Assembly (NCBI GenBank): GCA_947303585.1
Contig: CAMYYT010000003.1
Coordinates: 1 to 59,918 of the forward strand
Direction: 5' to 3'
DNA length: 59,918 bases
Origin: an uncultured Pseudomonadota bacterium
GTDB taxonomy: Bacteria > Pseudomonadota > Alphaproteobacteria > Rs-D84
Shown: positions 1 to 59,918 of the stretch, piece by piece
Position numbering within the stretch: the first letter of the stretch is position 1
Layout: each line of letters begins with the position of its first letter
Made by a program: the position numbers and the translations under genes
Notes under the pieces: model-generated
What the model was told of the DNA's origin: nothing
Databases searched by the model: none
What the model saw: only the letters and a program-made list of their open reading frames with translations

Positions 1-1090
1 GTTTAGCACGTTCTTTTTTACCGTTAACAGCCGCATCATACCAATGTGAAATATCAACAGTTTCTGTTAAACGTGTTGCATCATATTCAGATAAACCAAA
101 TTCATTGATATAACGCGCGCGTGTTGCTGTTGGCAATTCTGGCATATTTTTGCGAATGCGTTCAATTTCTTCATCAGTAATTTCCAATTCTAATAAATCA
201 GGATCTGGGAAATAACGATAATCTAATGCGTCTTCTTTGCTACGTTGAACAGATGTTGTGCCATCGCTTTGGTTGAAACGCATTGTATCTTGGGATACTG
301 TGCCACCATTTTCAAGTATTTCTACTTGGCGTTTTGCTTCGTATTCAATAGCGGTTTTTATAAATTTGAAAGATACCATATTTTTTGTTTCTGTGCGTGT
401 ACCAAAAGTTTTTGAACCAACAGGGCGTACCGATACATTAACATCTGCACGCATAGAGCCTTCTTCCATGTTTGCCTTGGATACACCGAGTGCGCGTGCG
501 ATTTCACGAATTTGACGCAAATATCTTTCTGCTTCGTCTGGTGAAGATATATAAGAATTATTTTCAGGATTTTTAGTGTCCAAGAAAGTTACGATTTCCA
601 ACAACATAACACCCGTTCTGTTAAAATCGACGAAAGATTTTGTTGGATGCATATCGTGTTTGTTTTTCGCAGCATCTTGTTCCATGTGGGCGCGTTCAAT
701 TAAAATCTTTTTTGGATTTCCGTCGTCCCCCATAATTTCAACCCAGCCACGACCAACCACAGGTGGTTCTTCGGCAGGTTGTGATATTTGATATCCTTGG
801 GGCAGGTCAGGGTAAAAATATTGTTTACGGGCAAAACGGCTGTGTTTGGAGATTTCAGCATTGATTCCCAAACCGAATTTAATAGCCTGTTCAACACAGT
901 ATTTATTCAATACTGGCAACATTCCTGGCATAGCGACATCAACCATACATGCCTGGGTGTTTGGTGCGACAGTTGGGTTATAATCAGCAGATGCACCACT
1001 GAAAATTTTGCTGTTAGACAGCACTTCTATATGAGTTTCCAAACCGATAACTACTTCCCAATCTTGTGTTTTGCCTTTTATCGTAAACAT
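1..1090 (-). CDS. gatB: Asp/Glu-tRNA amidotransferase subunit B, N-terminal ~363 codons (3' end runs off the window)
   Basis: Reverse translation from ATG at 1090-1088 reads MFTIKGKTQDWEVVIGLETHIEVLSNSKIFSG...YFYPDLPQGYQISQ..., a typical GatB N-terminus. It is absent from the ORF track because no stop codon lies in the window. Confidence 0.9.
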   Translation of the reverse strand, partial: MFTIKGKTQDWEVVIGLETHIEVLSNSKIFSGASADYNPTVAPNTQACMVDVAMPGMLPVLNKYCVEQAIKFGLGINAEISKHSRFARKQYFYPDLPQGYQISQPAEEPPVVGRGWVEIMGDDGNPKKILIERAHMEQDAAKNKHDMHPTKSFVDFNRTGVMLLEIVTFLDTKNPENNSYISSPDEAERYLRQIREIARALGVSKANMEEGSMRADVNVSVRPVGSKTFGTRTETKNMVSFKFIKTAIEYEAKRQVEILENGGTVSQDTMRFNQSDGTTSVQRSKEDALDYRYFPDPDLLELEITDEEIERIRKNMPELPTATRARYINEFGLSEYDATRLTETVDISHWYDAAVNGKKERAK

Positions 1091-1144
1091 TTTTCTTTTT
1101 CCTTGCTTTTTGTTTTTTTATACTTTATTATGTGTCCCACGGAT

Positions 1145-1220
1145 GGCTAGATAGCTCAGTTGGTAGAGCAAGGGACTGAAAATCCCTGTGTCAGTAGTTC
1201 GATTCTACTTCTAGCCACCA
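1145..1220 (+). tRNA. tRNA-Phe (anticodon GAA), CCA encoded
   Basis: Folds as a cloverleaf: acceptor GGCTAGA/TCTAGCC, D arm GCTC..GAGC, anticodon stem AGGGA/TCCCT with loop CTGAAAA, T arm AGTAG TTCGATT CTACT, then ACCA. Confidence 0.95.
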
Positions 1221-1251
1221 TTTTTTTATTGCCTGGTTTTTTCAACATTTC

Positions 1252-2721
1252 TTATTCACCCATAATTACAGTTGGACGATTGTCAATGTTTGCAGCTGTT
1301 TCAATGTGCTTTGCTAGTTGTAAAACACGCATATCGTCAAAACGACGACCAACTACTTGCATACCCAATGGTAAACCATTTTGTGCCAATCCACATGGAA
1401 CAGATACCGCAGGAACGCCAGCCAAGTTCATCGCGACTGTAAATAAATCCAATGCGTAATATTCAAGTGGACTTAAATCAGAATCCAAAGGTAATGCCGT
1501 TGATGCACCAGATGGACATACGATTAAATCACATTGTTCAAATGCCTTGTTAAATGCATCTGCAATCATGCGACGAACGCGTGCAGCCTGCATAAAATAT
1601 ACTTCGTAAGATTCGCTGCTTAATACGGCTGTGCCGATTAACATACGGCGTTGAACTTCTTCGCCGAAACCAGCAGCGCGTGTCTTTTTGTATGTATCGT
1701 ATAAATCGCTTCCTTCAACGCGCAGACCGTATCTCATTCCGTCATAACGTGCCAGATTCGAAGATGCTTCTGCTGGGGCGATAATATAATATGCCGCCAA
1801 AGCATCCAAAACATTTGGTATAGAAACTTCGACAATATCGGCACCCATAGATTTTAAATCAGCGATTCGTTTTTCAAACAGATTTTTCATGTCTGATGAA
1901 ATTTGAACATTATTGAATTCTTTGATTATGCCAATACGCAATTTTTTACCATCGCCCAATACAGGTTGTAAATTGCCATCGCTTTCAAATTTAGCGTTTG
2001 GCGCGCTGGTTGAATCTTTGTCGTCGTGTCCAGCCATTACAGACAGCAACAATGCGGCATCTTCAACTGTTCTGGTAATTGGACCAGGGGTATCCAGACT
2101 TGATGCAAATGCAACACAACCCCAACGAGAACATAAACCGTATGTAGGTTTTAAACCAACCAAACCTGTGATTGCACATGGAAAACGAATAGAACCACCT
2201 GTGTCAGTTCCTGTGGCTGCGATTGCCAATCCAGATGCAACGGCACTGGTTGAACCACCAGAAGAACCACCGGCTGTTAATCTTTTTTCGATTTGCCATG
2301 GACTGACTGGGGCACCAAAATAGGAAGTTTTTGAAAATGTTCCCATCGCGAATTCGTCCAAATTTGATTTGCCCAATAATACTGTTCCTGCATCAATGAA
2401 TTTTTGAGAAATAGTTGATTCATATTGTGGAACAAAATTTTCAAGCATATGTGATGCCGCAGTTGTGCGAATGCCACGTGTTGCAAACAAATCTTTCATT
2501 GCAATAGGCATACCATCTAATGCCAATGTTTTTCCGTTTGCATATCTTTCGTCTGATTTAGCAGCATCTTCCAAAGCACGTTCTGGTGTATTTGTGATAT
2601 AGCAATTTAATTGTTTGCCATATTTTTCAATACGTGCCAAATATGCGCGTGCTAATTCAGTCGCGCTGATTTCGCGTTTTTTTAATTTTTCTAGTGCTTG
2701 TTTTATAGTCAGGTTTATCAT
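1252..2721 (-). CDS. gatA: Glutamyl-tRNA(Gln) amidotransferase subunit A
   Basis: 489-aa ORF with the amidase signature GGSSGGS...GTDTGGSIR. It lies in a gatC-gatA-gatB context. Confidence 0.95.
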   Translation of the reverse strand: MINLTIKQALEKLKKREISATELARAYLARIEKYGKQLNCYITNTPERALEDAAKSDERYANGKTLALDGMPIAMKDLFATRGIRTTAASHMLENFVPQYESTISQKFIDAGTVLLGKSNLDEFAMGTFSKTSYFGAPVSPWQIEKRLTAGGSSGGSTSAVASGLAIAATGTDTGGSIRFPCAITGLVGLKPTYGLCSRWGCVAFASSLDTPGPITRTVEDAALLLSVMAGHDDKDSTSAPNAKFESDGNLQPVLGDGKKLRIGIIKEFNNVQISSDMKNLFEKRIADLKSMGADIVEVSIPNVLDALAAYYIIAPAEASSNLARYDGMRYGLRVEGSDLYDTYKKTRAAGFGEEVQRRMLIGTAVLSSESYEVYFMQAARVRRMIADAFNKAFEQCDLIVCPSGASTALPLDSDLSPLEYYALDLFTVAMNLAGVPAVSVPCGLAQNGLPLGMQVVGRRFDDMRVLQLAKHIETAANIDNRPTVIMGE

Positions 2722-2729
2722 TTTTGTTC

Positions 2730-3158
2730 CTATTTTTTGTTTGTGTATGCGTCTTTGAATAATTTTTCACCGATAAGTTTGCGGGCAAAATTATCTTGGC
2801 ATTTGCCTTTTGTTATATTTTGCAAGCAATCTAGTTGTTGGCATTTTGAACAAGTTCTTAAATCAATATTTATGCATAAATGCCCCGCACATTCTTGCGA
2901 AATGTTTTTTGGTATTGGTAGAACAGTATCGCCGAGAAGAATTTTGGCACTTTGTGTTTCCATAAAACTTATATCCAGACGATTAATACAAGAATCTTCG
3001 GGGGTACTGCCATAAGAATTTATTTCTTGTTGTATCTGTTTAAGATAATTTTTGATTTCTTCTTTGGTTTTTGCATCACAATAGAAAATTTTGCCTTCTA
3101 AATAATGACAAGTACGGTTTCTGATTGTGATTTCATATTTGCGTTTAAAAATAGGCAT
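2730..3158 (-). CDS. Hypothetical Cys-rich protein (142 aa) wedged between gatC and gatA
   Basis: ATG at 3158 lies 1 nt after the gatC stop, and the ORF stop is 8 nt before the gatA start. About 10 Cys (CHY, YCD, SCI, ECAGHLC, CSKC, DC, KC). I recognise no family. The ORF-track start at 3227 overlaps gatC and was trimmed. Confidence 0.5.
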   Translation of the reverse strand: MPIFKRKYEITIRNRTCHYLEGKIFYCDAKTKEEIKNYLKQIQQEINSYGSTPEDSCINRLDISFMETQSAKILLGDTVLPIPKNISQECAGHLCINIDLRTCSKCQQLDCLQNITKGKCQDNFARKLIGEKLFKDAYTNKK

Positions 3159-3159
3159 T

Positions 3160-3456
3160 TTAATCACCGTCCATAACCTTTGGCACAGCAAAATAACCAC
3201 GAGATACGCCAGCAGTGTCTGGGTCATTAGCCAATATTTCGTTTCGCATATTTGGTTCTGTCACTACATCTTCGCGAAGTGGCAATTTATGTTCCGCTGG
3301 TGACAGCATAGGCTTTACGCCAGTTGTGTCGATTTTTTGTAATTTATCCAGCCATTCCACAACGGAATCTATATTCATTTTTTCCAGTTTTTCATCAGAT
3401 ATATCAATTTTGATTAAATCTGCAAATTTGTGTAATTGTTGCTTGCTAAATGCCAT
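3160..3456 (-). CDS. gatC: Glutamyl-tRNA(Gln) amidotransferase subunit C
   Basis: 98-aa ORF, size and sequence typical of GatC (LIKIDISDEKLEK...VTEPNMR...FAVPKV), upstream of gatA. Confidence 0.9.
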   Translation of the reverse strand: MAFSKQQLHKFADLIKIDISDEKLEKMNIDSVVEWLDKLQKIDTTGVKPMLSPAEHKLPLREDVVTEPNMRNEILANDPDTAGVSRGYFAVPKVMDGD

Positions 3457-3539
3457 TTTCTTGTCCTATTGTTTCAAAGCATGAAAATTATACAATGATT
3501 TTGCTTAAATTCAAGGTTTTTTCTGTGCAAAACAAACAT

Positions 3540-3851
3540 TTATCTTGGTTGTCTGCGCTGGTTGTTAATATAGTTTTGTAAAAATTTATCGTCTATCATG
3601 TTTTTGAATGTTGGACTGTTTGTATACCTGGGGTCTGCGACAATAAGACCGATAATACCAACTTGTTCGCCCACAGAATATGAAAATTTTCCATTATACT
3701 TGTTTAGCGCGCCGATTTCCCATGGATATTTGTCTGTGCGATACATTTCTATTTGGTATTCTACATATTCTGATGTGCGAGCCAAATCTACTGGTATCAT
3801 ACATGTATTACATGCAGTGATTGATATTTGACCTGTGATTTTATATTTCAT
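3540..3851 (-). CDS. Hypothetical protein (103 aa)
   Basis: Isolated ORF with no competing frame. No recognisable motif or signal peptide. Confidence 0.45.
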   Translation of the reverse strand: MKYKITGQISITACNTCMIPVDLARTSEYVEYQIEMYRTDKYPWEIGALNKYNGKFSYSVGEQVGIIGLIVADPRYTNSPTFKNMIDDKFLQNYINNQRRQPR

Positions 3852-3921
3852 GTCTGTGCCTTTTTTTAAACTTGTAAAATATTATTTGTCGTATATACTT
3901 TCAATGTAAAAGGACTGTACA

Positions 3922-4368
3922 ATGATTTTATGTGATTGCAAGGATTTTCCGCGAATTGGACGCATATTAGGAATCGATTGGGGATTGCGTCGATGTGGCG
4001 TGGCAATCGCTGATGAAAACCGTGATTTTGTGTTTGTTCGTCCACAATTAAATGTTAAAAATCAAGATGAATTGGTTCAAAAGATTTTGGATATCGCAAG
4101 TGTTGATAAAATAGTAGGCTTGGTTGTTGGGCTGCCTTTGCATGCAGATGGAAGTGATTCTGAAACAACTAAAATGGTTCGCGATTTTGCGGACGCTTTA
4201 TCTTCCAAAACAAATTTACCAATAATCTTTGTCGAAGAAAATTTAACCAGTAGCGCAGCTCAAGAAGAAATAGGGCGCAAAAGTATATCAAAGATCAAAC
4301 AGGAATTAGATTCCATTTCTGCCAAGATAATTCTTGAAAATGCAATTGCTTTGTTAAAAAGAATTTAA
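3922..4368 (+). CDS. ruvX: YqgF/RuvX family putative pre-16S rRNA nuclease
   Basis: N-terminal ILGIDWGLRRCGVAIAD motif, ~148 aa, GLPLHADGSDSE segment typical of YqgF. Confidence 0.85.
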   Translation: MILCDCKDFPRIGRILGIDWGLRRCGVAIADENRDFVFVRPQLNVKNQDELVQKILDIASVDKIVGLVVGLPLHADGSDSETTKMVRDFADALSSKTNLPIIFVEENLTSSAAQEEIGRKSISKIKQELDSISAKIILENAIALLKRI

Positions 4369-5411
4369 TCTGGTTGTGTTTCGTCTGGAATTTTTCCGTC
4401 TGTTGACAACAACGTAGCAATCCAACGCGTAGATTCAAATTGTGCAGTTGTGATGTATACACCAGCCAAGATTGGAACGCTAAAGAACATTCCAGCAGGC
4501 CCCCAGATCATGCCCCAAAATACCAAATTTATCAATATCGCTAATGTGGAAATATTCAATGTTTTTCCAGTTAGTTTTGGGTCGATTATATTGCCGAATA
4601 TTACTTCGATAATAATTAATGAAATGGCAGTGAACAAGGCTAGATGCCAAGAATCGCCGCTTATCAACGCGTATGCAATCGGCAAAGCGCAAGCAAGTAT
4701 AGAACCAATTGTTGGAATGTAATTAAGGATAAATATAATAAATGCCCATACAGTTGCGTATTCAAGACCTATGATTTTTAATGATATGTATGCACATAAT
4801 CCTGTGGCGGCAGATATAAATGTTTTTGTAAATAAATATTTTTTCATATTTTCATCAATGCTGTTCAAAATATAACGTAATTTTTTAGATTTAAGCTTTG
4901 ACAAAGGCATGGCATCTATTTTTTTGTTAAACGAACTTTGTTCCACAAACATAAATATCAAATATATTAATACCATACCTGTGGATGTTGCAATTCCTGC
5001 CAAAGAAGTTCCAACATAACCAGCTATTTGTGGTAGGTTTGGAATTAAATTCATATCTATTTCTACACCAAATTTATCAGAAATGAAATTGCTAAATATA
5101 AATAACTTTTCTTGTAAAATAGGTGTTGCATTGTAAAGTTCTATTAACATAGGTTTTATTTGTGTGGCAAATAAATATATAATTCCGCCAACCGTACCTA
5201 TGGACAACAAATTCGAAAAGAATGTGAACAATTTGGATGGCATTCTGCAAGAATCAGAATTCGTTCTGTAACATGGCATTATTTTTCTGTAATATGCAGC
5301 AATGGCGTTCAATAGATACCATAAAAATGTTGCGAACAACAATGGGATGAATATAGAACGTCCTATCCATAAAATGAATATTAATGCGATAAAGAACACC
5401 AAATTGTTCAT
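4365..5411 (-). CDS. AI-2E (PerM/UPF0118) family transporter
   Basis: 348-aa polytopic membrane ORF with a C-terminal LVFWGMIWGPAGMFFSVPILA block characteristic of the AI-2E family. Confidence 0.75.
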   Translation of the reverse strand: MNNLVFFIALIFILWIGRSIFIPLLFATFLWYLLNAIAAYYRKIMPCYRTNSDSCRMPSKLFTFFSNLLSIGTVGGIIYLFATQIKPMLIELYNATPILQEKLFIFSNFISDKFGVEIDMNLIPNLPQIAGYVGTSLAGIATSTGMVLIYLIFMFVEQSSFNKKIDAMPLSKLKSKKLRYILNSIDENMKKYLFTKTFISAATGLCAYISLKIIGLEYATVWAFIIFILNYIPTIGSILACALPIAYALISGDSWHLALFTAISLIIIEVIFGNIIDPKLTGKTLNISTLAILINLVFWGMIWGPAGMFFSVPILAGVYITTAQFESTRWIATLLSTDGKIPDETQPD

Positions 5412-5431
5412 ATTTGATTCCTTTGGTTATA

Positions 5432-6301
5432 TTAATATGGATGCGAACCTAATTCAAACAGGCTGTATACAATCGTAAGTATTATGGCGATGTTAATACC
5501 AACAGCTGTCAAGGCATAGCCACGATTTATGTTTTTCACAAAGTCTGATTTATGTTTTACGTACCATAATGTATAAATTATCAAAAGCACCAAAGACAGT
5601 ATTGCTGTTGCTGGTCCTGTAATTAAACTTTTGAAGAATAGCAAAGTTAAAAATACAAGCAATGTATTGTTGAAATTAGATATTGCCCAATTTGTGAAAT
5701 TTTCATACCATTTGCATTTTATTTGCAGGTTAGATTTATTCGTTTTATCTTTGATTAAATATCCAGGTGTCCATAACATAAAAAGCGCAAAAGGCATAGA
5801 TAATATAATTTTCCATGGCGAAACCCCCATGCTTTTGCAACGTTTATATTTTGCATAAAGACCAGATATAGCAACCCCCAATAAATACATAGATACAAAC
5901 AAGAATAATAATGCGATTATGGCTAAATAGGCGCCAGAATGTGTTATGTACATCATTGCCAATTTTGCTTGTGCTGATGGACCTGTTGGAATAATGCTTA
6001 ATGCGACAACTGTTGATAATATTGCGATAGTTGTTGCGCCGTTGGTTATCGCAATAAAATCTTTTTGATACATTTCGTTATGGGGCAATTTTTTTATCAA
6101 ATACCAAATTGAAAAAACAAAAGTAGCGACACCCAATAAATACATTGGCGTTAATGTTTCTAGATTAAAAATTGTTTGAAAAGCCGTATATAATAAACTT
6201 ACTATGAATCCAAGACCTAGAAAAAATACTGCAAACATAAGTGGTTTAGTCCAAAGCCATGTTTTTAATTGAGATGTTGTTTCGCTTGTTTTGTTTTTCA
6301 T
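5432..6301 (-). CDS. Hypothetical polytopic membrane protein (289 aa)
   Basis: Multiple long hydrophobic segments, immediately downstream of sufC on the same strand. No family recognised. Confidence 0.55.
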   Translation of the reverse strand: MKNKTSETTSQLKTWLWTKPLMFAVFFLGLGFIVSLLYTAFQTIFNLETLTPMYLLGVATFVFSIWYLIKKLPHNEMYQKDFIAITNGATTIAILSTVVALSIIPTGPSAQAKLAMMYITHSGAYLAIIALLFLFVSMYLLGVAISGLYAKYKRCKSMGVSPWKIILSMPFALFMLWTPGYLIKDKTNKSNLQIKCKWYENFTNWAISNFNNTLLVFLTLLFFKSLITGPATAILSLVLLIIYTLWYVKHKSDFVKNINRGYALTAVGINIAIILTIVYSLFELGSHPY

Positions 6302-6333
6302 GAATTAGTCCTTTTTTATCGTTTTACATGCTA

Positions 6334-7011
6334 TTATTGTATCATAATTTTGCCGTCAGATAAAGTAGTTGTTTGAGTTATGTTAATGGCTGATGAAAAA
6401 GCGTCTTGATGTGATATAAACAAAAACGTGGTGTTTGGCATTTTGTTTATGGTATCTATGATTTGTTTTTGAACATTTTTATCTGCCCCGGAATCTGGTT
6501 CGTCAAGTATAGCAAATTTCGGTTGTGTCAAAAGAAGCCTTAATAACATTATGCGCTTGCGTTCTCCGCCAGAAAAACCGACATTTACATAACGGTTTAG
6601 CCAGTCTTTTGGTATTTCTAGTTGTTCGCGCACAGATTCTAATTTTTCCAAAAATTCGCCCATTGATAAATCTTTGCCTGTATTAAAGTGATTGTGTGCA
6701 ACCATAGAATGTTTTAGGAAACTTAGCATTGTTAATCCTGGAATTTCCGGGACATTTTGTGTGCTTATAAAAATTCCGCGAAGTGCACGCGAAGTCGCAT
6801 TTTCTTTTGTTATATCGATGCCATCAAATATTATTTTTCCAGAATCTATGGTATAAGAATCATCGCCTGCAATAGTATTCACTAGTGTAGATTTTCCAGA
6901 ACCATTGCGTCCGGCAAGGCGATGACGCGCGCCATCTTTGATAACCAGATTTATGTCTGTTAGCAATGTTTTGTTGTCCATAGATACACAAAGATTTTTT
7001 ATTTCTAACAT
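6334..7011 (-). CDS. sufC: Fe-S cluster assembly ATPase SufC
   Basis: Walker A GRNGSGKST, ABC signature FSGGERKR, Walker B ILDEPDSG. About 225 aa, directly after sufB. Confidence 0.9.
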   Translation of the reverse strand: MLEIKNLCVSMDNKTLLTDINLVIKDGARHRLAGRNGSGKSTLVNTIAGDDSYTIDSGKIIFDGIDITKENATSRALRGIFISTQNVPEIPGLTMLSFLKHSMVAHNHFNTGKDLSMGEFLEKLESVREQLEIPKDWLNRYVNVGFSGGERKRIMLLRLLLTQPKFAILDEPDSGADKNVQKQIIDTINKMPNTTFLFISHQDAFSSAINITQTTTLSDGKIMIQ

Positions 7012-7014
7012 TTT

Positions 7015-8355
7015 TTATTCTTTTTTTAAAGCCATTTGTATTAATTGTTTAGATTCTACCAAAAACTCCATTGGTAATCTAGAGATTATCGGTGATGCTT
7101 GTGAACCAACTATCAAGGCTGTCGCTTCGTCTTCGTCCATACCGCTTTGCATTAAAAAGAGCAGGGCGGCTTTATCAATAGCCCCTGTAGTTGCTTCGTG
7201 AGATTGTTGGTTTAATCCATTTAAATGGATGATTGTTGGAATTGTGTTTGCTGTTGCTTTGTCGCCAATGATTCTGTTGTCACATTTGCAAGCATTTATA
7301 CTTTGTTCCCCAGAGAAAGAGACAAGACTTCTGAAAGTCTGGCGCGAATAATCTGTGGCAACACCATAAGATACGATATTAGATTTTGTTTGATTTCCAA
7401 TATGTATCATTTTTGTTCCTGTATCAGCTTGTTGTGTGCCGCGTGTGATAGCCAGTGAATAAAAATCACTATGTGAATTATTGCCGTATAAAATAGTAGA
7501 AGGATATTTCCAAGTCATACTGGAACCGATTTCTATCTGGGTCCAATCAAGTCCAGCATTTGTATAACATTTTCCCCGTTTGGTGACAAAATTTAATATG
7601 CCATTAGGGGTTGCGTGAAAATCGTTGTATACGGCGGAATCTCCTGCATACCAGTTTTGAACAGTAGAATATTTTACATAAGCGTTGTCTTTGACTATGA
7701 TTTCTACGACGCCACTATGTAATTGATGGTTTGGGCGGCGTGGGGCGCTGCACCCTTCCATGTATGAAAGTGTGGAACCTTCGTCTGCGATGATAAGAGT
7801 GCGTTCGAATTGTCCTATTTTTGCAGTTTCTATTCTGAAATAACTTGCTAAATCAATAGGGCATTTTACATTTTTTGGAATATAAACAAACGTTCCGTCT
7901 GAAAAAACTGCGGCATTAAGGGCAGCGAAAAAATTGTCATTACTGGGAACGACGGTCCCCAGGTATTCTTTGACTAAATCAGGGTATTGTTGAACTGCTT
8001 CTGAAAAAGGTAAAAATATTATTCCCTGTTTTTTTAATTCTTCGGTATATGAAGTGTGAACAGATTTACTGTCGATTACAGTATCTGTCGCCATGCCCAA
8101 TAGTGCGCGTTGTTCAGATTCTGGCAGCCCCATTTTTTCATAAGTTTCTTTTAGCTTTGAATTATCTACTTTTTTTGTTTCGTTATAATAATTCAAAGAA
8201 TCATAGTCTATGGGGGTATAATCTATTAATGCCCAATGTGGTTCTTTCATTTTTTTCCATGCGTTAAATGCCTCTAAGCGCCAGTTTAATAACCAGTCTG
8301 GCTCTTTGCGCAAGGAAGAAATTTTTCGAACAAGTTTTTCGTTTAATATTTTCAT
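7015..8355 (-). CDS. sufB: Fe-S cluster assembly scaffold SufB
   Basis: 446-aa ORF with SufB-type blocks (FERTLIIADEGSTLSYMEGCSAP, VEIIVKDNAYVKYSTVQNWY, THEATTGAIDKAALLFLMQSGMDEDEA). Confidence 0.9.
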   Translation of the reverse strand: MKILNEKLVRKISSLRKEPDWLLNWRLEAFNAWKKMKEPHWALIDYTPIDYDSLNYYNETKKVDNSKLKETYEKMGLPESEQRALLGMATDTVIDSKSVHTSYTEELKKQGIIFLPFSEAVQQYPDLVKEYLGTVVPSNDNFFAALNAAVFSDGTFVYIPKNVKCPIDLASYFRIETAKIGQFERTLIIADEGSTLSYMEGCSAPRRPNHQLHSGVVEIIVKDNAYVKYSTVQNWYAGDSAVYNDFHATPNGILNFVTKRGKCYTNAGLDWTQIEIGSSMTWKYPSTILYGNNSHSDFYSLAITRGTQQADTGTKMIHIGNQTKSNIVSYGVATDYSRQTFRSLVSFSGEQSINACKCDNRIIGDKATANTIPTIIHLNGLNQQSHEATTGAIDKAALLFLMQSGMDEDEATALIVGSQASPIISRLPMEFLVESKQLIQMALKKE

Positions 8356-8894
8356 TTATCTGTTGATGCCAATGCTTGTGCTTGGGCAAAAAATGTCAAA
8401 GATTGTCCCAACAAGCCATCTGTAAATGTTGTAGATAATATGCCGTCTGTGTCTGTTGAAGACATATGTTGCAAAAACATATTTGCGCGATTAAGGTAAT
8501 GTCCCACATTTCGTGTGATATTTGCATCTAGTTTTATGGCGCGACGCAGTTTTTCCAGAACAAATGGGTTTTTAGCGTATTCATCCATAATTCCACCGAG
8601 AGCACGCCAAAGCGGATGTTCCGAAGTTGTGCGTGGCATAATATCTATGGATGCCATAATTGGAATTAGGTCTTGCAGTAAATCTTGATAGATTATTTCG
8701 GCTTTGTCCGTGGTTTCGTTTACTGACATTTTGTTTTTAAGGATGTTTTGAATCTTGACAATCAAATTATACTGATAAGTCAAAGTCTTGTTCATATCGT
8801 TTACATTTTTGTTTGTGTGAATAACCAAAAACAAAGATATAACGCTGCATAATGTGCATACAGTTATGATTATCAACATAATTATATTTTCCAT
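8352..8894 (-). CDS. Hypothetical N-terminally membrane-anchored protein (180 aa)
   Basis: Single N-terminal hydrophobic helix (IMLIIITVCTLCSVISLFLVI). Its stop overlaps the sufB start by 4 nt, implying co-transcription. Confidence 0.5.
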   Translation of the reverse strand: MENIIMLIIITVCTLCSVISLFLVIHTNKNVNDMNKTLTYQYNLIVKIQNILKNKMSVNETTDKAEIIYQDLLQDLIPIMASIDIMPRTTSEHPLWRALGGIMDEYAKNPFVLEKLRRAIKLDANITRNVGHYLNRANMFLQHMSSTDTDGILSTTFTDGLLGQSLTFFAQAQALASTDK

Positions 8895-9003
8895 TTTTTT
8901 TTGCCCCGATTTTAGATTTTTACTGTCTTAGTATAACACGTTTTATCGATTCGTGCGATTTTTTATATTACATATTTTTTTCTAAAATTTGTATTTTTAA
9001 GTC

Positions 9004-9032
9004 TTGCACAGATTTGGCTAAGTTGATATAAT
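9004..9032 (+). promoter_or_regulatory. Sigma-70-like promoter: TTGCAC, 17-nt spacer, TGaTATAAT
   Basis: TTGCAC at 9004-9009, 17-nt spacer, extended -10 TGATATAAT ending at 9032. It lies ~30 nt upstream of the AAAGGAAA SD of the 9065 ORF. Confidence 0.55.
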
Positions 9033-9064
9033 CATGAATAATAATTGAAAGAAAGGAAAAAAAT

Positions 9065-9928
9065 ATGTTTCATAAAATTTGTGTTTTTATGGCGGCGGCT
9101 GGTGTTACGGGCTTTGCTATGGCTGAAGTTTTACCCCAGGTTGTCACATCCGAAGTTTTTGGTGATGTCGAAGAAGAAGTTGTTGAAGATGTTGTTCGTT
9201 ATGAACGACCTGTGATTCAACAAGATGTTCCTGCATGGCCTTTGGTTGGGTCCGAAGCGGATGTTGAAATAGCTTGTGGAGAACCAGGATGTGCCCAAGA
9301 AGATAAGATTGTGACCAAAGTTGGCCCCAGTTTGGTTATCGAAAACAATATCAACACGATTGGAACGGGTTGGTCCGGTGGTCCGAATATAAATAATGGC
9401 TTTATGATTCCTGCGGGGTTCGATTATGAATGTGCGAACAATGCGGAAATGCCGTTGATGCGTCGTGAAATGATGGAAGATGATGGCGGGTCTGTTTTGG
9501 CAATGTCGCGCAGCGCGCGCAAAAATTGTAATCAACAGTCTGATTCTTATGCGGTGTTTGCGCAACGCGCTGGTTTTGCACCTGAAAAAACATGTGATAA
9601 GGCTGCGTCTGATGGAACGATGGTTGCGGTTAATGAATATGCGGACGAAGAAAGTTCAGGTTTGACGCAAGACCAGGTTCGTTCTTGGGTTGTGACAAGT
9701 GGTCAGACTTTGCGCGAAGTTTTGCAATCTTGGTGTGACAAAGAAGGTTGGGATTTGGTTTGGACGACTGCGCGTGAATATCCAATAGAAGCAAGCGCTG
9801 TGTTCAAAGGACGTTTTGTGGATGTTGCGTCTGCGTTGGTTCGTAATTTTGAACGTGCAACACCGATTCCTTATGCGAAATTTTACAAAGGAAATCGTGT
9901 GATTGTTGTTTCTACAAATGAAGAATAA
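9065..9928 (+). CDS. Secreted protein with a TcpQ/PilL-like C-terminal domain (287 aa)
   Basis: Signal peptide MFHKICVFMAAAGVTGFAMA. The C-terminal ~85 aa (WVVTSGQTLREVLQSWCDKEGWDLVWTTAREYPIEASAVFKGRFVDVASALVRNF) resemble the TcpQ/PilL domain that partners type IVb lipoprotein secretins. Confidence 0.55.
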   Translation: MFHKICVFMAAAGVTGFAMAEVLPQVVTSEVFGDVEEEVVEDVVRYERPVIQQDVPAWPLVGSEADVEIACGEPGCAQEDKIVTKVGPSLVIENNINTIGTGWSGGPNINNGFMIPAGFDYECANNAEMPLMRREMMEDDGGSVLAMSRSARKNCNQQSDSYAVFAQRAGFAPEKTCDKAASDGTMVAVNEYADEESSGLTQDQVRSWVVTSGQTLREVLQSWCDKEGWDLVWTTAREYPIEASAVFKGRFVDVASALVRNFERATPIPYAKFYKGNRVIVVSTNEE

Positions 9929-9963
9929 GAAGCCTTTAATAAAACAATTGACGGGGGGCAAAA

Positions 9964-11595
9964 ATGAAAATGCGTTTTTATATATCTTTAATTGGTTGTT
10001 TGACAGGAATTCTGTTGGCGGGCTGTACATTACATGAATCTGCCAAAGTGTCCGCCGAAGTTGACCAAAACTTCGTCAATGCGTATGAGGCTTTTGAAAT
10101 GGCGAAAAATCCACGCGCCAAGGTGGCAAGTGGTGATACGGTCACTATGTCCGAAGGTGTGTGGTTGGGAAACAAATCTACATTACAGGAACACAAAAAT
10201 TCTTTGCCGGCCAAGTTTGAAACAGATACGGGTGTTACAATTTTGTTAAATGAACCTGTGACATTGCAAGTTTTGGCTAATGATATAAATTCTATTACAG
10301 GAATTCCTGTAAAGATAGATAGCCAAGTGGATACTGAAAAATTAAGAAAAACTGTGGATGTGGCTTATACTGGCAAATTATCTGGTTTGCTTTCGCAAAT
10401 TGCGACAGATTTAGATTTGCTTTGGTATTATGACAAAGATGCAATTGTGTTTTATGAAACAGAAACCAGAACATATACTTTGTATGCGTTGGGGACAGAT
10501 GTTTCATATCAATCTTCTGTCCAAACAGATAGCGGAAATCAAGTGTCTTTGGAATCTACCTTGAAAGAATGGGATGAAGTAGAATCTACTATTAATTCTA
10601 TTATAAATAATTCTAAGAATGCACAATTCACCGTATCGCGCAGTTTGGGAACAATAACCGTGACTGCGGCGCCATCTGTGTTGAATCGCGTTGGTGAATA
10701 TATCGCAAAACAAAATAAGCGCCTGTCTCAATTGGTGACGATTGATGTTAAGGTATTGCAAGTGTCTTTGGCAAATAATTCTGCGTTTGGTTTGAATTTG
10801 GCTGCGGCGATTAATTCTGCTTCTGGGTTGAATATCGTTGCAAATCCAAAGAATAATTTATCTTTGACAGAATCAAGTTCTATGAATGTCGCGGTGTTGT
10901 CTAACGCGGTTTCTGCTTTGACTGGGGCAACGCACATAGATGCAAGTGGTGCTGTGGTTGATGGAGCGTATACAAATGATCAAATTAATAATGGTTCAAT
11001 GGCAAGAATTGCTGGAACAAATGCTTTGATAGAAGCTTTGGCAAAGCAGGGCAAAGTGTCACTTGTTACAAATGTTGGGGTTACAACGCGTAATAATCGT
11101 GTTGCGCCTGTAACAAACACCAAGACAACAGGTTATATTAAACGTTTTGAATCAAGAACATTTACAACTGTGGAATCAAGTACTGTGGACCAGGCTGATT
11201 TGGAAACAGGTTTTTCAATGCAGTTATTACCAAATGTTTTGGAAAACGGAAAGATATTATTGTTGTTCAAAATGTCTGTGCGCGAATTGTTAAAGATGTC
11301 TTCTCAGACAATTGGTGCGGTCACATTGCAATTACCAGAAGTAGAAGAACGTTCATTTATGCAAGAAGTTATAATGGAATCTGGGCAAATGTTGGTTGTG
11401 TCTGGGTTTGAAAAGCAAAAGAACGACGATACAAGATATGGTTTGGGCGATGCTGACTTTATGGCTTTGTCTGGTTCTCGTGAAACATCTGCATCTCGTG
11501 AAGTTTTGGTTGTTATCTTGACGCCACAGGTTTTGGTAAGTCCGATGGATGCAGAACGTAGTATACAACAACATTGGGGCGCCCCCCTTAACTAA
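9964..11595 (+). CDS. Lipoprotein secretin (PilN/TcpC/BfpB-like), 543 aa
   Basis: Lipobox GILLAGC. C-terminal secretin-like blocks VTIDVKVLQVSL, GFSMQLLPNVLENGKILLLFKMSV, GQMLVVSGFEKQ, REVLVVILTPQVL. The N-terminal part resembles secretin N-domains. Confidence 0.7.
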   Translation: MKMRFYISLIGCLTGILLAGCTLHESAKVSAEVDQNFVNAYEAFEMAKNPRAKVASGDTVTMSEGVWLGNKSTLQEHKNSLPAKFETDTGVTILLNEPVTLQVLANDINSITGIPVKIDSQVDTEKLRKTVDVAYTGKLSGLLSQIATDLDLLWYYDKDAIVFYETETRTYTLYALGTDVSYQSSVQTDSGNQVSLESTLKEWDEVESTINSIINNSKNAQFTVSRSLGTITVTAAPSVLNRVGEYIAKQNKRLSQLVTIDVKVLQVSLANNSAFGLNLAAAINSASGLNIVANPKNNLSLTESSSMNVAVLSNAVSALTGATHIDASGAVVDGAYTNDQINNGSMARIAGTNALIEALAKQGKVSLVTNVGVTTRNNRVAPVTNTKTTGYIKRFESRTFTTVESSTVDQADLETGFSMQLLPNVLENGKILLLFKMSVRELLKMSSQTIGAVTLQLPEVEERSFMQEVIMESGQMLVVSGFEKQKNDDTRYGLGDADFMALSGSRETSASREVLVVILTPQVLVSPMDAERSIQQHWGAPLN

Positions 11596-11620
11596 ATAAA
11601 TTATAATAATAAATCTGCTG

Positions 11621-11668
11621 GTTGTCGGCGCGTTTATGTAGGTCAACTACACTGCACTTGCCGACAAC
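11621..11668 (+). other. 9-bp inverted repeat (GTTGTCGGC ... GCCGACAAC) with a 30-nt loop
   Basis: Perfect complementary arms at 11621-11629 and 11660-11668, just downstream of the secretin stop. Confidence 0.5.
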
Positions 11669-11711
11669 TTCGCATTTTCATCATTCTAATTTATTTATAG
11701 TAAGAATATTC

Positions 11712-11740
11712 AACGGCGCATTTGCGCCGTTTTGTCTTTT
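11712..11740 (+). terminator. Rho-independent terminator after the secretin gene
   Basis: AACGGCGCA tt TGCGCCGTT followed by TTTTG/T-rich sequence. Confidence 0.7.
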
Positions 11741-11772
11741 GTAAAATTTTTTATTTTTTTCCCCTTAAAATA

Positions 11773-11781
11773 TGATATAAT
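11773..11781 (+). promoter_or_regulatory. Extended -10 element TGATATAAT
   Basis: TGnTATAAT at 11773-11781. No good -35 box. It lies ~20 nt upstream of the SD of the leader ORF, and the sequence is identical to the -10 at 9024-9032. Confidence 0.45.
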
Positions 11782-11803
11782 GCATATCAAGAAAGGAATA
11801 AAA

Positions 11804-11896
11804 ATGTGTGTAACCAAATTGACAAAATTTGACAAAACGGCGCAAAGCCGCGGTTTTCTACACACACACACACACACACAGATAGTTCATTGCTAA
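11804..11896 (+). CDS. 30-codon leader-like ORF containing the (CA)10 tract: MCVTKLTKFDKTAQSRGFLHTHTHTQIVHC
   Basis: SD GAAAGGA 6 nt upstream of ATG 11804. Codons 20-25 (HTHTHT) are the dinucleotide repeat, and the stop TAA is at 11894-11896. It is below the ORF-track size cutoff. Confidence 0.4.
   Translation: MCVTKLTKFDKTAQSRGFLHTHTHTQIVHC
11860..11880. repeat. Perfect (CA)10 dinucleotide microsatellite
   Basis: cacacacacacacacacaca at 11861-11880. It is the only long dinucleotide SSR I saw in the window. Confidence 0.95.
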
Positions 11897-11940
11897 GCTT
11901 AAAGCAAATCGGGACGATTTGTTTTGCAACGAATTTTTAA

Positions 11941-11975
11941 CAGACCGAACGCATTGCGCGTTTGGTCTGTTTTTT
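11941..11975 (+). terminator. Strong intrinsic terminator (possible attenuator) upstream of the Cys-rich gene pair
   Basis: CAGACCGAACGC attgc GCGTTTGGTCTG forms a 12-bp stem with one G-U pair, followed by T6. It ends ~15 nt before AGGAG at 11990-11994. Confidence 0.7.
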
Positions 11976-12015
11976 GTTAAACACGAAAAAGGAGAACATA
12001 ACGAAATTTTTGGTG

Positions 12016-12420
12016 ATGATTTTAATGTTGGTGCCGATGATGTGTTTTGCAGAAGAGCCAAGTATGCAGATGCAAATGTTAGACAATGAAATCGAAAGAT
12101 TGACTAAGCAGCGGGATGAAAAATTTGCGGCGTTGCAAAAGTGTGAAGAAACAACCAAAGGCTTTAAGATAGCGGGCATTGCTACATTGGCTGCGACAGG
12201 TGTGGGAGTATACGGGAACATAAAACTATCACAAAAATTACAAGGCAAGGGCAGTAAAAAATCTGGTGGTGGCAGTGGTCTGAACACAAAGGTATTAAGT
12301 GCAAGTGAAAGCCAAAAACAGATGTGCGATGAAGAATGTGAAGGTTCTTATACAGATGAACACTGTATAGCACTTGATAAATGTTGGGCGGCTGCCCGTT
12401 CAGATTGTAGTTGTAAATGA
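12016..12420 (+). CDS. Secreted Cys-rich protein 1 (start uncertain: in-frame TTG 12010, GTG 12013, ATG 12016)
   Basis: Hydrophobic signal-like N-terminus (F)LVMILMLVPMMCFA|EEP, a coiled-coil-like segment, a GIATLAATGVGVYG hydrophobic stretch, a Gly/Lys-rich linker, and a C-terminal Cys cluster CDEECEGSYTDEHCIALDKCWAAARSDCSCK. The ORF-track start at 11962 lies inside the terminator stem. Confidence 0.55.
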   Translation: MILMLVPMMCFAEEPSMQMQMLDNEIERLTKQRDEKFAALQKCEETTKGFKIAGIATLAATGVGVYGNIKLSQKLQGKGSKKSGGGSGLNTKVLSASESQKQMCDEECEGSYTDEHCIALDKCWAAARSDCSCK

Positions 12421-12449
12421 TACTAACACAAAAAACAAAGGAGAAAAAA

Positions 12450-13049
12450 ATGAAAGTATCAAAAATAATGTTGGCATCATTATTAGGTGCTATCGCGATT
12501 AACAGCGTGATGGCTGATGAATATGATGGACCAAGAAACAGATGCAAGGCAAAATCAGACAAACATTGGGTTGAAAAAACAAAAGAATGCATACCGGCAA
12601 ATCCTTGTGATACCAATGTTGCAATAAATAACCCAGATGTATATAGTAAATATTGTACTGATTTTATAATGTCGGGGAGATTATCGAAGAATCAAGAGAA
12701 AATGGTTTATGATAAATATGTTGAACAGGTTTTAAAAACGAGAATAGTAGAACAGACATATAGTACAGCAACAGATCTTTCGCATATATTTTATGGTTTT
12801 ACATTACTAGATGGCGGCTATATTGTTTTTCAGCAAGAATTGGGGTTCAGTGAATCTGATAAGACACCAATACCTGCATTTGAAATCTGTCATGCTTATG
12901 GAAAAGGCACCTGTGGTGATGACTGTTGTTTAGGAGATTTTACCGATTCTCAATGTATAGAAATAGCAACTTTTGCTTCGACATTAACAGGTAAAACTTG
13001 TAACGGGACAATCGGTACATATTCTTGTAATATAAAGTGTGATGAATAG
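12450..13049 (+). CDS. Secreted Cys-rich protein 2 (199 aa)
   Basis: SD AAAGGAG 7 nt before ATG 12450. Signal peptide MKVSKIMLASLLGAIAINSVMA. About 12 Cys in the mature part. The C-terminal CGDDCCLGDFTDSQCIEI motif parallels protein 1. Confidence 0.65.
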   Translation: MKVSKIMLASLLGAIAINSVMADEYDGPRNRCKAKSDKHWVEKTKECIPANPCDTNVAINNPDVYSKYCTDFIMSGRLSKNQEKMVYDKYVEQVLKTRIVEQTYSTATDLSHIFYGFTLLDGGYIVFQQELGFSESDKTPIPAFEICHAYGKGTCGDDCCLGDFTDSQCIEIATFASTLTGKTCNGTIGTYSCNIKCDE

Positions 13050-13076
13050 TATTGTCGTTGGTAATTTATTTATGAA

Positions 13077-13122
13077 CATCGCCCATCCAGTTTTGCGGAA
13101 CAGGAATGGGTGGTGTTTTTTT
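13077..13122. terminator. Imperfect hairpin plus T7, bidirectional terminator between convergent genes
   Basis: CATCGCCCATCC ... GGAATGGGTGGTG followed by TTTTTTT. It lies between the 13049 stop (+) and the 13121 stop (-). Confidence 0.5.
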
Positions 13123-13435
13123 ATTTTATATTCACTGCTGTTGGGGCGTGATTTGCCATAATCGCTTGTTTGATATTGTCTGTGATTCTGCTTTGCAAAA
13201 TGGCAATATTTTGTTTGTGGTCGTCCCATTCGTCCATAGATTTAATTTCTGGTTGTATTAACAAGATACGCATATCTGTTAATTCGTTTTTTATTTTCTC
13301 GCAATCTTTTTCTATTGCTTGTTTTGATACTTCTGGCAGGTTTTCATTGTTTATATTTTTTTGTAATTGGTTGATTTTATCTTTTGTATTTTTGATATAA
13401 TCCCAAAATATAGTTTTGTTTCTGCTTAATAACAT
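13121..13435 (-). CDS. Hypothetical coiled-coil-like protein (104 aa)
   Basis: Lys/Glu/Gln-rich ORF with no signal peptide. No family recognised. Confidence 0.45.
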   Translation of the reverse strand: MLLSRNKTIFWDYIKNTKDKINQLQKNINNENLPEVSKQAIEKDCEKIKNELTDMRILLIQPEIKSMDEWDDHKQNIAILQSRITDNIKQAIMANHAPTAVNIK

Positions 13436-13540
13436 ATTTTACCCTTTTGATTTGTTCTTTTAATGCTTTTATACCATAAAAAAACGAGAAATCTATTTTT
13501 ATTTTGTGAAAAAAATTTTTTTGTCTATGGGTTTGATTAG

Positions 13541-13569
13541 TTGCAAAATTTAATTTGTTGGAATATAAT
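13541..13569 (+). promoter_or_regulatory. Near-consensus sigma-70 promoter: TTGCAA, 17-nt spacer, TATAAT
   Basis: TTGCAA at 13541-13546, 17-nt spacer, TATAAT at 13564-13569, ~25 nt upstream of the small ORF start. Confidence 0.6.
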
Positions 13570-13595
13570 CACAATGTGTGACAAAGGAGTTAAAG

Positions 13596-13709
13596 ATGTT
13601 AACACTTATATTTGTTGTATTGAAATTGGCGAAAGTATTACATTGTTCTTGGTGGTGGGTGCTTTTGACATTGGCATTGGATGGTGGACTTTTTGGTCGT
13701 ATATTCTAG
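13596..13709 (+). CDS. 37-aa hydrophobic peptide MLTLIFVVLKLAKVLHCSWWWVLLTLALDGGLFGRIF
   Basis: SD AAAGGAG 6 nt upstream, its own promoter, and a terminator directly downstream. The KL..V...SWWWVL motif recalls small bacterial/phage 'transmembrane Fragile-X-F'-type proteins (from memory). Not in the ORF track (<60 aa). Confidence 0.5.
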   Translation: MLTLIFVVLKLAKVLHCSWWWVLLTLALDGGLFGRIF

Positions 13710-13714
13710 TAATA

Positions 13715-13745
13715 AAAAACTCGCCTTTGGGGCGAGTTTTTTTCC
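13715..13745. terminator. Bidirectional Rho-independent terminator
   Basis: AAAAAA CTCGCC tttg GGCGAG TTTTTTT, between the small ORF (+) and the 13759 stop (-). Confidence 0.8.
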
Positions 13746-13758
13746 ATAAATTAAAATT

Positions 13759-14082
13759 TTATATTCTGGCTTTCTTTCTGCATGTTTCGCGAATTTCGTC
13801 AGCATGTTCATTTAATTCTTTTTGAACTATGGCTGATCCCAGTGGACCAAAAAACGCCATGCCTGGATTAATTTCGCGCAACTTCGCTTCCATTTCCATT
13901 TGTTTTCTAACAACACAAACGCAATACTTTTTGACTTTTTTTTGGGAAAGACTTTGATCTGAAGCAGATATACAATATTTAGCCTGTTGTTGTTGTTTTT
14001 CTGGTAAATCACTTAATTCGTCAGAACAAGATGCAAGTCCAGCACAAACGGATAACATCAAAATAATTTTAGTAATTTTCAT
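13759..14082 (-). CDS. Hypothetical lipoprotein (107 aa)
   Basis: SD AAAGGAAA upstream of ATG 14082. Lipobox signal MKITKIILMLSVCAGLASC. The ORF-track upstream extension has no SD and was trimmed. Confidence 0.6.
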   Translation of the reverse strand: MKITKIILMLSVCAGLASCSDELSDLPEKQQQQAKYCISASDQSLSQKKVKKYCVCVVRKQMEMEAKLREINPGMAFFGPLGSAIVQKELNEHADEIRETCRKKARI

Positions 14083-14229
14083 TTTTATTTCCTTTGGATT
14101 TGTGACAGAAAACAGGGTAATATGTTTGGTTTTTGCTGTCAATGAAAAACAGGAAAAATTTGATTTTGTAAATATGGGTTGATATAATTTGATCGTGATG
14201 TTGATTAAACGTAACAAGGGGTTTTAGAT

Positions 14230-16053
14230 ATGTGTGGGATTTTCGGTTATTGTGGGAACAAAAAAGCATCTGAAATTTTAATCGAAGGTTTAAAACGTCT
14301 TGAATATCGTGGGTATGATTCTAGTGGTATTTGTGTTGGAAATGGTTCAAAATTTTCTGTGTATAAACGCGTTGGTAAAATAAAGGTGTTGGCAGATTCT
14401 TTGCCAGAAGAATCGTTCGGTCATAATGGAATTGCGCATACGCGTTGGGCTACGCATGGTGGTGTGACAGAAGCAAACGCGCATCCGCATACTGATTGTA
14501 ATGAAAAAATTGCCATAGTTCACAATGGTATTATTGAAAATTATCAACAATTAAAAGATAAATTATCAGCCAAAGGTCATAAGTTTAAATCTGAAACTGA
14601 TTCCGAAGTAATCGCTCATTTAATCGAAGAAGTTTTTGATGGTGATTTAACCAAAGCTGTGAAGCAAGTCTTACCAATGCTCAAAGGGACTTATGGTTTA
14701 ATCGCGATGCATGTTGATTGTCCTGATGTTTTGGTAGGGGCAAGAAATGGGTCGCCTTTGATTTTGGGGATTGGAAATAATGAAATGTTCTTGGCGTCCG
14801 ATGTTAATGCGATGGTGGCTTATACTAAACAAGTTGTATATTTGAACGACAAAGAAATTGTCACTGTGACACCAGATGGATTTACAACAAGTGATGTTCA
14901 AGATAACGCAATTCACAAAGATATTACTACGGTGGAAATTGATGGTGAATCTTTCGATAAACAAGGCTATGACCATTTTATGATGAAAGAAATTGCTGAA
15001 CAGACAGAAGCGATTAAACGCGGTATGGTCGGGCGCTTAAATATTGATGAAGCAACTGGACATTTGGGCGGTTTGAATATGGGAAATGCTCAATTGCTGG
15101 ATGTGGAACGCATTGTGTTGGTTGCTGCTGGGACTTCGTATTATGCGGGAATGACCGCCAGTTATTTAATCGAAAATTTAGTGCGGATTCCTGCGCATGT
15201 GGAATTGGCAAGCGAATTGAGATATAAAAATATTATCGTAGAAAAAAATACTTTGTATTTTGTGATTTCGCAATCTGGGGAAACAGCAGATACATTGTTC
15301 GCTTTGCGTGAATTACAGCGCAAGGGTGCGCATGTGTTGGGAATTTGTAACGCAGTTGGTTCTACGATTGCACGTGAAACTGATGGTGGGGTTTATATTC
15401 ATTCAGGACCAGAAATCGCCGTGGCATCGACCAAGGCATTTACTTCGCAATTAACTGCGTTGTATATATTTACTTTGTTGATGGCGCGCATCCGTCATTT
15501 GTCTTTTGAACAGGGCAGGGAATTTATCAATGCTTTTAATGAATTGCCTGCTTTGATTGAAGAGATTTTATCAGCAGATGACAAAATTGAACAAATCGCA
15601 GATAAATATTATAAATCTCAAAACTTTATGTTTATGGGGCGCGGAATTAATTATCCTGTGGCAATGGAAGGTGCTTTGAAATTGAAAGAAATTTCTTATA
15701 TTCATGCCGAAGGTTTTGGTGCAGGTGAATTAAAGCATGGCCCAATTGCGTTGATTAATGAACAAACACCGTCGTTCTTTTTGGTGCCTGACGATGCTTT
15801 GCGTGATAAAAATATTTCTAATATGAAAGAAGTCAAAGCAAGGGGTGGAAAAATTATCGCTGTGTGTACCAAGGGCGATGACGAAGTCAAAGAAATTGCA
15901 GATGATGTAATCGAAGTGCCTAAAATTATGCCTTGTTTTTATCCGTTCTTGTTGGTGGTGCCGTTGCAATTATTCGCATATCATTGTGCTGTGAAATTGG
16001 GACGTGATGTAGATCAACCACGCAATCTGGCAAAATCTGTTACGGTGGAATAG
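14230..16053 (+). CDS. glmS: Glutamine--fructose-6-phosphate aminotransferase
   Basis: N-terminal MCGIFGY nucleophile, two SIS-domain blocks (ISQSGETADT, GRGINYPVAMEGALKLKEISYIHAEG), C-terminal NLAKSVTVE. Confidence 0.95.
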   Translation: MCGIFGYCGNKKASEILIEGLKRLEYRGYDSSGICVGNGSKFSVYKRVGKIKVLADSLPEESFGHNGIAHTRWATHGGVTEANAHPHTDCNEKIAIVHNGIIENYQQLKDKLSAKGHKFKSETDSEVIAHLIEEVFDGDLTKAVKQVLPMLKGTYGLIAMHVDCPDVLVGARNGSPLILGIGNNEMFLASDVNAMVAYTKQVVYLNDKEIVTVTPDGFTTSDVQDNAIHKDITTVEIDGESFDKQGYDHFMMKEIAEQTEAIKRGMVGRLNIDEATGHLGGLNMGNAQLLDVERIVLVAAGTSYYAGMTASYLIENLVRIPAHVELASELRYKNIIVEKNTLYFVISQSGETADTLFALRELQRKGAHVLGICNAVGSTIARETDGGVYIHSGPEIAVASTKAFTSQLTALYIFTLLMARIRHLSFEQGREFINAFNELPALIEEILSADDKIEQIADKYYKSQNFMFMGRGINYPVAMEGALKLKEISYIHAEGFGAGELKHGPIALINEQTPSFFLVPDDALRDKNISNMKEVKARGGKIIAVCTKGDDEVKEIADDVIEVPKIMPCFYPFLLVVPLQLFAYHCAVKLGRDVDQPRNLAKSVTVE

Positions 16054-16061
16054 GGGTGTAT

Positions 16062-16123
16062 CCGCTCCCGTTTAGCAAAATAAAAAATACACCCGTTGGG
16101 TGCATTTTTTATTTTGGTGGGAG
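16062..16123. repeat. 62-bp direct repeat, copy 1 (carries a bidirectional terminator-like hairpin and the last 9 nt of tRNA-Tyr)
   Basis: ccgctcccgtttagcaaaataaaaaatacacccgttgggtgcattttttattttggtgggag, identical base for base to 17114-17175. Confidence 0.95.
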
Positions 16124-16209
16124 TATGCTTGCACTACTCGAGCAGAAAACAAACAAGAGTTTACCGATTTAATGCAACGGGTAAAAGAGTTTATCACCAA
16201 ACACCAATG

Positions 16210-16653
16210 CTAAGCACCTTCATTGTGTTTTTCTTTTTCATTTCTGTATTTTTCTTGCCATTCTGCATATTCTGGGTTTGCCAGATACCCTTCTATAAGT
16301 TTAAGTTTGGGAACAGTTTTTAACACCTTTTCTGTTGTTGTGTATTCATAAACCCCATCGATCATTAGACATTTATCTGAATTTATGTTTATCATTTGTT
16401 CATCATAAAACGTCACGTTGTCTGGTTTTTCAAGGAAAACTACCATTCCGTGCCAACAAGACATTCCATATTTATATTCACATACGTTAGCCAAAGCTCC
16501 CCCTCTATATGATAAGGTTTGTAAGATTTCAAATCTTTCATCACTGAAATACGAACAATCTGGATTACGTATTTTTTCTGGTGGAACCGATAAATTAAAG
16601 GTAGAACTACACGCAGATAACAAAGAACCTAAAAATAACATTATCTTTTTCAT
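16210..16653 (-). CDS. Hypothetical lipoprotein (147 aa)
   Basis: SD AAGAGGAAAA upstream. Lipobox signal MKKIMLFLGSLLSAC. No family recognised. It lies inside the segment bracketed by the 62-bp repeats. Confidence 0.6.
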   Translation of the reverse strand: MKKIMLFLGSLLSACSSTFNLSVPPEKIRNPDCSYFSDERFEILQTLSYRGGALANVCEYKYGMSCWHGMVVFLEKPDNVTFYDEQMININSDKCLMIDGVYEYTTTEKVLKTVPKLKLIEGYLANPEYAEWQEKYRNEKEKHNEGA

Positions 16654-16671
16654 TTTTTCCTCTTTCTTACC

Positions 16672-16699
16672 ATTCTACAAAAAATTAACGTGAACTCAA
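16672..16699 (-). promoter_or_regulatory. Candidate promoter of the 16653 lipoprotein gene: TTGAGT, 16-nt spacer, TAGAAT (minus strand)
   Basis: Reverse complement reads TTGAGT tcacgttaattttttg TAGAAT, ~15 nt upstream of the SD. Confidence 0.4.
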
Positions 16700-16839
16700 T
16701 AAGTTTTTTTTATAAAACTGCCTCGGTGGATTCCCTCGGGCGTAGCCCTGCGGGTAAACCGTAACGATTGTGGTGCGCTATTTATCACCCACAAAATTTT
16801 TCAAATTTTGCGGGGCCCGATGCTTCCACAATCTACTTG

Positions 16840-16924
16840 TTTTCGAACGGGGCAAATACTTTGAAATCTGGGGTGTTCGAAAATTGATAAAAATTAGTGT
16901 TTTTTGAATGCGCTATTTTCGAAC
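16840..16924. repeat. Three copies of a TTTTCGAAC motif (two direct, one inverted)
   Basis: TTTTCGAAC at 16840-16848, GTTCGAAAAT at 16875-16884, ATTTTCGAAC at 16915-16924. Each is flanked by a G/C run. The middle copy can pair with either outer copy. Confidence 0.8.
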
Positions 16925-17104
16925 CGCCCGAACAATATAAAATCCAAAGAAAAACCGCACTTTTGTAGAAAGCTCTGGAATGCGGGTGAGACCTCGACAA
17001 ACAATAAACCAACCATAAACAAAAACTCTGTTAAAGGCATCCGTTTTTGAATGGTTGTTAATTGTTCGTCTTCGTAGTCACCATGCGCACCTGTGGTGCT
17101 CTGG

Positions 17105-17121
17105 CGGCTCCACCCGCTCCC
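17105..17121 (+). repeat. Inverted 17-nt copy of the tRNA-Tyr T-loop/acceptor 3' segment (16 of 17 identical, no CCA)
   Basis: CGGCTCCACCCGCTCCC on the plus strand versus CGACTCCACCCGCTCCC in the minus-strand tRNA-Tyr (17171-17187). Confidence 0.85.
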
Positions 17122-17175
17122 GTTTAGCAAAATAAAAAATACACCCGTTGGGTGCATTTTTTATTTTGGTGGGAG
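17114..17175. repeat. 62-bp direct repeat, copy 2 (overlaps the tRNA-Tyr 3' end)
   Basis: Identical to 16062-16123. Its last 9 nt (tggtgggag) are the complement of the tRNA-Tyr ...CTCCCACCA-3' end. Confidence 0.95.
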
Positions 17176-17252
17176 CGGGTGGAGTCGAACCACCTCAGTC
17201 TAAGACAACAGATTTACAGTCTGCCCCGGCTCTCCGACTCCGGCGCGCGCCC
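17167..17252 (-). tRNA. tRNA-Tyr (anticodon GTA), long variable arm, CCA encoded
   Basis: Reverse complement GGGCGCGCGCCGGAGTCGGAGAGCCGGGGCAGACTGTAAATCTGTTGTCTTAGACTGAGGTGGTTCGACTCCACCCGCTCCCACCA. Anticodon loop CTGTAAA, T arm GGTGG TTCGACT CCACC. The acceptor stem has one C4-U69 mismatch. Confidence 0.85.
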
Positions 17253-17272
17253 AAAACTGTTACCACAATTTG

Positions 17273-17347
17273 TGGTGCGAGCAGAGGGAATCGAACCCTC
17301 ATTTCAAGCTTGGAAGGCTTGCATTCTAGCCTTTGAACTATGCTCGC
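17273..17347 (-). tRNA. tRNA-Gly (anticodon TCC), CCA encoded
   Basis: Reverse complement GCGAGCATAGTTCAAAGGCTAGAATGCAAGCCTTCCAAGCTTGAAATGAGGGTTCGATTCCCTCTGCTCGCACCA. Anticodon loop CTTCCAA. Confidence 0.9.
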
Positions 17348-17422
17348 TATGATTTCGTAAGCCTTGTGATTATATCGTATTTTTTTATAATTGCAAGCAT
17401 TTATTCAATGAGGCTGTTCGGG

Positions 17423-18595
17423 CTATTTTCTCGCTTTTTCTTCTTTGGTCATATGGTTTTTCATCGCCATAATTCTTTTGTAAGATTCGCGTATTCTCGA
17501 TTTTTTTATTTTGCCTTCTTTGACCAATTTTACAATTATTTTATTTACATCACTGCCGCGGTTTTTATCAAAGGTTAAATTGTTGCCGAATACCAAAATA
17601 TCGTTGCCTGCGTTAATAGCCATTTCTATCGCGGTTTCAGTGCCGTATTTGCTCGCGATTGCGCCCATATCCATATCGTCTGAAACAATCACGCCGTCAA
17701 AGCCCATGTTGCGAACCATATCAATTGTCTTTTTTGATAAAGACGCGGGCAGGGTATCAATGTTTTTATTTACGACATGTGCGACCATCACCATTGTATA
17801 AGGTGTTGCGTTTGGTAATAAATTTTTATATGGCGTTAATTCATAATCTTGGTATGTGTTTGTTATATCTGTTAACCCCTCGTGAGTGTCCCCAGCAGCA
17901 GACCCATGTCCCGGAAAGTGTTTAAATGAATATGCAATGCCGGCGTTTTCAAGTCCGCGTGCAAATGCTGCACCATGCTTGGTAACAATGTCAGGGTCGG
18001 CAGAAAAACTGCGCCATTTTGCCCCGATTGCAGGTGATTCTGGGTTTACATCTACATCCAAAAGTGGTGCAAAATCAACATTAAATCCCAAATCTGATAA
18101 ACGTTTGCCCAAATCATAAGCCGTTTCATAAGTTGTTGTTATATCACCAGACCCCAGTTCTTTGGCAGAAGGAATTGGTGCAAAACCGTGTTCGCTTTTT
18201 AATCTTTGAACTTGTCCACCTTCTTGGTCAACAGCGATTAATAGTTTTTTTGGTGCCAAAGATTGTAAATGTGAATTTAATTTTTTTACTTGGTCTGTAT
18301 TCTTTACATTAGATGAAAATATTTGTTTTTTTGCTTCTGTTATATCCATGCCTTGTGCCAACAGACCAGACACATCAACATCAAATAAAATTACACCACC
18401 AATTTTACCTGTTTTGATTTGGTGTTCCAAGGCAGAAAATTCTTCAGGGTTGTTTCCCATACCATCGCCATGAAAACCAGTCATTATCATTTGTCCAGCC
18501 ATTTTTTCAATGCTGGCTGTAGAAAAGTAATATATTGAAATGCTGCCAACAAAAAGTAACCCAAAGAATATCGCGATTAAATTTTTATTTTTCAT
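17423..18595 (-). CDS. Glycoside hydrolase family 3 beta-N-acetylhexosaminidase (NagZ-like) with an N-terminal membrane anchor or signal
   Basis: GH3 blocks AVDQEGGQVQRL, KHFPGHG, GVIVSDDMDMGA. The hydrophobic N-terminus LIAIFFGLLFVGSISIYYF suggests a periplasmic location. Confidence 0.8.
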   Translation of the reverse strand: MKNKNLIAIFFGLLFVGSISIYYFSTASIEKMAGQMIMTGFHGDGMGNNPEEFSALEHQIKTGKIGGVILFDVDVSGLLAQGMDITEAKKQIFSSNVKNTDQVKKLNSHLQSLAPKKLLIAVDQEGGQVQRLKSEHGFAPIPSAKELGSGDITTTYETAYDLGKRLSDLGFNVDFAPLLDVDVNPESPAIGAKWRSFSADPDIVTKHGAAFARGLENAGIAYSFKHFPGHGSAAGDTHEGLTDITNTYQDYELTPYKNLLPNATPYTMVMVAHVVNKNIDTLPASLSKKTIDMVRNMGFDGVIVSDDMDMGAIASKYGTETAIEMAINAGNDILVFGNNLTFDKNRGSDVNKIIVKLVKEGKIKKSRIRESYKRIMAMKNHMTKEEKARK

Positions 18596-20193
18596 TCTTC
18601 AACCTCTACGCTGTCAATATATTGGCGAGATATTTTTTCGTATTTTGCAGATTCATATTCTGGGTTGGATACGGTTTCTGTTTCGCTGGATTCATAAATT
18701 TGCACAGGTGCATATGTGGGTTCGCTGTCGTCGTCTGCAACATAATTTGCACCGATTGTTTTTGTTCTATACGCAGATTTTCTGCGCAAATCATCTGGTA
18801 TCGTTATATAATCCCCAGGATTTATGCCACGTGTAGACAATTCTTTTTCTGGGATAGAACGAAGATTTGTTGTGTTTATGCTATATAGCGGATTCAAGAA
18901 ATTTTTTGGAGCATCAACCAATGTGCCAGCGACACCGGTTCCATTTAATTCCATTATACGTAAAGCACGTTCCGATTCACCAGATGGCTGTAAGCGAAAG
19001 ATTCCACTGGTTCCAGTATAGCCGCTTGGGTCAAAAAGAAATGCGTTTTGTCCCTTTTGTGAAAACAACATTCCCAAAGCCAGATTTGCAGCGTCATATC
19101 CAAATGCTGCCAAATAATCTGGGTCTTTGCCAGCCATCATATTATAAAGGCTGATGAAATTATTTGATATTTCTGGCAAGGTTGCATATTTTGCCCCGCT
19201 CATAGTGAAATCAGAGACGATATTAGAACCATGCCAAAGTGTTGTCCCATAAAACGCAGCGTCTTTGTTGCCGACCCCATAATAACGCAAGAATGATGCC
19301 AAAGTTTTTGAGTCTTCACCATTGCCAAGAAACAAAATCGAATCGTATGGCAGGTCACCAAGTGTTTCTGTTCTTGATATTTTTTCAAGTTGATGACGTA
19401 AACTATATTTTTGCTGTGATGTCAAAGATTCTTTGGCGAGTATATCTGATAAAACTTCGCGGGCGCGGGAATTAGCAGCACTTCGTGCGTTGTACATTGA
19501 AGCACGCATAGAAACTTCTTTGATTGAATCAGAATTTCCAGGTGTATAATAGAACAAACCTTTGATTGGTATGTTGTACGCAGACGATACTTTGTCCGCA
19601 ACGGACGCCATTAATTTTCCCGAATTATCGTCCGGTGCCAAAACAATCATATTTTTTGCACCATCTTGTTGCATTTGACGAACAATCGCTTCGATGCTTT
19701 GGGTCGGAACGAGATTTATAGTCATCATATTATCGCCCAAAGAATTCACATCAGATGTAAATGATATAGCAGGTATTTTTGAAGGTTTCATATCGCGCAA
19801 AATGGAAGCATCTTCGGCAAAAAGAGGACCAATTATGACATCTGGATTTTCATAAAGGGCCGTATGCATGATTGTTTCGCGCCTTGTTCTGTCGCCAGAC
19901 AAATCATAAAATGATATTTTTATGTTTGGTTTTACTTTGCGCAAAAAGGCTGTTTCAAGTGATGTTTTGATGTCGTTCCCTGCATTTTTTGCGTCCCCTG
20001 TCATAGGTAATAACACAGCAATATTTGCGCTGGGGCCACCACTGTCAGACCCGTATACAGATGTAGAATAAAGATAACTTTCTTGGATATCTGTTGGGTT
20101 AGATGTCGCCGGTTGGACATTTCTTGTTACACGGTTTGTGCTGCAACTTGCCAGCAAAACGCCAAAAAAAATTAAAATTTTATTGATATGCAT
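18592..20193 (-). CDS. LpoA/LppC-like penicillin-binding-protein activator lipoprotein
   Basis: Lipobox FFGVLLASC. A periplasmic-binding-fold-like body (IAVLLPMTGDAKNAGNDIK...). It is divergent from rsmI, as lpoA (yraM) is from rsmI (yraL) in E. coli. Confidence 0.6.
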   Translation of the reverse strand: MHINKILIFFGVLLASCSTNRVTRNVQPATSNPTDIQESYLYSTSVYGSDSGGPSANIAVLLPMTGDAKNAGNDIKTSLETAFLRKVKPNIKISFYDLSGDRTRRETIMHTALYENPDVIIGPLFAEDASILRDMKPSKIPAISFTSDVNSLGDNMMTINLVPTQSIEAIVRQMQQDGAKNMIVLAPDDNSGKLMASVADKVSSAYNIPIKGLFYYTPGNSDSIKEVSMRASMYNARSAANSRAREVLSDILAKESLTSQQKYSLRHQLEKISRTETLGDLPYDSILFLGNGEDSKTLASFLRYYGVGNKDAAFYGTTLWHGSNIVSDFTMSGAKYATLPEISNNFISLYNMMAGKDPDYLAAFGYDAANLALGMLFSQKGQNAFLFDPSGYTGTSGIFRLQPSGESERALRIMELNGTGVAGTLVDAPKNFLNPLYSINTTNLRSIPEKELSTRGINPGDYITIPDDLRRKSAYRTKTIGANYVADDDSEPTYAPVQIYESSETETVSNPEYESAKYEKISRQYIDSVEVEE

Positions 20194-20242
20194 TGAAAAA
20201 CCTACTTTTTGTATGTATTATTCTACTATAAAAGGATTCAAA

Positions 20243-21031
20243 ATGCAATCAGGACTTTATGTGGTTGGAACACCTATTGGAAATTTGGCGGATATGTCGC
20301 CCAGAGCGATAGAAGTTTTGCAAAATGTTGATTTGGTTGCTGCCGAAGATACTCGTGTTTTTGCAAAATTGGCTAAACATTTTAATATCAAGACCAAATC
20401 TGTGGCGTGTCATGAACATAATGAACGCGAAGTTGTCGATTCGTTAATCGAAAAAATAAATCAAGGTATGGCCATAGCAACTGTATCTGATGCGGGAATG
20501 CCGGGTATTAGTGATCCAGGATTTAGACTTGTTCGTGCTGCTCGCGAAGCCAGAGTTGATGTGTTTATGGTGCCAGGACCAAGCGCCGCGATTTCTGCGC
20601 TGGTGTTATCTGGGTTTCCAACAGATAGATTTACTTTCTGTGGTTTTTTCGATGAAAAGAAAGTGCGCGAAGATAATAAAATCCGTCATACTATTATATA
20701 TTACGAAAGTCCGAATCGGATTATGGACACAATTAAAGTTTTGGCATCTGTTATGCCGGAACGAAAAATCGCAATCGTTCGTGAAATTACAAAAATTTAT
20801 GAACAAACTATTGTGGGGTATCCGGCTGATTTAGTGAATATAGATGCGCCGCGTGGTGAAATTGTTATTGTGGTTGCGCCTGCGCCCGACAGAAAAATGA
20901 GCGACAGTGAAATAAGTGAAATAGTAAATGATATTGTTGCAAGTTCGACAAAATCTGCGGCTGCAGAACTTGCGGCACGCAGTGGGATTTCAAAAAAAGA
21001 AGCATATAAAAAATTGGTGAAAAAATCATGA
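20243..21031 (+). CDS. rsmI: 16S rRNA (cytidine1402-2'-O)-methyltransferase
   Basis: Starts MQSGLYVVGTPIGNLADMSPRA, with SD AAAAGGA upstream. Also AAEDTR and VSDAGMPGISDPG blocks. The ORF-track extension to 20138 overlaps the neighbouring gene and was trimmed. Confidence 0.9.
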   Translation: MQSGLYVVGTPIGNLADMSPRAIEVLQNVDLVAAEDTRVFAKLAKHFNIKTKSVACHEHNEREVVDSLIEKINQGMAIATVSDAGMPGISDPGFRLVRAAREARVDVFMVPGPSAAISALVLSGFPTDRFTFCGFFDEKKVREDNKIRHTIIYYESPNRIMDTIKVLASVMPERKIAIVREITKIYEQTIVGYPADLVNIDAPRGEIVIVVAPAPDRKMSDSEISEIVNDIVASSTKSAAAELAARSGISKKEAYKKLVKKS

Positions 21032-21582
21032 TAAAATTTGTTGGCTCTTTTGAAACAGTTAAATCTTTGCCTAAAACGCAATTTGCAGAATATGCGTTTG
21101 TTGGCCGCAGTAATGTTGGTAAATCTTCGTTGATAAATGCAATTGTTGGTGAAAAAGTTGCGCGGACTTCTAATACGCCAGGCCGAACCCAAAGTTTGAA
21201 TCTTTTTAATTATAATGACAAAGTCATAATTGTTGATTTACCAGGATACGGTTATGCGCGGGCTTCCAAAGAAACTGCGTTGCGCTGGTTGGAGCGCTTG
21301 GAAGAATATTTATTAAATCGTTCTCAGTTGCGTCGATTGTTTGTTTTAATAGATTCAAGAATAGGTCCAAAAGATTCTGATTTGGAATTAATGGATTTTT
21401 GTGATGAAAACGGTATTTGTTATCAAATTGTTTATACTAAAAAAGATAAAAAAATTCGTGAAAAAGAACAAGTTAAAATAGAACATAAAAATCATCCTGC
21501 GATGGTTGAATGTGTGTTGGAAACTTCTGCGGAAAAGAAGGTTGGTTTGGAAGAATTAAGAGATATTATAGGTGTTAAATAA
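21028..21582 (+). CDS. engB: Ribosome biogenesis GTPase YsxC/EngB
   Basis: G1 GRSNVGKSSLIN, TPGRTQ, G3 DLPGYGYA, TKKDK (G4). About 184 aa. Confidence 0.9.
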   Translation: MIKFVGSFETVKSLPKTQFAEYAFVGRSNVGKSSLINAIVGEKVARTSNTPGRTQSLNLFNYNDKVIIVDLPGYGYARASKETALRWLERLEEYLLNRSQLRRLFVLIDSRIGPKDSDLELMDFCDENGICYQIVYTKKDKKIREKEQVKIEHKNHPAMVECVLETSAEKKVGLEELRDIIGVK

Positions 21583-24064
21583 TAATATTTTTAATGTTTC
21601 TAATCCGATGCGTATTTTGGATGCGTTGTGGGGAGAAATCGCGCAATATAAAGATGATTTTTCGCGCGTTTTGATTTTTTTGCCGTCAAATCGTGCAATT
21701 AAAAGTGTTGAAAAAATGATTGTAGACAATATTGGACATGCGGTTGTTTTGCCTAAATTGGTTCCACTTGGTAATGGTATAGATGACGAAGAAGATGAAC
21801 GTTCTATAAATATAATATCTAATCAAGAAAGAACTATTATTTTGGCAAAGTTATTGTCGGTAGATGCGAATATAAAAAATATGTCTACTGCATTGCCGAT
21901 TGCGCGCGATTTTATTCGTATGCAAGATTATCTTGAAAACGAAGGTGTTAAAATTCAAGATATAAACTGGGTTGAATTAATAGATGATAAATATGCAAAT
22001 CATTTTCAAAACAAAGCGCGTATATTAGATATTATAAAACAATTACCAAATGAACGGTTAACAAGTACTCAAAAAAGAAATGTTGATATTCGTGCGTGGA
22101 CAAAGCATCTAGACGAATATGATTGCGTAATTGTGTGTGGGTCAACAGCTTCGGTTCCGGCAACCGCTGATTTAATGGAAGCCATAGCGAACAATAAAAA
22201 TGGAAAAATAATTTTATCCGGCAGAATAGACGGAAAAAAAGAAGACTTTGAATTAGATACTAATCCTTATCATGCTGAATATGAATTTTTGAAAAGATTG
22301 GGGATTGATGCCCAAGATGTACAAACTGTGGATGTCGGTCAAAGTAAAGTTATGGATGTTATGAATATTGCTTTTTCAAATACTGGGCAACACATACATG
22401 ATGAATTAGAAAATGTTAAATTAATAGAGTGTGTTCGTGAAAGTGAAGAAGCCGTTGCTGTTGCGGAAATTACATCAAACGCGATTTTACAAAATAAGTC
22501 AGTGTTGGTGATTACGCCTGATGCGGCGGCGAATCAAAGAATAAAATCAGAAATGGCAAAGCGAAAAATAGATGCTGATTTTTCATCTGGTGTTTGTGGA
22601 ACTATGACTAATTTGGGACGCGCAATTTTGAATTTGTTTGATAATTGGTGTGAAAATGGTGATAAAGATTTCAAATTAAAATATGCGCAAAGTGATTATA
22701 ATTTATTTGATATGCTGGTCAATTTTATAGATGAAAATCCTGAATTTAATTTTCAACCAAATTTTGTGATAGAAAATGAAGACGATATCGCCATATGGCA
22801 ATCTATTAAAAATGTATCTGAAATTTTATGCGAAAACGGTATAGTTTTAAATATTTTTGATGCGCGTGCGATTGTTGCTGATGCAATAGGTGGGGTGACT
22901 GTGCGTCCAATTAAAACAGAAAACTGCAATGTATGCGTGATCGGAACTATTGAATCGCGTATGCAGACAGCGGATGTAATTATTTTGACTGGGCTTAATG
23001 AAGGTATGTTTCCATCTGTGGGGTATGAAAATGCTTGGTTGCCGCGAAATATTGCAAAGAAAATAGGGTTGCCGTCACAAAATCGTAAGGTATCTTTGAT
23101 GGCACTCGATTTTATGAATTTATCTTGTGGGGCGGAAGTTTATTGGTTGCGTTCTAAACAGTCTGGTGGAAATTTAACAACAGAATCAAGGTTTATATCG
23201 CGTGTGCGGGTCGCAATTGGTGATATAAAAGATGGTGATGATATTTTGAAATCTGTGCGAGAAATTGATGATGTTGAATATAGTCCTCTTGATTATTCTG
23301 CCCCGACACCGCCGATTGATAAAACTGATATATATGTTACGGAAATAGAATTGTTGATTCACAATCCATACGCTTTTTATGTGCGTCATATTTTAAGATT
23401 AAAAAAGCAAGATGATTATTGGGTGTTGCCTGATGCGCGACAATTTGGCAATCTGGTTCACGAAACAATTCAATATGCCAAAGATTATAAGGCTGAAAAT
23501 TTAGTGCGCGAAATGGATGTGCGTGCCAAACAGGTCTTATCTGATAATTCAATTTTGTTTTATTTTTGGCACAAAAGATTTGAAGAAATTGCTTTGTTCA
23601 TAGAAGATTATTTCAAAGATAAAGATAAATTGAATATTTACAAAGAAATTGCTGGGAATGTTATGATTGCTGGGCGAAATGTGCGTGCGCGTGCTGATAT
23701 GGTTTTGTGTGACAGGGTGGTTGATATAAAAACTGGAACCGCACCGAATAAAAAACAATTAACAGAAGGTATGATGCCGCAATTACCTCTGGAAGGTTAT
23801 ATCTTGCAATCTGGTGGTTTTCCAATCAAAGAAAGCAATGTTGCTTTGACACCAATATTACAATTTTTGCAACTTAAAAATGGTAATCCTGAATTGATAG
23901 AATACAAAGATGAAGTTGCACAAGAAATGATTGATAATACTGTTCAAAAGGTGCGCGAATTATTTGGACAATATAGCACAGACAAGGTTGCTGAATACGA
24001 ATATCGCGAAAGCGTTGGTGCAAAGTATCATGAATTTGATGATTTGGCACGCGTTGGCGATTAA
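21572..24064 (+). CDS. AddB-like PD-(D/E)XK nuclease family protein (830 aa; start uncertain, GTG 21572 or ATG 21608)
   Basis: Large ORF with a C-terminal RecB-like nuclease motif (GNLVHE...RADMVLCDRVVDIKTG) and an overall alphaproteobacterial AddB-like layout. No Walker A motif noticed. Confidence 0.55.
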   Translation: MLNNNIFNVSNPMRILDALWGEIAQYKDDFSRVLIFLPSNRAIKSVEKMIVDNIGHAVVLPKLVPLGNGIDDEEDERSINIISNQERTIILAKLLSVDANIKNMSTALPIARDFIRMQDYLENEGVKIQDINWVELIDDKYANHFQNKARILDIIKQLPNERLTSTQKRNVDIRAWTKHLDEYDCVIVCGSTASVPATADLMEAIANNKNGKIILSGRIDGKKEDFELDTNPYHAEYEFLKRLGIDAQDVQTVDVGQSKVMDVMNIAFSNTGQHIHDELENVKLIECVRESEEAVAVAEITSNAILQNKSVLVITPDAAANQRIKSEMAKRKIDADFSSGVCGTMTNLGRAILNLFDNWCENGDKDFKLKYAQSDYNLFDMLVNFIDENPEFNFQPNFVIENEDDIAIWQSIKNVSEILCENGIVLNIFDARAIVADAIGGVTVRPIKTENCNVCVIGTIESRMQTADVIILTGLNEGMFPSVGYENAWLPRNIAKKIGLPSQNRKVSLMALDFMNLSCGAEVYWLRSKQSGGNLTTESRFISRVRVAIGDIKDGDDILKSVREIDDVEYSPLDYSAPTPPIDKTDIYVTEIELLIHNPYAFYVRHILRLKKQDDYWVLPDARQFGNLVHETIQYAKDYKAENLVREMDVRAKQVLSDNSILFYFWHKRFEEIALFIEDYFKDKDKLNIYKEIAGNVMIAGRNVRARADMVLCDRVVDIKTGTAPNKKQLTEGMMPQLPLEGYILQSGGFPIKESNVALTPILQFLQLKNGNPELIEYKDEVAQEMIDNTVQKVRELFGQYSTDKVAEYEYRESVGAKYHEFDDLARVGD

Positions 24065-24834
24065 TCTTTAATTTCCAGTATTAATCCGCAATGATCTGTT
24101 GGTTTGTCTGCAAGGCGTGGTTCCATATCTATTTCGCAATTTTTTATTAATTTCATAGCCGTTTTATTGCAAAGAAAATAGTCAAGACGCAGTCCCTGGC
24201 GGTTGCCAACTGTATCGCGACCACGATATCCGTACCATGTGTAATCTATATCGTTTGGATGTTTTTGGCGCCATGCGTCAACCCAGCCCATATCCAACCA
24301 TTGTTGCATTATTGCCCGAGCGTCCGGTGCAGATATAGATGACCCCAGATAATTTTTTGGATTCCAAATATCTTTATCGGTAATTGCAACATTAAAATCA
24401 CCTCCGATTATTACCGGTTCTTCGGAATTTAAATATTGTTCTATATATTTTGTAAAAGCGCGCATCCAATCTAATTTATATGGAAACTTTGGTGATTCAA
24501 TACAATCACCATTTGGCATATACACATTTATTAAACGGATGTGTCCGTCAATGACACATTCAAGAAAACGTGCGTTTGCATCTGGATATTCGGGCAGGCC
24601 ACGAATTGTGTCTTCAATAGAATATTTTGAAAAAGTAGCAACCCCGTTCCAAGATTTTTGACCAAAAACTTTTATGTTATAACCATATTCATCCAATAAA
24701 TTTGATGGAAAATTCGCATTGTCTACTTTCAATTCTTGAACAAGAATAGTGTCGTATTCGTTTTTTGTCAAAATTTCCATAAAGCTTTCAATATGGGCGC
24801 GAATAGAATTAATATTCAAGGTTAGTATTTTCAT
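24061..24834 (-). CDS. xthA: Exodeoxyribonuclease III
   Basis: MKILTLNINSIRA...VQELK...GGDFNVA...LRLDYFL...SDHCGL-type EEP nuclease blocks. 257 aa. Confidence 0.9.
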   Translation of the reverse strand: MKILTLNINSIRAHIESFMEILTKNEYDTILVQELKVDNANFPSNLLDEYGYNIKVFGQKSWNGVATFSKYSIEDTIRGLPEYPDANARFLECVIDGHIRLINVYMPNGDCIESPKFPYKLDWMRAFTKYIEQYLNSEEPVIIGGDFNVAITDKDIWNPKNYLGSSISAPDARAIMQQWLDMGWVDAWRQKHPNDIDYTWYGYRGRDTVGNRQGLRLDYFLCNKTAMKLIKNCEIDMEPRLADKPTDHCGLILEIKD

Positions 24835-24904
24835 ATTTGCAATCTTTTTTTTATGATACTATAATATATCACGTCCAATATAAAAACAACAAGGATTTTA
24901 TGTT

Positions 24905-26485
24905 ATGAACATGTATCAATTTTTAGAGCAGGTGGCGAAAGAATCGCCAAATGCTTTGTATTTGGTACGCGAAAAAATCACATTTAAAGAAGTTCTGAGA
25001 TTAATTCAAGCACGTGCAACAACACTTAAAAAAGCCGGGATAAAGGCGGGGGATGTGGTTGGTTTGTTGGCGCATAATATTCCAGAATTTCCTGTGACGC
25101 TTTTTGCTATATGGTATTTGGGCGGGACAGTTTTGTTGTTAGATACAAATTTGACTCCGTTTGAATACGATAATATGACCAAAACTGTTAAGTGTAAATT
25201 TGTGTGCGCTGAAAAATCTTTTTTCTACAAGGCAAAGGGTTTTAAGTTTTTTGATATAGAAACCAAAGATGATAAGCGGGATACAAAGTTAAAACCGGCT
25301 AAATTGGGTGATGATGATATTGCGACATTGTCGTTTACTTCGGGTTCTACTGGTCAGCCAAAGGTTGTGCCATTAACACATGGTAATTTGAAGACTTCTT
25401 CGGATTGTTATGCAGATATGGGACAATGGATTCACAAAAACGAAATAATGTATGGTTTTTTGCCTCTTTACCATGTATTTGGTTTTGCAGCAGGTATTTT
25501 GGCACCTATGCATTTTCATATGGGAATTTTATTGCAACCTACAATTAATCCAAAAAATATTTTGGATGATTTCAAAACTTATAAACCACATTGTATACCT
25601 GCAGTTCCTCGTTTGTGGGAAGTTTTTCGTAATAAAATTATTGAGGGAATTAAAGCACAACATAAATGGTGGTTGGTATCTTTTGTTTTGAAACATCAAA
25701 AAGTTTTGAACAAAACAGGTTTTTCATGGCTGGTAAGAAAGGTTCAAAAACCATTACAAGATATTTTTGGTGGACGTGTCAATTTGATGATTGCAGGTGG
25801 CGCTGCTACAAAACCAGAAGTGGAAAGTTTTTATGAATCTTTGGGTATAGCTTTTGTTCAAGGATACGGAATGACTGAAACAGTAGGACCGTTTTGTTGT
25901 TCAAGACCGGTAAAACATCGGGTGCCGTTTGCGTTTGGAACGCCCGTGGGGTGTTCAGAATGTACAATAAGGGATGCTGATGAAACCGGGGTTGGAACTT
26001 TGTGGGTTCGCGGACCGAATATATTCAAAGGTTATTTGAATAATGAAGCTGCTAATCAAGAATTGTTCGACAAAGATGGTTGGTTTAATACTGGCGATTT
26101 AGTATATTTGGATAAGAACAAACAGTATCATTTTGCAGGTCGTAAAAAACAAGTGATTGTTTTAGACAGCGGTAAAAATGTTTATCCTGATGAATTGGAA
26201 GCGCTCTTTATGGATATTGAAGGCGTGAAAAATGTCGCTGTGTTTGAACACAAAGTCAAAGGTAAAACTGTGACTTATGGTGTGTTTCAGGTTGAAGATG
26301 ATATGACTATGGATAAATTGTCCAAGGAAATTGCAAATCAAAACAAAAAAGTTGCGTCTTATAAATGGGTAACGCATTTTGCAATGACAAGTGACGATTT
26401 GCCTGTGACCAGTACTCAAAAGGTTAAACATCATATTGTTCGTCAAAATTTAATAGATGGAAAATATCCAAAAAAACATGAATAA
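24905..26485 (+). CDS. ANL-superfamily acyl-AMP-forming ligase (acyl-CoA/acyl-ACP synthetase-like), paralog 1 of 3, 526 aa
   Basis: AMP-binding motif SFTSGSTGQPKVVPLTH, QGYGMTET, TGDL, GRKKQVIVLDSGKNVYPDELE, C-terminal TSTQKVKHH. Confidence 0.85.
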   Translation: MNMYQFLEQVAKESPNALYLVREKITFKEVLRLIQARATTLKKAGIKAGDVVGLLAHNIPEFPVTLFAIWYLGGTVLLLDTNLTPFEYDNMTKTVKCKFVCAEKSFFYKAKGFKFFDIETKDDKRDTKLKPAKLGDDDIATLSFTSGSTGQPKVVPLTHGNLKTSSDCYADMGQWIHKNEIMYGFLPLYHVFGFAAGILAPMHFHMGILLQPTINPKNILDDFKTYKPHCIPAVPRLWEVFRNKIIEGIKAQHKWWLVSFVLKHQKVLNKTGFSWLVRKVQKPLQDIFGGRVNLMIAGGAATKPEVESFYESLGIAFVQGYGMTETVGPFCCSRPVKHRVPFAFGTPVGCSECTIRDADETGVGTLWVRGPNIFKGYLNNEAANQELFDKDGWFNTGDLVYLDKNKQYHFAGRKKQVIVLDSGKNVYPDELEALFMDIEGVKNVAVFEHKVKGKTVTYGVFQVEDDMTMDKLSKEIANQNKKVASYKWVTHFAMTSDDLPVTSTQKVKHHIVRQNLIDGKYPKKHE

Positions 26486-26518
26486 TTAATTGTTGGTTTT
26501 AATAAAGGGATAGAAATT

Positions 26519-28099
26519 ATGAATATGTATCAATTGTTAGAAAAAAATGTAAAAAGAAATCCAAAAACAGTATTTTTGGTTCGTGAAAATGTGACTTTTG
26601 AAGAATTGCCAAGTTTGGTTCAAGCGCGTGCTACAACCTTGAAGAAAGCGGGTGTAAAACCGGGTGATGTTGTTGGTTTGCTTTCGCACAATTTACCGCA
26701 ATTTCCAATAACTTTGTTTGCAATATGGTATTTGGGTGGAACGGTTTTGTTGCTGGATACAAATTTAACACCTGTGGAATATGAAAATATGGCTAAAACA
26801 ACCAAGTGTAAATTTGTATGTGCTGAAAAATCTTTCTTTTATGATACAAAGAATTTTAAGTTTTTTGATATAGAAACCAAAGATGGCGCGGCAGACAAAG
26901 ATTTAAAGCCATATCCATTAAAAGACGAAGATATTGCAACTATGTCGTTTACTTCTGGTTCAACAGGTAAACCAAAAGTTGTACCATTAACACATTTTAA
27001 TTTGGTTTCTTGTTCTGATAATTTGGAATATCTTAATCAATGGTTAAAGCCAGGAGAAATGTTTTATGCGTTTTTACCTCTTTACCATGTGTTTGGCTTT
27101 GCAGTTGGATTTTTAGCACCTCTTCATTTCGGTATGGGAATTTTGTTGCAATCGACAATTAATCCTAATGCAATTATGGCAGATTTTGCGCAATATAAAC
27201 CACAGGTTATACCTGCTGTGCCAAAGTTGTGGGAAATTTTCCGCAAAAAGATTATTGATGGTATCAAGGCCAAGAAGAAGTGGTGGTTGGTATCATTTAT
27301 TATGAATAATCAAAAATGGTTGCGTATGATTGGATTAGGTAAATTGGTTGACAAAGTTTTGAATCAAATTCGCGCAGTATTTGGCGGCCGTGCTAGATTG
27401 TTGGTTGCTGGGGGTGCTGCGACAAAACCAGAAGTTGAAAAATTCTATACTCAATTGGGTATGGCGTTTGTTCAAGGTTATGGTATGACTGAAACAGTTG
27501 GACCAATTTGTTGTTCAAAGCCTTTGAAAAAACGTGTTCCGTATGCTTTCGGTGCGCCAATGGGTGACACGGTATGTGAAATTCGCAACAAAGACGAAGA
27601 TGGTATTGGTATGTTGTGGGTTCGCGGAAATCAAGTTTTGTGCGGATATATGGATAATGATGCTGCTAATAAAGAAGCTTTTGATAAAGACGGATTCTTC
27701 TGTACAGGCGATTTAGTATCCATGGATAAAAACGGTGAATTACATTTTGCAGGTCGCAAAAAACAAGTGATTGTTTTGGACAGTGGTAAAAATGTTTATC
27801 CTGATGAATTGGAAGGCTTGTTTATTGAAATACCTGGTGTAAAAAGTGTTGCTGTGTTTGAACACGAAATTAACGACAAAACTGTTGCGTACGGGGTATT
27901 TAGTGTGGAACCAGATATGACCATGGAAAAATTGGCAAAAGAAATTGCAGAAAAGAATAAAAAAGTTGCTTCATATAAATGGGTAACTCACTTTGCGATG
28001 ACAACTGATGATTTGCCTGTAACTAGTACACAGAAAATAAAACATCATGTTGTTCGCCAATGGTTGAAAGATGGCAAATATACAAATAGACACGAATAG
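26519..28099 (+). CDS. ANL-superfamily acyl-AMP-forming ligase, paralog 2 of 3, 526 aa
   Basis: Collinear with paralog 1 over its full length. SFTSGSTGKPKVVPLTH, QGYGMTET, GRKKQVIVLDSGKNVYPDELE, TSTQKIKHH. Confidence 0.85.
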   Translation: MNMYQLLEKNVKRNPKTVFLVRENVTFEELPSLVQARATTLKKAGVKPGDVVGLLSHNLPQFPITLFAIWYLGGTVLLLDTNLTPVEYENMAKTTKCKFVCAEKSFFYDTKNFKFFDIETKDGAADKDLKPYPLKDEDIATMSFTSGSTGKPKVVPLTHFNLVSCSDNLEYLNQWLKPGEMFYAFLPLYHVFGFAVGFLAPLHFGMGILLQSTINPNAIMADFAQYKPQVIPAVPKLWEIFRKKIIDGIKAKKKWWLVSFIMNNQKWLRMIGLGKLVDKVLNQIRAVFGGRARLLVAGGAATKPEVEKFYTQLGMAFVQGYGMTETVGPICCSKPLKKRVPYAFGAPMGDTVCEIRNKDEDGIGMLWVRGNQVLCGYMDNDAANKEAFDKDGFFCTGDLVSMDKNGELHFAGRKKQVIVLDSGKNVYPDELEGLFIEIPGVKSVAVFEHEINDKTVAYGVFSVEPDMTMEKLAKEIAEKNKKVASYKWVTHFAMTTDDLPVTSTQKIKHHVVRQWLKDGKYTNRHE

Positions 28100-28126
28100 T
28101 GATAAGGAAACAAAGGTAGGTACACA

Positions 28127-29707
28127 ATGAATATGTATCAAAAATTAGAAAATGCAGTAAATCAATGGCCAGAAAATTTATTTTTGGTCCGTGAAAATAT
28201 TACTTATTCTGAATTTTTAAATCAAGTGCGCGCACGTGCGACAACACTTAATAAAGCAGGGATAAAACCTGGGGATGTTGTTGGGATTTTATCTCATAAT
28301 TTACCCCAGTTTCCATTAACTTTGTTTGCTGTGTGGTATTTGGGCGCTACGGTTTTAATGTTGGATACAAATTTAACACCACGCGAATATGACAAAATGT
28401 GTGAAATTGCAGGATGCAAATTTGTATGCGGGGAACCTTCGTTCTTTTATAAAACAAATAAATTTAAGTTTTATGATATAACAAAGAAAGACGGCAGTAT
28501 TGATTATGATTTAAGGGCTTATCCTTCGGAATCAACAGATGTTGCGACTATGTCGTTTACTTCTGGTTCAACTGGGACTCCAAAGGTTGTACCGCTAACA
28601 CATTTTAATTTGGTAGAATGTGCAAATTCTTTGGAAGATATGTCTGATTATTATCATTCTGGCGAAATAATGTATGGCTTTTTGCCTTTGTATCATATAT
28701 TTGGGTTTGCTGTTTGTATATTAGGGACAATTCAATATGGTGGGGGACTGGTTTTGCAACCTGTGGTTAATCCAAAATATATTCTGGATGATTTTAAGAA
28801 ATTTAGACCACATGTTATCCCTGTTGTTCCGCGCGTTTTGGAATTGTTCCGTAACAAGATTATCGATGGAATGAAACAACAAAAGAAATGGCGCGTCGCA
28901 TCTTTCATTTTGAACAATCAAAAAACTTTGAAAGATATGGGGCTTGATTTTGTTGTTCGCAAAGTCCAAGAACCATTATTGGAAATTTTTGGTGGACGCG
29001 TCCGTTTGCTTATTGCAGGTGGTGCAGCCACTAAACCAGAAGTGGAAAATTTCTATGAATCTTTGGGGTTGGCTTTTATCCAAGGATATGGTTTAACAGA
29101 AACTGTCGGGCCAATTTGTATTTCTAAACCTACAAATAAAAGATTGGCTTATTCTGTTGGGGCGCCCACATCTAATAACGAATGCGAAATTCGTGACAAA
29201 GATGAAAACGGCGTGGGTATTTTATGGGTGCGTGGACACCAAGTGTTTAATGGCTACCTTAATAATGACGAAGTCAACGCGACAGTATTTGATGAAAAAG
29301 GTTTCTTTAATACTGGCGATATGATGTATATGGATAAAAATGGCGAATTACATTTTGCAGGTCGTAAAAAACAAGTGATAGTTTTGGACAGCGGTAAAAA
29401 TGTTTATCCAGATGAATTAGAAGGCTTGTTTATGGAAATAGACGGGGTTAAAAATGTTGCTGTGTTTGAACACAAAGTGGGGGACAAAACTGTTGCATAC
29501 GGCGTATTCCAAGTTGAACCAGGTATGACAATGGAAAAATTGGCTGCCGCAGTTGCCGAAGCAAACAAGAAAGTGGCATCTTATAAATGGGTGACGCACT
29601 TTGCGATGACAACCGAAGATTTGCCGATGACCAGCACTCAAAAAGTCAAACATCATATTGTTCGACAGAAGTTAATTGATGGGGAATATCCTGAAAGACA
29701 CGAATAA
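28127..29707 (+). CDS. ANL-superfamily acyl-AMP-forming ligase, paralog 3 of 3, 526 aa
   Basis: Collinear with paralogs 1 and 2. SFTSGSTGTPKVVPLTH, QGYGLTET, GRKKQVIVLDSGKNVYPDELE, TSTQKVKHH. Confidence 0.85.
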   Translation: MNMYQKLENAVNQWPENLFLVRENITYSEFLNQVRARATTLNKAGIKPGDVVGILSHNLPQFPLTLFAVWYLGATVLMLDTNLTPREYDKMCEIAGCKFVCGEPSFFYKTNKFKFYDITKKDGSIDYDLRAYPSESTDVATMSFTSGSTGTPKVVPLTHFNLVECANSLEDMSDYYHSGEIMYGFLPLYHIFGFAVCILGTIQYGGGLVLQPVVNPKYILDDFKKFRPHVIPVVPRVLELFRNKIIDGMKQQKKWRVASFILNNQKTLKDMGLDFVVRKVQEPLLEIFGGRVRLLIAGGAATKPEVENFYESLGLAFIQGYGLTETVGPICISKPTNKRLAYSVGAPTSNNECEIRDKDENGVGILWVRGHQVFNGYLNNDEVNATVFDEKGFFNTGDMMYMDKNGELHFAGRKKQVIVLDSGKNVYPDELEGLFMEIDGVKNVAVFEHKVGDKTVAYGVFQVEPGMTMEKLAAAVAEANKKVASYKWVTHFAMTTEDLPMTSTQKVKHHIVRQKLIDGEYPERHE

Positions 29708-29711
29708 AAAA

Positions 29712-29737
29712 AGCCGCCCAATCGGGCGGTTTTTTTA
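29712..29737. terminator. Bidirectional Rho-independent terminator
   Basis: AAAAAA GCCGCCC aatc GGGCGG TTTTTTT between the third ligase gene (+) and mnmE (-). Confidence 0.8.
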
Positions 29738-31027
29738 TTTTCCTAAACACAATCTTTGAAATGTCATATCGGCGATTTCGTTCGTTGTTATTACGCCAAG
29801 AATTTTCCCGATTGCATCGCCTGCGCGACGAACATGTTCTGCGAATATATCGTAATTGCCGTCGTATTTATCTAGTGCGTTTTGAAGTTCGCTGACTGAT
29901 TCGTTTAATAATTCATAAGTGCGTTCATTAATTGCCAACTTAGATTCGCCGTTTCCCATTAATTCATGCATTTTTTCTTTGATTGTTTTTAATAACTTAT
30001 CAAATCCAGTATTGTTTTTTACAGATGTATAAATAACGCGTTTGCTGGTTTTGCTTTTTAATAAATCAGATTTATTTATGATTGTGATGCCGTCTGTTTT
30101 TAATTCGCGTGGCATTTCGTTATAAACATATAAAATTAAATCTGCGTTTTCGATTTCGTTATGTGTGCGTTCAATTCCTATTTTTTCTATTTTATTGCGA
30201 GATTGGCGGATACCTGCGGTGTCGGACAGGTTTACCAGATATCCATCTATATCAATTTGTTGTGAAACTACATCACGTGTGGTGCCAGCGATATCGGAAA
30301 CTATTGCACGATTAGAACCAACTAATTTATTAAATATGGATGATTTACCAACATTTGTTTTTCCAACCAAAACGATATTGAATCCATTTTGTATCGCACG
30401 CGAAGCGCGGCTTTGAGATAGGGACGATTTTATTTCTTCCAATAATTTTTTTGTTTTGTTCAATATTTTTTTATCAATATTTTTTGGTAATTCATCATCA
30501 GCATAATCAAGAATTGCCGCGCTGTACGCAGATATTTCAATCATAGATTCGCGCCAATTATTATAAACAATCGAATCGCGTCCGGTTAAAGAGCGTAAAG
30601 CATTTTGTCTTTGTTTGTCAGTCTTGGCATCCAAAAGCGCAATCAAGCCGTCTACATCAGTCAAATCCATTTTGTTGTTATAAAAGGCGCGTCTTGAAAA
30701 TTCACCGCGATTCGCAATGCGACAACCGTTGATGCGTAAAAATTCAAAAATTTTATTTATAACAGCAGGACTGCCGTGGCTGTGAATTTCAATAATGTCT
30801 TCGCCAGTAAAAGAATAGGGCGCGTTAAAATAAATCGCAATACATTGGTCGATTAAATCACCATTGTCGTCTTTGAGATTTGTAAAATACGCATGACGCG
30901 ATTCTGGTTTCTTTTTGTTTATAATGTGTTTGAAAAGTTTTGATAAATCGTTCCCACTTATGCGAATAACTGCGACACCTGATTTCCCAGGCGCAGATGA
31001 CAAAGCAAAGATAGTGTCGTTATTCAT
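29735..31027 (-). CDS. mnmE: tRNA modification GTPase MnmE (TrmE)
   Basis: N-terminal DTIFALSS..G.GVAVIRISG, G domain GKTNVGKSSIFN / DTAGIR / NKSDL, C-terminal CLGK. Confidence 0.9.
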   Translation of the reverse strand: MNNDTIFALSSAPGKSGVAVIRISGNDLSKLFKHIINKKKPESRHAYFTNLKDDNGDLIDQCIAIYFNAPYSFTGEDIIEIHSHGSPAVINKIFEFLRINGCRIANRGEFSRRAFYNNKMDLTDVDGLIALLDAKTDKQRQNALRSLTGRDSIVYNNWRESMIEISAYSAAILDYADDELPKNIDKKILNKTKKLLEEIKSSLSQSRASRAIQNGFNIVLVGKTNVGKSSIFNKLVGSNRAIVSDIAGTTRDVVSQQIDIDGYLVNLSDTAGIRQSRNKIEKIGIERTHNEIENADLILYVYNEMPRELKTDGITIINKSDLLKSKTSKRVIYTSVKNNTGFDKLLKTIKEKMHELMGNGESKLAINERTYELLNESVSELQNALDKYDGNYDIFAEHVRRAGDAIGKILGVITTNEIADMTFQRLCLGK

Positions 31028-31031
31028 ATCT

Positions 31032-31604
31032 TTATTTCCCGCTTATTTCTTTTAATGCCATTGGAACCAATTTAGAAACATCTAACATAGGATTATTGGA
31101 CACCAGTTTTTGCGCCATATCAATTATATCCATGCGTCTGTATCCCAAGCTTTCCAATGCCGCCAATAAATCAGGCAATGCGCCACTAGTGTTATCTGCC
31201 CCAAAATCAAAATTGCCACCACCAATTTTGTTCTTTAATTCAACGATGATTTTTTCAGCGACTTTTTTGCCAACCCCGGGCGCAGTTGCGATGGTCTTGG
31301 CATCCCCAGTTGCAATAGCAGTCATTAGTGTATCTGTTTTTATTGTTGCCATTATGGCAAGCGCTACTTTGGGACCAACGCCAGAAACAGTTGTTAATTG
31401 ATTGAATAAATTTTGTGCCGCGATAGTGGAAAAACCAAATAATCTTATGGAATCTTCGCGAACAATGGTTTCTATCCAAAGATTGGCGGGTGCTTTCAAA
31501 GCAAAGGTTTCAGGCGTATACACTTTATATCCGACTGGTCCCGCCATTAAAATTACAAACCCATCACCAATATAATCAATTACACCTTGCAATTTTCCAA
31601 TCAT
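31032..31604 (-). CDS. ruvA: Holliday junction DNA helicase subunit RuvA
   Basis: MIGKLQGVIDYIGDGFVILMAGPVGYKVY..., HhH motifs (VSGVGPKVALAI, APGVGKKVAEKI). 190 aa. Confidence 0.9.
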   Translation of the reverse strand: MIGKLQGVIDYIGDGFVILMAGPVGYKVYTPETFALKAPANLWIETIVREDSIRLFGFSTIAAQNLFNQLTTVSGVGPKVALAIMATIKTDTLMTAIATGDAKTIATAPGVGKKVAEKIIVELKNKIGGGNFDFGADNTSGALPDLLAALESLGYRRMDIIDMAQKLVSNNPMLDVSKLVPMALKEISGK

Positions 31605-31654
31605 CTGTTATCCTTTTAGCGTAATTTTAATACAATTTAATCAAAAGGTCAAAT

Positions 31655-32371
31655 ATGAGTGGACACAGCAAATGGCACAACATCCAACATAAAAAAGGAT
31701 TGGTTGATGCAGCGCGCAGCGGTTTGTTTACAAAACTGGCACGTGAAATAACTATGGCGGCAAAATTGGGTGATAAGAATCCAGATAACAACCCAAGATT
31801 GAGATTAGCAATTTTACAAGCACGTAAAAATTCTATGCCTAATGACAACATTAAACGTGCTATTGAAAAGGCTTCTGGTTCTAATACAGATAATTTTGTG
31901 GCGGTCAGATACGAAGGTTATGGTCCAAACGCTGTGCCTGTAATTGTAGAGGCTTTGACAGATAATCCACGCAGAACAGTTCCCGAAGTTCGCAACATTT
32001 TTGCTAAAAATGGCGGAAATATGGGCGAAGAAGGTTCTGTGGTATTTATGTTTTCACATGTGGGACAGATTATGTATCCTGCATCCATTGGTAAAACAGA
32101 AGATGAAATGATGGAATTGGTTATGGAAGTGGATGCTGATAATTTGGAAACATCCGAAGAAGGCTTTATAATCACTACAAAACCAGATAATTTTATGAAT
32201 GTTCAAAAGGCGTTGGCTGATAAATTGGGCGAACCTGAAAACGCTGAATTAACTTGGATTCCAAATATGCCTATGGATTTGGACGACGAAGCGTATGCCA
32301 AAGTTGAAAAGTTGGTTGATGCACTGGATGCCAATGATGATGTGCAGAAAGTATTCACTGCTGCAGCATAA
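31655..32371 (+). CDS. yebC: YebC/PmpR family DNA-binding transcriptional regulator
   Basis: MSGHSKWHNIQHKKG...AR.NSMPNDNIKRAI... canonical YebC N-terminus. 238 aa. Confidence 0.9.
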   Translation: MSGHSKWHNIQHKKGLVDAARSGLFTKLAREITMAAKLGDKNPDNNPRLRLAILQARKNSMPNDNIKRAIEKASGSNTDNFVAVRYEGYGPNAVPVIVEALTDNPRRTVPEVRNIFAKNGGNMGEEGSVVFMFSHVGQIMYPASIGKTEDEMMELVMEVDADNLETSEEGFIITTKPDNFMNVQKALADKLGEPENAELTWIPNMPMDLDDEAYAKVEKLVDALDANDDVQKVFTAAA

Positions 32372-32395
32372 TCTGTTGAACCATTTTAATTTTAT

Positions 32396-32424
32396 AAAAA
32401 AAACCGCCGATTCGGCGGTTTTTC
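32396..32424. terminator. Bidirectional Rho-independent terminator
   Basis: AAAAAAA ACCGCCGA t TCGGCGGT TTTT between yebC (+) and secB (-). Confidence 0.8.
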
Positions 32425-32443
32425 AATTTTTTTTCTTAACCTT

Positions 32444-32902
32444 TTATTGATTTGCAGGTTTTGGTGTTGCTTGGTTAGCAGCCGCCTTTTGTCTTTGTTC
32501 ATAAAGGTCTGCAAAATCAACTGGTTGCATTGTAAATGCTGGGAATCCAGATTCTGCTGTTAATCTGGTCACCATTGCGCGAACCGATGGGAACAATAAT
32601 GTTGGAACATCAATCAACAATGTTTTCTTTTTTGCTTCTTCGTCTTTTTCTTCGTATTGAACCATTCCGGTATATGTAGATTCAATCATAAATATAGTTT
32701 TATTGTCTTTTTCTAATTTAGAATGAACCTTGGTAATCAAATCGACCATAAATAAGTTATTGTCTGCACCTTTGATATTGATATCAATGTTGATTTCAAT
32801 TTTTGCCTGACCATTGTCTTGCTTAAAGAACAATTCTGGTACATTTGGGCTTTCGAAAGAGATGTCTTTTAAGAATTGAGATATAATATTAAACTTTGGC
32901 AT
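32444..32902 (-). CDS. secB: Protein-export chaperone SecB
   Basis: 152 aa, FNIISQFLKDISFESPN...LLFPSVRAMVTRLTAESGFPAFTMQPVDF, typical SecB. Confidence 0.85.
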   Translation of the reverse strand: MPKFNIISQFLKDISFESPNVPELFFKQDNGQAKIEINIDINIKGADNNLFMVDLITKVHSKLEKDNKTIFMIESTYTGMVQYEEKDEEAKKKTLLIDVPTLLFPSVRAMVTRLTAESGFPAFTMQPVDFADLYEQRQKAAANQATPKPANQ

Positions 32903-32984
32903 AACATTTGCTCCTTTTTTTATCCTCGGTTTTATGATAATATAGCATTAAGAATTTATTTTTACAAGTGGGGGAGTATATAAA

Positions 32985-34079
32985 ATGTTAAATTTATATA
33001 AAATAGTTAGAATTGTTGGTTTTTTAGGGATTGTTATATCTATGGCGGGGTGCGATTTATCAGTAAAAACCTATGATGGGGATAATTCAAAGCTTCCTTC
33101 GAATTTGCGGGCGGTGTCGTATTCGTCTTTGCCGGGATGGCGTGATGATGATGTTCGGTATGCTCTTCAGGCATTCCGTAATACTTGCAAAGCCAAGATT
33201 CAATACAAAGGGTCTGTGGTGCCAGATGCTAATTTATTACAAGAAAAATGCAATATGTTACCAAGTGCCAGTGCTGATGTTGCTACTGTGCGGGCTTGGT
33301 TTGAATCTCATTTCCAACCATATCAGGTTTATAATGAAAAGGGTGGCAAGACAGGGACTTATACTGGATATTATTCTCCTGTGATAGCGGGTTGCAGAAA
33401 ACAAAGCGCAAAGTGTAATGAACCTATTATGGGGGTGCCGACAAATGGGACTAATTACAAGGGGGTTGCCAAAAAAGATATTGTGAATAAAAAAATAGGG
33501 CGTATATTGTATTGGGCTAATATGGTTGATGTTCAAAATTTACAAATCCAGGGAAGCGGTATGTTGAAGTTGGAAGACGGTTCTTTGGTGAAACTTAATT
33601 TTGCAGCAGTAAATGATATGCCTTTCAAATCTATTGGTGGGCAATTACAAGAACGTGGAATTAAGCCTGCGGGGGGATATAGTGCTGATGCGGTATGGAC
33701 ACATTTGAAACAAAATCCGAAATTAGCAAAAGAAGTTATTTATAACAATCCGCGCTATGTATATTTTTACGAATCGCCACAACATAGTGTGATTGGAAAA
33801 TTAGGGACACCACTTTCAAAAATACGAAGTGTTGCAATGGATGATTCTTTGTATACATTGGGGCTGCCGGTGTATGTAAATACAACTTTGTCTGATGGTC
33901 GTCCGTTTAATCGTTTGATGATTGCTCAAGATACAGGTGGCGCGATTAAAGGGTGGATACGTGCGGATATATTCTTTGGTTCTGGAGATGAAGCATACAA
34001 GGTTGCACATGGGCAACATTCGCAAGGTCAGATGTTTATTTTGATGCCAAAGGTTTATACTTATGTCAAACCAAGATAA
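32985..34079 (+). CDS. mltA: Membrane-bound lytic murein transglycosylase A
   Basis: Signal/lipobox ISMAGC. MltA blocks (YYSPV..G, QIQGSG.L.L.DGS, DTGGAIKG..R.D.F.G.G..A). Confidence 0.85.
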   Translation: MLNLYKIVRIVGFLGIVISMAGCDLSVKTYDGDNSKLPSNLRAVSYSSLPGWRDDDVRYALQAFRNTCKAKIQYKGSVVPDANLLQEKCNMLPSASADVATVRAWFESHFQPYQVYNEKGGKTGTYTGYYSPVIAGCRKQSAKCNEPIMGVPTNGTNYKGVAKKDIVNKKIGRILYWANMVDVQNLQIQGSGMLKLEDGSLVKLNFAAVNDMPFKSIGGQLQERGIKPAGGYSADAVWTHLKQNPKLAKEVIYNNPRYVYFYESPQHSVIGKLGTPLSKIRSVAMDDSLYTLGLPVYVNTTLSDGRPFNRLMIAQDTGGAIKGWIRADIFFGSGDEAYKVAHGQHSQGQMFILMPKVYTYVKPR

Positions 34080-34398
34080 GAAAATAAATCTTGATATTCG
34101 AAAATCACGACCACAAACTTTGGCGGCGGTGTTCGGTGGGTTTATGGAATTGTTGGGTGGTCGTGTGGCTGATGCGGATTTGGCAAAAAATTGGGACAGC
34201 ATAGTTGGCAAAGATATTTCAAATATTGCCAAAGTTGTTGCTGTGAAAAAGGTCAGAGATAAAAAATTAAATATAGTCTTACGTCCCGTGTCGCCTGCGT
34301 TTGCGCTGGAATTATCTTATAAAAAAGAAGAATGTAAAAATAAAATTAACAAATATTATGGTCGGGACGCTGTGGATAAAATAATAATCAGGAAATAA
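34063..34398 (+). CDS. DUF721 (DciA-like) protein
   Basis: 111 aa. W..IVG..I...A.VV..K...L.IV.RP.SPAFALEL pattern typical of DUF721. Overlaps the mltA end by 17 nt. Confidence 0.55.
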   Translation: MSNQDKKINLDIRKSRPQTLAAVFGGFMELLGGRVADADLAKNWDSIVGKDISNIAKVVAVKKVRDKKLNIVLRPVSPAFALELSYKKEECKNKINKYYGRDAVDKIIIRK

Positions 34399-34399
34399 T

Positions 34400-34876
34400 A
34401 TGAAAAGAATTTTAGGTATTGACCCTGGGCTTTTGCATACTGGTTGGGCAATTATAGATGTTGCCGGTTCAACACGTAAATATGTTGCCAGTGGTGTTAT
34501 TTTACCGCCAACAAAAATGGATTTTCCAAAAAGATTGGCTTTTATTTTTAATGGTATCAATGAATTGTGTGAAAATTTTAAGCCAAATGAATGCAGTATT
34601 GAAATTATATTTGTTAATAAAAATGGAAAAACAACACTTTTGTTGGGGCATGCACGTGCTGCGGCAATTACGGCGGTTGCTTTAAGAGATATACCTGTGT
34701 TTGAATATGAACCGAACAAAGTAAAAAAGGCTTTGACTGGGATGGGACACGCAGACAAAGATCAAATTTACAAAATGTTATCGATTTTATTGCCGGGCGC
34801 TCATCCAAAGACTGCCGATGAAAGTGACGCCATAGCAATTGCGTTAACTCATGCTAATACTTCGCGGTTCGGGTAA
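34400..34876 (+). CDS. ruvC: Crossover junction endodeoxyribonuclease RuvC
   Basis: MKRILGIDPGLLHTGWAIID..., ...ADESDAIAIALTHA catalytic-acid blocks. 158 aa. Confidence 0.9.
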   Translation: MKRILGIDPGLLHTGWAIIDVAGSTRKYVASGVILPPTKMDFPKRLAFIFNGINELCENFKPNECSIEIIFVNKNGKTTLLLGHARAAAITAVALRDIPVFEYEPNKVKKALTGMGHADKDQIYKMLSILLPGAHPKTADESDAIAIALTHANTSRFG

Positions 34877-34937
34877 TTAAATTTTTCTGTTTATTAAATT
34901 TTGAATTGTTGTTATATTAATTAGCAGAAGGGATTAA

Positions 34938-36149
34938 ATGGCTAGGGAAAAATATCTTTCTATGCGAAAAAATGTCAGCGGATTTTCGTTTGCAAATCTG
35001 GGGTTGTTTACTGGTTTTGCCAGCAGTGTTGTTAATGCAGTATATTCGTTGGTTTTATTTGAAATTTTCAAATTGTTTTTCAAAGAAGAATTGGCTTCTA
35101 GTGCGGTCGGTGTTTATGCTGCTATTATAGCTGCGTTTTCTATGTTTGTAGGGGTGTTTTCATCGCAAATTTTACGTTGGTTTACGAAAACCAGATTGTT
35201 GGGCATAGTGTTAAGTTTGTTGGGTGCTTGTTATTGTATGATGAGTTTTTCCGTTAAACCTGGAACTTTTATAGCATTAGATTTTGTGGCTCAATTTGCG
35301 GTGACTTTGGCGAATATGTTGTTGCCACTTTTTATATCTGATTTTGCCAAAGGCGTTGGAATGGAAAAGTTAAATGCGCGATATTTGCTTTGGACGAATA
35401 TTGGGGCATTGATTGCGCCGATGTTTGCGATGACTGTTGTTGCGTGGTTTTCTGGTAATTACAGAATGCCTTTGTTGGCGGCTGGTATGGTGTATTTTTC
35501 GGGTTTGCTTTTCTTTAAACATTTTGGAATTGTTCAAGAAGATAAAGTTGTTAAAAAGGTAAATGTTCGCAGAACTTTGCGTGCGCTTCGTATAAATGCA
35601 CTTGCGTTCTTTAAGCAAAGTGGGATGATGCGTGCGTATACGGTGAACTTTGGTTATTATGCATTGCGAGCGATGCGTCTTTTGTATGTGCCGATTGTTG
35701 TTATTGAAAATGGTTTTAGTAGTGAAACTTTGGGTATTGTTTTATCTTTGGGAATTATACCGTATATAGTAATAGAGTCTTTCATAGGTAAATTGATAAA
35801 AAAATATGGTGTAAAAATTTGGTTGAAATTGGGTTTTCTATCGTTTGCAGCATTTTCAATTTTGGCGACTTTTGTGACAGGGTATGCATTGTTGGCTATA
35901 TTCGTGTTATGGCAAATATCGGGTGCATTTATGGAAGCCGCGCACGATTTGTTGTTCTTTAATAATATGCCAAAGGCTCAACAGCCACGGTTTTATGGTG
36001 TGTTTAGAACAAGTGTGAATTTCCCGTATATTATTGCGCCGATATTTGGTGCGATATGTATCGCGGTATTTAATTCAACATCAGCTGTGTGGTTGATAAC
36101 TGCGACTATGGGTGTTTTGTCAACAATTGTTTTGTGTTCTCGTCGATAG
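34938..36149 (+). CDS. MFS-type transporter (about 12 TM)
   Basis: 403-aa polytopic ORF with a two-halves layout split by a basic loop (KKVNVRRTLRALR). The family call is by topology only. Confidence 0.6.
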   Translation: MAREKYLSMRKNVSGFSFANLGLFTGFASSVVNAVYSLVLFEIFKLFFKEELASSAVGVYAAIIAAFSMFVGVFSSQILRWFTKTRLLGIVLSLLGACYCMMSFSVKPGTFIALDFVAQFAVTLANMLLPLFISDFAKGVGMEKLNARYLLWTNIGALIAPMFAMTVVAWFSGNYRMPLLAAGMVYFSGLLFFKHFGIVQEDKVVKKVNVRRTLRALRINALAFFKQSGMMRAYTVNFGYYALRAMRLLYVPIVVIENGFSSETLGIVLSLGIIPYIVIESFIGKLIKKYGVKIWLKLGFLSFAAFSILATFVTGYALLAIFVLWQISGAFMEAAHDLLFFNNMPKAQQPRFYGVFRTSVNFPYIIAPIFGAICIAVFNSTSAVWLITATMGVLSTIVLCSRR

Positions 36150-36217
36150 AATAATAAACCTTGCGTTTGGGCTTTTTTCTTTGTATGATTTTGATACAAA
36201 ACGAAAGGGGTATTTTT

Positions 36218-37294
36218 ATGGCTAAGAAAGAAGCAATCAAAGAAACAACACCAACAAAAAATCCGGCTTTGGAATCTGCGTTGGCGCAAATTCAAAAACA
36301 ATTTGGCAAAGAAGCCATCATGAAAATGGGTGATGGTTCACAACAAAATATCGAAGCAATTTCTTCTGGATCTCTTGGACTTGATATCGCACTTGGAATC
36401 GGCGGTTATCCACGTGGTCGTATTGTTGAAATTTATGGTCCAGAAAGTTCTGGTAAAACAACCCTTGCTTTGCATGCAGTTGCCGAAGCACAAAAGAAAG
36501 GTGGAACTTGTGCTTATATTGATGCTGAAAATGCTTTGGACCCGTCATATGCAAAAAAATTAGGGGTAGATGTTGCAAATTTAATTATTTCACAACCTGA
36601 TTCGGGTGAACAGGCTTTGGAAATTGCTGATACACTTATTAAATCTGGTGCAGTAGATGTTGTTGTAATCGATTCTGTGGCGGCATTGGTGCCAAAGGCT
36701 GAATTAGAAGGTAATATCGGTGATTCTTTCGTTGGAACAACTGCGCGTTTGATGAGCCAATCTTTGAAAAAGTTGGCAGGCAGCGTTTCGCGCAGTAATA
36801 CTTTGTTAATATTTATTAATCAGATACGTATGAAGATTGGTGTTATGTTTGGAAATCCTGAAACGACATCTGGTGGTAATGCATTGAAGTTTTATGCGTC
36901 TGTGCGTCTTGATATTCGCAGAACTGGTGCAATCAAAGACAAAGAAAATATTGTCGGAAACGAAACGCGCGTTAAAATTGTTAAAAACAAAGTTGCACCA
37001 CCTTTTAGAACTGTCGATTTCAAAATTATGTATGGCGAAGGTATTTCTCGTATCAGTGAAATTTTAGATATGGGCGTGAAATATAACTTTATTGAAAAGG
37101 CTGGTTCATTTTACTCTTATAATAATGAACGTATCGGTCAAGGCGAAGCTAATGCTCGTCAATGGTTAAAAGACCACGTTGACGCTCAAAAAGAATTGCT
37201 GGATAAAATTATGGCAAAATCTAATGGCATAGCAGAAGAAATGACAACTGGCCCGATTGATGATGAAAGCGAGGGTGTTGTTGATTCTGAATAA
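36218..37294 (+). CDS. recA: Recombinase RecA
   Basis: SD AAAGGGG upstream of ATG 36218. Walker [38 protein letters not shown]. Confidence 0.95.
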
Positions 37295-37314
37295 CTAAAA
37301 ACAAAGGGTGTTCG

Positions 37315-38208
37315 ATGAAATTAAAAAGGTTTCTGGCGAAAACATATATTTTGTTTTTTGGACATATCTTTAATTGGCTTTGGCGGTCATCTAAGCATAG
37401 ACGTGATGTTCGTGGTGGTGTTATTGCAAAAGAGGCAGAATGGTATTTTAGGCAATATTTACCAAAAAATATGCCGGAACAAAAAATAAAGGAAACAAAA
37501 GACAATGATGTTGTTTACACCATGTGGTTGCAGGGTGAAGATAATGCACCAGGTTTGGTGAAATCTTGCTTTCGTAGTATGCGGCGGAATTTAAAACAAA
37601 AAATAGTCATTTTAGATGAAAAAAATATTTTTGATTATATTTCTTTGCCGGATGTTATTTTAGAAAAACGAAAGAAAGGCTTAATCAAAAATGCTCATTT
37701 CGCAGATATTTGTCGTGTGGAATTGCTTTATGAACACGGTGGATATTGGTTGGATGCAACTGCTTTTGTGACCCAGGCTATGCCAGATTTTATATCTGAT
37801 TCTGACTTTTTCATGTTTTTGGTAAATCCAACATGGGGATTTGGTTATAGTTTTGTTCAAAATTGTTTTATTCGTGCCAAGAAAGGTTCTTATCTGTTGG
37901 CTGCGTGGCGCGATATGATTTTCAGATATTGGGAAAATGAAAATCATGAATTTGATTATTATATGCATCAGTTGTTATTCAAAACGTTAGTGATGAACGA
38001 TTCTTTGGGCAAAAAATATTATGCAAAGATGCCACATGTATTACAAGATGCAACGCATGCACTTTGGTGGACATATGGCGATAAACCTTTTGACCAGGAT
38101 TTATTTAACAAAATAACTGCGGACGCTTTTTTCCAAAAAACTCGCTATGCAGATGCCGCTAAGATGCCATTGGGTTCTTTTGCGGATGTTATGATAAAAA
38201 TGAAATAG
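37315..38208 (+). CDS. Capsular-polysaccharide-synthesis (Caps_synth/GT32-like) glycosyltransferase, paralog A, 297 aa
   Basis: MWLQGEDNAPGLVKSCFRSMRRN, ADICRVELLYEHGGYWLDAT blocks. Starts 20 nt after the recA stop with no intervening hairpin. Confidence 0.65.
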   Translation: MKLKRFLAKTYILFFGHIFNWLWRSSKHRRDVRGGVIAKEAEWYFRQYLPKNMPEQKIKETKDNDVVYTMWLQGEDNAPGLVKSCFRSMRRNLKQKIVILDEKNIFDYISLPDVILEKRKKGLIKNAHFADICRVELLYEHGGYWLDATAFVTQAMPDFISDSDFFMFLVNPTWGFGYSFVQNCFIRAKKGSYLLAAWRDMIFRYWENENHEFDYYMHQLLFKTLVMNDSLGKKYYAKMPHVLQDATHALWWTYGDKPFDQDLFNKITADAFFQKTRYADAAKMPLGSFADVMIKMK

Positions 38209-38218
38209 GGGTGCGTTT

Positions 38219-39112
38219 ATGAATATACACAGGTTTATCGCGCTTAGTCAGGTTGGATTACGTGGACATATTTTGAATTGGTTTTGGCGTCCACGCGGTA
38301 TAAGAAATAAAAAACGTTTGGATGTTGTCGTAGATGTCGCAACAAAATATTTTAAAAGATATTTACCGAAAAATGTACCAGAACAAAAAATTATCAAAGA
38401 CGACAAGAATGATAAAATTTTTTCTATGTGGTTGCAGGGTGAAGATAGTGCACCAGATTTAGTAAAAGCGTGTTTTCGCAGTGTACGTCGTCATTGTAAG
38501 CAAGAATTGATAGTTTTAGACGCAGACAGTATTTTTGATTATATATCTTTGCCAGATGCGATCGTGCAAAAATACAAAGATGGTAAAATAGGTCATGCGC
38601 ATTTTGCCGATATTTGTCGGGTTGAATTGCTTTATAAATATGGTGGTTATTGGTTGGATTCTACGGGATTTGTGACTGCGCCAATTCCAGATTGGATTGA
38701 AAATCAGGATTTTTTCATTTTTCTTACCGGTACAAAATATGGCAGCCCTTATTCGTTTGCACAAAATTGCTTTATTCGTGCGCGCAAGGGGGCTTATTTG
38801 CTGGCTGCATGGCGTGAAATGATTTTTAATTATTGGTTGCGTGAAAATCACACGTTTGATTATTTTATGCATCAATTGATGTTTAAGACTTTGGTTATGA
38901 ATGATGAAAAATCAAAAGAATATTTTGCAAAAATGCCACACGTAAGTCAAGATCCTACGCATATTTTGTGGGCTGAATATCGTGATAAAGATTTTAACCA
39001 GAAATTATTTGACGAGGTGACATCTGATGCGTTTTTTCAAAAAACGACATATCGGGGATCTGATAATCTGGTGCCTGGTTCGTTTGCGGATGTCATGGTA
39101 AATAAAATGTAA
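38219..39112 (+). CDS. Caps_synth/GT32-like glycosyltransferase, paralog B, 297 aa
   Basis: Collinear with paralog A (MWLQGEDSAPDLVKACFRSVRRH, ADICRVELLYKYGGYWLDST, FAQNCFIRARKGAYLLAAWREMIF). Confidence 0.65.
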   Translation: MNIHRFIALSQVGLRGHILNWFWRPRGIRNKKRLDVVVDVATKYFKRYLPKNVPEQKIIKDDKNDKIFSMWLQGEDSAPDLVKACFRSVRRHCKQELIVLDADSIFDYISLPDAIVQKYKDGKIGHAHFADICRVELLYKYGGYWLDSTGFVTAPIPDWIENQDFFIFLTGTKYGSPYSFAQNCFIRARKGAYLLAAWREMIFNYWLRENHTFDYFMHQLMFKTLVMNDEKSKEYFAKMPHVSQDPTHILWAEYRDKDFNQKLFDEVTSDAFFQKTTYRGSDNLVPGSFADVMVNKM

Positions 39113-39131
39113 TTAACAAAAGGGGGCAAAT

Positions 39132-40151
39132 GTGCATCCAAAAATATCTATTATTATACCGATGTATAATGTTGAAAAATATTTGCGACGGTGTTTAGAT
39201 AGCGTGTTAAATCAAACATTTGATGAATGGCAGGCAATTTGTGTTGACGATGGCAGCCCTGATAATTCTGGGAAAATAGCAGAAGAATATGCATCGCGCG
39301 ATAAACGTTTTGTTGTGGTACACAAAGAAAACGGGGGACTTTCTGATGCTCGTAATGCAGGAATGCCGTACGCAGATGGTAAATATATCATGTTTTTGGA
39401 TAGTGATGATTTTATCCATCCACAGACTATGGAAATCGCGTATAATACGATTGAAAAAAATAAATCTGATATCGCGTCTTTTACATATGACAGATTTTAT
39501 CGTCCGCAATTAATGGTGCGTCATGTGTTGCATATGGATACTGATAATGTTGTACCACGTGGAATTAAAAAGAGGTATAACATAGATAAAATTAAAACGC
39601 GCACTGTGGATGATGTTTTTGAATTGGCAACTGAACGGACACACAATAAAACAAATCCAAATCGGAAATGGTTAATTAAGCATTGCCAGGTTTGGAAGAA
39701 TATTTATAAAAAATCTTTAATCAAAGATACTCCGTTTATCAAAGGTATTTTATTTGAAGATTTTCCATGGTGGTCTGCGATTATGTTAAAACGGCCACGC
39801 GTGACGGTTGTGCCTTTGCCTTTGTATTATTATATCCCTAATTTTGGTGGAATAGTGTTATCTGCAAAGCAATTAAAAATTATGAAAAGTTTGTGCGCTG
39901 GAATAAAAAACGCATATCAGTTGTATGCTGAGAAAGCAGATACAGAACAAATGAAAAAATGGCAATCTCAATTTATGTGGTGGTTTGTGAATTGGGCGTT
40001 TCGAAAATTGAAATATTTGAAAACGGACGAGGATATTGAATCCGCACGTGCTGAATTTATCGAAATGAACAAATTTGGTGTGTTTAATTCTGTGCCAAAT
40101 GAATGGTATGGATTGCGTGAATCAATTTATAAGTTTATCCAAGGAGTTTGA
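39132..40151 (+). CDS. Family 2 glycosyltransferase
   Basis: GTG start. ISIIIPMYNVEKYLRRCLDSVLNQTF...CVDDGSPD...FLDSDD, the classic GT2 N-terminal domain. Confidence 0.85.
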   Translation: MHPKISIIIPMYNVEKYLRRCLDSVLNQTFDEWQAICVDDGSPDNSGKIAEEYASRDKRFVVVHKENGGLSDARNAGMPYADGKYIMFLDSDDFIHPQTMEIAYNTIEKNKSDIASFTYDRFYRPQLMVRHVLHMDTDNVVPRGIKKRYNIDKIKTRTVDDVFELATERTHNKTNPNRKWLIKHCQVWKNIYKKSLIKDTPFIKGILFEDFPWWSAIMLKRPRVTVVPLPLYYYIPNFGGIVLSAKQLKIMKSLCAGIKNAYQLYAEKADTEQMKKWQSQFMWWFVNWAFRKLKYLKTDEDIESARAEFIEMNKFGVFNSVPNEWYGLRESIYKFIQGV

Positions 40152-41125
40152 TTATGAGCAAAGTTCCTGTGGTTTCTGTTATAATACCTGTATATAATGC
40201 TGGTAAATTTTTGCATAGGTGTTTGGATTGTGTTTTGAATCAAACGTTTACAGACTTTGAAGTTATTTGTGTCAATGATGGCAGTGTTGATGATAGCAAA
40301 GATATATTAAAATCATATTCTAAATTAGATAAACGCATAAAATTTCTGGATAAATCAAATACGGGTGTTTCTGAATCTAGGAACGTTGGATTACAAAAGG
40401 CCAAAGGAAAATATATTTTGTTTATGGATGCTGATGATTGTATACATCCTCAGTTATTAGAAATTACTTGTTTTTTAGCAGAAAAATATAACGCTGATGT
40501 TGTAAATTTTAAATACATAAAAAAACGATATGAATCTATCCGGGATTATTTGAAAAAACGATTTGATAAACAAAGGGTTAGCGTGAAAGAAACAGATTAT
40601 TTGTTAAATTTTTCTACGGAAAAAAACCATGGTCTTTCAATTTGGAAAATCAGACGTAGTTATATTTGGTCGCATTTGTTTAAAAAAAGTTTCGTGCAGA
40701 ACATAAAATTTCCAAAGAATATAAATGTAGGAGAAGATTTTGTTTGGTGGTCAAACGTATTGTATAAAAAACCGTTGGCTGTGATTACTAAGATACCTTT
40801 GTATTTTTATATTCCAAATGCTCAATCTGTGTTGGGTAGTTTGAAAAGATTGGTCTATATTAAAAATATGACAAAAGCGTTAATAAAAAATTGGTCTTTG
40901 TTCGAGAAAGCTGATGCCAAAGATAAAAAACTATATTTACAAGAGTTTATTTGGCCAGTAATTGTGTCTGTGGTTCGTAATTATGATTCTTTGTCTGATG
41001 TCAAAGATAAGGGTATTGCAAAGAAAGACCTGTTAAAAATATACAAAACGGGCATGGTGCAAAATGTTGTTGATTCACATAGCACAAAGTATCGGGAAAA
41101 AATAAAGAAAATCTTATATTCCTGA
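40148..41125 (+). CDS. Family 2 glycosyltransferase
   Basis: VSVIIPVYNAGKFLHRCLDCVLNQTF...CVNDGSVD...FMDADD. 4-nt overlap with the preceding GT2 gene. Confidence 0.85.
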   Translation: MIMSKVPVVSVIIPVYNAGKFLHRCLDCVLNQTFTDFEVICVNDGSVDDSKDILKSYSKLDKRIKFLDKSNTGVSESRNVGLQKAKGKYILFMDADDCIHPQLLEITCFLAEKYNADVVNFKYIKKRYESIRDYLKKRFDKQRVSVKETDYLLNFSTEKNHGLSIWKIRRSYIWSHLFKKSFVQNIKFPKNINVGEDFVWWSNVLYKKPLAVITKIPLYFYIPNAQSVLGSLKRLVYIKNMTKALIKNWSLFEKADAKDKKLYLQEFIWPVIVSVVRNYDSLSDVKDKGIAKKDLLKIYKTGMVQNVVDSHSTKYREKIKKILYS

Positions 41126-41950
41126 TTTTTTAAAACGTTGCGGAATTTTTACAACTATTTTTAATCCAAACATTGCGGGTTTACGTAGTGCGTATATTGG
41201 ACGGCAATATGTTTGCAACACGCGTGCTATTTTTAACCATTTTTCAGATTTTGGTTTTGATTTAGTGATAATGTTTATTGTTCCGTTCCCACGGCGTTTA
41301 AGGTGATTTAACCAATCTCCGCCGCGTTTTTTTGCTTTGGTTTCCAACATATCCATATCTATTGCGCCAAAATGCAACAGGTATAAATTTTTATCTATGT
41401 GAAAATTATGGTGTTTTATGCTGTGGAATCCGCTGCCCCAAGTAACGGGTTTGTTTATTACGACTGGTTTGGTGTATCTGGTCGATAACAGGGCATATTC
41501 ACGCTGTTCTAGAAAAGGTCCGTTTTTATCTAAAATTGCTTCATTATAAAGATGTTGTCCGACATCTAAACCCAAACCTGAGAGGGTTGTATGAATTTTT
41601 TTGTTTGATAAATATTGATGTAAACTTTGTTTGGTGCGCGGGTCAACAATTAAGAATTCATCGCTGTCACAACCGATAACTATGTCATATTTTTGCAATA
41701 GTTTATGTGCCAGTTCAGAAATTTTATTTATTCTGTATTTATCCCCAGCTGCACGAGACATTTGTTTGTGTTCTAATTTTGTTATGTGTGCGCGACCGCA
41801 ATTTTCAGGATTCTTTTGATCTGTGCCGTCCAGTAAAATATAAAGGTTTTCAGTTCCGATTTGTTTCCCGTAATAAGCAATCCAACGCGATAAGAAAAAA
41901 TCATCATCACGTGCCATTGTTATGACTGCTATTTTTTTATTTTTTATCAT
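41114..41950 (-). CDS. Putative glycosyltransferase (GT2-like, Glyco_tranf_2_4-type)
   Basis: IAVITMARDDDFFLSRWIAYYGKQIG...ILLDG...GCDSDEF (DxD-like). Assignment is by motif only. Confidence 0.5.
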   Translation of the reverse strand: MIKNKKIAVITMARDDDFFLSRWIAYYGKQIGTENLYILLDGTDQKNPENCGRAHITKLEHKQMSRAAGDKYRINKISELAHKLLQKYDIVIGCDSDEFLIVDPRTKQSLHQYLSNKKIHTTLSGLGLDVGQHLYNEAILDKNGPFLEQREYALLSTRYTKPVVINKPVTWGSGFHSIKHHNFHIDKNLYLLHFGAIDMDMLETKAKKRGGDWLNHLKRRGNGTINIITKSKPKSEKWLKIARVLQTYCRPIYALRKPAMFGLKIVVKIPQRFKKSGI

Positions 41951-42798
41951 ATTCCACCATTTTTTAATTTTTTTAATCCATATGTTATGTTGCGATATAT
42001 AATTTTTATTGGATTAGAAGTTAAAAACCATATCATATAATCTTTGCCATAAATACGATTTGCTGTTTTCATAACAGATTGAACGGCTTTTTTATCACTG
42101 TGATTCAAAATGTATTTTATCTGTTTGCCAAGCGCGCCATTATGTCTTGTGAAAGACAGTTTTTTTACAAAAGGGCAGCCAGCAAGAAACAAAGATTTCG
42201 GGGTATTATAAGTTTTTCGTCCACGAACTGTATACAAACCAGCCCATGAACATCCGTTGTTTTTTATAACATTAGTTAGACCGTGTTCGTATTGTATCGT
42301 GACACTTATTTTAGACGTTTGTTTTTTTATGCTGGTTATGAAATCTTGGAACCATCGAGATGTAAATATTTTTTTATTCAAACGTACAAACCATGATTCT
42401 ATATACGAATGAGTTTTGTGTTCACATTTTATGATACCAACTGCATCTGCGGAATTTTGTTCTATGGTATTTAATATTTTTTTGATGTCAAACATTGGTC
42501 CGAATACAGAATCGTTGATTAAATATAATGAATCATAATTTTTTAATATGTCTTTGTCATACGCGTATTGAAAAGCACGTTTGTAAGAGCCAAAGTCATA
42601 TTCTTCGTGTCGTCCCACAATTTGATGGATAGTATAAGGTTTTAATTTATCAATTTCAGATTTTGAACAATTACAATCAAAACAGACAATTATATCACCG
42701 TGTTTTGACAAAGTTTGAACATAATAAACCAATGCATCATCAATGATGCCTTGTTTATCAAAGCCGGCAAATAAAAATAATTTTTTTGTTATAGACAT
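41947..42798 (-). CDS. Rhamnan-synthesis-protein-F (RgpF)-like glycosyltransferase
   Basis: LFLFAGFDKQGIIDDALVYYVQTLSKHGDIIVCFDCN...YLINDSVFGP pattern reminiscent of the RgpF family. 4-nt overlap with the downstream gene. Confidence 0.5.
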   Translation of the reverse strand: MSITKKLFLFAGFDKQGIIDDALVYYVQTLSKHGDIIVCFDCNCSKSEIDKLKPYTIHQIVGRHEEYDFGSYKRAFQYAYDKDILKNYDSLYLINDSVFGPMFDIKKILNTIEQNSADAVGIIKCEHKTHSYIESWFVRLNKKIFTSRWFQDFITSIKKQTSKISVTIQYEHGLTNVIKNNGCSWAGLYTVRGRKTYNTPKSLFLAGCPFVKKLSFTRHNGALGKQIKYILNHSDKKAVQSVMKTANRIYGKDYMIWFLTSNPIKIIYRNITYGLKKLKNGGI

Positions 42799-42907
42799 AT
42801 TTTTCTTCTATGATTACTATACATGTTTTATAAATAATTTGCAAGATATCTTGATTTTTAAGGGGCGTTAATTAATAATACTTCTTAGGTGAAGAAAGGG
42901 TTGAAAT

Positions 42908-43840
42908 ATGACTGTAACTTATGACAACAAAAGAAATGATATAACATTTTGTACAATGTGTTTTAAATTACCACAGCAAGGAAATTTATCTTCTATAAAA
43001 GGGGAAAATAGAAAATATGAAGAGTTTTATTTGGCTTCATTAAAAACATTGTGTGAAACTTTTAAACAGGTGGCACTTTGGTGTGATAAAGAAACGGCGA
43101 AATATTTAGAAAAAGCGGGGTTGTTAGAAAAAGTAAATGTTTGTGTCATGGATTTACAAGATTTACCACATTGGAATGAACGTGAAACTTGTCGAAGTAT
43201 AATGTCTAGAATGAAAAAATATGTTGGTTATTTTTTACATCATCGTTCGCCGGATGTATGGGTTGATTATTTGCCTTTGGTATGGGCAAAGCCGGCTGTT
43301 ATAGATTGGGCGGCAAAAAATAATAAATTTAAAAGTGATTATTTTATGTGGATTGATGCTGGTGCGTTTAGTTCTAAATATGCGAATTCTTCTGTATGGA
43401 ACAATTGGAATGGGCATATCGGTGCAAAACCTGAACGGGTTCGTATGACGATAGCTGTGACTTTGGGAAAGTCGCGTCCGCATTTTGTACCACGTTTTTT
43501 ATATGATTTATATAAATTTTTATTTGTGAAACCTATTCAACCTGCAAATGCGAAAAATTTAGCAAAGCAAAATATTATAGATATTGCGATGACTAATGCA
43601 GATTATGATGTTCCTGGGGGAAGTTTTATGGTGCCAAAGACAAAAGCTCATGATTTTTATGATATGTTTGAACGTACTCGTAAAATAATGAAAAAACATG
43701 ATTTGGTTTGTGTGGAACAGGGTGTGTTTCAAGCAATGATGAAATTTGATGTCGATGATATGTTTGAATTAAAATATATCAAAGGATACGAAGGCTTATA
43801 TTCTGCTGTTGCAGATAAAAATCCTGATGTTTTATTATAA
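42908..43840 (+). CDS. Hypothetical protein, possibly HtrL/YibB-like LPS-associated (310 aa)
   Basis: FMWIDAGAF motif and overall size recall the HtrL_YibB family. Weak assignment. Confidence 0.35.
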   Translation: MTVTYDNKRNDITFCTMCFKLPQQGNLSSIKGENRKYEEFYLASLKTLCETFKQVALWCDKETAKYLEKAGLLEKVNVCVMDLQDLPHWNERETCRSIMSRMKKYVGYFLHHRSPDVWVDYLPLVWAKPAVIDWAAKNNKFKSDYFMWIDAGAFSSKYANSSVWNNWNGHIGAKPERVRMTIAVTLGKSRPHFVPRFLYDLYKFLFVKPIQPANAKNLAKQNIIDIAMTNADYDVPGGSFMVPKTKAHDFYDMFERTRKIMKKHDLVCVEQGVFQAMMKFDVDDMFELKYIKGYEGLYSAVADKNPDVLL

Positions 43841-43844
43841 TTAG

Positions 43845-43871
43845 TAAAAACCCGCTTAAAGCGGGTTTTTT
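43845..43871. terminator. Bidirectional Rho-independent terminator
   Basis: AAAAA CCCGC ttaaa GCGGG TTTTTT between the 43840 stop (+) and the typA stop (-). Confidence 0.8.
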
Positions 43872-43873
43872 AT

Positions 43874-45718
43874 CTAGTCTGTTTCTGCATAACGGTATGC
43901 TTTTTTGCGTTTACCGCTATCCAATTCTTTCTTGCGCAGACGAATTGTTGATGGTGTAACTTCTACCAATTCATCGTCTTGGATATAAGACAGCGCTTCT
44001 TCCAAAGACATTTTTCTTGGTGGAGCTAAGAATAATTTTTCATCAGCCGTAACGGAACGAACGTTTGTTAATTGTTTTCCACGAACAGGGTTGACTTCGA
44101 TATCGTTTTCTTTGCTGTGTTCGCCAACAATCATACCTGAATAAACTTCTGTTTGAGGTCCAACAAACAAAACACCGCGTGGTTCCAAATTGTGCAAAGC
44201 GTATGTAGTAGTAGAGCCTGCTTCCATAGAAACCAAAACGCCAGGACGATATTGAGTAATTGGACCGCGATAAGAATCATATTTATCAAATACGCGGTTC
44301 ATGATACCTGTGCCACGAGTGTCAGTTCTGAATTCAGATAAATAACCAATCAGACCACGGGATGGTGCAGAAAACACAATACGTGTTTTTCCAATGCCAG
44401 ACGGTTTCATTTCAGTAATGGTTGCTTTGCGTTTAGTCATTTTTTCAATAACAACACCGCTGAATTCGTCATCAACATCAATAACGACTTCTTCAATGGG
44501 TTCTAATTTTTCGCCATTTTCACTTGTTTGCATGACGACGCGTGGGCGCGATACAGATAATTCAAAACCTTCACGGCGCATTGTTTCGATTAAAATCCCC
44601 AGTTGTAATTCGCCGCGTCCAGAAACTTCAAAAGCTTCGTTGTTTGCGCTTTGTGTTACGCGAAGCGCGATATTTGTTTCGGCTTCTCTGAACAATCTTT
44701 CGCCAATCATACGTGAAGTTAACTTTTTACCGCTTTTACCTGCAAGTGGTGAAGTATTTACAAAAAATGTCATGGTCAAAGTTGGTGGGTCGATTGGCAT
44801 AGCAGGAATTGGTTCGTTAACAGATGAATCGCACAAAGTATCTGCCACAGTAGCTTTTGAAAAACCGGCTAAAACAACGATGTCCCCAGCCGATGCACTT
44901 TCGCGGGAAACCTTGTTTACGCCTTGGTGTTCAATGATTTTTGTAATTTTTGCATTTTCGATAAATTCACCATTCATATTTATCGCTTTTACCGACTGTC
45001 CAACGCGAACAGTACCTGATTCAATTTTACCTGTTAAAATACGACCGACATAAGGGTCTGCTTCCAATGTTGTTGCTAACATAGTGAAAGGTGCATCCAA
45101 TTGACATCTTGTACCGTTGCAATCCGGAGCAGGGACATGATCAACAATCAATTGGAATAGCGGTGTTAAATCTTTTTTTGGATTATCAATATCTTTTAAA
45201 TCACGAATTGCCCAACCATCACGACCGCAAGCATAAAGATAAGGAAAATCAAGTTGAGAATCTGTTGCGCCAAGCTTATCGAACAAATCAAAAGTTTCTG
45301 TTAAAACTTCATCTGGACGTGCGTCAGAACGGTCTATTTTGTTAATGCAGACGATAGGACGCAAATTTAATTTTAATGCTTTGGATAATACAAATTTGGT
45401 TTGAGGAAGTGGTCCTTCGGCGCTATCAACCAAAAGCACTACGCCATCAACCATAGATAAAATACGTTCTACTTCGCCGCCAAAGTCTGCGTGCCCAGGG
45501 GTGTCCACAATGTTAATTTTATATTCGCCCCATTGAATAGATGTAGGTTTTGCAGAGATGGTAATTCCGCGTTCGCGTTCTATGTCACCGCTGTCCATAA
45601 CGCGGTCTTCGACATGTTCGTTTTCGCGGAAAGTTCCGGCTTGTTTTAACATATTGTCAACCAAAGTTGTTTTGCCGTGGTCAACGTGTGCGATAATAGC
45701 AATATTACGTATTTTCAT
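43874..45718 (-). CDS. typA: Translational GTPase TypA/BipA
   Basis: From [21 protein letters not shown], then [19 protein letters not shown]. 614 aa. The ORF-track 20-codon upstream extension was trimmed by homology expectation. Confidence 0.9.
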
Positions 45719-45793
45719 CTTGTTCTTCTTTGTTTTTGCAAGGCGGTATATTATACCATATTTTTCAGTTTTCGCCAAATTATATCTGAATTA

Positions 45794-45822
45794 TTGACAA
45801 TTGCAACAAATTTGTCTATAAT
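45794..45822 (+). promoter_or_regulatory. Consensus sigma-70 promoter: TTGACA, 17-nt spacer, TATAAT
   Basis: TTGACA at 45794-45799, 17-nt spacer, TATAAT at 45817-45822. The -10 box overlaps the ATG at 45821, so the downstream ATG at 45866 is the likelier start. Confidence 0.6.
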
Positions 45823-45865
45823 GAACGAGAGAAATTTTTTTAGGTGTGTTTCAAGGTATAAATTA

Positions 45866-46294
45866 ATGACGACGGACTTTACATCTGTGGTTAAGTTATT
45901 TTTTGCCTCTGTGTATAGGTATGTAGACAGGGCGAGTTTTTCTTGTTGCAAAGATGATGCAGATAAAGCTGTTCAAGAAGTCAAAAATATAGAAGCAAAA
46001 ATTTATGATTTAATTACAGAGCGCTGTAAATCAGGTTATAATGCGTATGTCTTGTATCGTAAACAGTATAGTATATGGGCTTTTGAATATACCGGTTTAG
46101 ATAAGGTTTTGATTGATAAAAATGTTTGGTTTGCATATAAACAAGTGATAGACAAAATTTGTGAATATTACAGTGTTGTAATCCCAAGAGATATAAGAGT
46201 TATACAGGCTTTTAGACTTTGGATGTGTGCGATAATGGCTTCTAATTTGAAATTAGTTTTTAAAGCAAAAAATGTCAAAAAAAGGTCGAAATAA
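45866..46294 (+). CDS. Hypothetical protein (142 aa; start uncertain, 45821 or 45866)
   Basis: ORF between typA and serS with no signal peptide and no recognised family. The ORF-track start at 45677 overlaps typA and lies upstream of the promoter. Confidence 0.45.
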   Translation: MTTDFTSVVKLFFASVYRYVDRASFSCCKDDADKAVQEVKNIEAKIYDLITERCKSGYNAYVLYRKQYSIWAFEYTGLDKVLIDKNVWFAYKQVIDKICEYYSVVIPRDIRVIQAFRLWMCAIMASNLKLVFKAKNVKKRSK

Positions 46295-46309
46295 AAAATA
46301 TTTTTTTGC

Positions 46310-46336
46310 TTGACATTGTTATTTTTTGTCTATACT
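46310..46336 (+). promoter_or_regulatory. Candidate promoter: TTGACA, 15-nt spacer, TATACT
   Basis: Shares TTGACA...TTTGTCTATA with the 45794 promoter. The spacer is short (15 nt), so confidence is low. Confidence 0.35.
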
Positions 46337-46383
46337 GTATATATATATGTAATTTGTGTATACAAAATAAAAGAGGGTACAAA

Positions 46384-46914
46384 ATGCTTATAATTAACAT
46401 AGATAGAACTGTTGAAACGTTGTTAAACAAATACGTGCAGCACTGTGCAAGGGTTTTGGAAAACAAACGCAAAAGTTTTGCAAAAATGAAGAATGTGACA
46501 GATTTAGAACGTGAACTCGATGCATATAATGAAAGTTTGAAATCTTACGAATTTTTAAAAAAAGTCGCAAAAAATCCAAAAGCGTATTTATATTCTGGTC
46601 AAGATATTTTCTATACTGAATTACAAAATGGTGAATCTTTATATTCTAAATTACAGCATGTTATAAATAATGATTTTGGTAATGGCACATCTTTGTTGGT
46701 TCGTTTGTGTGAAGCAATCGCGCATCATGTATCTAGCCCTTTTGAAAACAAAGGTGATTGGGAATATTGGTCTGGTAAGTGTGATATGGATGCCGAACAA
46801 ATTTTAAAAATAAACAAAATAGTGAATTTATTGGATGCAAATGATTTTGTTAAATCTTTAAAAGACATTTTGCCAGTACGCGCCTTTGTTCCACGTGAAG
46901 CACAAACAAAATAA
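46384..46914 (+). CDS. Hypothetical protein (176 aa)
   Basis: SD AAGAGGG 7 nt upstream of ATG 46384. No signal peptide and no recognised family. Confidence 0.5.
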   Translation: MLIINIDRTVETLLNKYVQHCARVLENKRKSFAKMKNVTDLERELDAYNESLKSYEFLKKVAKNPKAYLYSGQDIFYTELQNGESLYSKLQHVINNDFGNGTSLLVRLCEAIAHHVSSPFENKGDWEYWSGKCDMDAEQILKINKIVNLLDANDFVKSLKDILPVRAFVPREAQTK

Positions 46915-46941
46915 AAAAATCGCCCGTTTGGGCGATTTTTT
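46914..46941. terminator. Bidirectional Rho-independent terminator
   Basis: AAAAAA ATCGCCC gttt GGGCGAT TTTTT between the 46914 stop (+) and the serS stop (-). Confidence 0.8.
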
Positions 46942-48220
46942 AATGTTTTCCACCAATCTTTGTTCTGCCCCCCATCAAAGGTTGTAATTTTTTTGGGATA
47001 TTTACAGAACCGTCTGCGTTTTGGTGGTTTTCTATAATTGGAACCAAAGCGCGAGGCAGGGCGATTCCTGTGCAATTCAGGGTTGCGACAAATTTCACTT
47101 CGCCTGTGGCATTTTCGCGATAACGTGTATTTATTCTGCGTGCCTGGAATTGTCCAATTGATGAACAAGAACCCAATTCACGATAAGAATTTTCAGATGG
47201 GAACCAAGCTTCTACATCATTCATTTTGACTTTGTTAAATCCCATGTCCCCAGTAGAATTTGCAATCACACGATAAGGTAATTCAAAATCTTCCATTAAT
47301 TCACACATATTATTTAATATGAGTTCGTGCATTTCGTCGCTTTGTTCTGGTTTACAAAATATGTATTGTTCAACCTTGTTAAATTGATGTACACGGACGA
47401 TTCCGCGGGTGTCACGACCTGCGGCGCCAGCTTCTTTGCGAAAACATTGTGAAAAACCAGCATATTTTATCGGTAATTCATTTTCGTTTAATATTTCGTC
47501 AGCATGCAAAGAATTTAAAATAATTTCTGATGTGCCAGCCAAACATCTGTCTGTGTTTGTTAACATAAATACATCATCGTTCATCACAGCCAAATCAGAA
47601 CCCATAAAATGACCAGCGTTAAATATTGTTTGTGGTTTTGTTATAGATGGACATTCTATGTATTTAAATCCTTTGGCAATTAATTTTTGAATTGTATAGG
47701 TTTGCACAGCTAAATCTAGTTCTGCCAATTCGCCACATAACGCATAAACGCGAGTGCCACAAATATTTGCGATTTTTTCTGGCATCCACCAACCGTTCAT
47801 ATCTAATAATTCCCATTGTGGACGAGGCGTAAAATCAAATTTTGGAATATCGCCTATACGGCGGATTTCAACGTTTGTAGATTCGTCGTCGCCGACAGGA
47901 GATTTACTGTCTGGGATTTGTGGAACACGATGAAGCAAGTCATTTAATATAACTTCTTTCTCGGCCAATTCAGCCATATCATTTGCGATTTCTTCGCTTA
48001 TCGCTTTTGATTTAGCAATTAATGTTACCTTGTCAGAACTGGTTGGTATTTCTTTAGATATTTTATTTTTTTCAGCGGTTTTTGTTTGCGTTATTGTTTT
48101 TAATTCGCGGACACGAACATCCAATTTCAAAATATCGTCAACCACATCAGGAAAATTTTTAACCTTGCAGGCATTTTTTACGATATCTGGATTTTCACGA
48201 ATAAATTTTATATCTAACAT
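46940..48220 (-). CDS. serS: Seryl-tRNA synthetase
   Basis: MLDIKFIRENPD..., class II motifs (FRKEAGAAGRDTRGIVRVHQF, GTGIALPRALVPIIENHQ). 426 aa. Confidence 0.95.
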   Translation of the reverse strand: MLDIKFIRENPDIVKNACKVKNFPDVVDDILKLDVRVRELKTITQTKTAEKNKISKEIPTSSDKVTLIAKSKAISEEIANDMAELAEKEVILNDLLHRVPQIPDSKSPVGDDESTNVEIRRIGDIPKFDFTPRPQWELLDMNGWWMPEKIANICGTRVYALCGELAELDLAVQTYTIQKLIAKGFKYIECPSITKPQTIFNAGHFMGSDLAVMNDDVFMLTNTDRCLAGTSEIILNSLHADEILNENELPIKYAGFSQCFRKEAGAAGRDTRGIVRVHQFNKVEQYIFCKPEQSDEMHELILNNMCELMEDFELPYRVIANSTGDMGFNKVKMNDVEAWFPSENSYRELGSCSSIGQFQARRINTRYRENATGEVKFVATLNCTGIALPRALVPIIENHQNADGSVNIPKKLQPLMGGRTKIGGKH

Positions 48221-48234
48221 TTTTTATACCTTCT

Positions 48235-49131
48235 TTATTCTTTGGAATTTATATAAGCGATTGCATCCATAGCGGCGCTGCAACCAGTTCCGACCGCGGT
48301 TGCAATTTGCATTTTTATGTTGCTTTTAACATCGCCGGCAACAAACATACCCTTTGGTAAGGCTTCGTCAGCCAAGCGTCCCATATCATCGCGTTTAATT
48401 GTTTCAGATAAATAATCTGTATTTGCTTCGTGACCAATTGCAACAAAAATACCATCTGTTTCTATTTCTTTGCCGTCCGTAGTTGTTGCAACAAGTTTAT
48501 CGCTTTCTTTACATTGTTTAATAGATTTTAATTCAGTATTGAAAATACATTCTATATTTTCGCGTTCTTCGACACGTTCACGTAATACTGCTTCTGCGCG
48601 GAAGAATTCAGATTTACGATAAATAATTTTTACACTTTTTGCGATGTCGGCCAGATATAACGCGTCATTCAACGCAGCGTTGCCACCACCAATCACCAAT
48701 ACATCACGTCCGTTATAAAAGAATCCATCACATGTTGCACAATAAGATACACCATGTCCGAATAATTCACGGGCACCATCTATTTCAAGACGGCGGGCAG
48801 ATGCCCCAGTTGCCAAAATAACTGTTTTCGCATCAAATGTTTTGCCATTATCGCATACGACGGTAAAAGTTTCATCATCATTGAATTCAATATTATTAGC
48901 TGATGCAAATTCAAATTGTGTTCCAAAAGAAGTTGCTTGCTTTTTCATGAACATAATTAATTCCAGGCCAGAACCAGCCCAGCCCGGGTAATTTTCAAGT
49001 TTGGCAATTTCACCTGTTTGACCGCCAAGCGATGCGCCGGCCAAAACCAAAGTACTTTTTTTTGCGCGACCCGTGTATATAGCAGCTGTTAAACCTGCGG
49101 GGCCAGAACCAAGTATTATTGTATCGTACAT
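48235..49131 (-). CDS. trxB: Thioredoxin-disulfide reductase
   Basis: GSGPAG FAD motif, redox-active CATCDG, GGGNAA NADPH motif. 298 aa. Confidence 0.9.
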   Translation of the reverse strand: MYDTIILGSGPAGLTAAIYTGRAKKSTLVLAGASLGGQTGEIAKLENYPGWAGSGLELIMFMKKQATSFGTQFEFASANNIEFNDDETFTVVCDNGKTFDAKTVILATGASARRLEIDGARELFGHGVSYCATCDGFFYNGRDVLVIGGGNAALNDALYLADIAKSVKIIYRKSEFFRAEAVLRERVEERENIECIFNTELKSIKQCKESDKLVATTTDGKEIETDGIFVAIGHEANTDYLSETIKRDDMGRLADEALPKGMFVAGDVKSNIKMQIATAVGTGCSAAMDAIAYINSKE

Positions 49132-49218
49132 ATCTTTTCCTATCTTTTTTACCAGTCAAGCATAGCACAAAAACCATATCTTGCAAATACAAAATGGTCA
49201 ATATTATGTGTAAAATAA

Positions 49219-49716
49219 TTATTTTTTGAAGTATTTTTTTAATGTTTCGTATGCGTTTGTGATGCGGGTAAATTCAGCGGTTGATGACTTATCTTTGGCT
49301 GTGTCTGGGTGATATTTTTTCGCAAGTGCGCGATATTTTGTCCCAACTTCACGCCAAGTCGCAGTTATCGGTAAACCAAATACTTGCAAGGCAGATACAA
49401 TTTGTGATGGCACTGTTTTTTTTGCTGGCATTTTATCAAATGTAGAACGGCCAGTTAAAAAATCATTTAAAAACTGAATGTATTCTGATTCGTTTTTATT
49501 CGCTTTTTCTTTGTCTTTGTCAGCAATGCCGAATGTTTCGCGTTCCCATTCCGCGTCTATTTCATCTGGTGTCATATTGGCGTAATAATTCCAATTTTTA
49601 TTATATTCTGCGGCATGTTCTTTGCAGAACATCCAATAATCTTTTAAATCACGTGATTTTGGCGCACGACATGTGCCTGCTTTGGTGCAACCTGGATGAT
49701 CGCATTTTGTTATCAT
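49219..49716 (-). CDS. J-domain protein with a Cys-rich N-terminus
   Basis: C-terminal J domain with HPD (YRALAKKYHPDTAKD). N-terminal CDHPGC...C...C...H cluster. Confidence 0.75.
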   Translation of the reverse strand: MITKCDHPGCTKAGTCRAPKSRDLKDYWMFCKEHAAEYNKNWNYYANMTPDEIDAEWERETFGIADKDKEKANKNESEYIQFLNDFLTGRSTFDKMPAKKTVPSQIVSALQVFGLPITATWREVGTKYRALAKKYHPDTAKDKSSTAEFTRITNAYETLKKYFKK

Positions 49717-49718
49717 TT

Positions 49719-50582
49719 TTATATATCCTTGATTTTATTATGTGCCAATGGATGTGCGTTTTCAACTGTGTCGCGTAATTTTTCAGGCAAAACATGAGTA
49801 TAAATTTGGGTTGTAGAGATGTCTTCGTGTCCCAGCATTGTTTGTATCACGCGAAGATTTGCACCACCTGCCAACAGGTGAGAAGCAAAAGAATGACGCA
49901 ATACGTGTGGACTTACGCGGTGCGGGTCAATGCCAGCAAGGACGGCGCATTTTTTCAAAATCTTGAAAAACCCATCTCTGGTTATATGTCCAGATTTAGA
50001 ATTTGTTGGAAAGATATACCTAGAATCTGTTTCACCACGAATATTTAACCATTTATGCAGTGCATCTTGAGCAGCTTCGTGCATGGGGACCAGTCTTTCC
50101 TTGGCGCCTTTGCCGTGAATCAATAATTTGTCGCCCAGATTTGCAGACATTGGTAATTCACACAGTTCTGATACACGCAGACCCGATGCATAAAGTAATT
50201 CTAACATACATTTTAATCGTGCTGATGTTTTTATATCGCCAGAAGAAGATATTAATAATTCTATTTCTTCCGGGGATAAATATTTGGGCAGTGCGCGTCC
50301 GCGTTTTGGTAATTCAAGATTTATTGTTGGATTTTTTGTTATGATTTTTTCGAGCATTAAAAATTTATAAAAAGTACGCAAACTGCTTGCCTTGCGCGCA
50401 ATAGAAGAAGGTTTATCTGGCAGGTGCGACAAATAATTTTGTATGTCTTGTGCTGATGCGTTCAATAAATTTCCAATTGAATTTTCGGCATGATATAAAT
50501 CAGAAGAATAGGCCGATAATGTGTTTTTGCCACGACCTTTTTCTGCTGCCAAAGCTTCAAGAAAAATTTCTATGTATTTCAT
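49719..50582 (-). CDS. xerD: Tyrosine recombinase XerD (XerC/D family)
   Basis: NTLSAYSSDL N-terminal block, R...HGKG..R, LRHSFASHLLAGGANLRVIQTMLGHEDISTTQIYTHV catalytic region. Confidence 0.75.
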   Translation of the reverse strand: MKYIEIFLEALAAEKGRGKNTLSAYSSDLYHAENSIGNLLNASAQDIQNYLSHLPDKPSSIARKASSLRTFYKFLMLEKIITKNPTINLELPKRGRALPKYLSPEEIELLISSSGDIKTSARLKCMLELLYASGLRVSELCELPMSANLGDKLLIHGKGAKERLVPMHEAAQDALHKWLNIRGETDSRYIFPTNSKSGHITRDGFFKILKKCAVLAGIDPHRVSPHVLRHSFASHLLAGGANLRVIQTMLGHEDISTTQIYTHVLPEKLRDTVENAHPLAHNKIKDI

Positions 50583-50710
50583 GGATAAAGAACCGTTTCT
50601 GTAAATTCAGGGTTAGGCGCAAATGATATTATCATCAAAACTGATAGTAAAATTATTATTGCCCAGATTATGTATTTTGTATGATTTTTTTTTCTTTTGT
50701 TTAATGGCAT
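50579..50710 (-). CDS. 43-aa small membrane protein MPLNKRKKNHTKYIIWAIIILLSVLMIISFAPNPEFTETVLYP
   Basis: AGGA SD upstream. Basic N-terminus plus one TM helix. Its TGA stop overlaps the xerD ATG (ATGA). Below the ORF-track cutoff. Confidence 0.4.
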   Translation of the reverse strand: MPLNKRKKNHTKYIIWAIIILLSVLMIISFAPNPEFTETVLYP

Positions 50711-50719
50711 GATAAATTC

Positions 50720-51787
50720 CTAGATTGTATCGAAACTTGTTATGAATACGCATGCGCCAGCTATGATTATTATTTGTGGCGCAACGATTGCTATTAATGG
50801 TGGTAAAACTCCGGTGTTGCCCAAGGCATTAAATAGATTCACTATAAAATAAAGCCCAAAACAAGTCAAAATACCCAAACTAAATTTTATTCCAAAACTA
50901 TAATTTCTGCGCTGTTTGGTTTGAGAAAAAGCGATGCCTAAAATAACCATTGCTATCATATTCAAAGGCAAAAAGAATAATGTCCAAAATTGAACCAAGT
51001 GTCCACGCATTGAAACACCGATGTGGTTCATCTTTTTTATAAAGCCTGGTAATTGCCAAAAAGAAATCTGGTCTGGTTGAAGATATCTGTCCAGAATGGT
51101 TGTCGGTGTTAATTTTGTGTCAATGTGTTTGTTGGTCTTTTTTATAACGCCTTCGGAATTTATTATTTCTGCATTTTCAATATCAAATCCGTTTGGTGAC
51201 AGAATTCCTGATTTTGAAAAAACCCGTTCTTTGATTTTAAAGTTTTCGTCTTGAAGTAATATTGTTATGTTATCAAAAACAATATCTCTGTTTTGCGAGA
51301 TATGTAATCCGTCTGCACGGGCCATTAAAAATCCATCGTCTGATGATTCACGAACCCAAATAGCGTTGTCTACCAATTTCAATTGGTGACCAGTTAAGTT
51401 GCTGTTAGTAAGTTTCACAGAGTATGGGTTTACTACTGTTGATGCAAATATACCGATAATAAACGCGCCAATTAAGAAAGGTCTGGCAATTTGAAAAGGT
51501 GATAGACCCGTTCCAGATATTATTATTAGTTCTGATGATTTTGTAAGGTTATAAAATGCGACCAGCGTTCCCATAAATACTGCCAAAGGCAAAAATAATG
51601 GAATATATTCCAACAATCTTATCCAAGTGTCCATAAGTGTGGATATTGTGTCTGGATTAGCAGAAAGTCTTTCCACGAATGTTACCGTAAAGATTACACC
51701 GCATACTGTAAGCATAACTAAAAAGAAGCTCGCAAAAAAACGGCGCAATAGGAATAGTGTCAAAACATTAGGTTTAAATCTATACAT
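50720..51787 (-). CDS. LPS export ABC transporter permease, LptF/LptG (YjgP/YjgQ) family
   Basis: 355 aa. Three N-terminal TM helices, a periplasmic beta-jellyroll-sized insert, then three C-terminal TM helices. LLRRFFASFFLV start typical of the family. Confidence 0.75.
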   Translation of the reverse strand: MYRFKPNVLTLFLLRRFFASFFLVMLTVCGVIFTVTFVERLSANPDTISTLMDTWIRLLEYIPLFLPLAVFMGTLVAFYNLTKSSELIIISGTGLSPFQIARPFLIGAFIIGIFASTVVNPYSVKLTNSNLTGHQLKLVDNAIWVRESSDDGFLMARADGLHISQNRDIVFDNITILLQDENFKIKERVFSKSGILSPNGFDIENAEIINSEGVIKKTNKHIDTKLTPTTILDRYLQPDQISFWQLPGFIKKMNHIGVSMRGHLVQFWTLFFLPLNMIAMVILGIAFSQTKQRRNYSFGIKFSLGILTCFGLYFIVNLFNALGNTGVLPPLIAIVAPQIIIIAGACVFITSFDTI

Positions 51788-51871
51788 AATCTGTATTATA
51801 ATAGTTTGAAATCATAATTGCAAAATTAAATTTAATGTTATATTGTTATGTTCAAAACAAAGGTGGTATTT

Positions 51872-52342
51872 ATGGAAAGAAAACCAATTTCTCGGCAAGG
51901 ATTCGAAAATCTTGTCCAAGAATTAAAAGATTTAAAAGAAAATCAAAGACCTGAAATATTAAAGGTTGTTCAATGGGCGCGCTCTTTGGGCGATTTGTCT
52001 GAAAACGCAGATTATAGTGCTGCCAAAGAAAAACAGCGTCAAATTGATAAAAGAATTCAATTTATTGAATCTACCATTGAAAATTCACAGATTGTAGATA
52101 TTGATAATCTTTCTGGGGATCGTGTTGTCTTTGGTGCCAAGGTTGTCACAGAAGACGAAGACGGTAATAAAATGGAATGTCGTATTTTATCTGATGTTGA
52201 ATCTGATGGTCGTATGGTTATATCTTGCACTTCGCCTGTGGGGCGTGCATTAATCGGCCATTGTGTCGGGGATACTTGCGTGGTTAGATTACCAAGCGGT
52301 GAAAAAGAATTTGAAATCATAGATGTAAAATTCAAGGACTAG
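51872..52342 (+). CDS. greA: Transcription elongation factor GreA
   Basis: SD AAGGTGG upstream of ATG 51872. ARSLGDLSENADYSAAKEKQ coiled-coil tip motif. 156 aa. Confidence 0.9.
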   Translation: MERKPISRQGFENLVQELKDLKENQRPEILKVVQWARSLGDLSENADYSAAKEKQRQIDKRIQFIESTIENSQIVDIDNLSGDRVVFGAKVVTEDEDGNKMECRILSDVESDGRMVISCTSPVGRALIGHCVGDTCVVRLPSGEKEFEIIDVKFKD

Positions 52343-52343
52343 G

Positions 52344-54086
52344 ATGCCGATTCGTGTTTTACCAGATTTTTTGATAAATCAAATCGCAGCAGGCGAAGTT
52401 GTTGAAAGACCCGCAAGTGTTGTCAAAGAATTGGTTGAAAATGCGCTGGATGCCGGTGCTAATCAAATTATCATAGATGTTGTTGATGGTGGTCGCACGT
52501 TAATTTCTGTGATTGATAACGGACATGGTATGGGGCGCGAAGATTTGGCAAATTGTGTATTGCGACATGCTACTTCTAAATTACCAAACGATGATTTGTT
52601 GAATATAAATTTTATGGGGTTTCGTGGAGAAGCTCTGCCGTCGATTGCGTCTGTGTCTAATATGACCATAGATACTTTTGATGGCAAAGGGGAACATGGG
52701 CTTCGTTTGGATGCAGATACAAATGAAATAAAACCGTCTGATTGGGAAAGTGGAACGCGTATACGGGTTGCAAATTTGTTTGCGAAAACCCCTGCTAGAT
52801 TAAAGTTTTTAAATACTGATAAATCTGAAATGATGGCGGTATTGGATGTAGTTAAAAGATTGGCGATGTCGTGTAATGATGCTGGATTTGTATTGAATAA
52901 TAAATGGCGGTTTCCAAAGGGTCAAGATTTGATTGAGCGCGTTATTTCTGTGATGGGGGAAGATGTTCGTGGACAGATGTTATCCGTTGATGCGCAATCA
53001 AGTTCAGCAAATATAAGATTACATGGTTTTATATCAAAACCAACTTTGCGTCGTGCTTCGTCGGTGGACCAATATTTATTTGTTAATGGACGTCCGGTTA
53101 AAGACAAAGTTTTGGTTGCCGCATTGCGTGCGGCATATATGGATGTTATGCATGCGCGGGAATTTCCGCTTTGTGCTTTGTATCTGGAATTACCTTCCCG
53201 CGAAGTGGATGTTAATGTGTCCCCAGCAAAAACAGACGTGCACTTTTTAGAACCGTCTCATGTGCGTGCTTTTATAATTAAAACTTTGCGTGAAACACTG
53301 TCAAAAACTTTGAATGAAGATATTCAAAATACAGTTGTTGTTCCAAATACAAAATTTGAAATTCCAGTAAGACAAAGTTTTGTTGATGAAGACATAATGA
53401 AATCAAATTTATATGCTAAAAGTTTTGTTGCTGAAAAAGATGTATACGGTGAAAATAGCCGTATACAAGAAATTCGTGAAGATAAAAAAGTTGAACAAAA
53501 TTTAATAGATTCTGAATTCGATTTGCCACTTGGTCGTGTAATAGGGCAATTAAATAATAAGTATATTTTAGCAGAAAATAAAAATGGCTTTGTTATTGTT
53601 GACCAACATGCTGCGCATGAAAGAATTACATATGAAAAATTACGCAAACATGAAATAAAAACACAGCCGCTTTTGACACCTGTGGTTATTAATTTGCGAA
53701 GCGAAGAAGTTGATGCTGTGTTGATGATAAAAGATGAATTGCAACAATGTGGTTTGCTTTTGGACAGGTTTGGGGACACCGCAATAGCAATTTTTGAAAA
53801 GCCAGCTGATTGGGATTTGAATTGGGAAAATGTTTTGAAAGAAATCGCAGATGAAGTTCGTGCTTATGGACATTCTTCAAGGTTAAATGAAAAATTGCAT
53901 TTGAAATTGGCGAATTTTGCATGTCATCATTCGGTAAGAAGCGGGCGAAAGTTGAATTTTGATGAAATGAATGCACTTTTGCGTGATATAGAACGCACAG
54001 AGCGGGGCAGCGAATGTAATCATGGACGTCCTGTGTATAAAGTAATAGCGATATCAGAATTGGATGCCATGTTTGAAAGGATTTGA
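52344..54086 (+). CDS. mutL: DNA mismatch repair protein MutL
   Basis: IAAGEVVERPASVVKELVENALDAGA, DNGHGM, GFRGEAL GHKL ATPase motifs. C-terminal QHAAHERI and NHGRP blocks. Confidence 0.95.
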   Translation: MPIRVLPDFLINQIAAGEVVERPASVVKELVENALDAGANQIIIDVVDGGRTLISVIDNGHGMGREDLANCVLRHATSKLPNDDLLNINFMGFRGEALPSIASVSNMTIDTFDGKGEHGLRLDADTNEIKPSDWESGTRIRVANLFAKTPARLKFLNTDKSEMMAVLDVVKRLAMSCNDAGFVLNNKWRFPKGQDLIERVISVMGEDVRGQMLSVDAQSSSANIRLHGFISKPTLRRASSVDQYLFVNGRPVKDKVLVAALRAAYMDVMHAREFPLCALYLELPSREVDVNVSPAKTDVHFLEPSHVRAFIIKTLRETLSKTLNEDIQNTVVVPNTKFEIPVRQSFVDEDIMKSNLYAKSFVAEKDVYGENSRIQEIREDKKVEQNLIDSEFDLPLGRVIGQLNNKYILAENKNGFVIVDQHAAHERITYEKLRKHEIKTQPLLTPVVINLRSEEVDAVLMIKDELQQCGLLLDRFGDTAIAIFEKPADWDLNWENVLKEIADEVRAYGHSSRLNEKLHLKLANFACHHSVRSGRKLNFDEMNALLRDIERTERGSECNHGRPVYKVIAISELDAMFERI

Positions 54087-54151
54087 TATATTTTTGCTTT
54101 ACTTGCGTGGGTTTTTTTACTAGTGTTAGTCTATAAAAAAGGAGATTATTC

Positions 54152-54463
54152 ATGAATGAAACAATAGAAGTTGTTAATCAAACTGCTCAAGATGCACAAG
54201 CTGTTCAACAAAATGCTACGCTTTCTATGTGGATTTATTTCATTGTTATTGTGGCTTTTGTATATTTCTTTATGTATCGTCCAAATAAAAAACGTATGGT
54301 GGAATATCAAAAGATGTTGGACAGTATAAAGGTTGGCAATCGTGTCTTGGCTGCTGGTATTTATGGAACTGTGAAAAAAGTTAATGAAAAAACCATAGAT
54401 ATGGAAATTGCCAAAGGCGTTGTTATCGAAGTAAGTAAAAACGCGGTTGCAAGCATTGAATAA
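54152..54463 (+). CDS. yajC: Preprotein translocase subunit YajC
   Basis: 103 aa, single TM, YRPNKKR...GNRVLAAGIYGTV typical YajC. Upstream of secD. Confidence 0.85.
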   Translation: MNETIEVVNQTAQDAQAVQQNATLSMWIYFIVIVAFVYFFMYRPNKKRMVEYQKMLDSIKVGNRVLAAGIYGTVKKVNEKTIDMEIAKGVVIEVSKNAVASIE

Positions 54464-54478
54464 TTTCAGGGGTATGTT

Positions 54479-56038
54479 ATGTTTAAGAAGTTAGCTATTA
54501 TATTTGTTTCGTTGTTTGGTATTTTGTTATCAGTACCAACATTGTGTCCTTCTTTGGCACCGTATTTTCCATCTTGGATACAGCCAATTCCATTGGGATT
54601 GGATTTGAAGGGTGGGGCGCAACTTTTGTTAGAAGTTGATACAGATGTTATGTTAAAAGAAAAGTCTGCTCAATTATATGACGAAGTGCGCAGCGCTATG
54701 ATAGATAGAAGCAAAGGTGTTATTCGTTTTTCTGAATTGCGTAATGATGGAAAAAGTGTAAGCTTGATTGTTCGTGAAGAAGACGAAGTATCTAAAGCCA
54801 AGGGGCGCTTGAAAAGCGTATTGGGAAATAATGTAGATATTACTTCTTCAGGTAAGAGTTTGACCGTATCGTATACTACAAAAGCACGTGAAGAAATGGT
54901 TCAAGATGCGATGAATCGTAGTATTGAAATTGTTCGTCGTCGTATTGATGCATTGGGAACAAAAGAACCTTCAATTCAATCTCAAGGTGGAAAATATATT
55001 TTGGTTCAATTGCCTGGTGTTGATAACCCGGAACGTATAAAAGAGCTGATTGGAAAAACTGCCAAGATGTCCTTTCATTTGGTTAATGAAAATATAACAA
55101 ATGAACAATTACAATCTGGACATGCGCCAAGCGGAACTATGTTTTTGCAATATATGGAAAATCCAGGACAATTGATACCTGTGTATTCTCGTGTGGAAGT
55201 GTCGGGGGACAGTTTGAAAAATTCACAGGCTGATTTTGATCAAAATAATATGCCTGTGGTGACAACTGAATTTGATGCTTCTGGAACGCGTCGTTTTGCA
55301 AAATTGACAACAGAACATGTTAATGAACGTTTTGCGATTGTGTTAGACGATAAAGTTTTGTCTGCACCTACGATTCGTGAACCGATTCCAGGGGGACGTG
55401 GTCAAATATCTGGTGGATTTACATTACAAGGTGCCAAAGATTTGGCTGTGTTATTGCGTAGTGGGGCTTTGCCTGCGCCACTTTCTGTGATAGAAGAAAG
55501 AACGGTTGGGGCGGGTCTTGGTGCTGATACTATTGCGACCGGTAAAATTGGTGCGGTAGTTGGTGTTATCTTTGTATTGGTATTTATGGCAATGCTTTAT
55601 GGTGTGTTCGGTTTGTTCGCTGATATCGTCTTGGTTGTCAATTTATTGATGATTATAGGTGTGTCGGCTTTGTTCGGGGCAACTTTGACTTTGCCTGGTA
55701 TTGCAGGTATCGTGTTGACTTTGGGTATGGCTGTGGACGCAAACATTTTACCGTTTGAAAGAATCAGAGACGAAGTACGCGCGGGAACACCGACATTGCG
55801 TGCTGTGGATTATGGTTTTGTACGTTCTACCAAAACTGTTTTGGACGGTGAATTAACGAATTTAATTTGTGCGTTGATTTTGTTCCAATTTGGTGCAGGT
55901 CCGATTCGTGGTTTTGCTGTAACTTTGTCGATTGGTGTTATGACAACTTTGTTTACATGCTTGTTGTTGACACGCGTTTTTGTAGACTATTACATGAACG
56001 GTAAAAACAAGAGAATCAAGTACATAAGAAATAAATAA
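54479..56038 (+). CDS. secD: Protein translocase subunit SecD
   Basis: GLDLKGG, VLDDKVLSAPTI, LTLPGIAGIVLTLGMAVDANIL blocks. 519 aa. Confidence 0.95.
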   Translation: MFKKLAIIFVSLFGILLSVPTLCPSLAPYFPSWIQPIPLGLDLKGGAQLLLEVDTDVMLKEKSAQLYDEVRSAMIDRSKGVIRFSELRNDGKSVSLIVREEDEVSKAKGRLKSVLGNNVDITSSGKSLTVSYTTKAREEMVQDAMNRSIEIVRRRIDALGTKEPSIQSQGGKYILVQLPGVDNPERIKELIGKTAKMSFHLVNENITNEQLQSGHAPSGTMFLQYMENPGQLIPVYSRVEVSGDSLKNSQADFDQNNMPVVTTEFDASGTRRFAKLTTEHVNERFAIVLDDKVLSAPTIREPIPGGRGQISGGFTLQGAKDLAVLLRSGALPAPLSVIEERTVGAGLGADTIATGKIGAVVGVIFVLVFMAMLYGVFGLFADIVLVVNLLMIIGVSALFGATLTLPGIAGIVLTLGMAVDANILPFERIRDEVRAGTPTLRAVDYGFVRSTKTVLDGELTNLICALILFQFGAGPIRGFAVTLSIGVMTTLFTCLLLTRVFVDYYMNGKNKRIKYIRNK

Positions 56039-56068
56039 TATAGTAAAAGTGCACAGAAGGAGTTATTT

Positions 56069-56932
56069 ATGAAACTGCATTTTATGAAATATCGTAAATT
56101 ATCATATTGGATTTCTGTAATCTGTATAGTGTTGTCGATATTGTCTATTGTGTTTAAGGGCTTTAATTATGGTATAGACTTTTCGGGTGGTATTTCTATG
56201 GAAGTAAAACCTACATCGGCTGAATATACCATAGATAAAATGCGCCATGATTTGGCAGAATTTAAGCCTGAATTACAGGCTGTGGATGGGGATGCTATTT
56301 TGTTGCGGGTTGGGCTGCCCAAAGGTTCAACAGACGAACAACAGAATGAACGTGTTAGTGAAATAAAAAATATTTTGGGTGACCATGTGACTTATTCTCA
56401 AGTTCAAGTGGTTGGACCAAAAATTGGTGGCGAATTAATACGTGGTGGTATTTTGGCTATATTGGTTTCGTTTGTTTTGATGTCTATTTATATTTGGGTA
56501 AGATATCGTGGTGGATATGCTGTGGGATCTTTTGTGTCTTTGATATTCGACCTTGTTTTGATGTTCGGGTTCTTTTCCATAGCAGGGCTTGAATTTAATC
56601 AAACCGCTATCGCAGTTATTTTAATGGGGGTAGGTTATTCCATTAATGATAAAGTGGTAAACTATGACAGAATAGACGAGAATATTAAAAAGTATCACAA
56701 GATGCCAATAAGTGATGTTATCGATTTATCTGTTAATGAAATGTTGTATCGAACAATTATGACAAGTGTGTCTACTATTTTGGCTATGGTTGGTATTTAT
56801 TTGTTCGGTGGGCAAATGTTGCAAGAATTTGCTATTGCGATGACTTTTTCAATTATCAGCGGAACATTAACAAGTATTTACATTTCTAATGTAATATTGT
56901 ATCATTTCAATCTGAGAGAGACAGAATATTAA
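56069..56932 (+). CDS. secF: Protein translocase subunit SecF
   Basis: GIDFSGG, LILMGVGYSINDKVV-type blocks. 287 aa, follows secD. Confidence 0.9.
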   Translation: MKLHFMKYRKLSYWISVICIVLSILSIVFKGFNYGIDFSGGISMEVKPTSAEYTIDKMRHDLAEFKPELQAVDGDAILLRVGLPKGSTDEQQNERVSEIKNILGDHVTYSQVQVVGPKIGGELIRGGILAILVSFVLMSIYIWVRYRGGYAVGSFVSLIFDLVLMFGFFSIAGLEFNQTAIAVILMGVGYSINDKVVNYDRIDENIKKYHKMPISDVIDLSVNEMLYRTIMTSVSTILAMVGIYLFGGQMLQEFAIAMTFSIISGTLTSIYISNVILYHFNLRETEY

Positions 56933-56978
56933 AACTTGTTATAGTCAGACCAAGTGGAGAAAAAGGGAGGAATCACAA

Positions 56979-58487
56979 ATGAAAATATATAAAATCTTTT
57001 TGATGCTTGGTCTGGTTGTTTTTCCGTTTGTCGCGGGTGCAACAGATTTATTTCACGATGATGTTAAAATTCAAGACGGCATGGATGTTCGTGCTACTTC
57101 AGAAGTATTTGCTGATATTTATGAAAAATTAGATGGTGTGAATTGGGCTGGAAAAAATATAGATGTTGTAATTGAAAGTTTGGAAAAATTAAATCCAAAT
57201 GCACATATTGCGGCGACAGGTGAACGTGCTGTGTTGGTGTGGGGGGACGAATTGATTGCTAATTTCCCATACCCAGAAAGTAAAGATTGGAAAGGTTATG
57301 GCGAAGTAACAACTGCGCTGCTTTTGAAAATGCGTGAAAGGGATGCGCAATTGCGTTCTCTTTATGACGCGGCTTTGTATCAAGTTGTGGTAAATGCCTT
57401 GCTTTCTGGAATTGATCAAAACGGTAATTATATTTATTCCAAAGATGTATTAAGTGGCGGAGATGATAAAATTTTAACCAGTATCGGTTTTGATGGTGGT
57501 CGTGATGAACGCGGTAATTTTCGTGTAACTGGGGTTTTCAAAGATTCTCCGGCAGATACGGCGGGTATTCGCGAAGGTGACATTGTATCCGAAGTAAACG
57601 GAATGCGTGTTGCGAATATGAGTGATGCTGATATGTCGGCGGTGTTGTCTGGGTATAATTCTGGGACTGCGAAATTAAAATTATTAACGCCGTTTGGGAA
57701 TCGAAATGTGACTTTGCGTCGTGCTACGGTTATTTTGGCAGATGCAGATGTTATACATCGTTCTGATGTAAACTCAAAAGGTGGTTTTTTAGAAATTGTC
57801 GTTCACAAGATATCTGATGGGGCTGTGAATATTATAAATGAAGCTCTGAATAAATATAAGGATACAGAAGGTATTATTTTAGATTTAAGAACCAGCAGCG
57901 GCGATGATGAAAAAGCTGCTGGGAAATTGGCTGGGTTGTTTATGGGACAAAAACCAGTTATGAGAATTGCTGAAACAGCGGTTGATGAATTGGAAGTTGT
58001 TCCAGGTGGTGAAGCGATAACTGCGGCACCTGTGGTTGTTTTGATTTCTGATACAACGCGTGGTACAGCAGAAGCAATTGCATCGGCTTTTTATGAAAAT
58101 AGTCGCGGCATATTGGTTGGAACCCCGACATCAGGGCGCGCCAGAATTGCAAGTTACATAGAATTAAATAATGGTGGCGTGTTGGAATTGTTGAACAAAT
58201 CTGTAAAGACAGGAGGCGGAAATTCTTTGGATGGTCGCGGCGTTTTCCCAATAGTTTGTTTGTCTAATATAAGAAATTCTGGTCAAGCAGAAGCGTTCTT
58301 TCTTAATGTCGCCAATGGTAATTTCAACATACGTGATTATAACAAAGTCAAAGATGTTGATGTCAAGGCTTTGCGCAAGGCATGTCCGAATATCACAAGT
58401 GGTACTGACGAAGATGCGATGTCTGCCTTGGTTGCTTTGAAATTATTGACAGATAAAAAAATTTATAGTGAACTAATGGATTTATAA
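56979..58487 (+). CDS. S41 (C-terminal processing peptidase)-like protein with a PDZ domain; catalytic dyad apparently not conserved
   Basis: Signal peptide. PDZ-like FRVTGVFKDSPADTAGIREGDIVSEVNG. S41 core blocks GIILDLR and VVVLISDTTRGTAEAIASAF...LVGTPTSGRARIAS align gap-free to the ..GSASASEI...GxxTFGKG.. consensus. Confidence 0.7.
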   Translation: MKIYKIFLMLGLVVFPFVAGATDLFHDDVKIQDGMDVRATSEVFADIYEKLDGVNWAGKNIDVVIESLEKLNPNAHIAATGERAVLVWGDELIANFPYPESKDWKGYGEVTTALLLKMRERDAQLRSLYDAALYQVVVNALLSGIDQNGNYIYSKDVLSGGDDKILTSIGFDGGRDERGNFRVTGVFKDSPADTAGIREGDIVSEVNGMRVANMSDADMSAVLSGYNSGTAKLKLLTPFGNRNVTLRRATVILADADVIHRSDVNSKGGFLEIVVHKISDGAVNIINEALNKYKDTEGIILDLRTSSGDDEKAAGKLAGLFMGQKPVMRIAETAVDELEVVPGGEAITAAPVVVLISDTTRGTAEAIASAFYENSRGILVGTPTSGRARIASYIELNNGGVLELLNKSVKTGGGNSLDGRGVFPIVCLSNIRNSGQAEAFFLNVANGNFNIRDYNKVKDVDVKALRKACPNITSGTDEDAMSALVALKLLTDKKIYSELMDL

Positions 58488-58488
58488 A

Positions 58489-59172
58489 ATGTTTATAAGA
58501 AAAGATAATACATTAAAATGGAATTGGATTATTATTGCGGGGTTAATTACACTCGCTTTGGTTTTGGCTTGTGTGTTTGGTTTGGACAAAGTATTGTATT
58601 CTTGGATACATAATCCGAATTGCTTTCAATGGAGCTTTGGTGGCGGATTTTTTTGTTCTGTTGCTTTTATATTGGGCAAAGTGTTCAGCACGAAAGTATG
58701 GTTGGCTTTGACTGCATTGTCAGTAATAACATTTTTCATTTACAAAGCGGTAAAGAACGAAAATGATTTTAGGTTTGCTTTTGTAAAAATAAAGAACAGT
58801 TATGCGTTTTATATTTTTTGTTCTGTGTGGTTGGCATTTTTAACAACTGGTGTTTTGAAATTTTTAATAGGTCGGTCCAGACCAATTATATTCGAAGCAT
58901 TAGATATGGTTTTGTTTGTTCCTGGGACATTTGAACACGTGTTTAATTCGATGCCGTCTGGACATACTGCGGTTACTTTTGCTGGATTGGTAATGATGGG
59001 ATTGTTGATACCGCGCATAAAATGGTTAACTTGGGCTTTGGCGATAACGGTTGCGATTTCGCGCGTTTATATCGGTGCGCATTGGTGTGGCGATGTTATA
59101 TTTGGGGCATTTATTGGTATGTTATGTGCCGATGTTATTAAAGTAGTTTTGAAAAAGATTAATACAAAATAA
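58489..59172 (+). CDS. PAP2-family lipid phosphatase
   Basis: Tripartite acid-phosphatase motif KFLIGRSRP ... PSGHT ... SRVYIGAHWCGD. Polytopic membrane protein. Confidence 0.85.
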   Translation: MFIRKDNTLKWNWIIIAGLITLALVLACVFGLDKVLYSWIHNPNCFQWSFGGGFFCSVAFILGKVFSTKVWLALTALSVITFFIYKAVKNENDFRFAFVKIKNSYAFYIFCSVWLAFLTTGVLKFLIGRSRPIIFEALDMVLFVPGTFEHVFNSMPSGHTAVTFAGLVMMGLLIPRIKWLTWALAITVAISRVYIGAHWCGDVIFGAFIGMLCADVIKVVLKKINTK

Positions 59173-59190
59173 TCATTTGGTTTTGTTAAC

Positions 59191-59218
59191 AAAAAAAACA
59201 CCCATTGGGTGTTTTTTT
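59191..59218. terminator. Bidirectional Rho-independent terminator
   Basis: AAAAAAAA CACCCA tt GGGTG TTTTTTT between the PAP2 gene (+) and rpsT (-). Confidence 0.75.
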
Positions 59219-59238
59219 GAAATTTGTTTCGCAAAAAA

Positions 59239-59499
59239 TTAAGCAATCTTGGCAACTTTCTTAGCAAGACGGGCAACTTTGCGAGAAGCGGTTTTCTTTG
59301 GCATTGTTTTGCCAGCTGCTTTCATGATTTTGCTTTCTGCTGCGCGTGTTGCAGCAACAGCAGCCGTTTTGTCACCAGATTCAATTGCGATTAACGCTTT
59401 CTTGGTTGCAGTTTTTACCGCGCTGCGACGGGCGGTATTAATTGCGTTCTTTTTTTCTGTTACCAAAATTCTTTTTTTGCATGATTTATGATTTGCCAC
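59239..59499 (-). CDS. rpsT: 30S ribosomal protein S20
   Basis: MANHKSCKKRILVTEKKNAINTARRS..., basic 86-aa protein typical of S20. Confidence 0.9.
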   Translation of the reverse strand: MANHKSCKKRILVTEKKNAINTARRSAVKTATKKALIAIESGDKTAAVAATRAAESKIMKAAGKTMPKKTASRKVARLAKKVAKIA

Positions 59500-59573
59500 T
59501 TTATTTTCCTTTTATTTTTGTTGGTTTTTATGTTATTTTATAAGAAAGAATTATAAAATCAAGGGAAAATAAC

Positions 59574-59918
59574 ATGATGTATCTAATTTCTTTAATTATT
59601 TCTTATTTGTTGGGGTCAATACCTTTTGGGCTGTTAATCGCAAAGTTGTTTAACAAAGGCGACATAAGAAAAGTCGGGTCTGGTAATATTGGTGCAACTA
59701 ATGTTATGCGCGTTGGGGGATTAAGATTGGCTGGGCTTGTTTGGTTGTTAGATATGGCCAAGGCTGTGGCCGCGGTTTTAATCGGTCGATATGTTGGCGG
59801 TGAAGTGTTGGCTGTGTGGTGTGGTTTTGCTGCTATTGTTGGACATTGTTTCCCAATATGGTTGCGTTTCCATGGCGGCAAAGGGGTATCTTGTTTGTTT
59901 GGGGTTTTATTGGCTGTT
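59574..59918 (+). CDS. plsY: Glycerol-3-phosphate acyltransferase PlsY, N-terminal 115 codons (runs off the window end)
   Basis: MMYLISLIISYLLGSIPFGLLIAKL...DIRKVGSGNIGATNVMR...GHCFPIWLRFHGGKGV, canonical PlsY motifs. Confidence 0.9.
   Translation, partial: MMYLISLIISYLLGSIPFGLLIAKLFNKGDIRKVGSGNIGATNVMRVGGLRLAGLVWLLDMAKAVAAVLIGRYVGGEVLAVWCGFAAIVGHCFPIWLRFHGGKGVSCLFGVLLAV

Follow-up and report, generated by a model that had tools for sequence, protein, structure and literature searches.

Transcription attenuation governed by a simple sequence repeat (SSR) in a leader peptide was shown experimentally for the pil1 and pil3 loci of Streptococcus gallolyticus (Danne et al. 2014; PMC3894217). Leaders that stop at least 28 nt upstream of a premature intrinsic terminator give low expression, whereas leaders that stop immediately upstream of the terminator or run through it give high expression (PMC3894217). 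The number of GCAGA pentanucleotides, 13–23 units, moves the stop from one position to the other and switches a sortase pilus operon, a surface structure, stochastically. Classical phase variation uses such repeats differently. In Neisseria opa (CTCTT) and in Helicobacter pylori oipA and other OMP genes with CT repeats (e.g. PMC10564699), a non-triplet repeat lies between the start codon and the signal peptide, so that one frame is ON and two are OFF.

In attenuation of the trp/his type, a translated leader precedes an intrinsic terminator and ribosome position, set by a metabolic input, is decisive. In the pyrBI and rph-pyrE attenuators of Escherichia coli, termination is blocked by a ribosome that follows RNA polymerase closely and translates as far as the terminator hairpin or through it. 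Both respond to UTP by way of polymerase pausing, and neither is hypermutable. In K-12, the rph-1 frameshift puts more distance between the upstream stop and the pyrE attenuator and reduces pyrE expression, a frame effect that is an accident rather than a switch.

The locus described here lies in a window, the whole stretch of 59,918 nt that was analysed, belonging to a reduced-genome gut alphaproteobacterium that resembles Candidatus Enterousia; genomes of Candidatus Enterousia and relatives, order Rs-D84, are smaller than ~1 Mb (PMC12306168). Like pil1/pil3, it has a promoter-proximal leader ORF with an SSR of non-triplet unit length, followed, ahead of the structural genes, by a premature intrinsic terminator, here predicted. 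In pil1/pil3, a change in repeat number takes the leader stop from a distant upstream site (low) to one beside the hairpin or beyond it (high); the sequence here suggests the same shift, a surface cargo and the same stochastic switching. Unlike pil1/pil3, the repeat is a CA dinucleotide of 6–16 units, the host is an uncultured Gram-negative alphaproteobacterium rather than a Firmicute, with unrelated sequences, and the cargo consists of two small secreted Cys-rich proteins. The module also heads in-frame fusions elsewhere, unlike that of pil1, and its 21-nt motif and hairpin 1 have no pil1 counterpart. The opa/oipA arrangement matches 71 of the 113 family members described below and differs from the window, where the tract lies outside the structural gene, ORF1 follows a stop codon, a terminator and an SD of its own, and all frames stop by 11940. 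With trp/his-type attenuation the window shares a leader predicted to be translated, a predicted intrinsic terminator and, in the proposed switch, ribosome position as the controlling factor; unlike it, the window has neither regulatory codons nor an alternative antiterminator structure, and the input is genetic (repeat number) rather than metabolic. As in pyrBI and rph-pyrE, the proposed switch needs no antiterminator helix. A previous sequence-only reading of this DNA had proposed such a switch and knew of no described case in which an SSR in a leader sets ribosome position. That was mistaken: the pil1/pil3 mechanism has been shown (PMC3894217), which makes the attenuator reading plausible and not unprecedented.

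Anatomy of the locus

Directly 3' of the promoter, as in pil1/pil3, stands a predicted short ORF with SD and start codon (Table 1). The sequence-only reading had picked out the extended −10 element, the SD with a 30-codon leader ORF, the perfect (CA)10 inside it and a stem plus T6 before the first Cys-rich gene. All four are present, with the repeat confirmed by TRF and the stem scoring as 14 bp; its stops for 9, 10, and 11 units (11938–11940, 11894–11896, and 11883–11885, respectively) were reproduced by script. The CA tract is 100% pure and is the sole dinucleotide array in the 59.9-kb window (TRF).

Table 1. Coordinates of the leader, its neighbourhood and its cargo genes in the window
Feature	Position	Strand	Remarks
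REP-like unit, 3' of secretin gene	11606–11711	+	9-bp inverted repeat GTTGTCGGC (11621–11629) / GCCGACAAC (11660–11668)
Terminator of TcpQ-secretin unit	11712–11740	+	8-bp stem + T-run (terminator scan)
Extended −10 promoter of leader	11773–11781	+	TGATATAAT; read from sequence
SD and start of leader	11793–11806	+	AAGGA (11793–11797), 6 nt before ATG 11804; read from sequence
Leader ORF as assembled	11804–11896	+	30 codons, n = 10; predicted OFF frame
21-nt motif, directly 5' of tract	11840–11860	+	GCGCAAAGCCGCGGTTTTCTA; family consensus GCTGAAASCCGCAGAAnnCTA
Hypermutable tract	11861–11880	+	(CA)10; TRF gives the equivalent (AC)10.5 at 11860–11880
TAG, early stop, n = 2 mod 3	11883–11885	+	e.g. 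11 units; 54 nt before terminator stem
TAA, early stop, n = 1 mod 3	11894–11896	+	7, 10, 16 units; 43 nt before terminator stem
Hairpin 1	11900–11926	+	12-bp stem, 3-nt loop; core AAACAAATCG-GNA-CGATTTGTTT
TAA, long-frame stop, n = 0 mod 3	11938–11940	+	6, 9, 12 units; last two bases are the first two of the terminator stem
Intrinsic terminator / attenuator (predicted from sequence)	11939–11977	+	14-bp stem (11939–11952 / 11958–11971), 5-nt loop, T6 at 11970–11975
SD of ORF1	11990–11994	+	AGGAG; conserved in all alleles
ORF1	12016–12420	+	small secreted protein, Cys-rich C-terminus, no known family
ORF2	12447–13049	+	secreted Cys-rich protein, own SD, clear signal peptide

A change of frame therefore moves the leader stop from 54 or 43 nt upstream of the terminator to the base of its stem, that is, from beyond the 28-nt distance taken from PMC3894217 to a position that in pil1/pil3 counts as adjacent. 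The predicted terminator contains seven G-C pairs and folds at −22.6 kcal/mol (z = −6.4 versus shuffles), and hairpin 1 at −10.5 kcal/mol (z = −4.6). The earlier proposal of two mutually exclusive hairpins held in part. The one at 11905–11921 is real, conserved, and extends to the limits of hairpin 1; its competitor at 11890–11907 is absent from the minimum-energy fold, is not conserved, and was dropped. Hairpin 1 is possibly a pause or coupling hairpin: ending 11 nt before a U-run at 11934–11938, it could, by analogy with trp/his leaders, synchronise ribosome and polymerase. In the minimum-energy fold the start-region sequence AUGUGUGU pairs with the CA tract; as a conserved feature this pairing was rejected, as L194 has AUGUAUGU.

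The T-run lies 37 nt before the ORF1 ATG at 12016. This start follows public gene calls, and TTG 12010 and GTG 12013 are also possible; the first ATG comes 21 nt after AGGAG, an ACG stands at 12001, and there is no canonical start at the normal SD distance. A plus-strand consensus scan from the terminator to ORF1 found no sigma-70-like site, a pattern scan being able to miss an unusual promoter. ORF1 gave no match in a Pfam search, and none of its 112 homologues is informatively named, the few with names being called 'hypothetical protein'. It contains a hypervariable linker (12216–12286) and is open in three strains, with variation that is mainly amino-acid-changing.

Upstream, the terminator of the TcpQ-secretin unit shields the leader promoter from upstream transcription. 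The REP-like unit is present once in the window and twice in tandem in L194, L196, and L197, with three matches in L017 and one each in L016, L018, and L025. A 16-nt complementarity between 11830–11845 and the 3' arm of the upstream terminator (11721–11736) was discarded, since SNPs in L195 are uncompensated; it accounts for the spurious miRNA-like Rfam matches. At gathering score, an Rfam search of the window returned only two tRNAs and no known cis-regulatory RNA family, and a permissive search of 11600–12100 gave only sub-threshold chance matches. Exact-protein look-ups found no record of ORF1, ORF2, the secretin or TcpQ, while those of GlmS and a 104-aa neighbour led to sister strains. The whole cassette is absent from two of these, L001 and L191; the contigs of L190 and L192 stop short of the leader.

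Alleles of the locus and the cassette family

The same locus was compared in the window and in five other metagenome assemblies (L194–L198). The number of CA units is 6 in L198, 7 in L195, 10 in the window, 12 in L194, and 16 in both L196 and L197, and among the six nothing but the tract changes in length from promoter to ORF1. The sequence-only reading had made its proposal depend on variation of repeat number among relatives, and such variation is what the alleles display, in a unit that is not a multiple of three. L194 and L198 are in the long, predicted ON frame; four of the six alleles share one predicted OFF frame.

The regulator has been conserved between alleles while its cargo has diverged. 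Nucleotide identity is 95–98% in the leader and 81% in ORF1, and ORF2, which differs from that of L192 at 1 of 603 nt, is 64% identical to the L195–L198 alleles. The leader, hairpin 1, terminator, and spacer together are 91–100% identical, similar to the neighbouring secretin gene (97–98%). The promoter segment is 97–100% identical across the four alleles compared (L194, L195, L196, and L198), and the −10 element, SD, and start are unchanged in each allele row that covers them. In the terminator, 97.5–100% identical in four other alleles, the sole SNP, G11947A, converts a G.U pair to A-U and improves pairing. L107 has the same tail and terminator layout with different cargo and compensatory changes in both hairpins, including one G-C to A-U change in its homologous terminator hairpin; its cargo was considered as an ORF2 homologue and rejected (E = 1.3).

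The 5' module, consisting of the extended −10, SD, start, conserved 21-nt motif, (CA)n, and frame-specific stops, has at least 113 copies among the genome and metagenome contigs that were fetched, with 6–26 CA units. It is mainly a classical in-frame phase-variation cassette: in 71 of the 113 copies the tract lies within the 5' coding region of a secreted protein, and these copies represent classical phase variation. One such fusion gene is found in two states, OFF in L085 (n = 13) and ON in L177 (n = 12). A TGnTAwAAT element lies 56–130 nt 5' of the tract in 32 of 81 distinct members, and TAA or TAG stands at +3 to +5 after the tract in ~88%. The 21-nt motif is present at all five long CA tracts that were found without using it, is conserved at 75–93% in the positions not forced by the search pattern, and is read in two different frames among members. 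No locus carries an inverted copy of it, and inversion or shufflon-type switching was rejected. Hairpin 1 lies 20–28 nt after the tract in 27 members, where 95.6% of alignment cells are paired, three pairs show compensatory changes, and synonymous sites vary solely in the loop. Upstream of the tract, family members do not share a conserved leader peptide. Also considered and rejected was a small peptide ending in a conserved IVHC/VIYC C-terminus, its conservation being explained by the family's common TTGCTAAGC codons and the stop.

Twelve independent loci, the window included, instead place a short tail and a strong terminator between the tract and a separate gene with its own SD. Their terminators are unrelated in sequence, and the T-run is only 18–47 nt from the next start codon. 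At each locus one frame stops within the stem, past it or no more than 5 nt short of it, while at least one other stops 15–56 nt upstream of it. One locus was found in both predicted states, with the stop 43 nt before the stem in L083 (n = 7) and the leader frame running through the stem in L141 (n = 12). The cargo at these loci, with secreted or surface proteins among it such as an Opa-like OMP beta-barrel, Listeria-Bacteroides repeat proteins, and a secreted ankyrin protein, fits contingency genes.

The proposed switch and its alternatives

The segment probably acts as a pil1-type switch that turns ORF1–ORF2 on and off stochastically, and from the anatomy we infer that the leader is translated, that the hairpin terminates, and that ribosome position controls it. 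Transcription would start at a constitutive extended −10 promoter (11773–11781), with the translated leader ORF (ATG 11804) as the first feature of the transcript. Slipped-strand mispairing would change n, and n mod 3 would select one of three leader frames. In the frames ending at TAG 11883 or TAA 11894, the ribosome would leave the RNA 54 or 43 nt before the terminator, allowing the 14-bp hairpin and U6 (11939–11975) to form and yielding an RNA of ~190 nt (OFF or low). In the third frame (n = 6, 9, 12...), it would pass hairpin 1, reach the TAA at 11938–11940 at the base of the stem, and cover the 5' arm while RNA polymerase transcribes the U-run. With the hairpin blocked, polymerase would read into ORF1–ORF2 and their fast-evolving secreted Cys-rich proteins (ON). 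As assembled, with n = 10, the window is predicted to be OFF. Since the ON-frame stop lies at the stem base and not inside the stem, tight transcription-translation coupling would be needed and the effect could be partial. The ORF1 start, at an unusual distance from its SD, and the four alleles that share one OFF frame also speak against the switch.

The earlier idea that the SSR toggles termination through ribosome position gains from the repeat polymorphism and the recurrent layout, and not from the terminator-reaching frame itself. In shuffled tails at least one frame reaching the terminator is expected at 0.53–0.97 per locus, with a product of ~0.06 over the 12 loci (not significant), so frame geometry alone is statistically uncompelling. 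Moreover, the window tail (11881–11929) is homologous to the signal-peptide start of fused members such as L007, and its open frame could be inherited rather than selected. Both points, with the homology ending at 11929, favour a fossil of a classical phase-variable gene, its body replaced by recombination and its promoter, start, tract, and first 16 signal-peptide codons left before an unrelated terminator; on this reading ORF1–ORF2 would be either silent or fed by steady leak-through, independent of repeat number. The prevalence of in-frame fusions, the ORF1 start, which is not a well-placed canonical one, and the two sister strains that lack the cassette agree with this history, which we nevertheless regard as unlikely. 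A fossil would be expected to decay, yet the alleles compared retain an intact and conserved leader, with both early stops and the long frame, as well as hairpin 1 and the terminator, beside divergent cargo; L107 preserves the layout, with compensated hairpins, in front of another gene; the layout recurs in 12 independent loci; and ORF1 stays open while changing mainly its amino acids.

The frame model explains neither the 21-nt motif, conserved at the nucleotide level across two reading frames, nor hairpin 1, with synonymous sites invariant except in the loop. These leave a slim chance that a factor recognising the motif, the CA tract, or hairpin 1 overcomes the terminator, with tract length rather than frame tuning expression; an RNA-binding antiterminator, a NusG/RfaH-like loader, or Rho loading on the G-free CA run would be candidates. 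No such factor was identified, motif and hairpin also occur in fused genes that have no terminator, and the conserved stops right after the tract in two frames make sense only if frame matters. It is very improbable that the ~190-nt unit from promoter to terminator is a gene in its own right, either a small RNA or a His-Thr-repeat peptide of 30–44 aa with an SSR-switched C-terminus, with ORF1 and ORF2 expressed otherwise. Such a unit does have a promoter and a strong predicted terminator and folds well (z = −4.9), but it matches no Rfam family, the consensus scan gave ORF1 no promoter, its peptide lacks family-wide conservation 5' of the tract, and its short-frame C-terminus coincides with codons and stops common to the fused genes.

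A wider reading, which we offer tentatively and as a whole, is that the leader is one copy of a portable cassette (extended −10, SD and start, invariant 21-nt motif read in either frame, (CA)n, frame-specific stops, and pause-like hairpin) that works in two modes, in-frame fusion for secreted proteins and ribosome-position attenuator for complete genes, at many surface genes of reduced-genome gut symbionts. The motif and hairpin might then have an undescribed function at the nucleic-acid level. They might favour slippage, act as a recombination joint for exchanging promoters and cargo, or bind a factor through which ribosome and polymerase are coupled.

Attenuation as a possible route to phase variation

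The literature searched describes SSR-controlled leader-peptide attenuation in one species only. The pil1-type logic proposed here for 12 independent loci in uncultured gut Alphaproteobacteria is built from unrelated sequence and suggests that attenuation is a general, convergent route, one that would make whole genes or operons phase-variable with their coding sequence untouched. The family amounts to more than 100 natural constructs that differ in repeat number, tail, and terminator and could be used to relate ribosome position to read-through. Candidatus Enterousia and its relatives appear to give many loci to the stochastic switching of fast-evolving secreted proteins, and many switching loci mark the lifestyle of bacteria that depend on a host or partner, such as Mycoplasma, Neisseria, and Helicobacter.

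Leader anatomy and repeat-length alleles

The extended −10, Shine-Dalgarno (SD) sequence, leader ORF, CA tract, terminator, and AGGAG listed by the sequence-only reading are all present, and the features of the locus are collected in the table. The CA tract is pure, (AC)10.5 at 11860-11880 or (CA)10 at 11861-11880, and is the only dinucleotide array that TRF finds in the 59.9-kb window. Past the tract, a script places the stops of the three frames at +3 to +5 (TAG 11883), +14 to +16 (TAA 11894), and +58 to +60 (TAA 11938-11940), the last sharing the first two bases of the terminator 2 stem. Read from ATG 11804 with n CA units, the leader stops at 11894 when n = 1 mod 3, at 11883 when n = 2 mod 3, and at 11938 when n = 0 mod 3, reproducing the frame effects previously worked out by hand. 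Terminator 2 has a fold energy of −22.6 kcal/mol (z = −6.4).

Features of the locus in the window
Feature	Position	Strand	Details
TcpQ-domain protein	9065-9928		upstream of leader
Secretin	9964-11595		upstream of leader
REP-like unit, ~100 nt	11606-11711		after secretin gene; 9-bp inverted repeat GTTGTCGGC / GCCGACAAC
Terminator 1	11712-11740		after secretin unit
Extended −10 TGATATAAT	11773-11781	+	read from sequence
Shine-Dalgarno AAGGA of leader	11793-11797	+	read from sequence
Leader ORF	ATG 11804 to TAA 11894-11896	+	ORF as assembled
Terminator 2	11939-11977	+	terminator scan; stem 14 bp, 11939-11952 / 11958-11971, 7 G-C pairs; T6 11970-11975
AGGAG before ORF1	11990-11994	+	read from sequence
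ORF1	12016-12420	+
ORF2	12447-13049	+
GlmS	starts 14230		after ORF1/ORF2

The relatives' contigs with the two closest ORF1 homologues (L194; L195-L198) share the gene order of the window: TcpQ, secretin, ORF1, ORF2, a 104-aa gene, and GlmS in L195-L197, and the same in L198 up to the contig end within the 104-aa gene, while the short L194 contig spans only the secretin end to the ORF2 start. Between the secretin and ORF1, the DNA of all five carries a readable REP unit, terminator 1, promoter, leader, tract, hairpin 1, TAA, and terminator 2. The long frame, predicted ON, is set by the 6 CA units of L198 and the 12 of L194; a short frame, predicted OFF, by the 7 of L195, the 10 of the window, and the 16 of both L196 and L197. 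This is the length polymorphism among relatives that the sequence-only reading had proposed to look for, and it excludes an invariant repeat. From promoter to ORF1, the alleles differ in length only in the CA tract. They display the genetics and the anatomy of the proposed switch.

Identity to the window is 97-100% in the promoter and 5'UTR, 95-97% in the leader, 91-97% in the tail and hairpin 1, 97.5-100% in terminator 2, and 97-100% in the spacer, compared with 97-98% for the secretin; in the L195-L198 alleles it is 81% for ORF1 and 64% for ORF2. The sole terminator 2 SNP among the alleles, G11947A, turns a G·U pair into A-U. On these comparisons, the locus reads as a conserved regulator placed before a diversifying surface-type cargo.

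No Rfam family matches the element. Leader positions 11830-11845 are the exact 16-nt reverse complement of 11721-11736, the 3' arm and T-run of terminator 1, and this complementarity produces spurious miRNA-like Rfam matches. Pairing between the two segments was rejected, as the SNPs of L195 are uncompensated; the complementarity is probably a coincidence or a sign of common ancestry of the hairpins.

Cargo genes and genomic setting

ORF1 and ORF2, downstream of terminator 2, are predicted small secreted Cys-rich proteins that match no Pfam family, and none of the 112 homologues of ORF1 carries an informative name. ORF1 differs from its L192 allele at 22 positions (15 amino-acid-changing, 7 silent) with an intact frame and no indels; 21 of the 22 fall in the Gly/Ser-rich linker at 12216-12286, a hotspot. 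A canonical start at normal distance from the AGGAG is absent, the first ATG being 21 nt away. ACG 12001 aligns with the GTG start, ideally spaced from the SD, of the L002 homologue, and TTG, GTG, and ATG follow in succession at 12010-12016. This arrangement (11995-12018) is identical across all alleles and is therefore no assembly error. An 82% identical ORF1 homologue on another relative's contig (L199:380-495) has an ordinary TGGTACAAT promoter, no CA leader, and the long distance from SD-like sequence to ATG seen in the window.

Secretin relatives of 81-97% identity all come from MAGs of rumen and gut that bear the label Alphaproteobacteria or Candidatus Enterousia, the latter a member of the uncultured order Rs-D84 with genomes below about 1 Mb (PMC12306168). 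The block 11625-13106, comprising the REP-like unit, terminator 1, leader, ORF1, and ORF2, is missing in sister strains L001 and L191, where flanks 98-99% identical to the window enclose instead a short spacer of unrelated sequence that has a terminator of its own. A third strain, L192, has the block, and in L190 it occurs as a variant whose ORF2 is different. The REP-like unit occurs once in the window and in two tandem copies in L194, L196, and L197, and has three matches in L017 (7601-7912). Elsewhere in the window, 24905-29707 on the + strand holds three ORFs in tandem, all exactly 526 aa long.

A family of CA-tract modules

A search of 81 secretin loci for CA runs found long tracts, besides that of the window, in only four (L004, L007, L009, and L019), all preceded by the motif AAASCCGCRGnnnnCTA. 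A scan of metagenomes for this motif joined to 6 or more CA units yielded 108 stretches, their sources being rumen, termite-gut, and other gut samples. The family, window included, counts at least 113 instances, 81 with distinct flanks, and spans 6-26 CA units. Near-identical loci differ in n: L085 has 13 and L177 12, L100 17 and L155 19, L103 22 and L138 21, L089 13 and L147 10, L125 and L126 7 and L154 11, and L083 7 and L141 12. Outside the search pattern, conservation extends to GCTG before the motif (75-85%) and to TA at +3/+4 after the tract (88-93%); the latter creates a stop codon in roughly 88% of members.

In 71 instances, the fused mode, a signal peptide and long ORF follow the tract without a break in one frame; counted from the SD-linked start judged best, the assembled sequence is in frame in about 14 of 69. 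One gene is found in both states, ON in L177 and OFF in L085. By its reading frames, this mode is classical translational phase variation. Among its cargoes are Listeria-Bacteroides-repeat proteins, a PKD-like protein, and an ABC exporter. The fused member L009 (7787-7910) bears a 22-nt direct duplication (CCACATACGCAAAAGATTCAA...) just past the signal peptide, a second frame shift that could mark a pseudogene or a second switch, or else be an artefact of assembly.

Just 5' of the tract, the 21-nt motif (11840-11860) reads ...AETRRNL(HT)n or ...LKPAETY(TH)n according to start codon position. L019 has a stop codon in the first (AETRRNL) frame, and the common form (GCTGAAA...) has TGA in the third. 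Because different members translate different frames, the motif is conserved as nucleic acid. L166 and L180 share an identical tail, terminator, and downstream stretch of at least 330 nt but differ in the start codon/SD region 5' of the motif, a pattern suggesting that recombination at the motif or tract swapped the promoter-proximal part.

Two mutually exclusive hairpins had been proposed around the leader stop. The one at 11905-11921 exists and is longer than proposed, spanning 11900-11926 (hairpin 1; −10.5 kcal/mol, z = −4.6), whereas that at 11890-11907 is neither predicted nor conserved. The closing pair is U·G in the window, U-A in L195, and C-G in L194; 95.6% of alignment cells are paired, with both-sided changes in three pairs. 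In fused genes, hairpin 1 lies within the codons KQIGTICF. Across 21 distinct sequences, the divergent L107 copy with its compensatory changes excepted, the synonymous sites of the conserved 10-bp core are invariant, the rare Thr codon ACG required for pairing among them, and the Gly third position in the loop is free to vary. A U-run at 11934-11938 lies 11 nt past the end of hairpin 1, just upstream of terminator 2. This geometry is suggestive of a hairpin-dependent pause, which could synchronise ribosome and polymerase.

Attenuation as a proposed second mode

At 12 independent loci (the window, L107, L115, L123, L135, L141/L083, L163, the L166/L168/L180 group, L176, L189, L084/L095, and L087), the tract leads into a short tail, then a strong terminator and a complete gene with its own SD. 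The terminators are unrelated in sequence, and the gene starts 18-47 nt past the T-run. At all 12, one frame stops within the last 5 nt ahead of the stem, in it, or past it, and at least one other stops 15-56 nt upstream. Some frame reaches the stem in 53-97% of shuffled tails per locus, a product of 0.06 over the 12 loci, and frame geometry alone is therefore not evidence. A further member, L175, has no terminator: its long leader frame ends at +56 to +60 after the tract with a TGA overlapping the next gene's ATG (ATGA), a layout suggestive of phase variation through translational coupling.

In S. gallolyticus, pil1 and pil3 are preceded by a leader-peptide gene with GCAGA repeats and then a premature terminator, a control shown by mutagenesis (Danne et al. 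2014, PMC3894217). Leaders stopping at least 28 nt upstream (39 bp in the reference strain) give low expression, while high expression results from a stop directly before the hairpin, inside it, or past it, since the ribosome then blocks hairpin formation (PMC3894217). The window fits these rules, its short frames ending 54 and 43 nt upstream and its long frame on the stem base. The sequence-only reading knew of no described case of a leader repeat setting ribosome position, a claim that this precedent overturns (PMC3894217); its attenuator reading, with repeat invariance excluded, stands as the best available. The window element has the defining features of the pil1/pil3 mechanism that sequence can show, from the leader ORF and its variable non-triplet repeat to the predicted terminator and the frame-dependent stop, yet it differs in showing no sequence relationship, in repeat and host phylum, and in its modular cassette with two modes and extra conserved elements. 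Nor is it a member of the classical in-frame class, to which most of its relatives belong. E. coli pyrBI and rph-pyrE use the same physical principle with no antiterminator helix, which answers the earlier remark that no such helix could be found by eye.

Homology links the window tail to the start of the signal peptide in fused members, for example L007 (80% over 106 nt), and ends at 11929; the attenuator form was probably derived from a fused gene through recombination. Such homology would also suit a mere fossil of a fused phase-variable gene. That account is disfavoured by conservation among the alleles compared, by the recurrence of the tract-tail-terminator-gene layout at independent loci, and by L107, in which the tail, hairpin 1, and terminator are retained as homologues, show compensatory changes, and precede a cargo unrelated to that of the window. 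A pil1-type switch is the best explanation of the window leader and, on balance, a probable one. We infer that the leader is translated, that terminator 2 is active, and that the ribosome acts on it. Slippage in the CA tract would change n, and n mod 3 would set the leader stop relative to terminator 2; with the stop on the stem base (n = 0 mod 3), the ribosome would keep terminator 2 from forming and allow read-through to ORF1 and ORF2.

Among the cargoes of the second mode, L189 has an Opa-like OMP β-barrel, L084 a secreted ankyrin-repeat protein, and L168 a Listeria-Bacteroides-repeat protein; these cargoes also include several unknowns, some of them lacking a signal peptide. Because some cargoes lack this peptide, the second mode may provide phase-variable control of proteins intolerant of an N-terminal His-Thr repeat.
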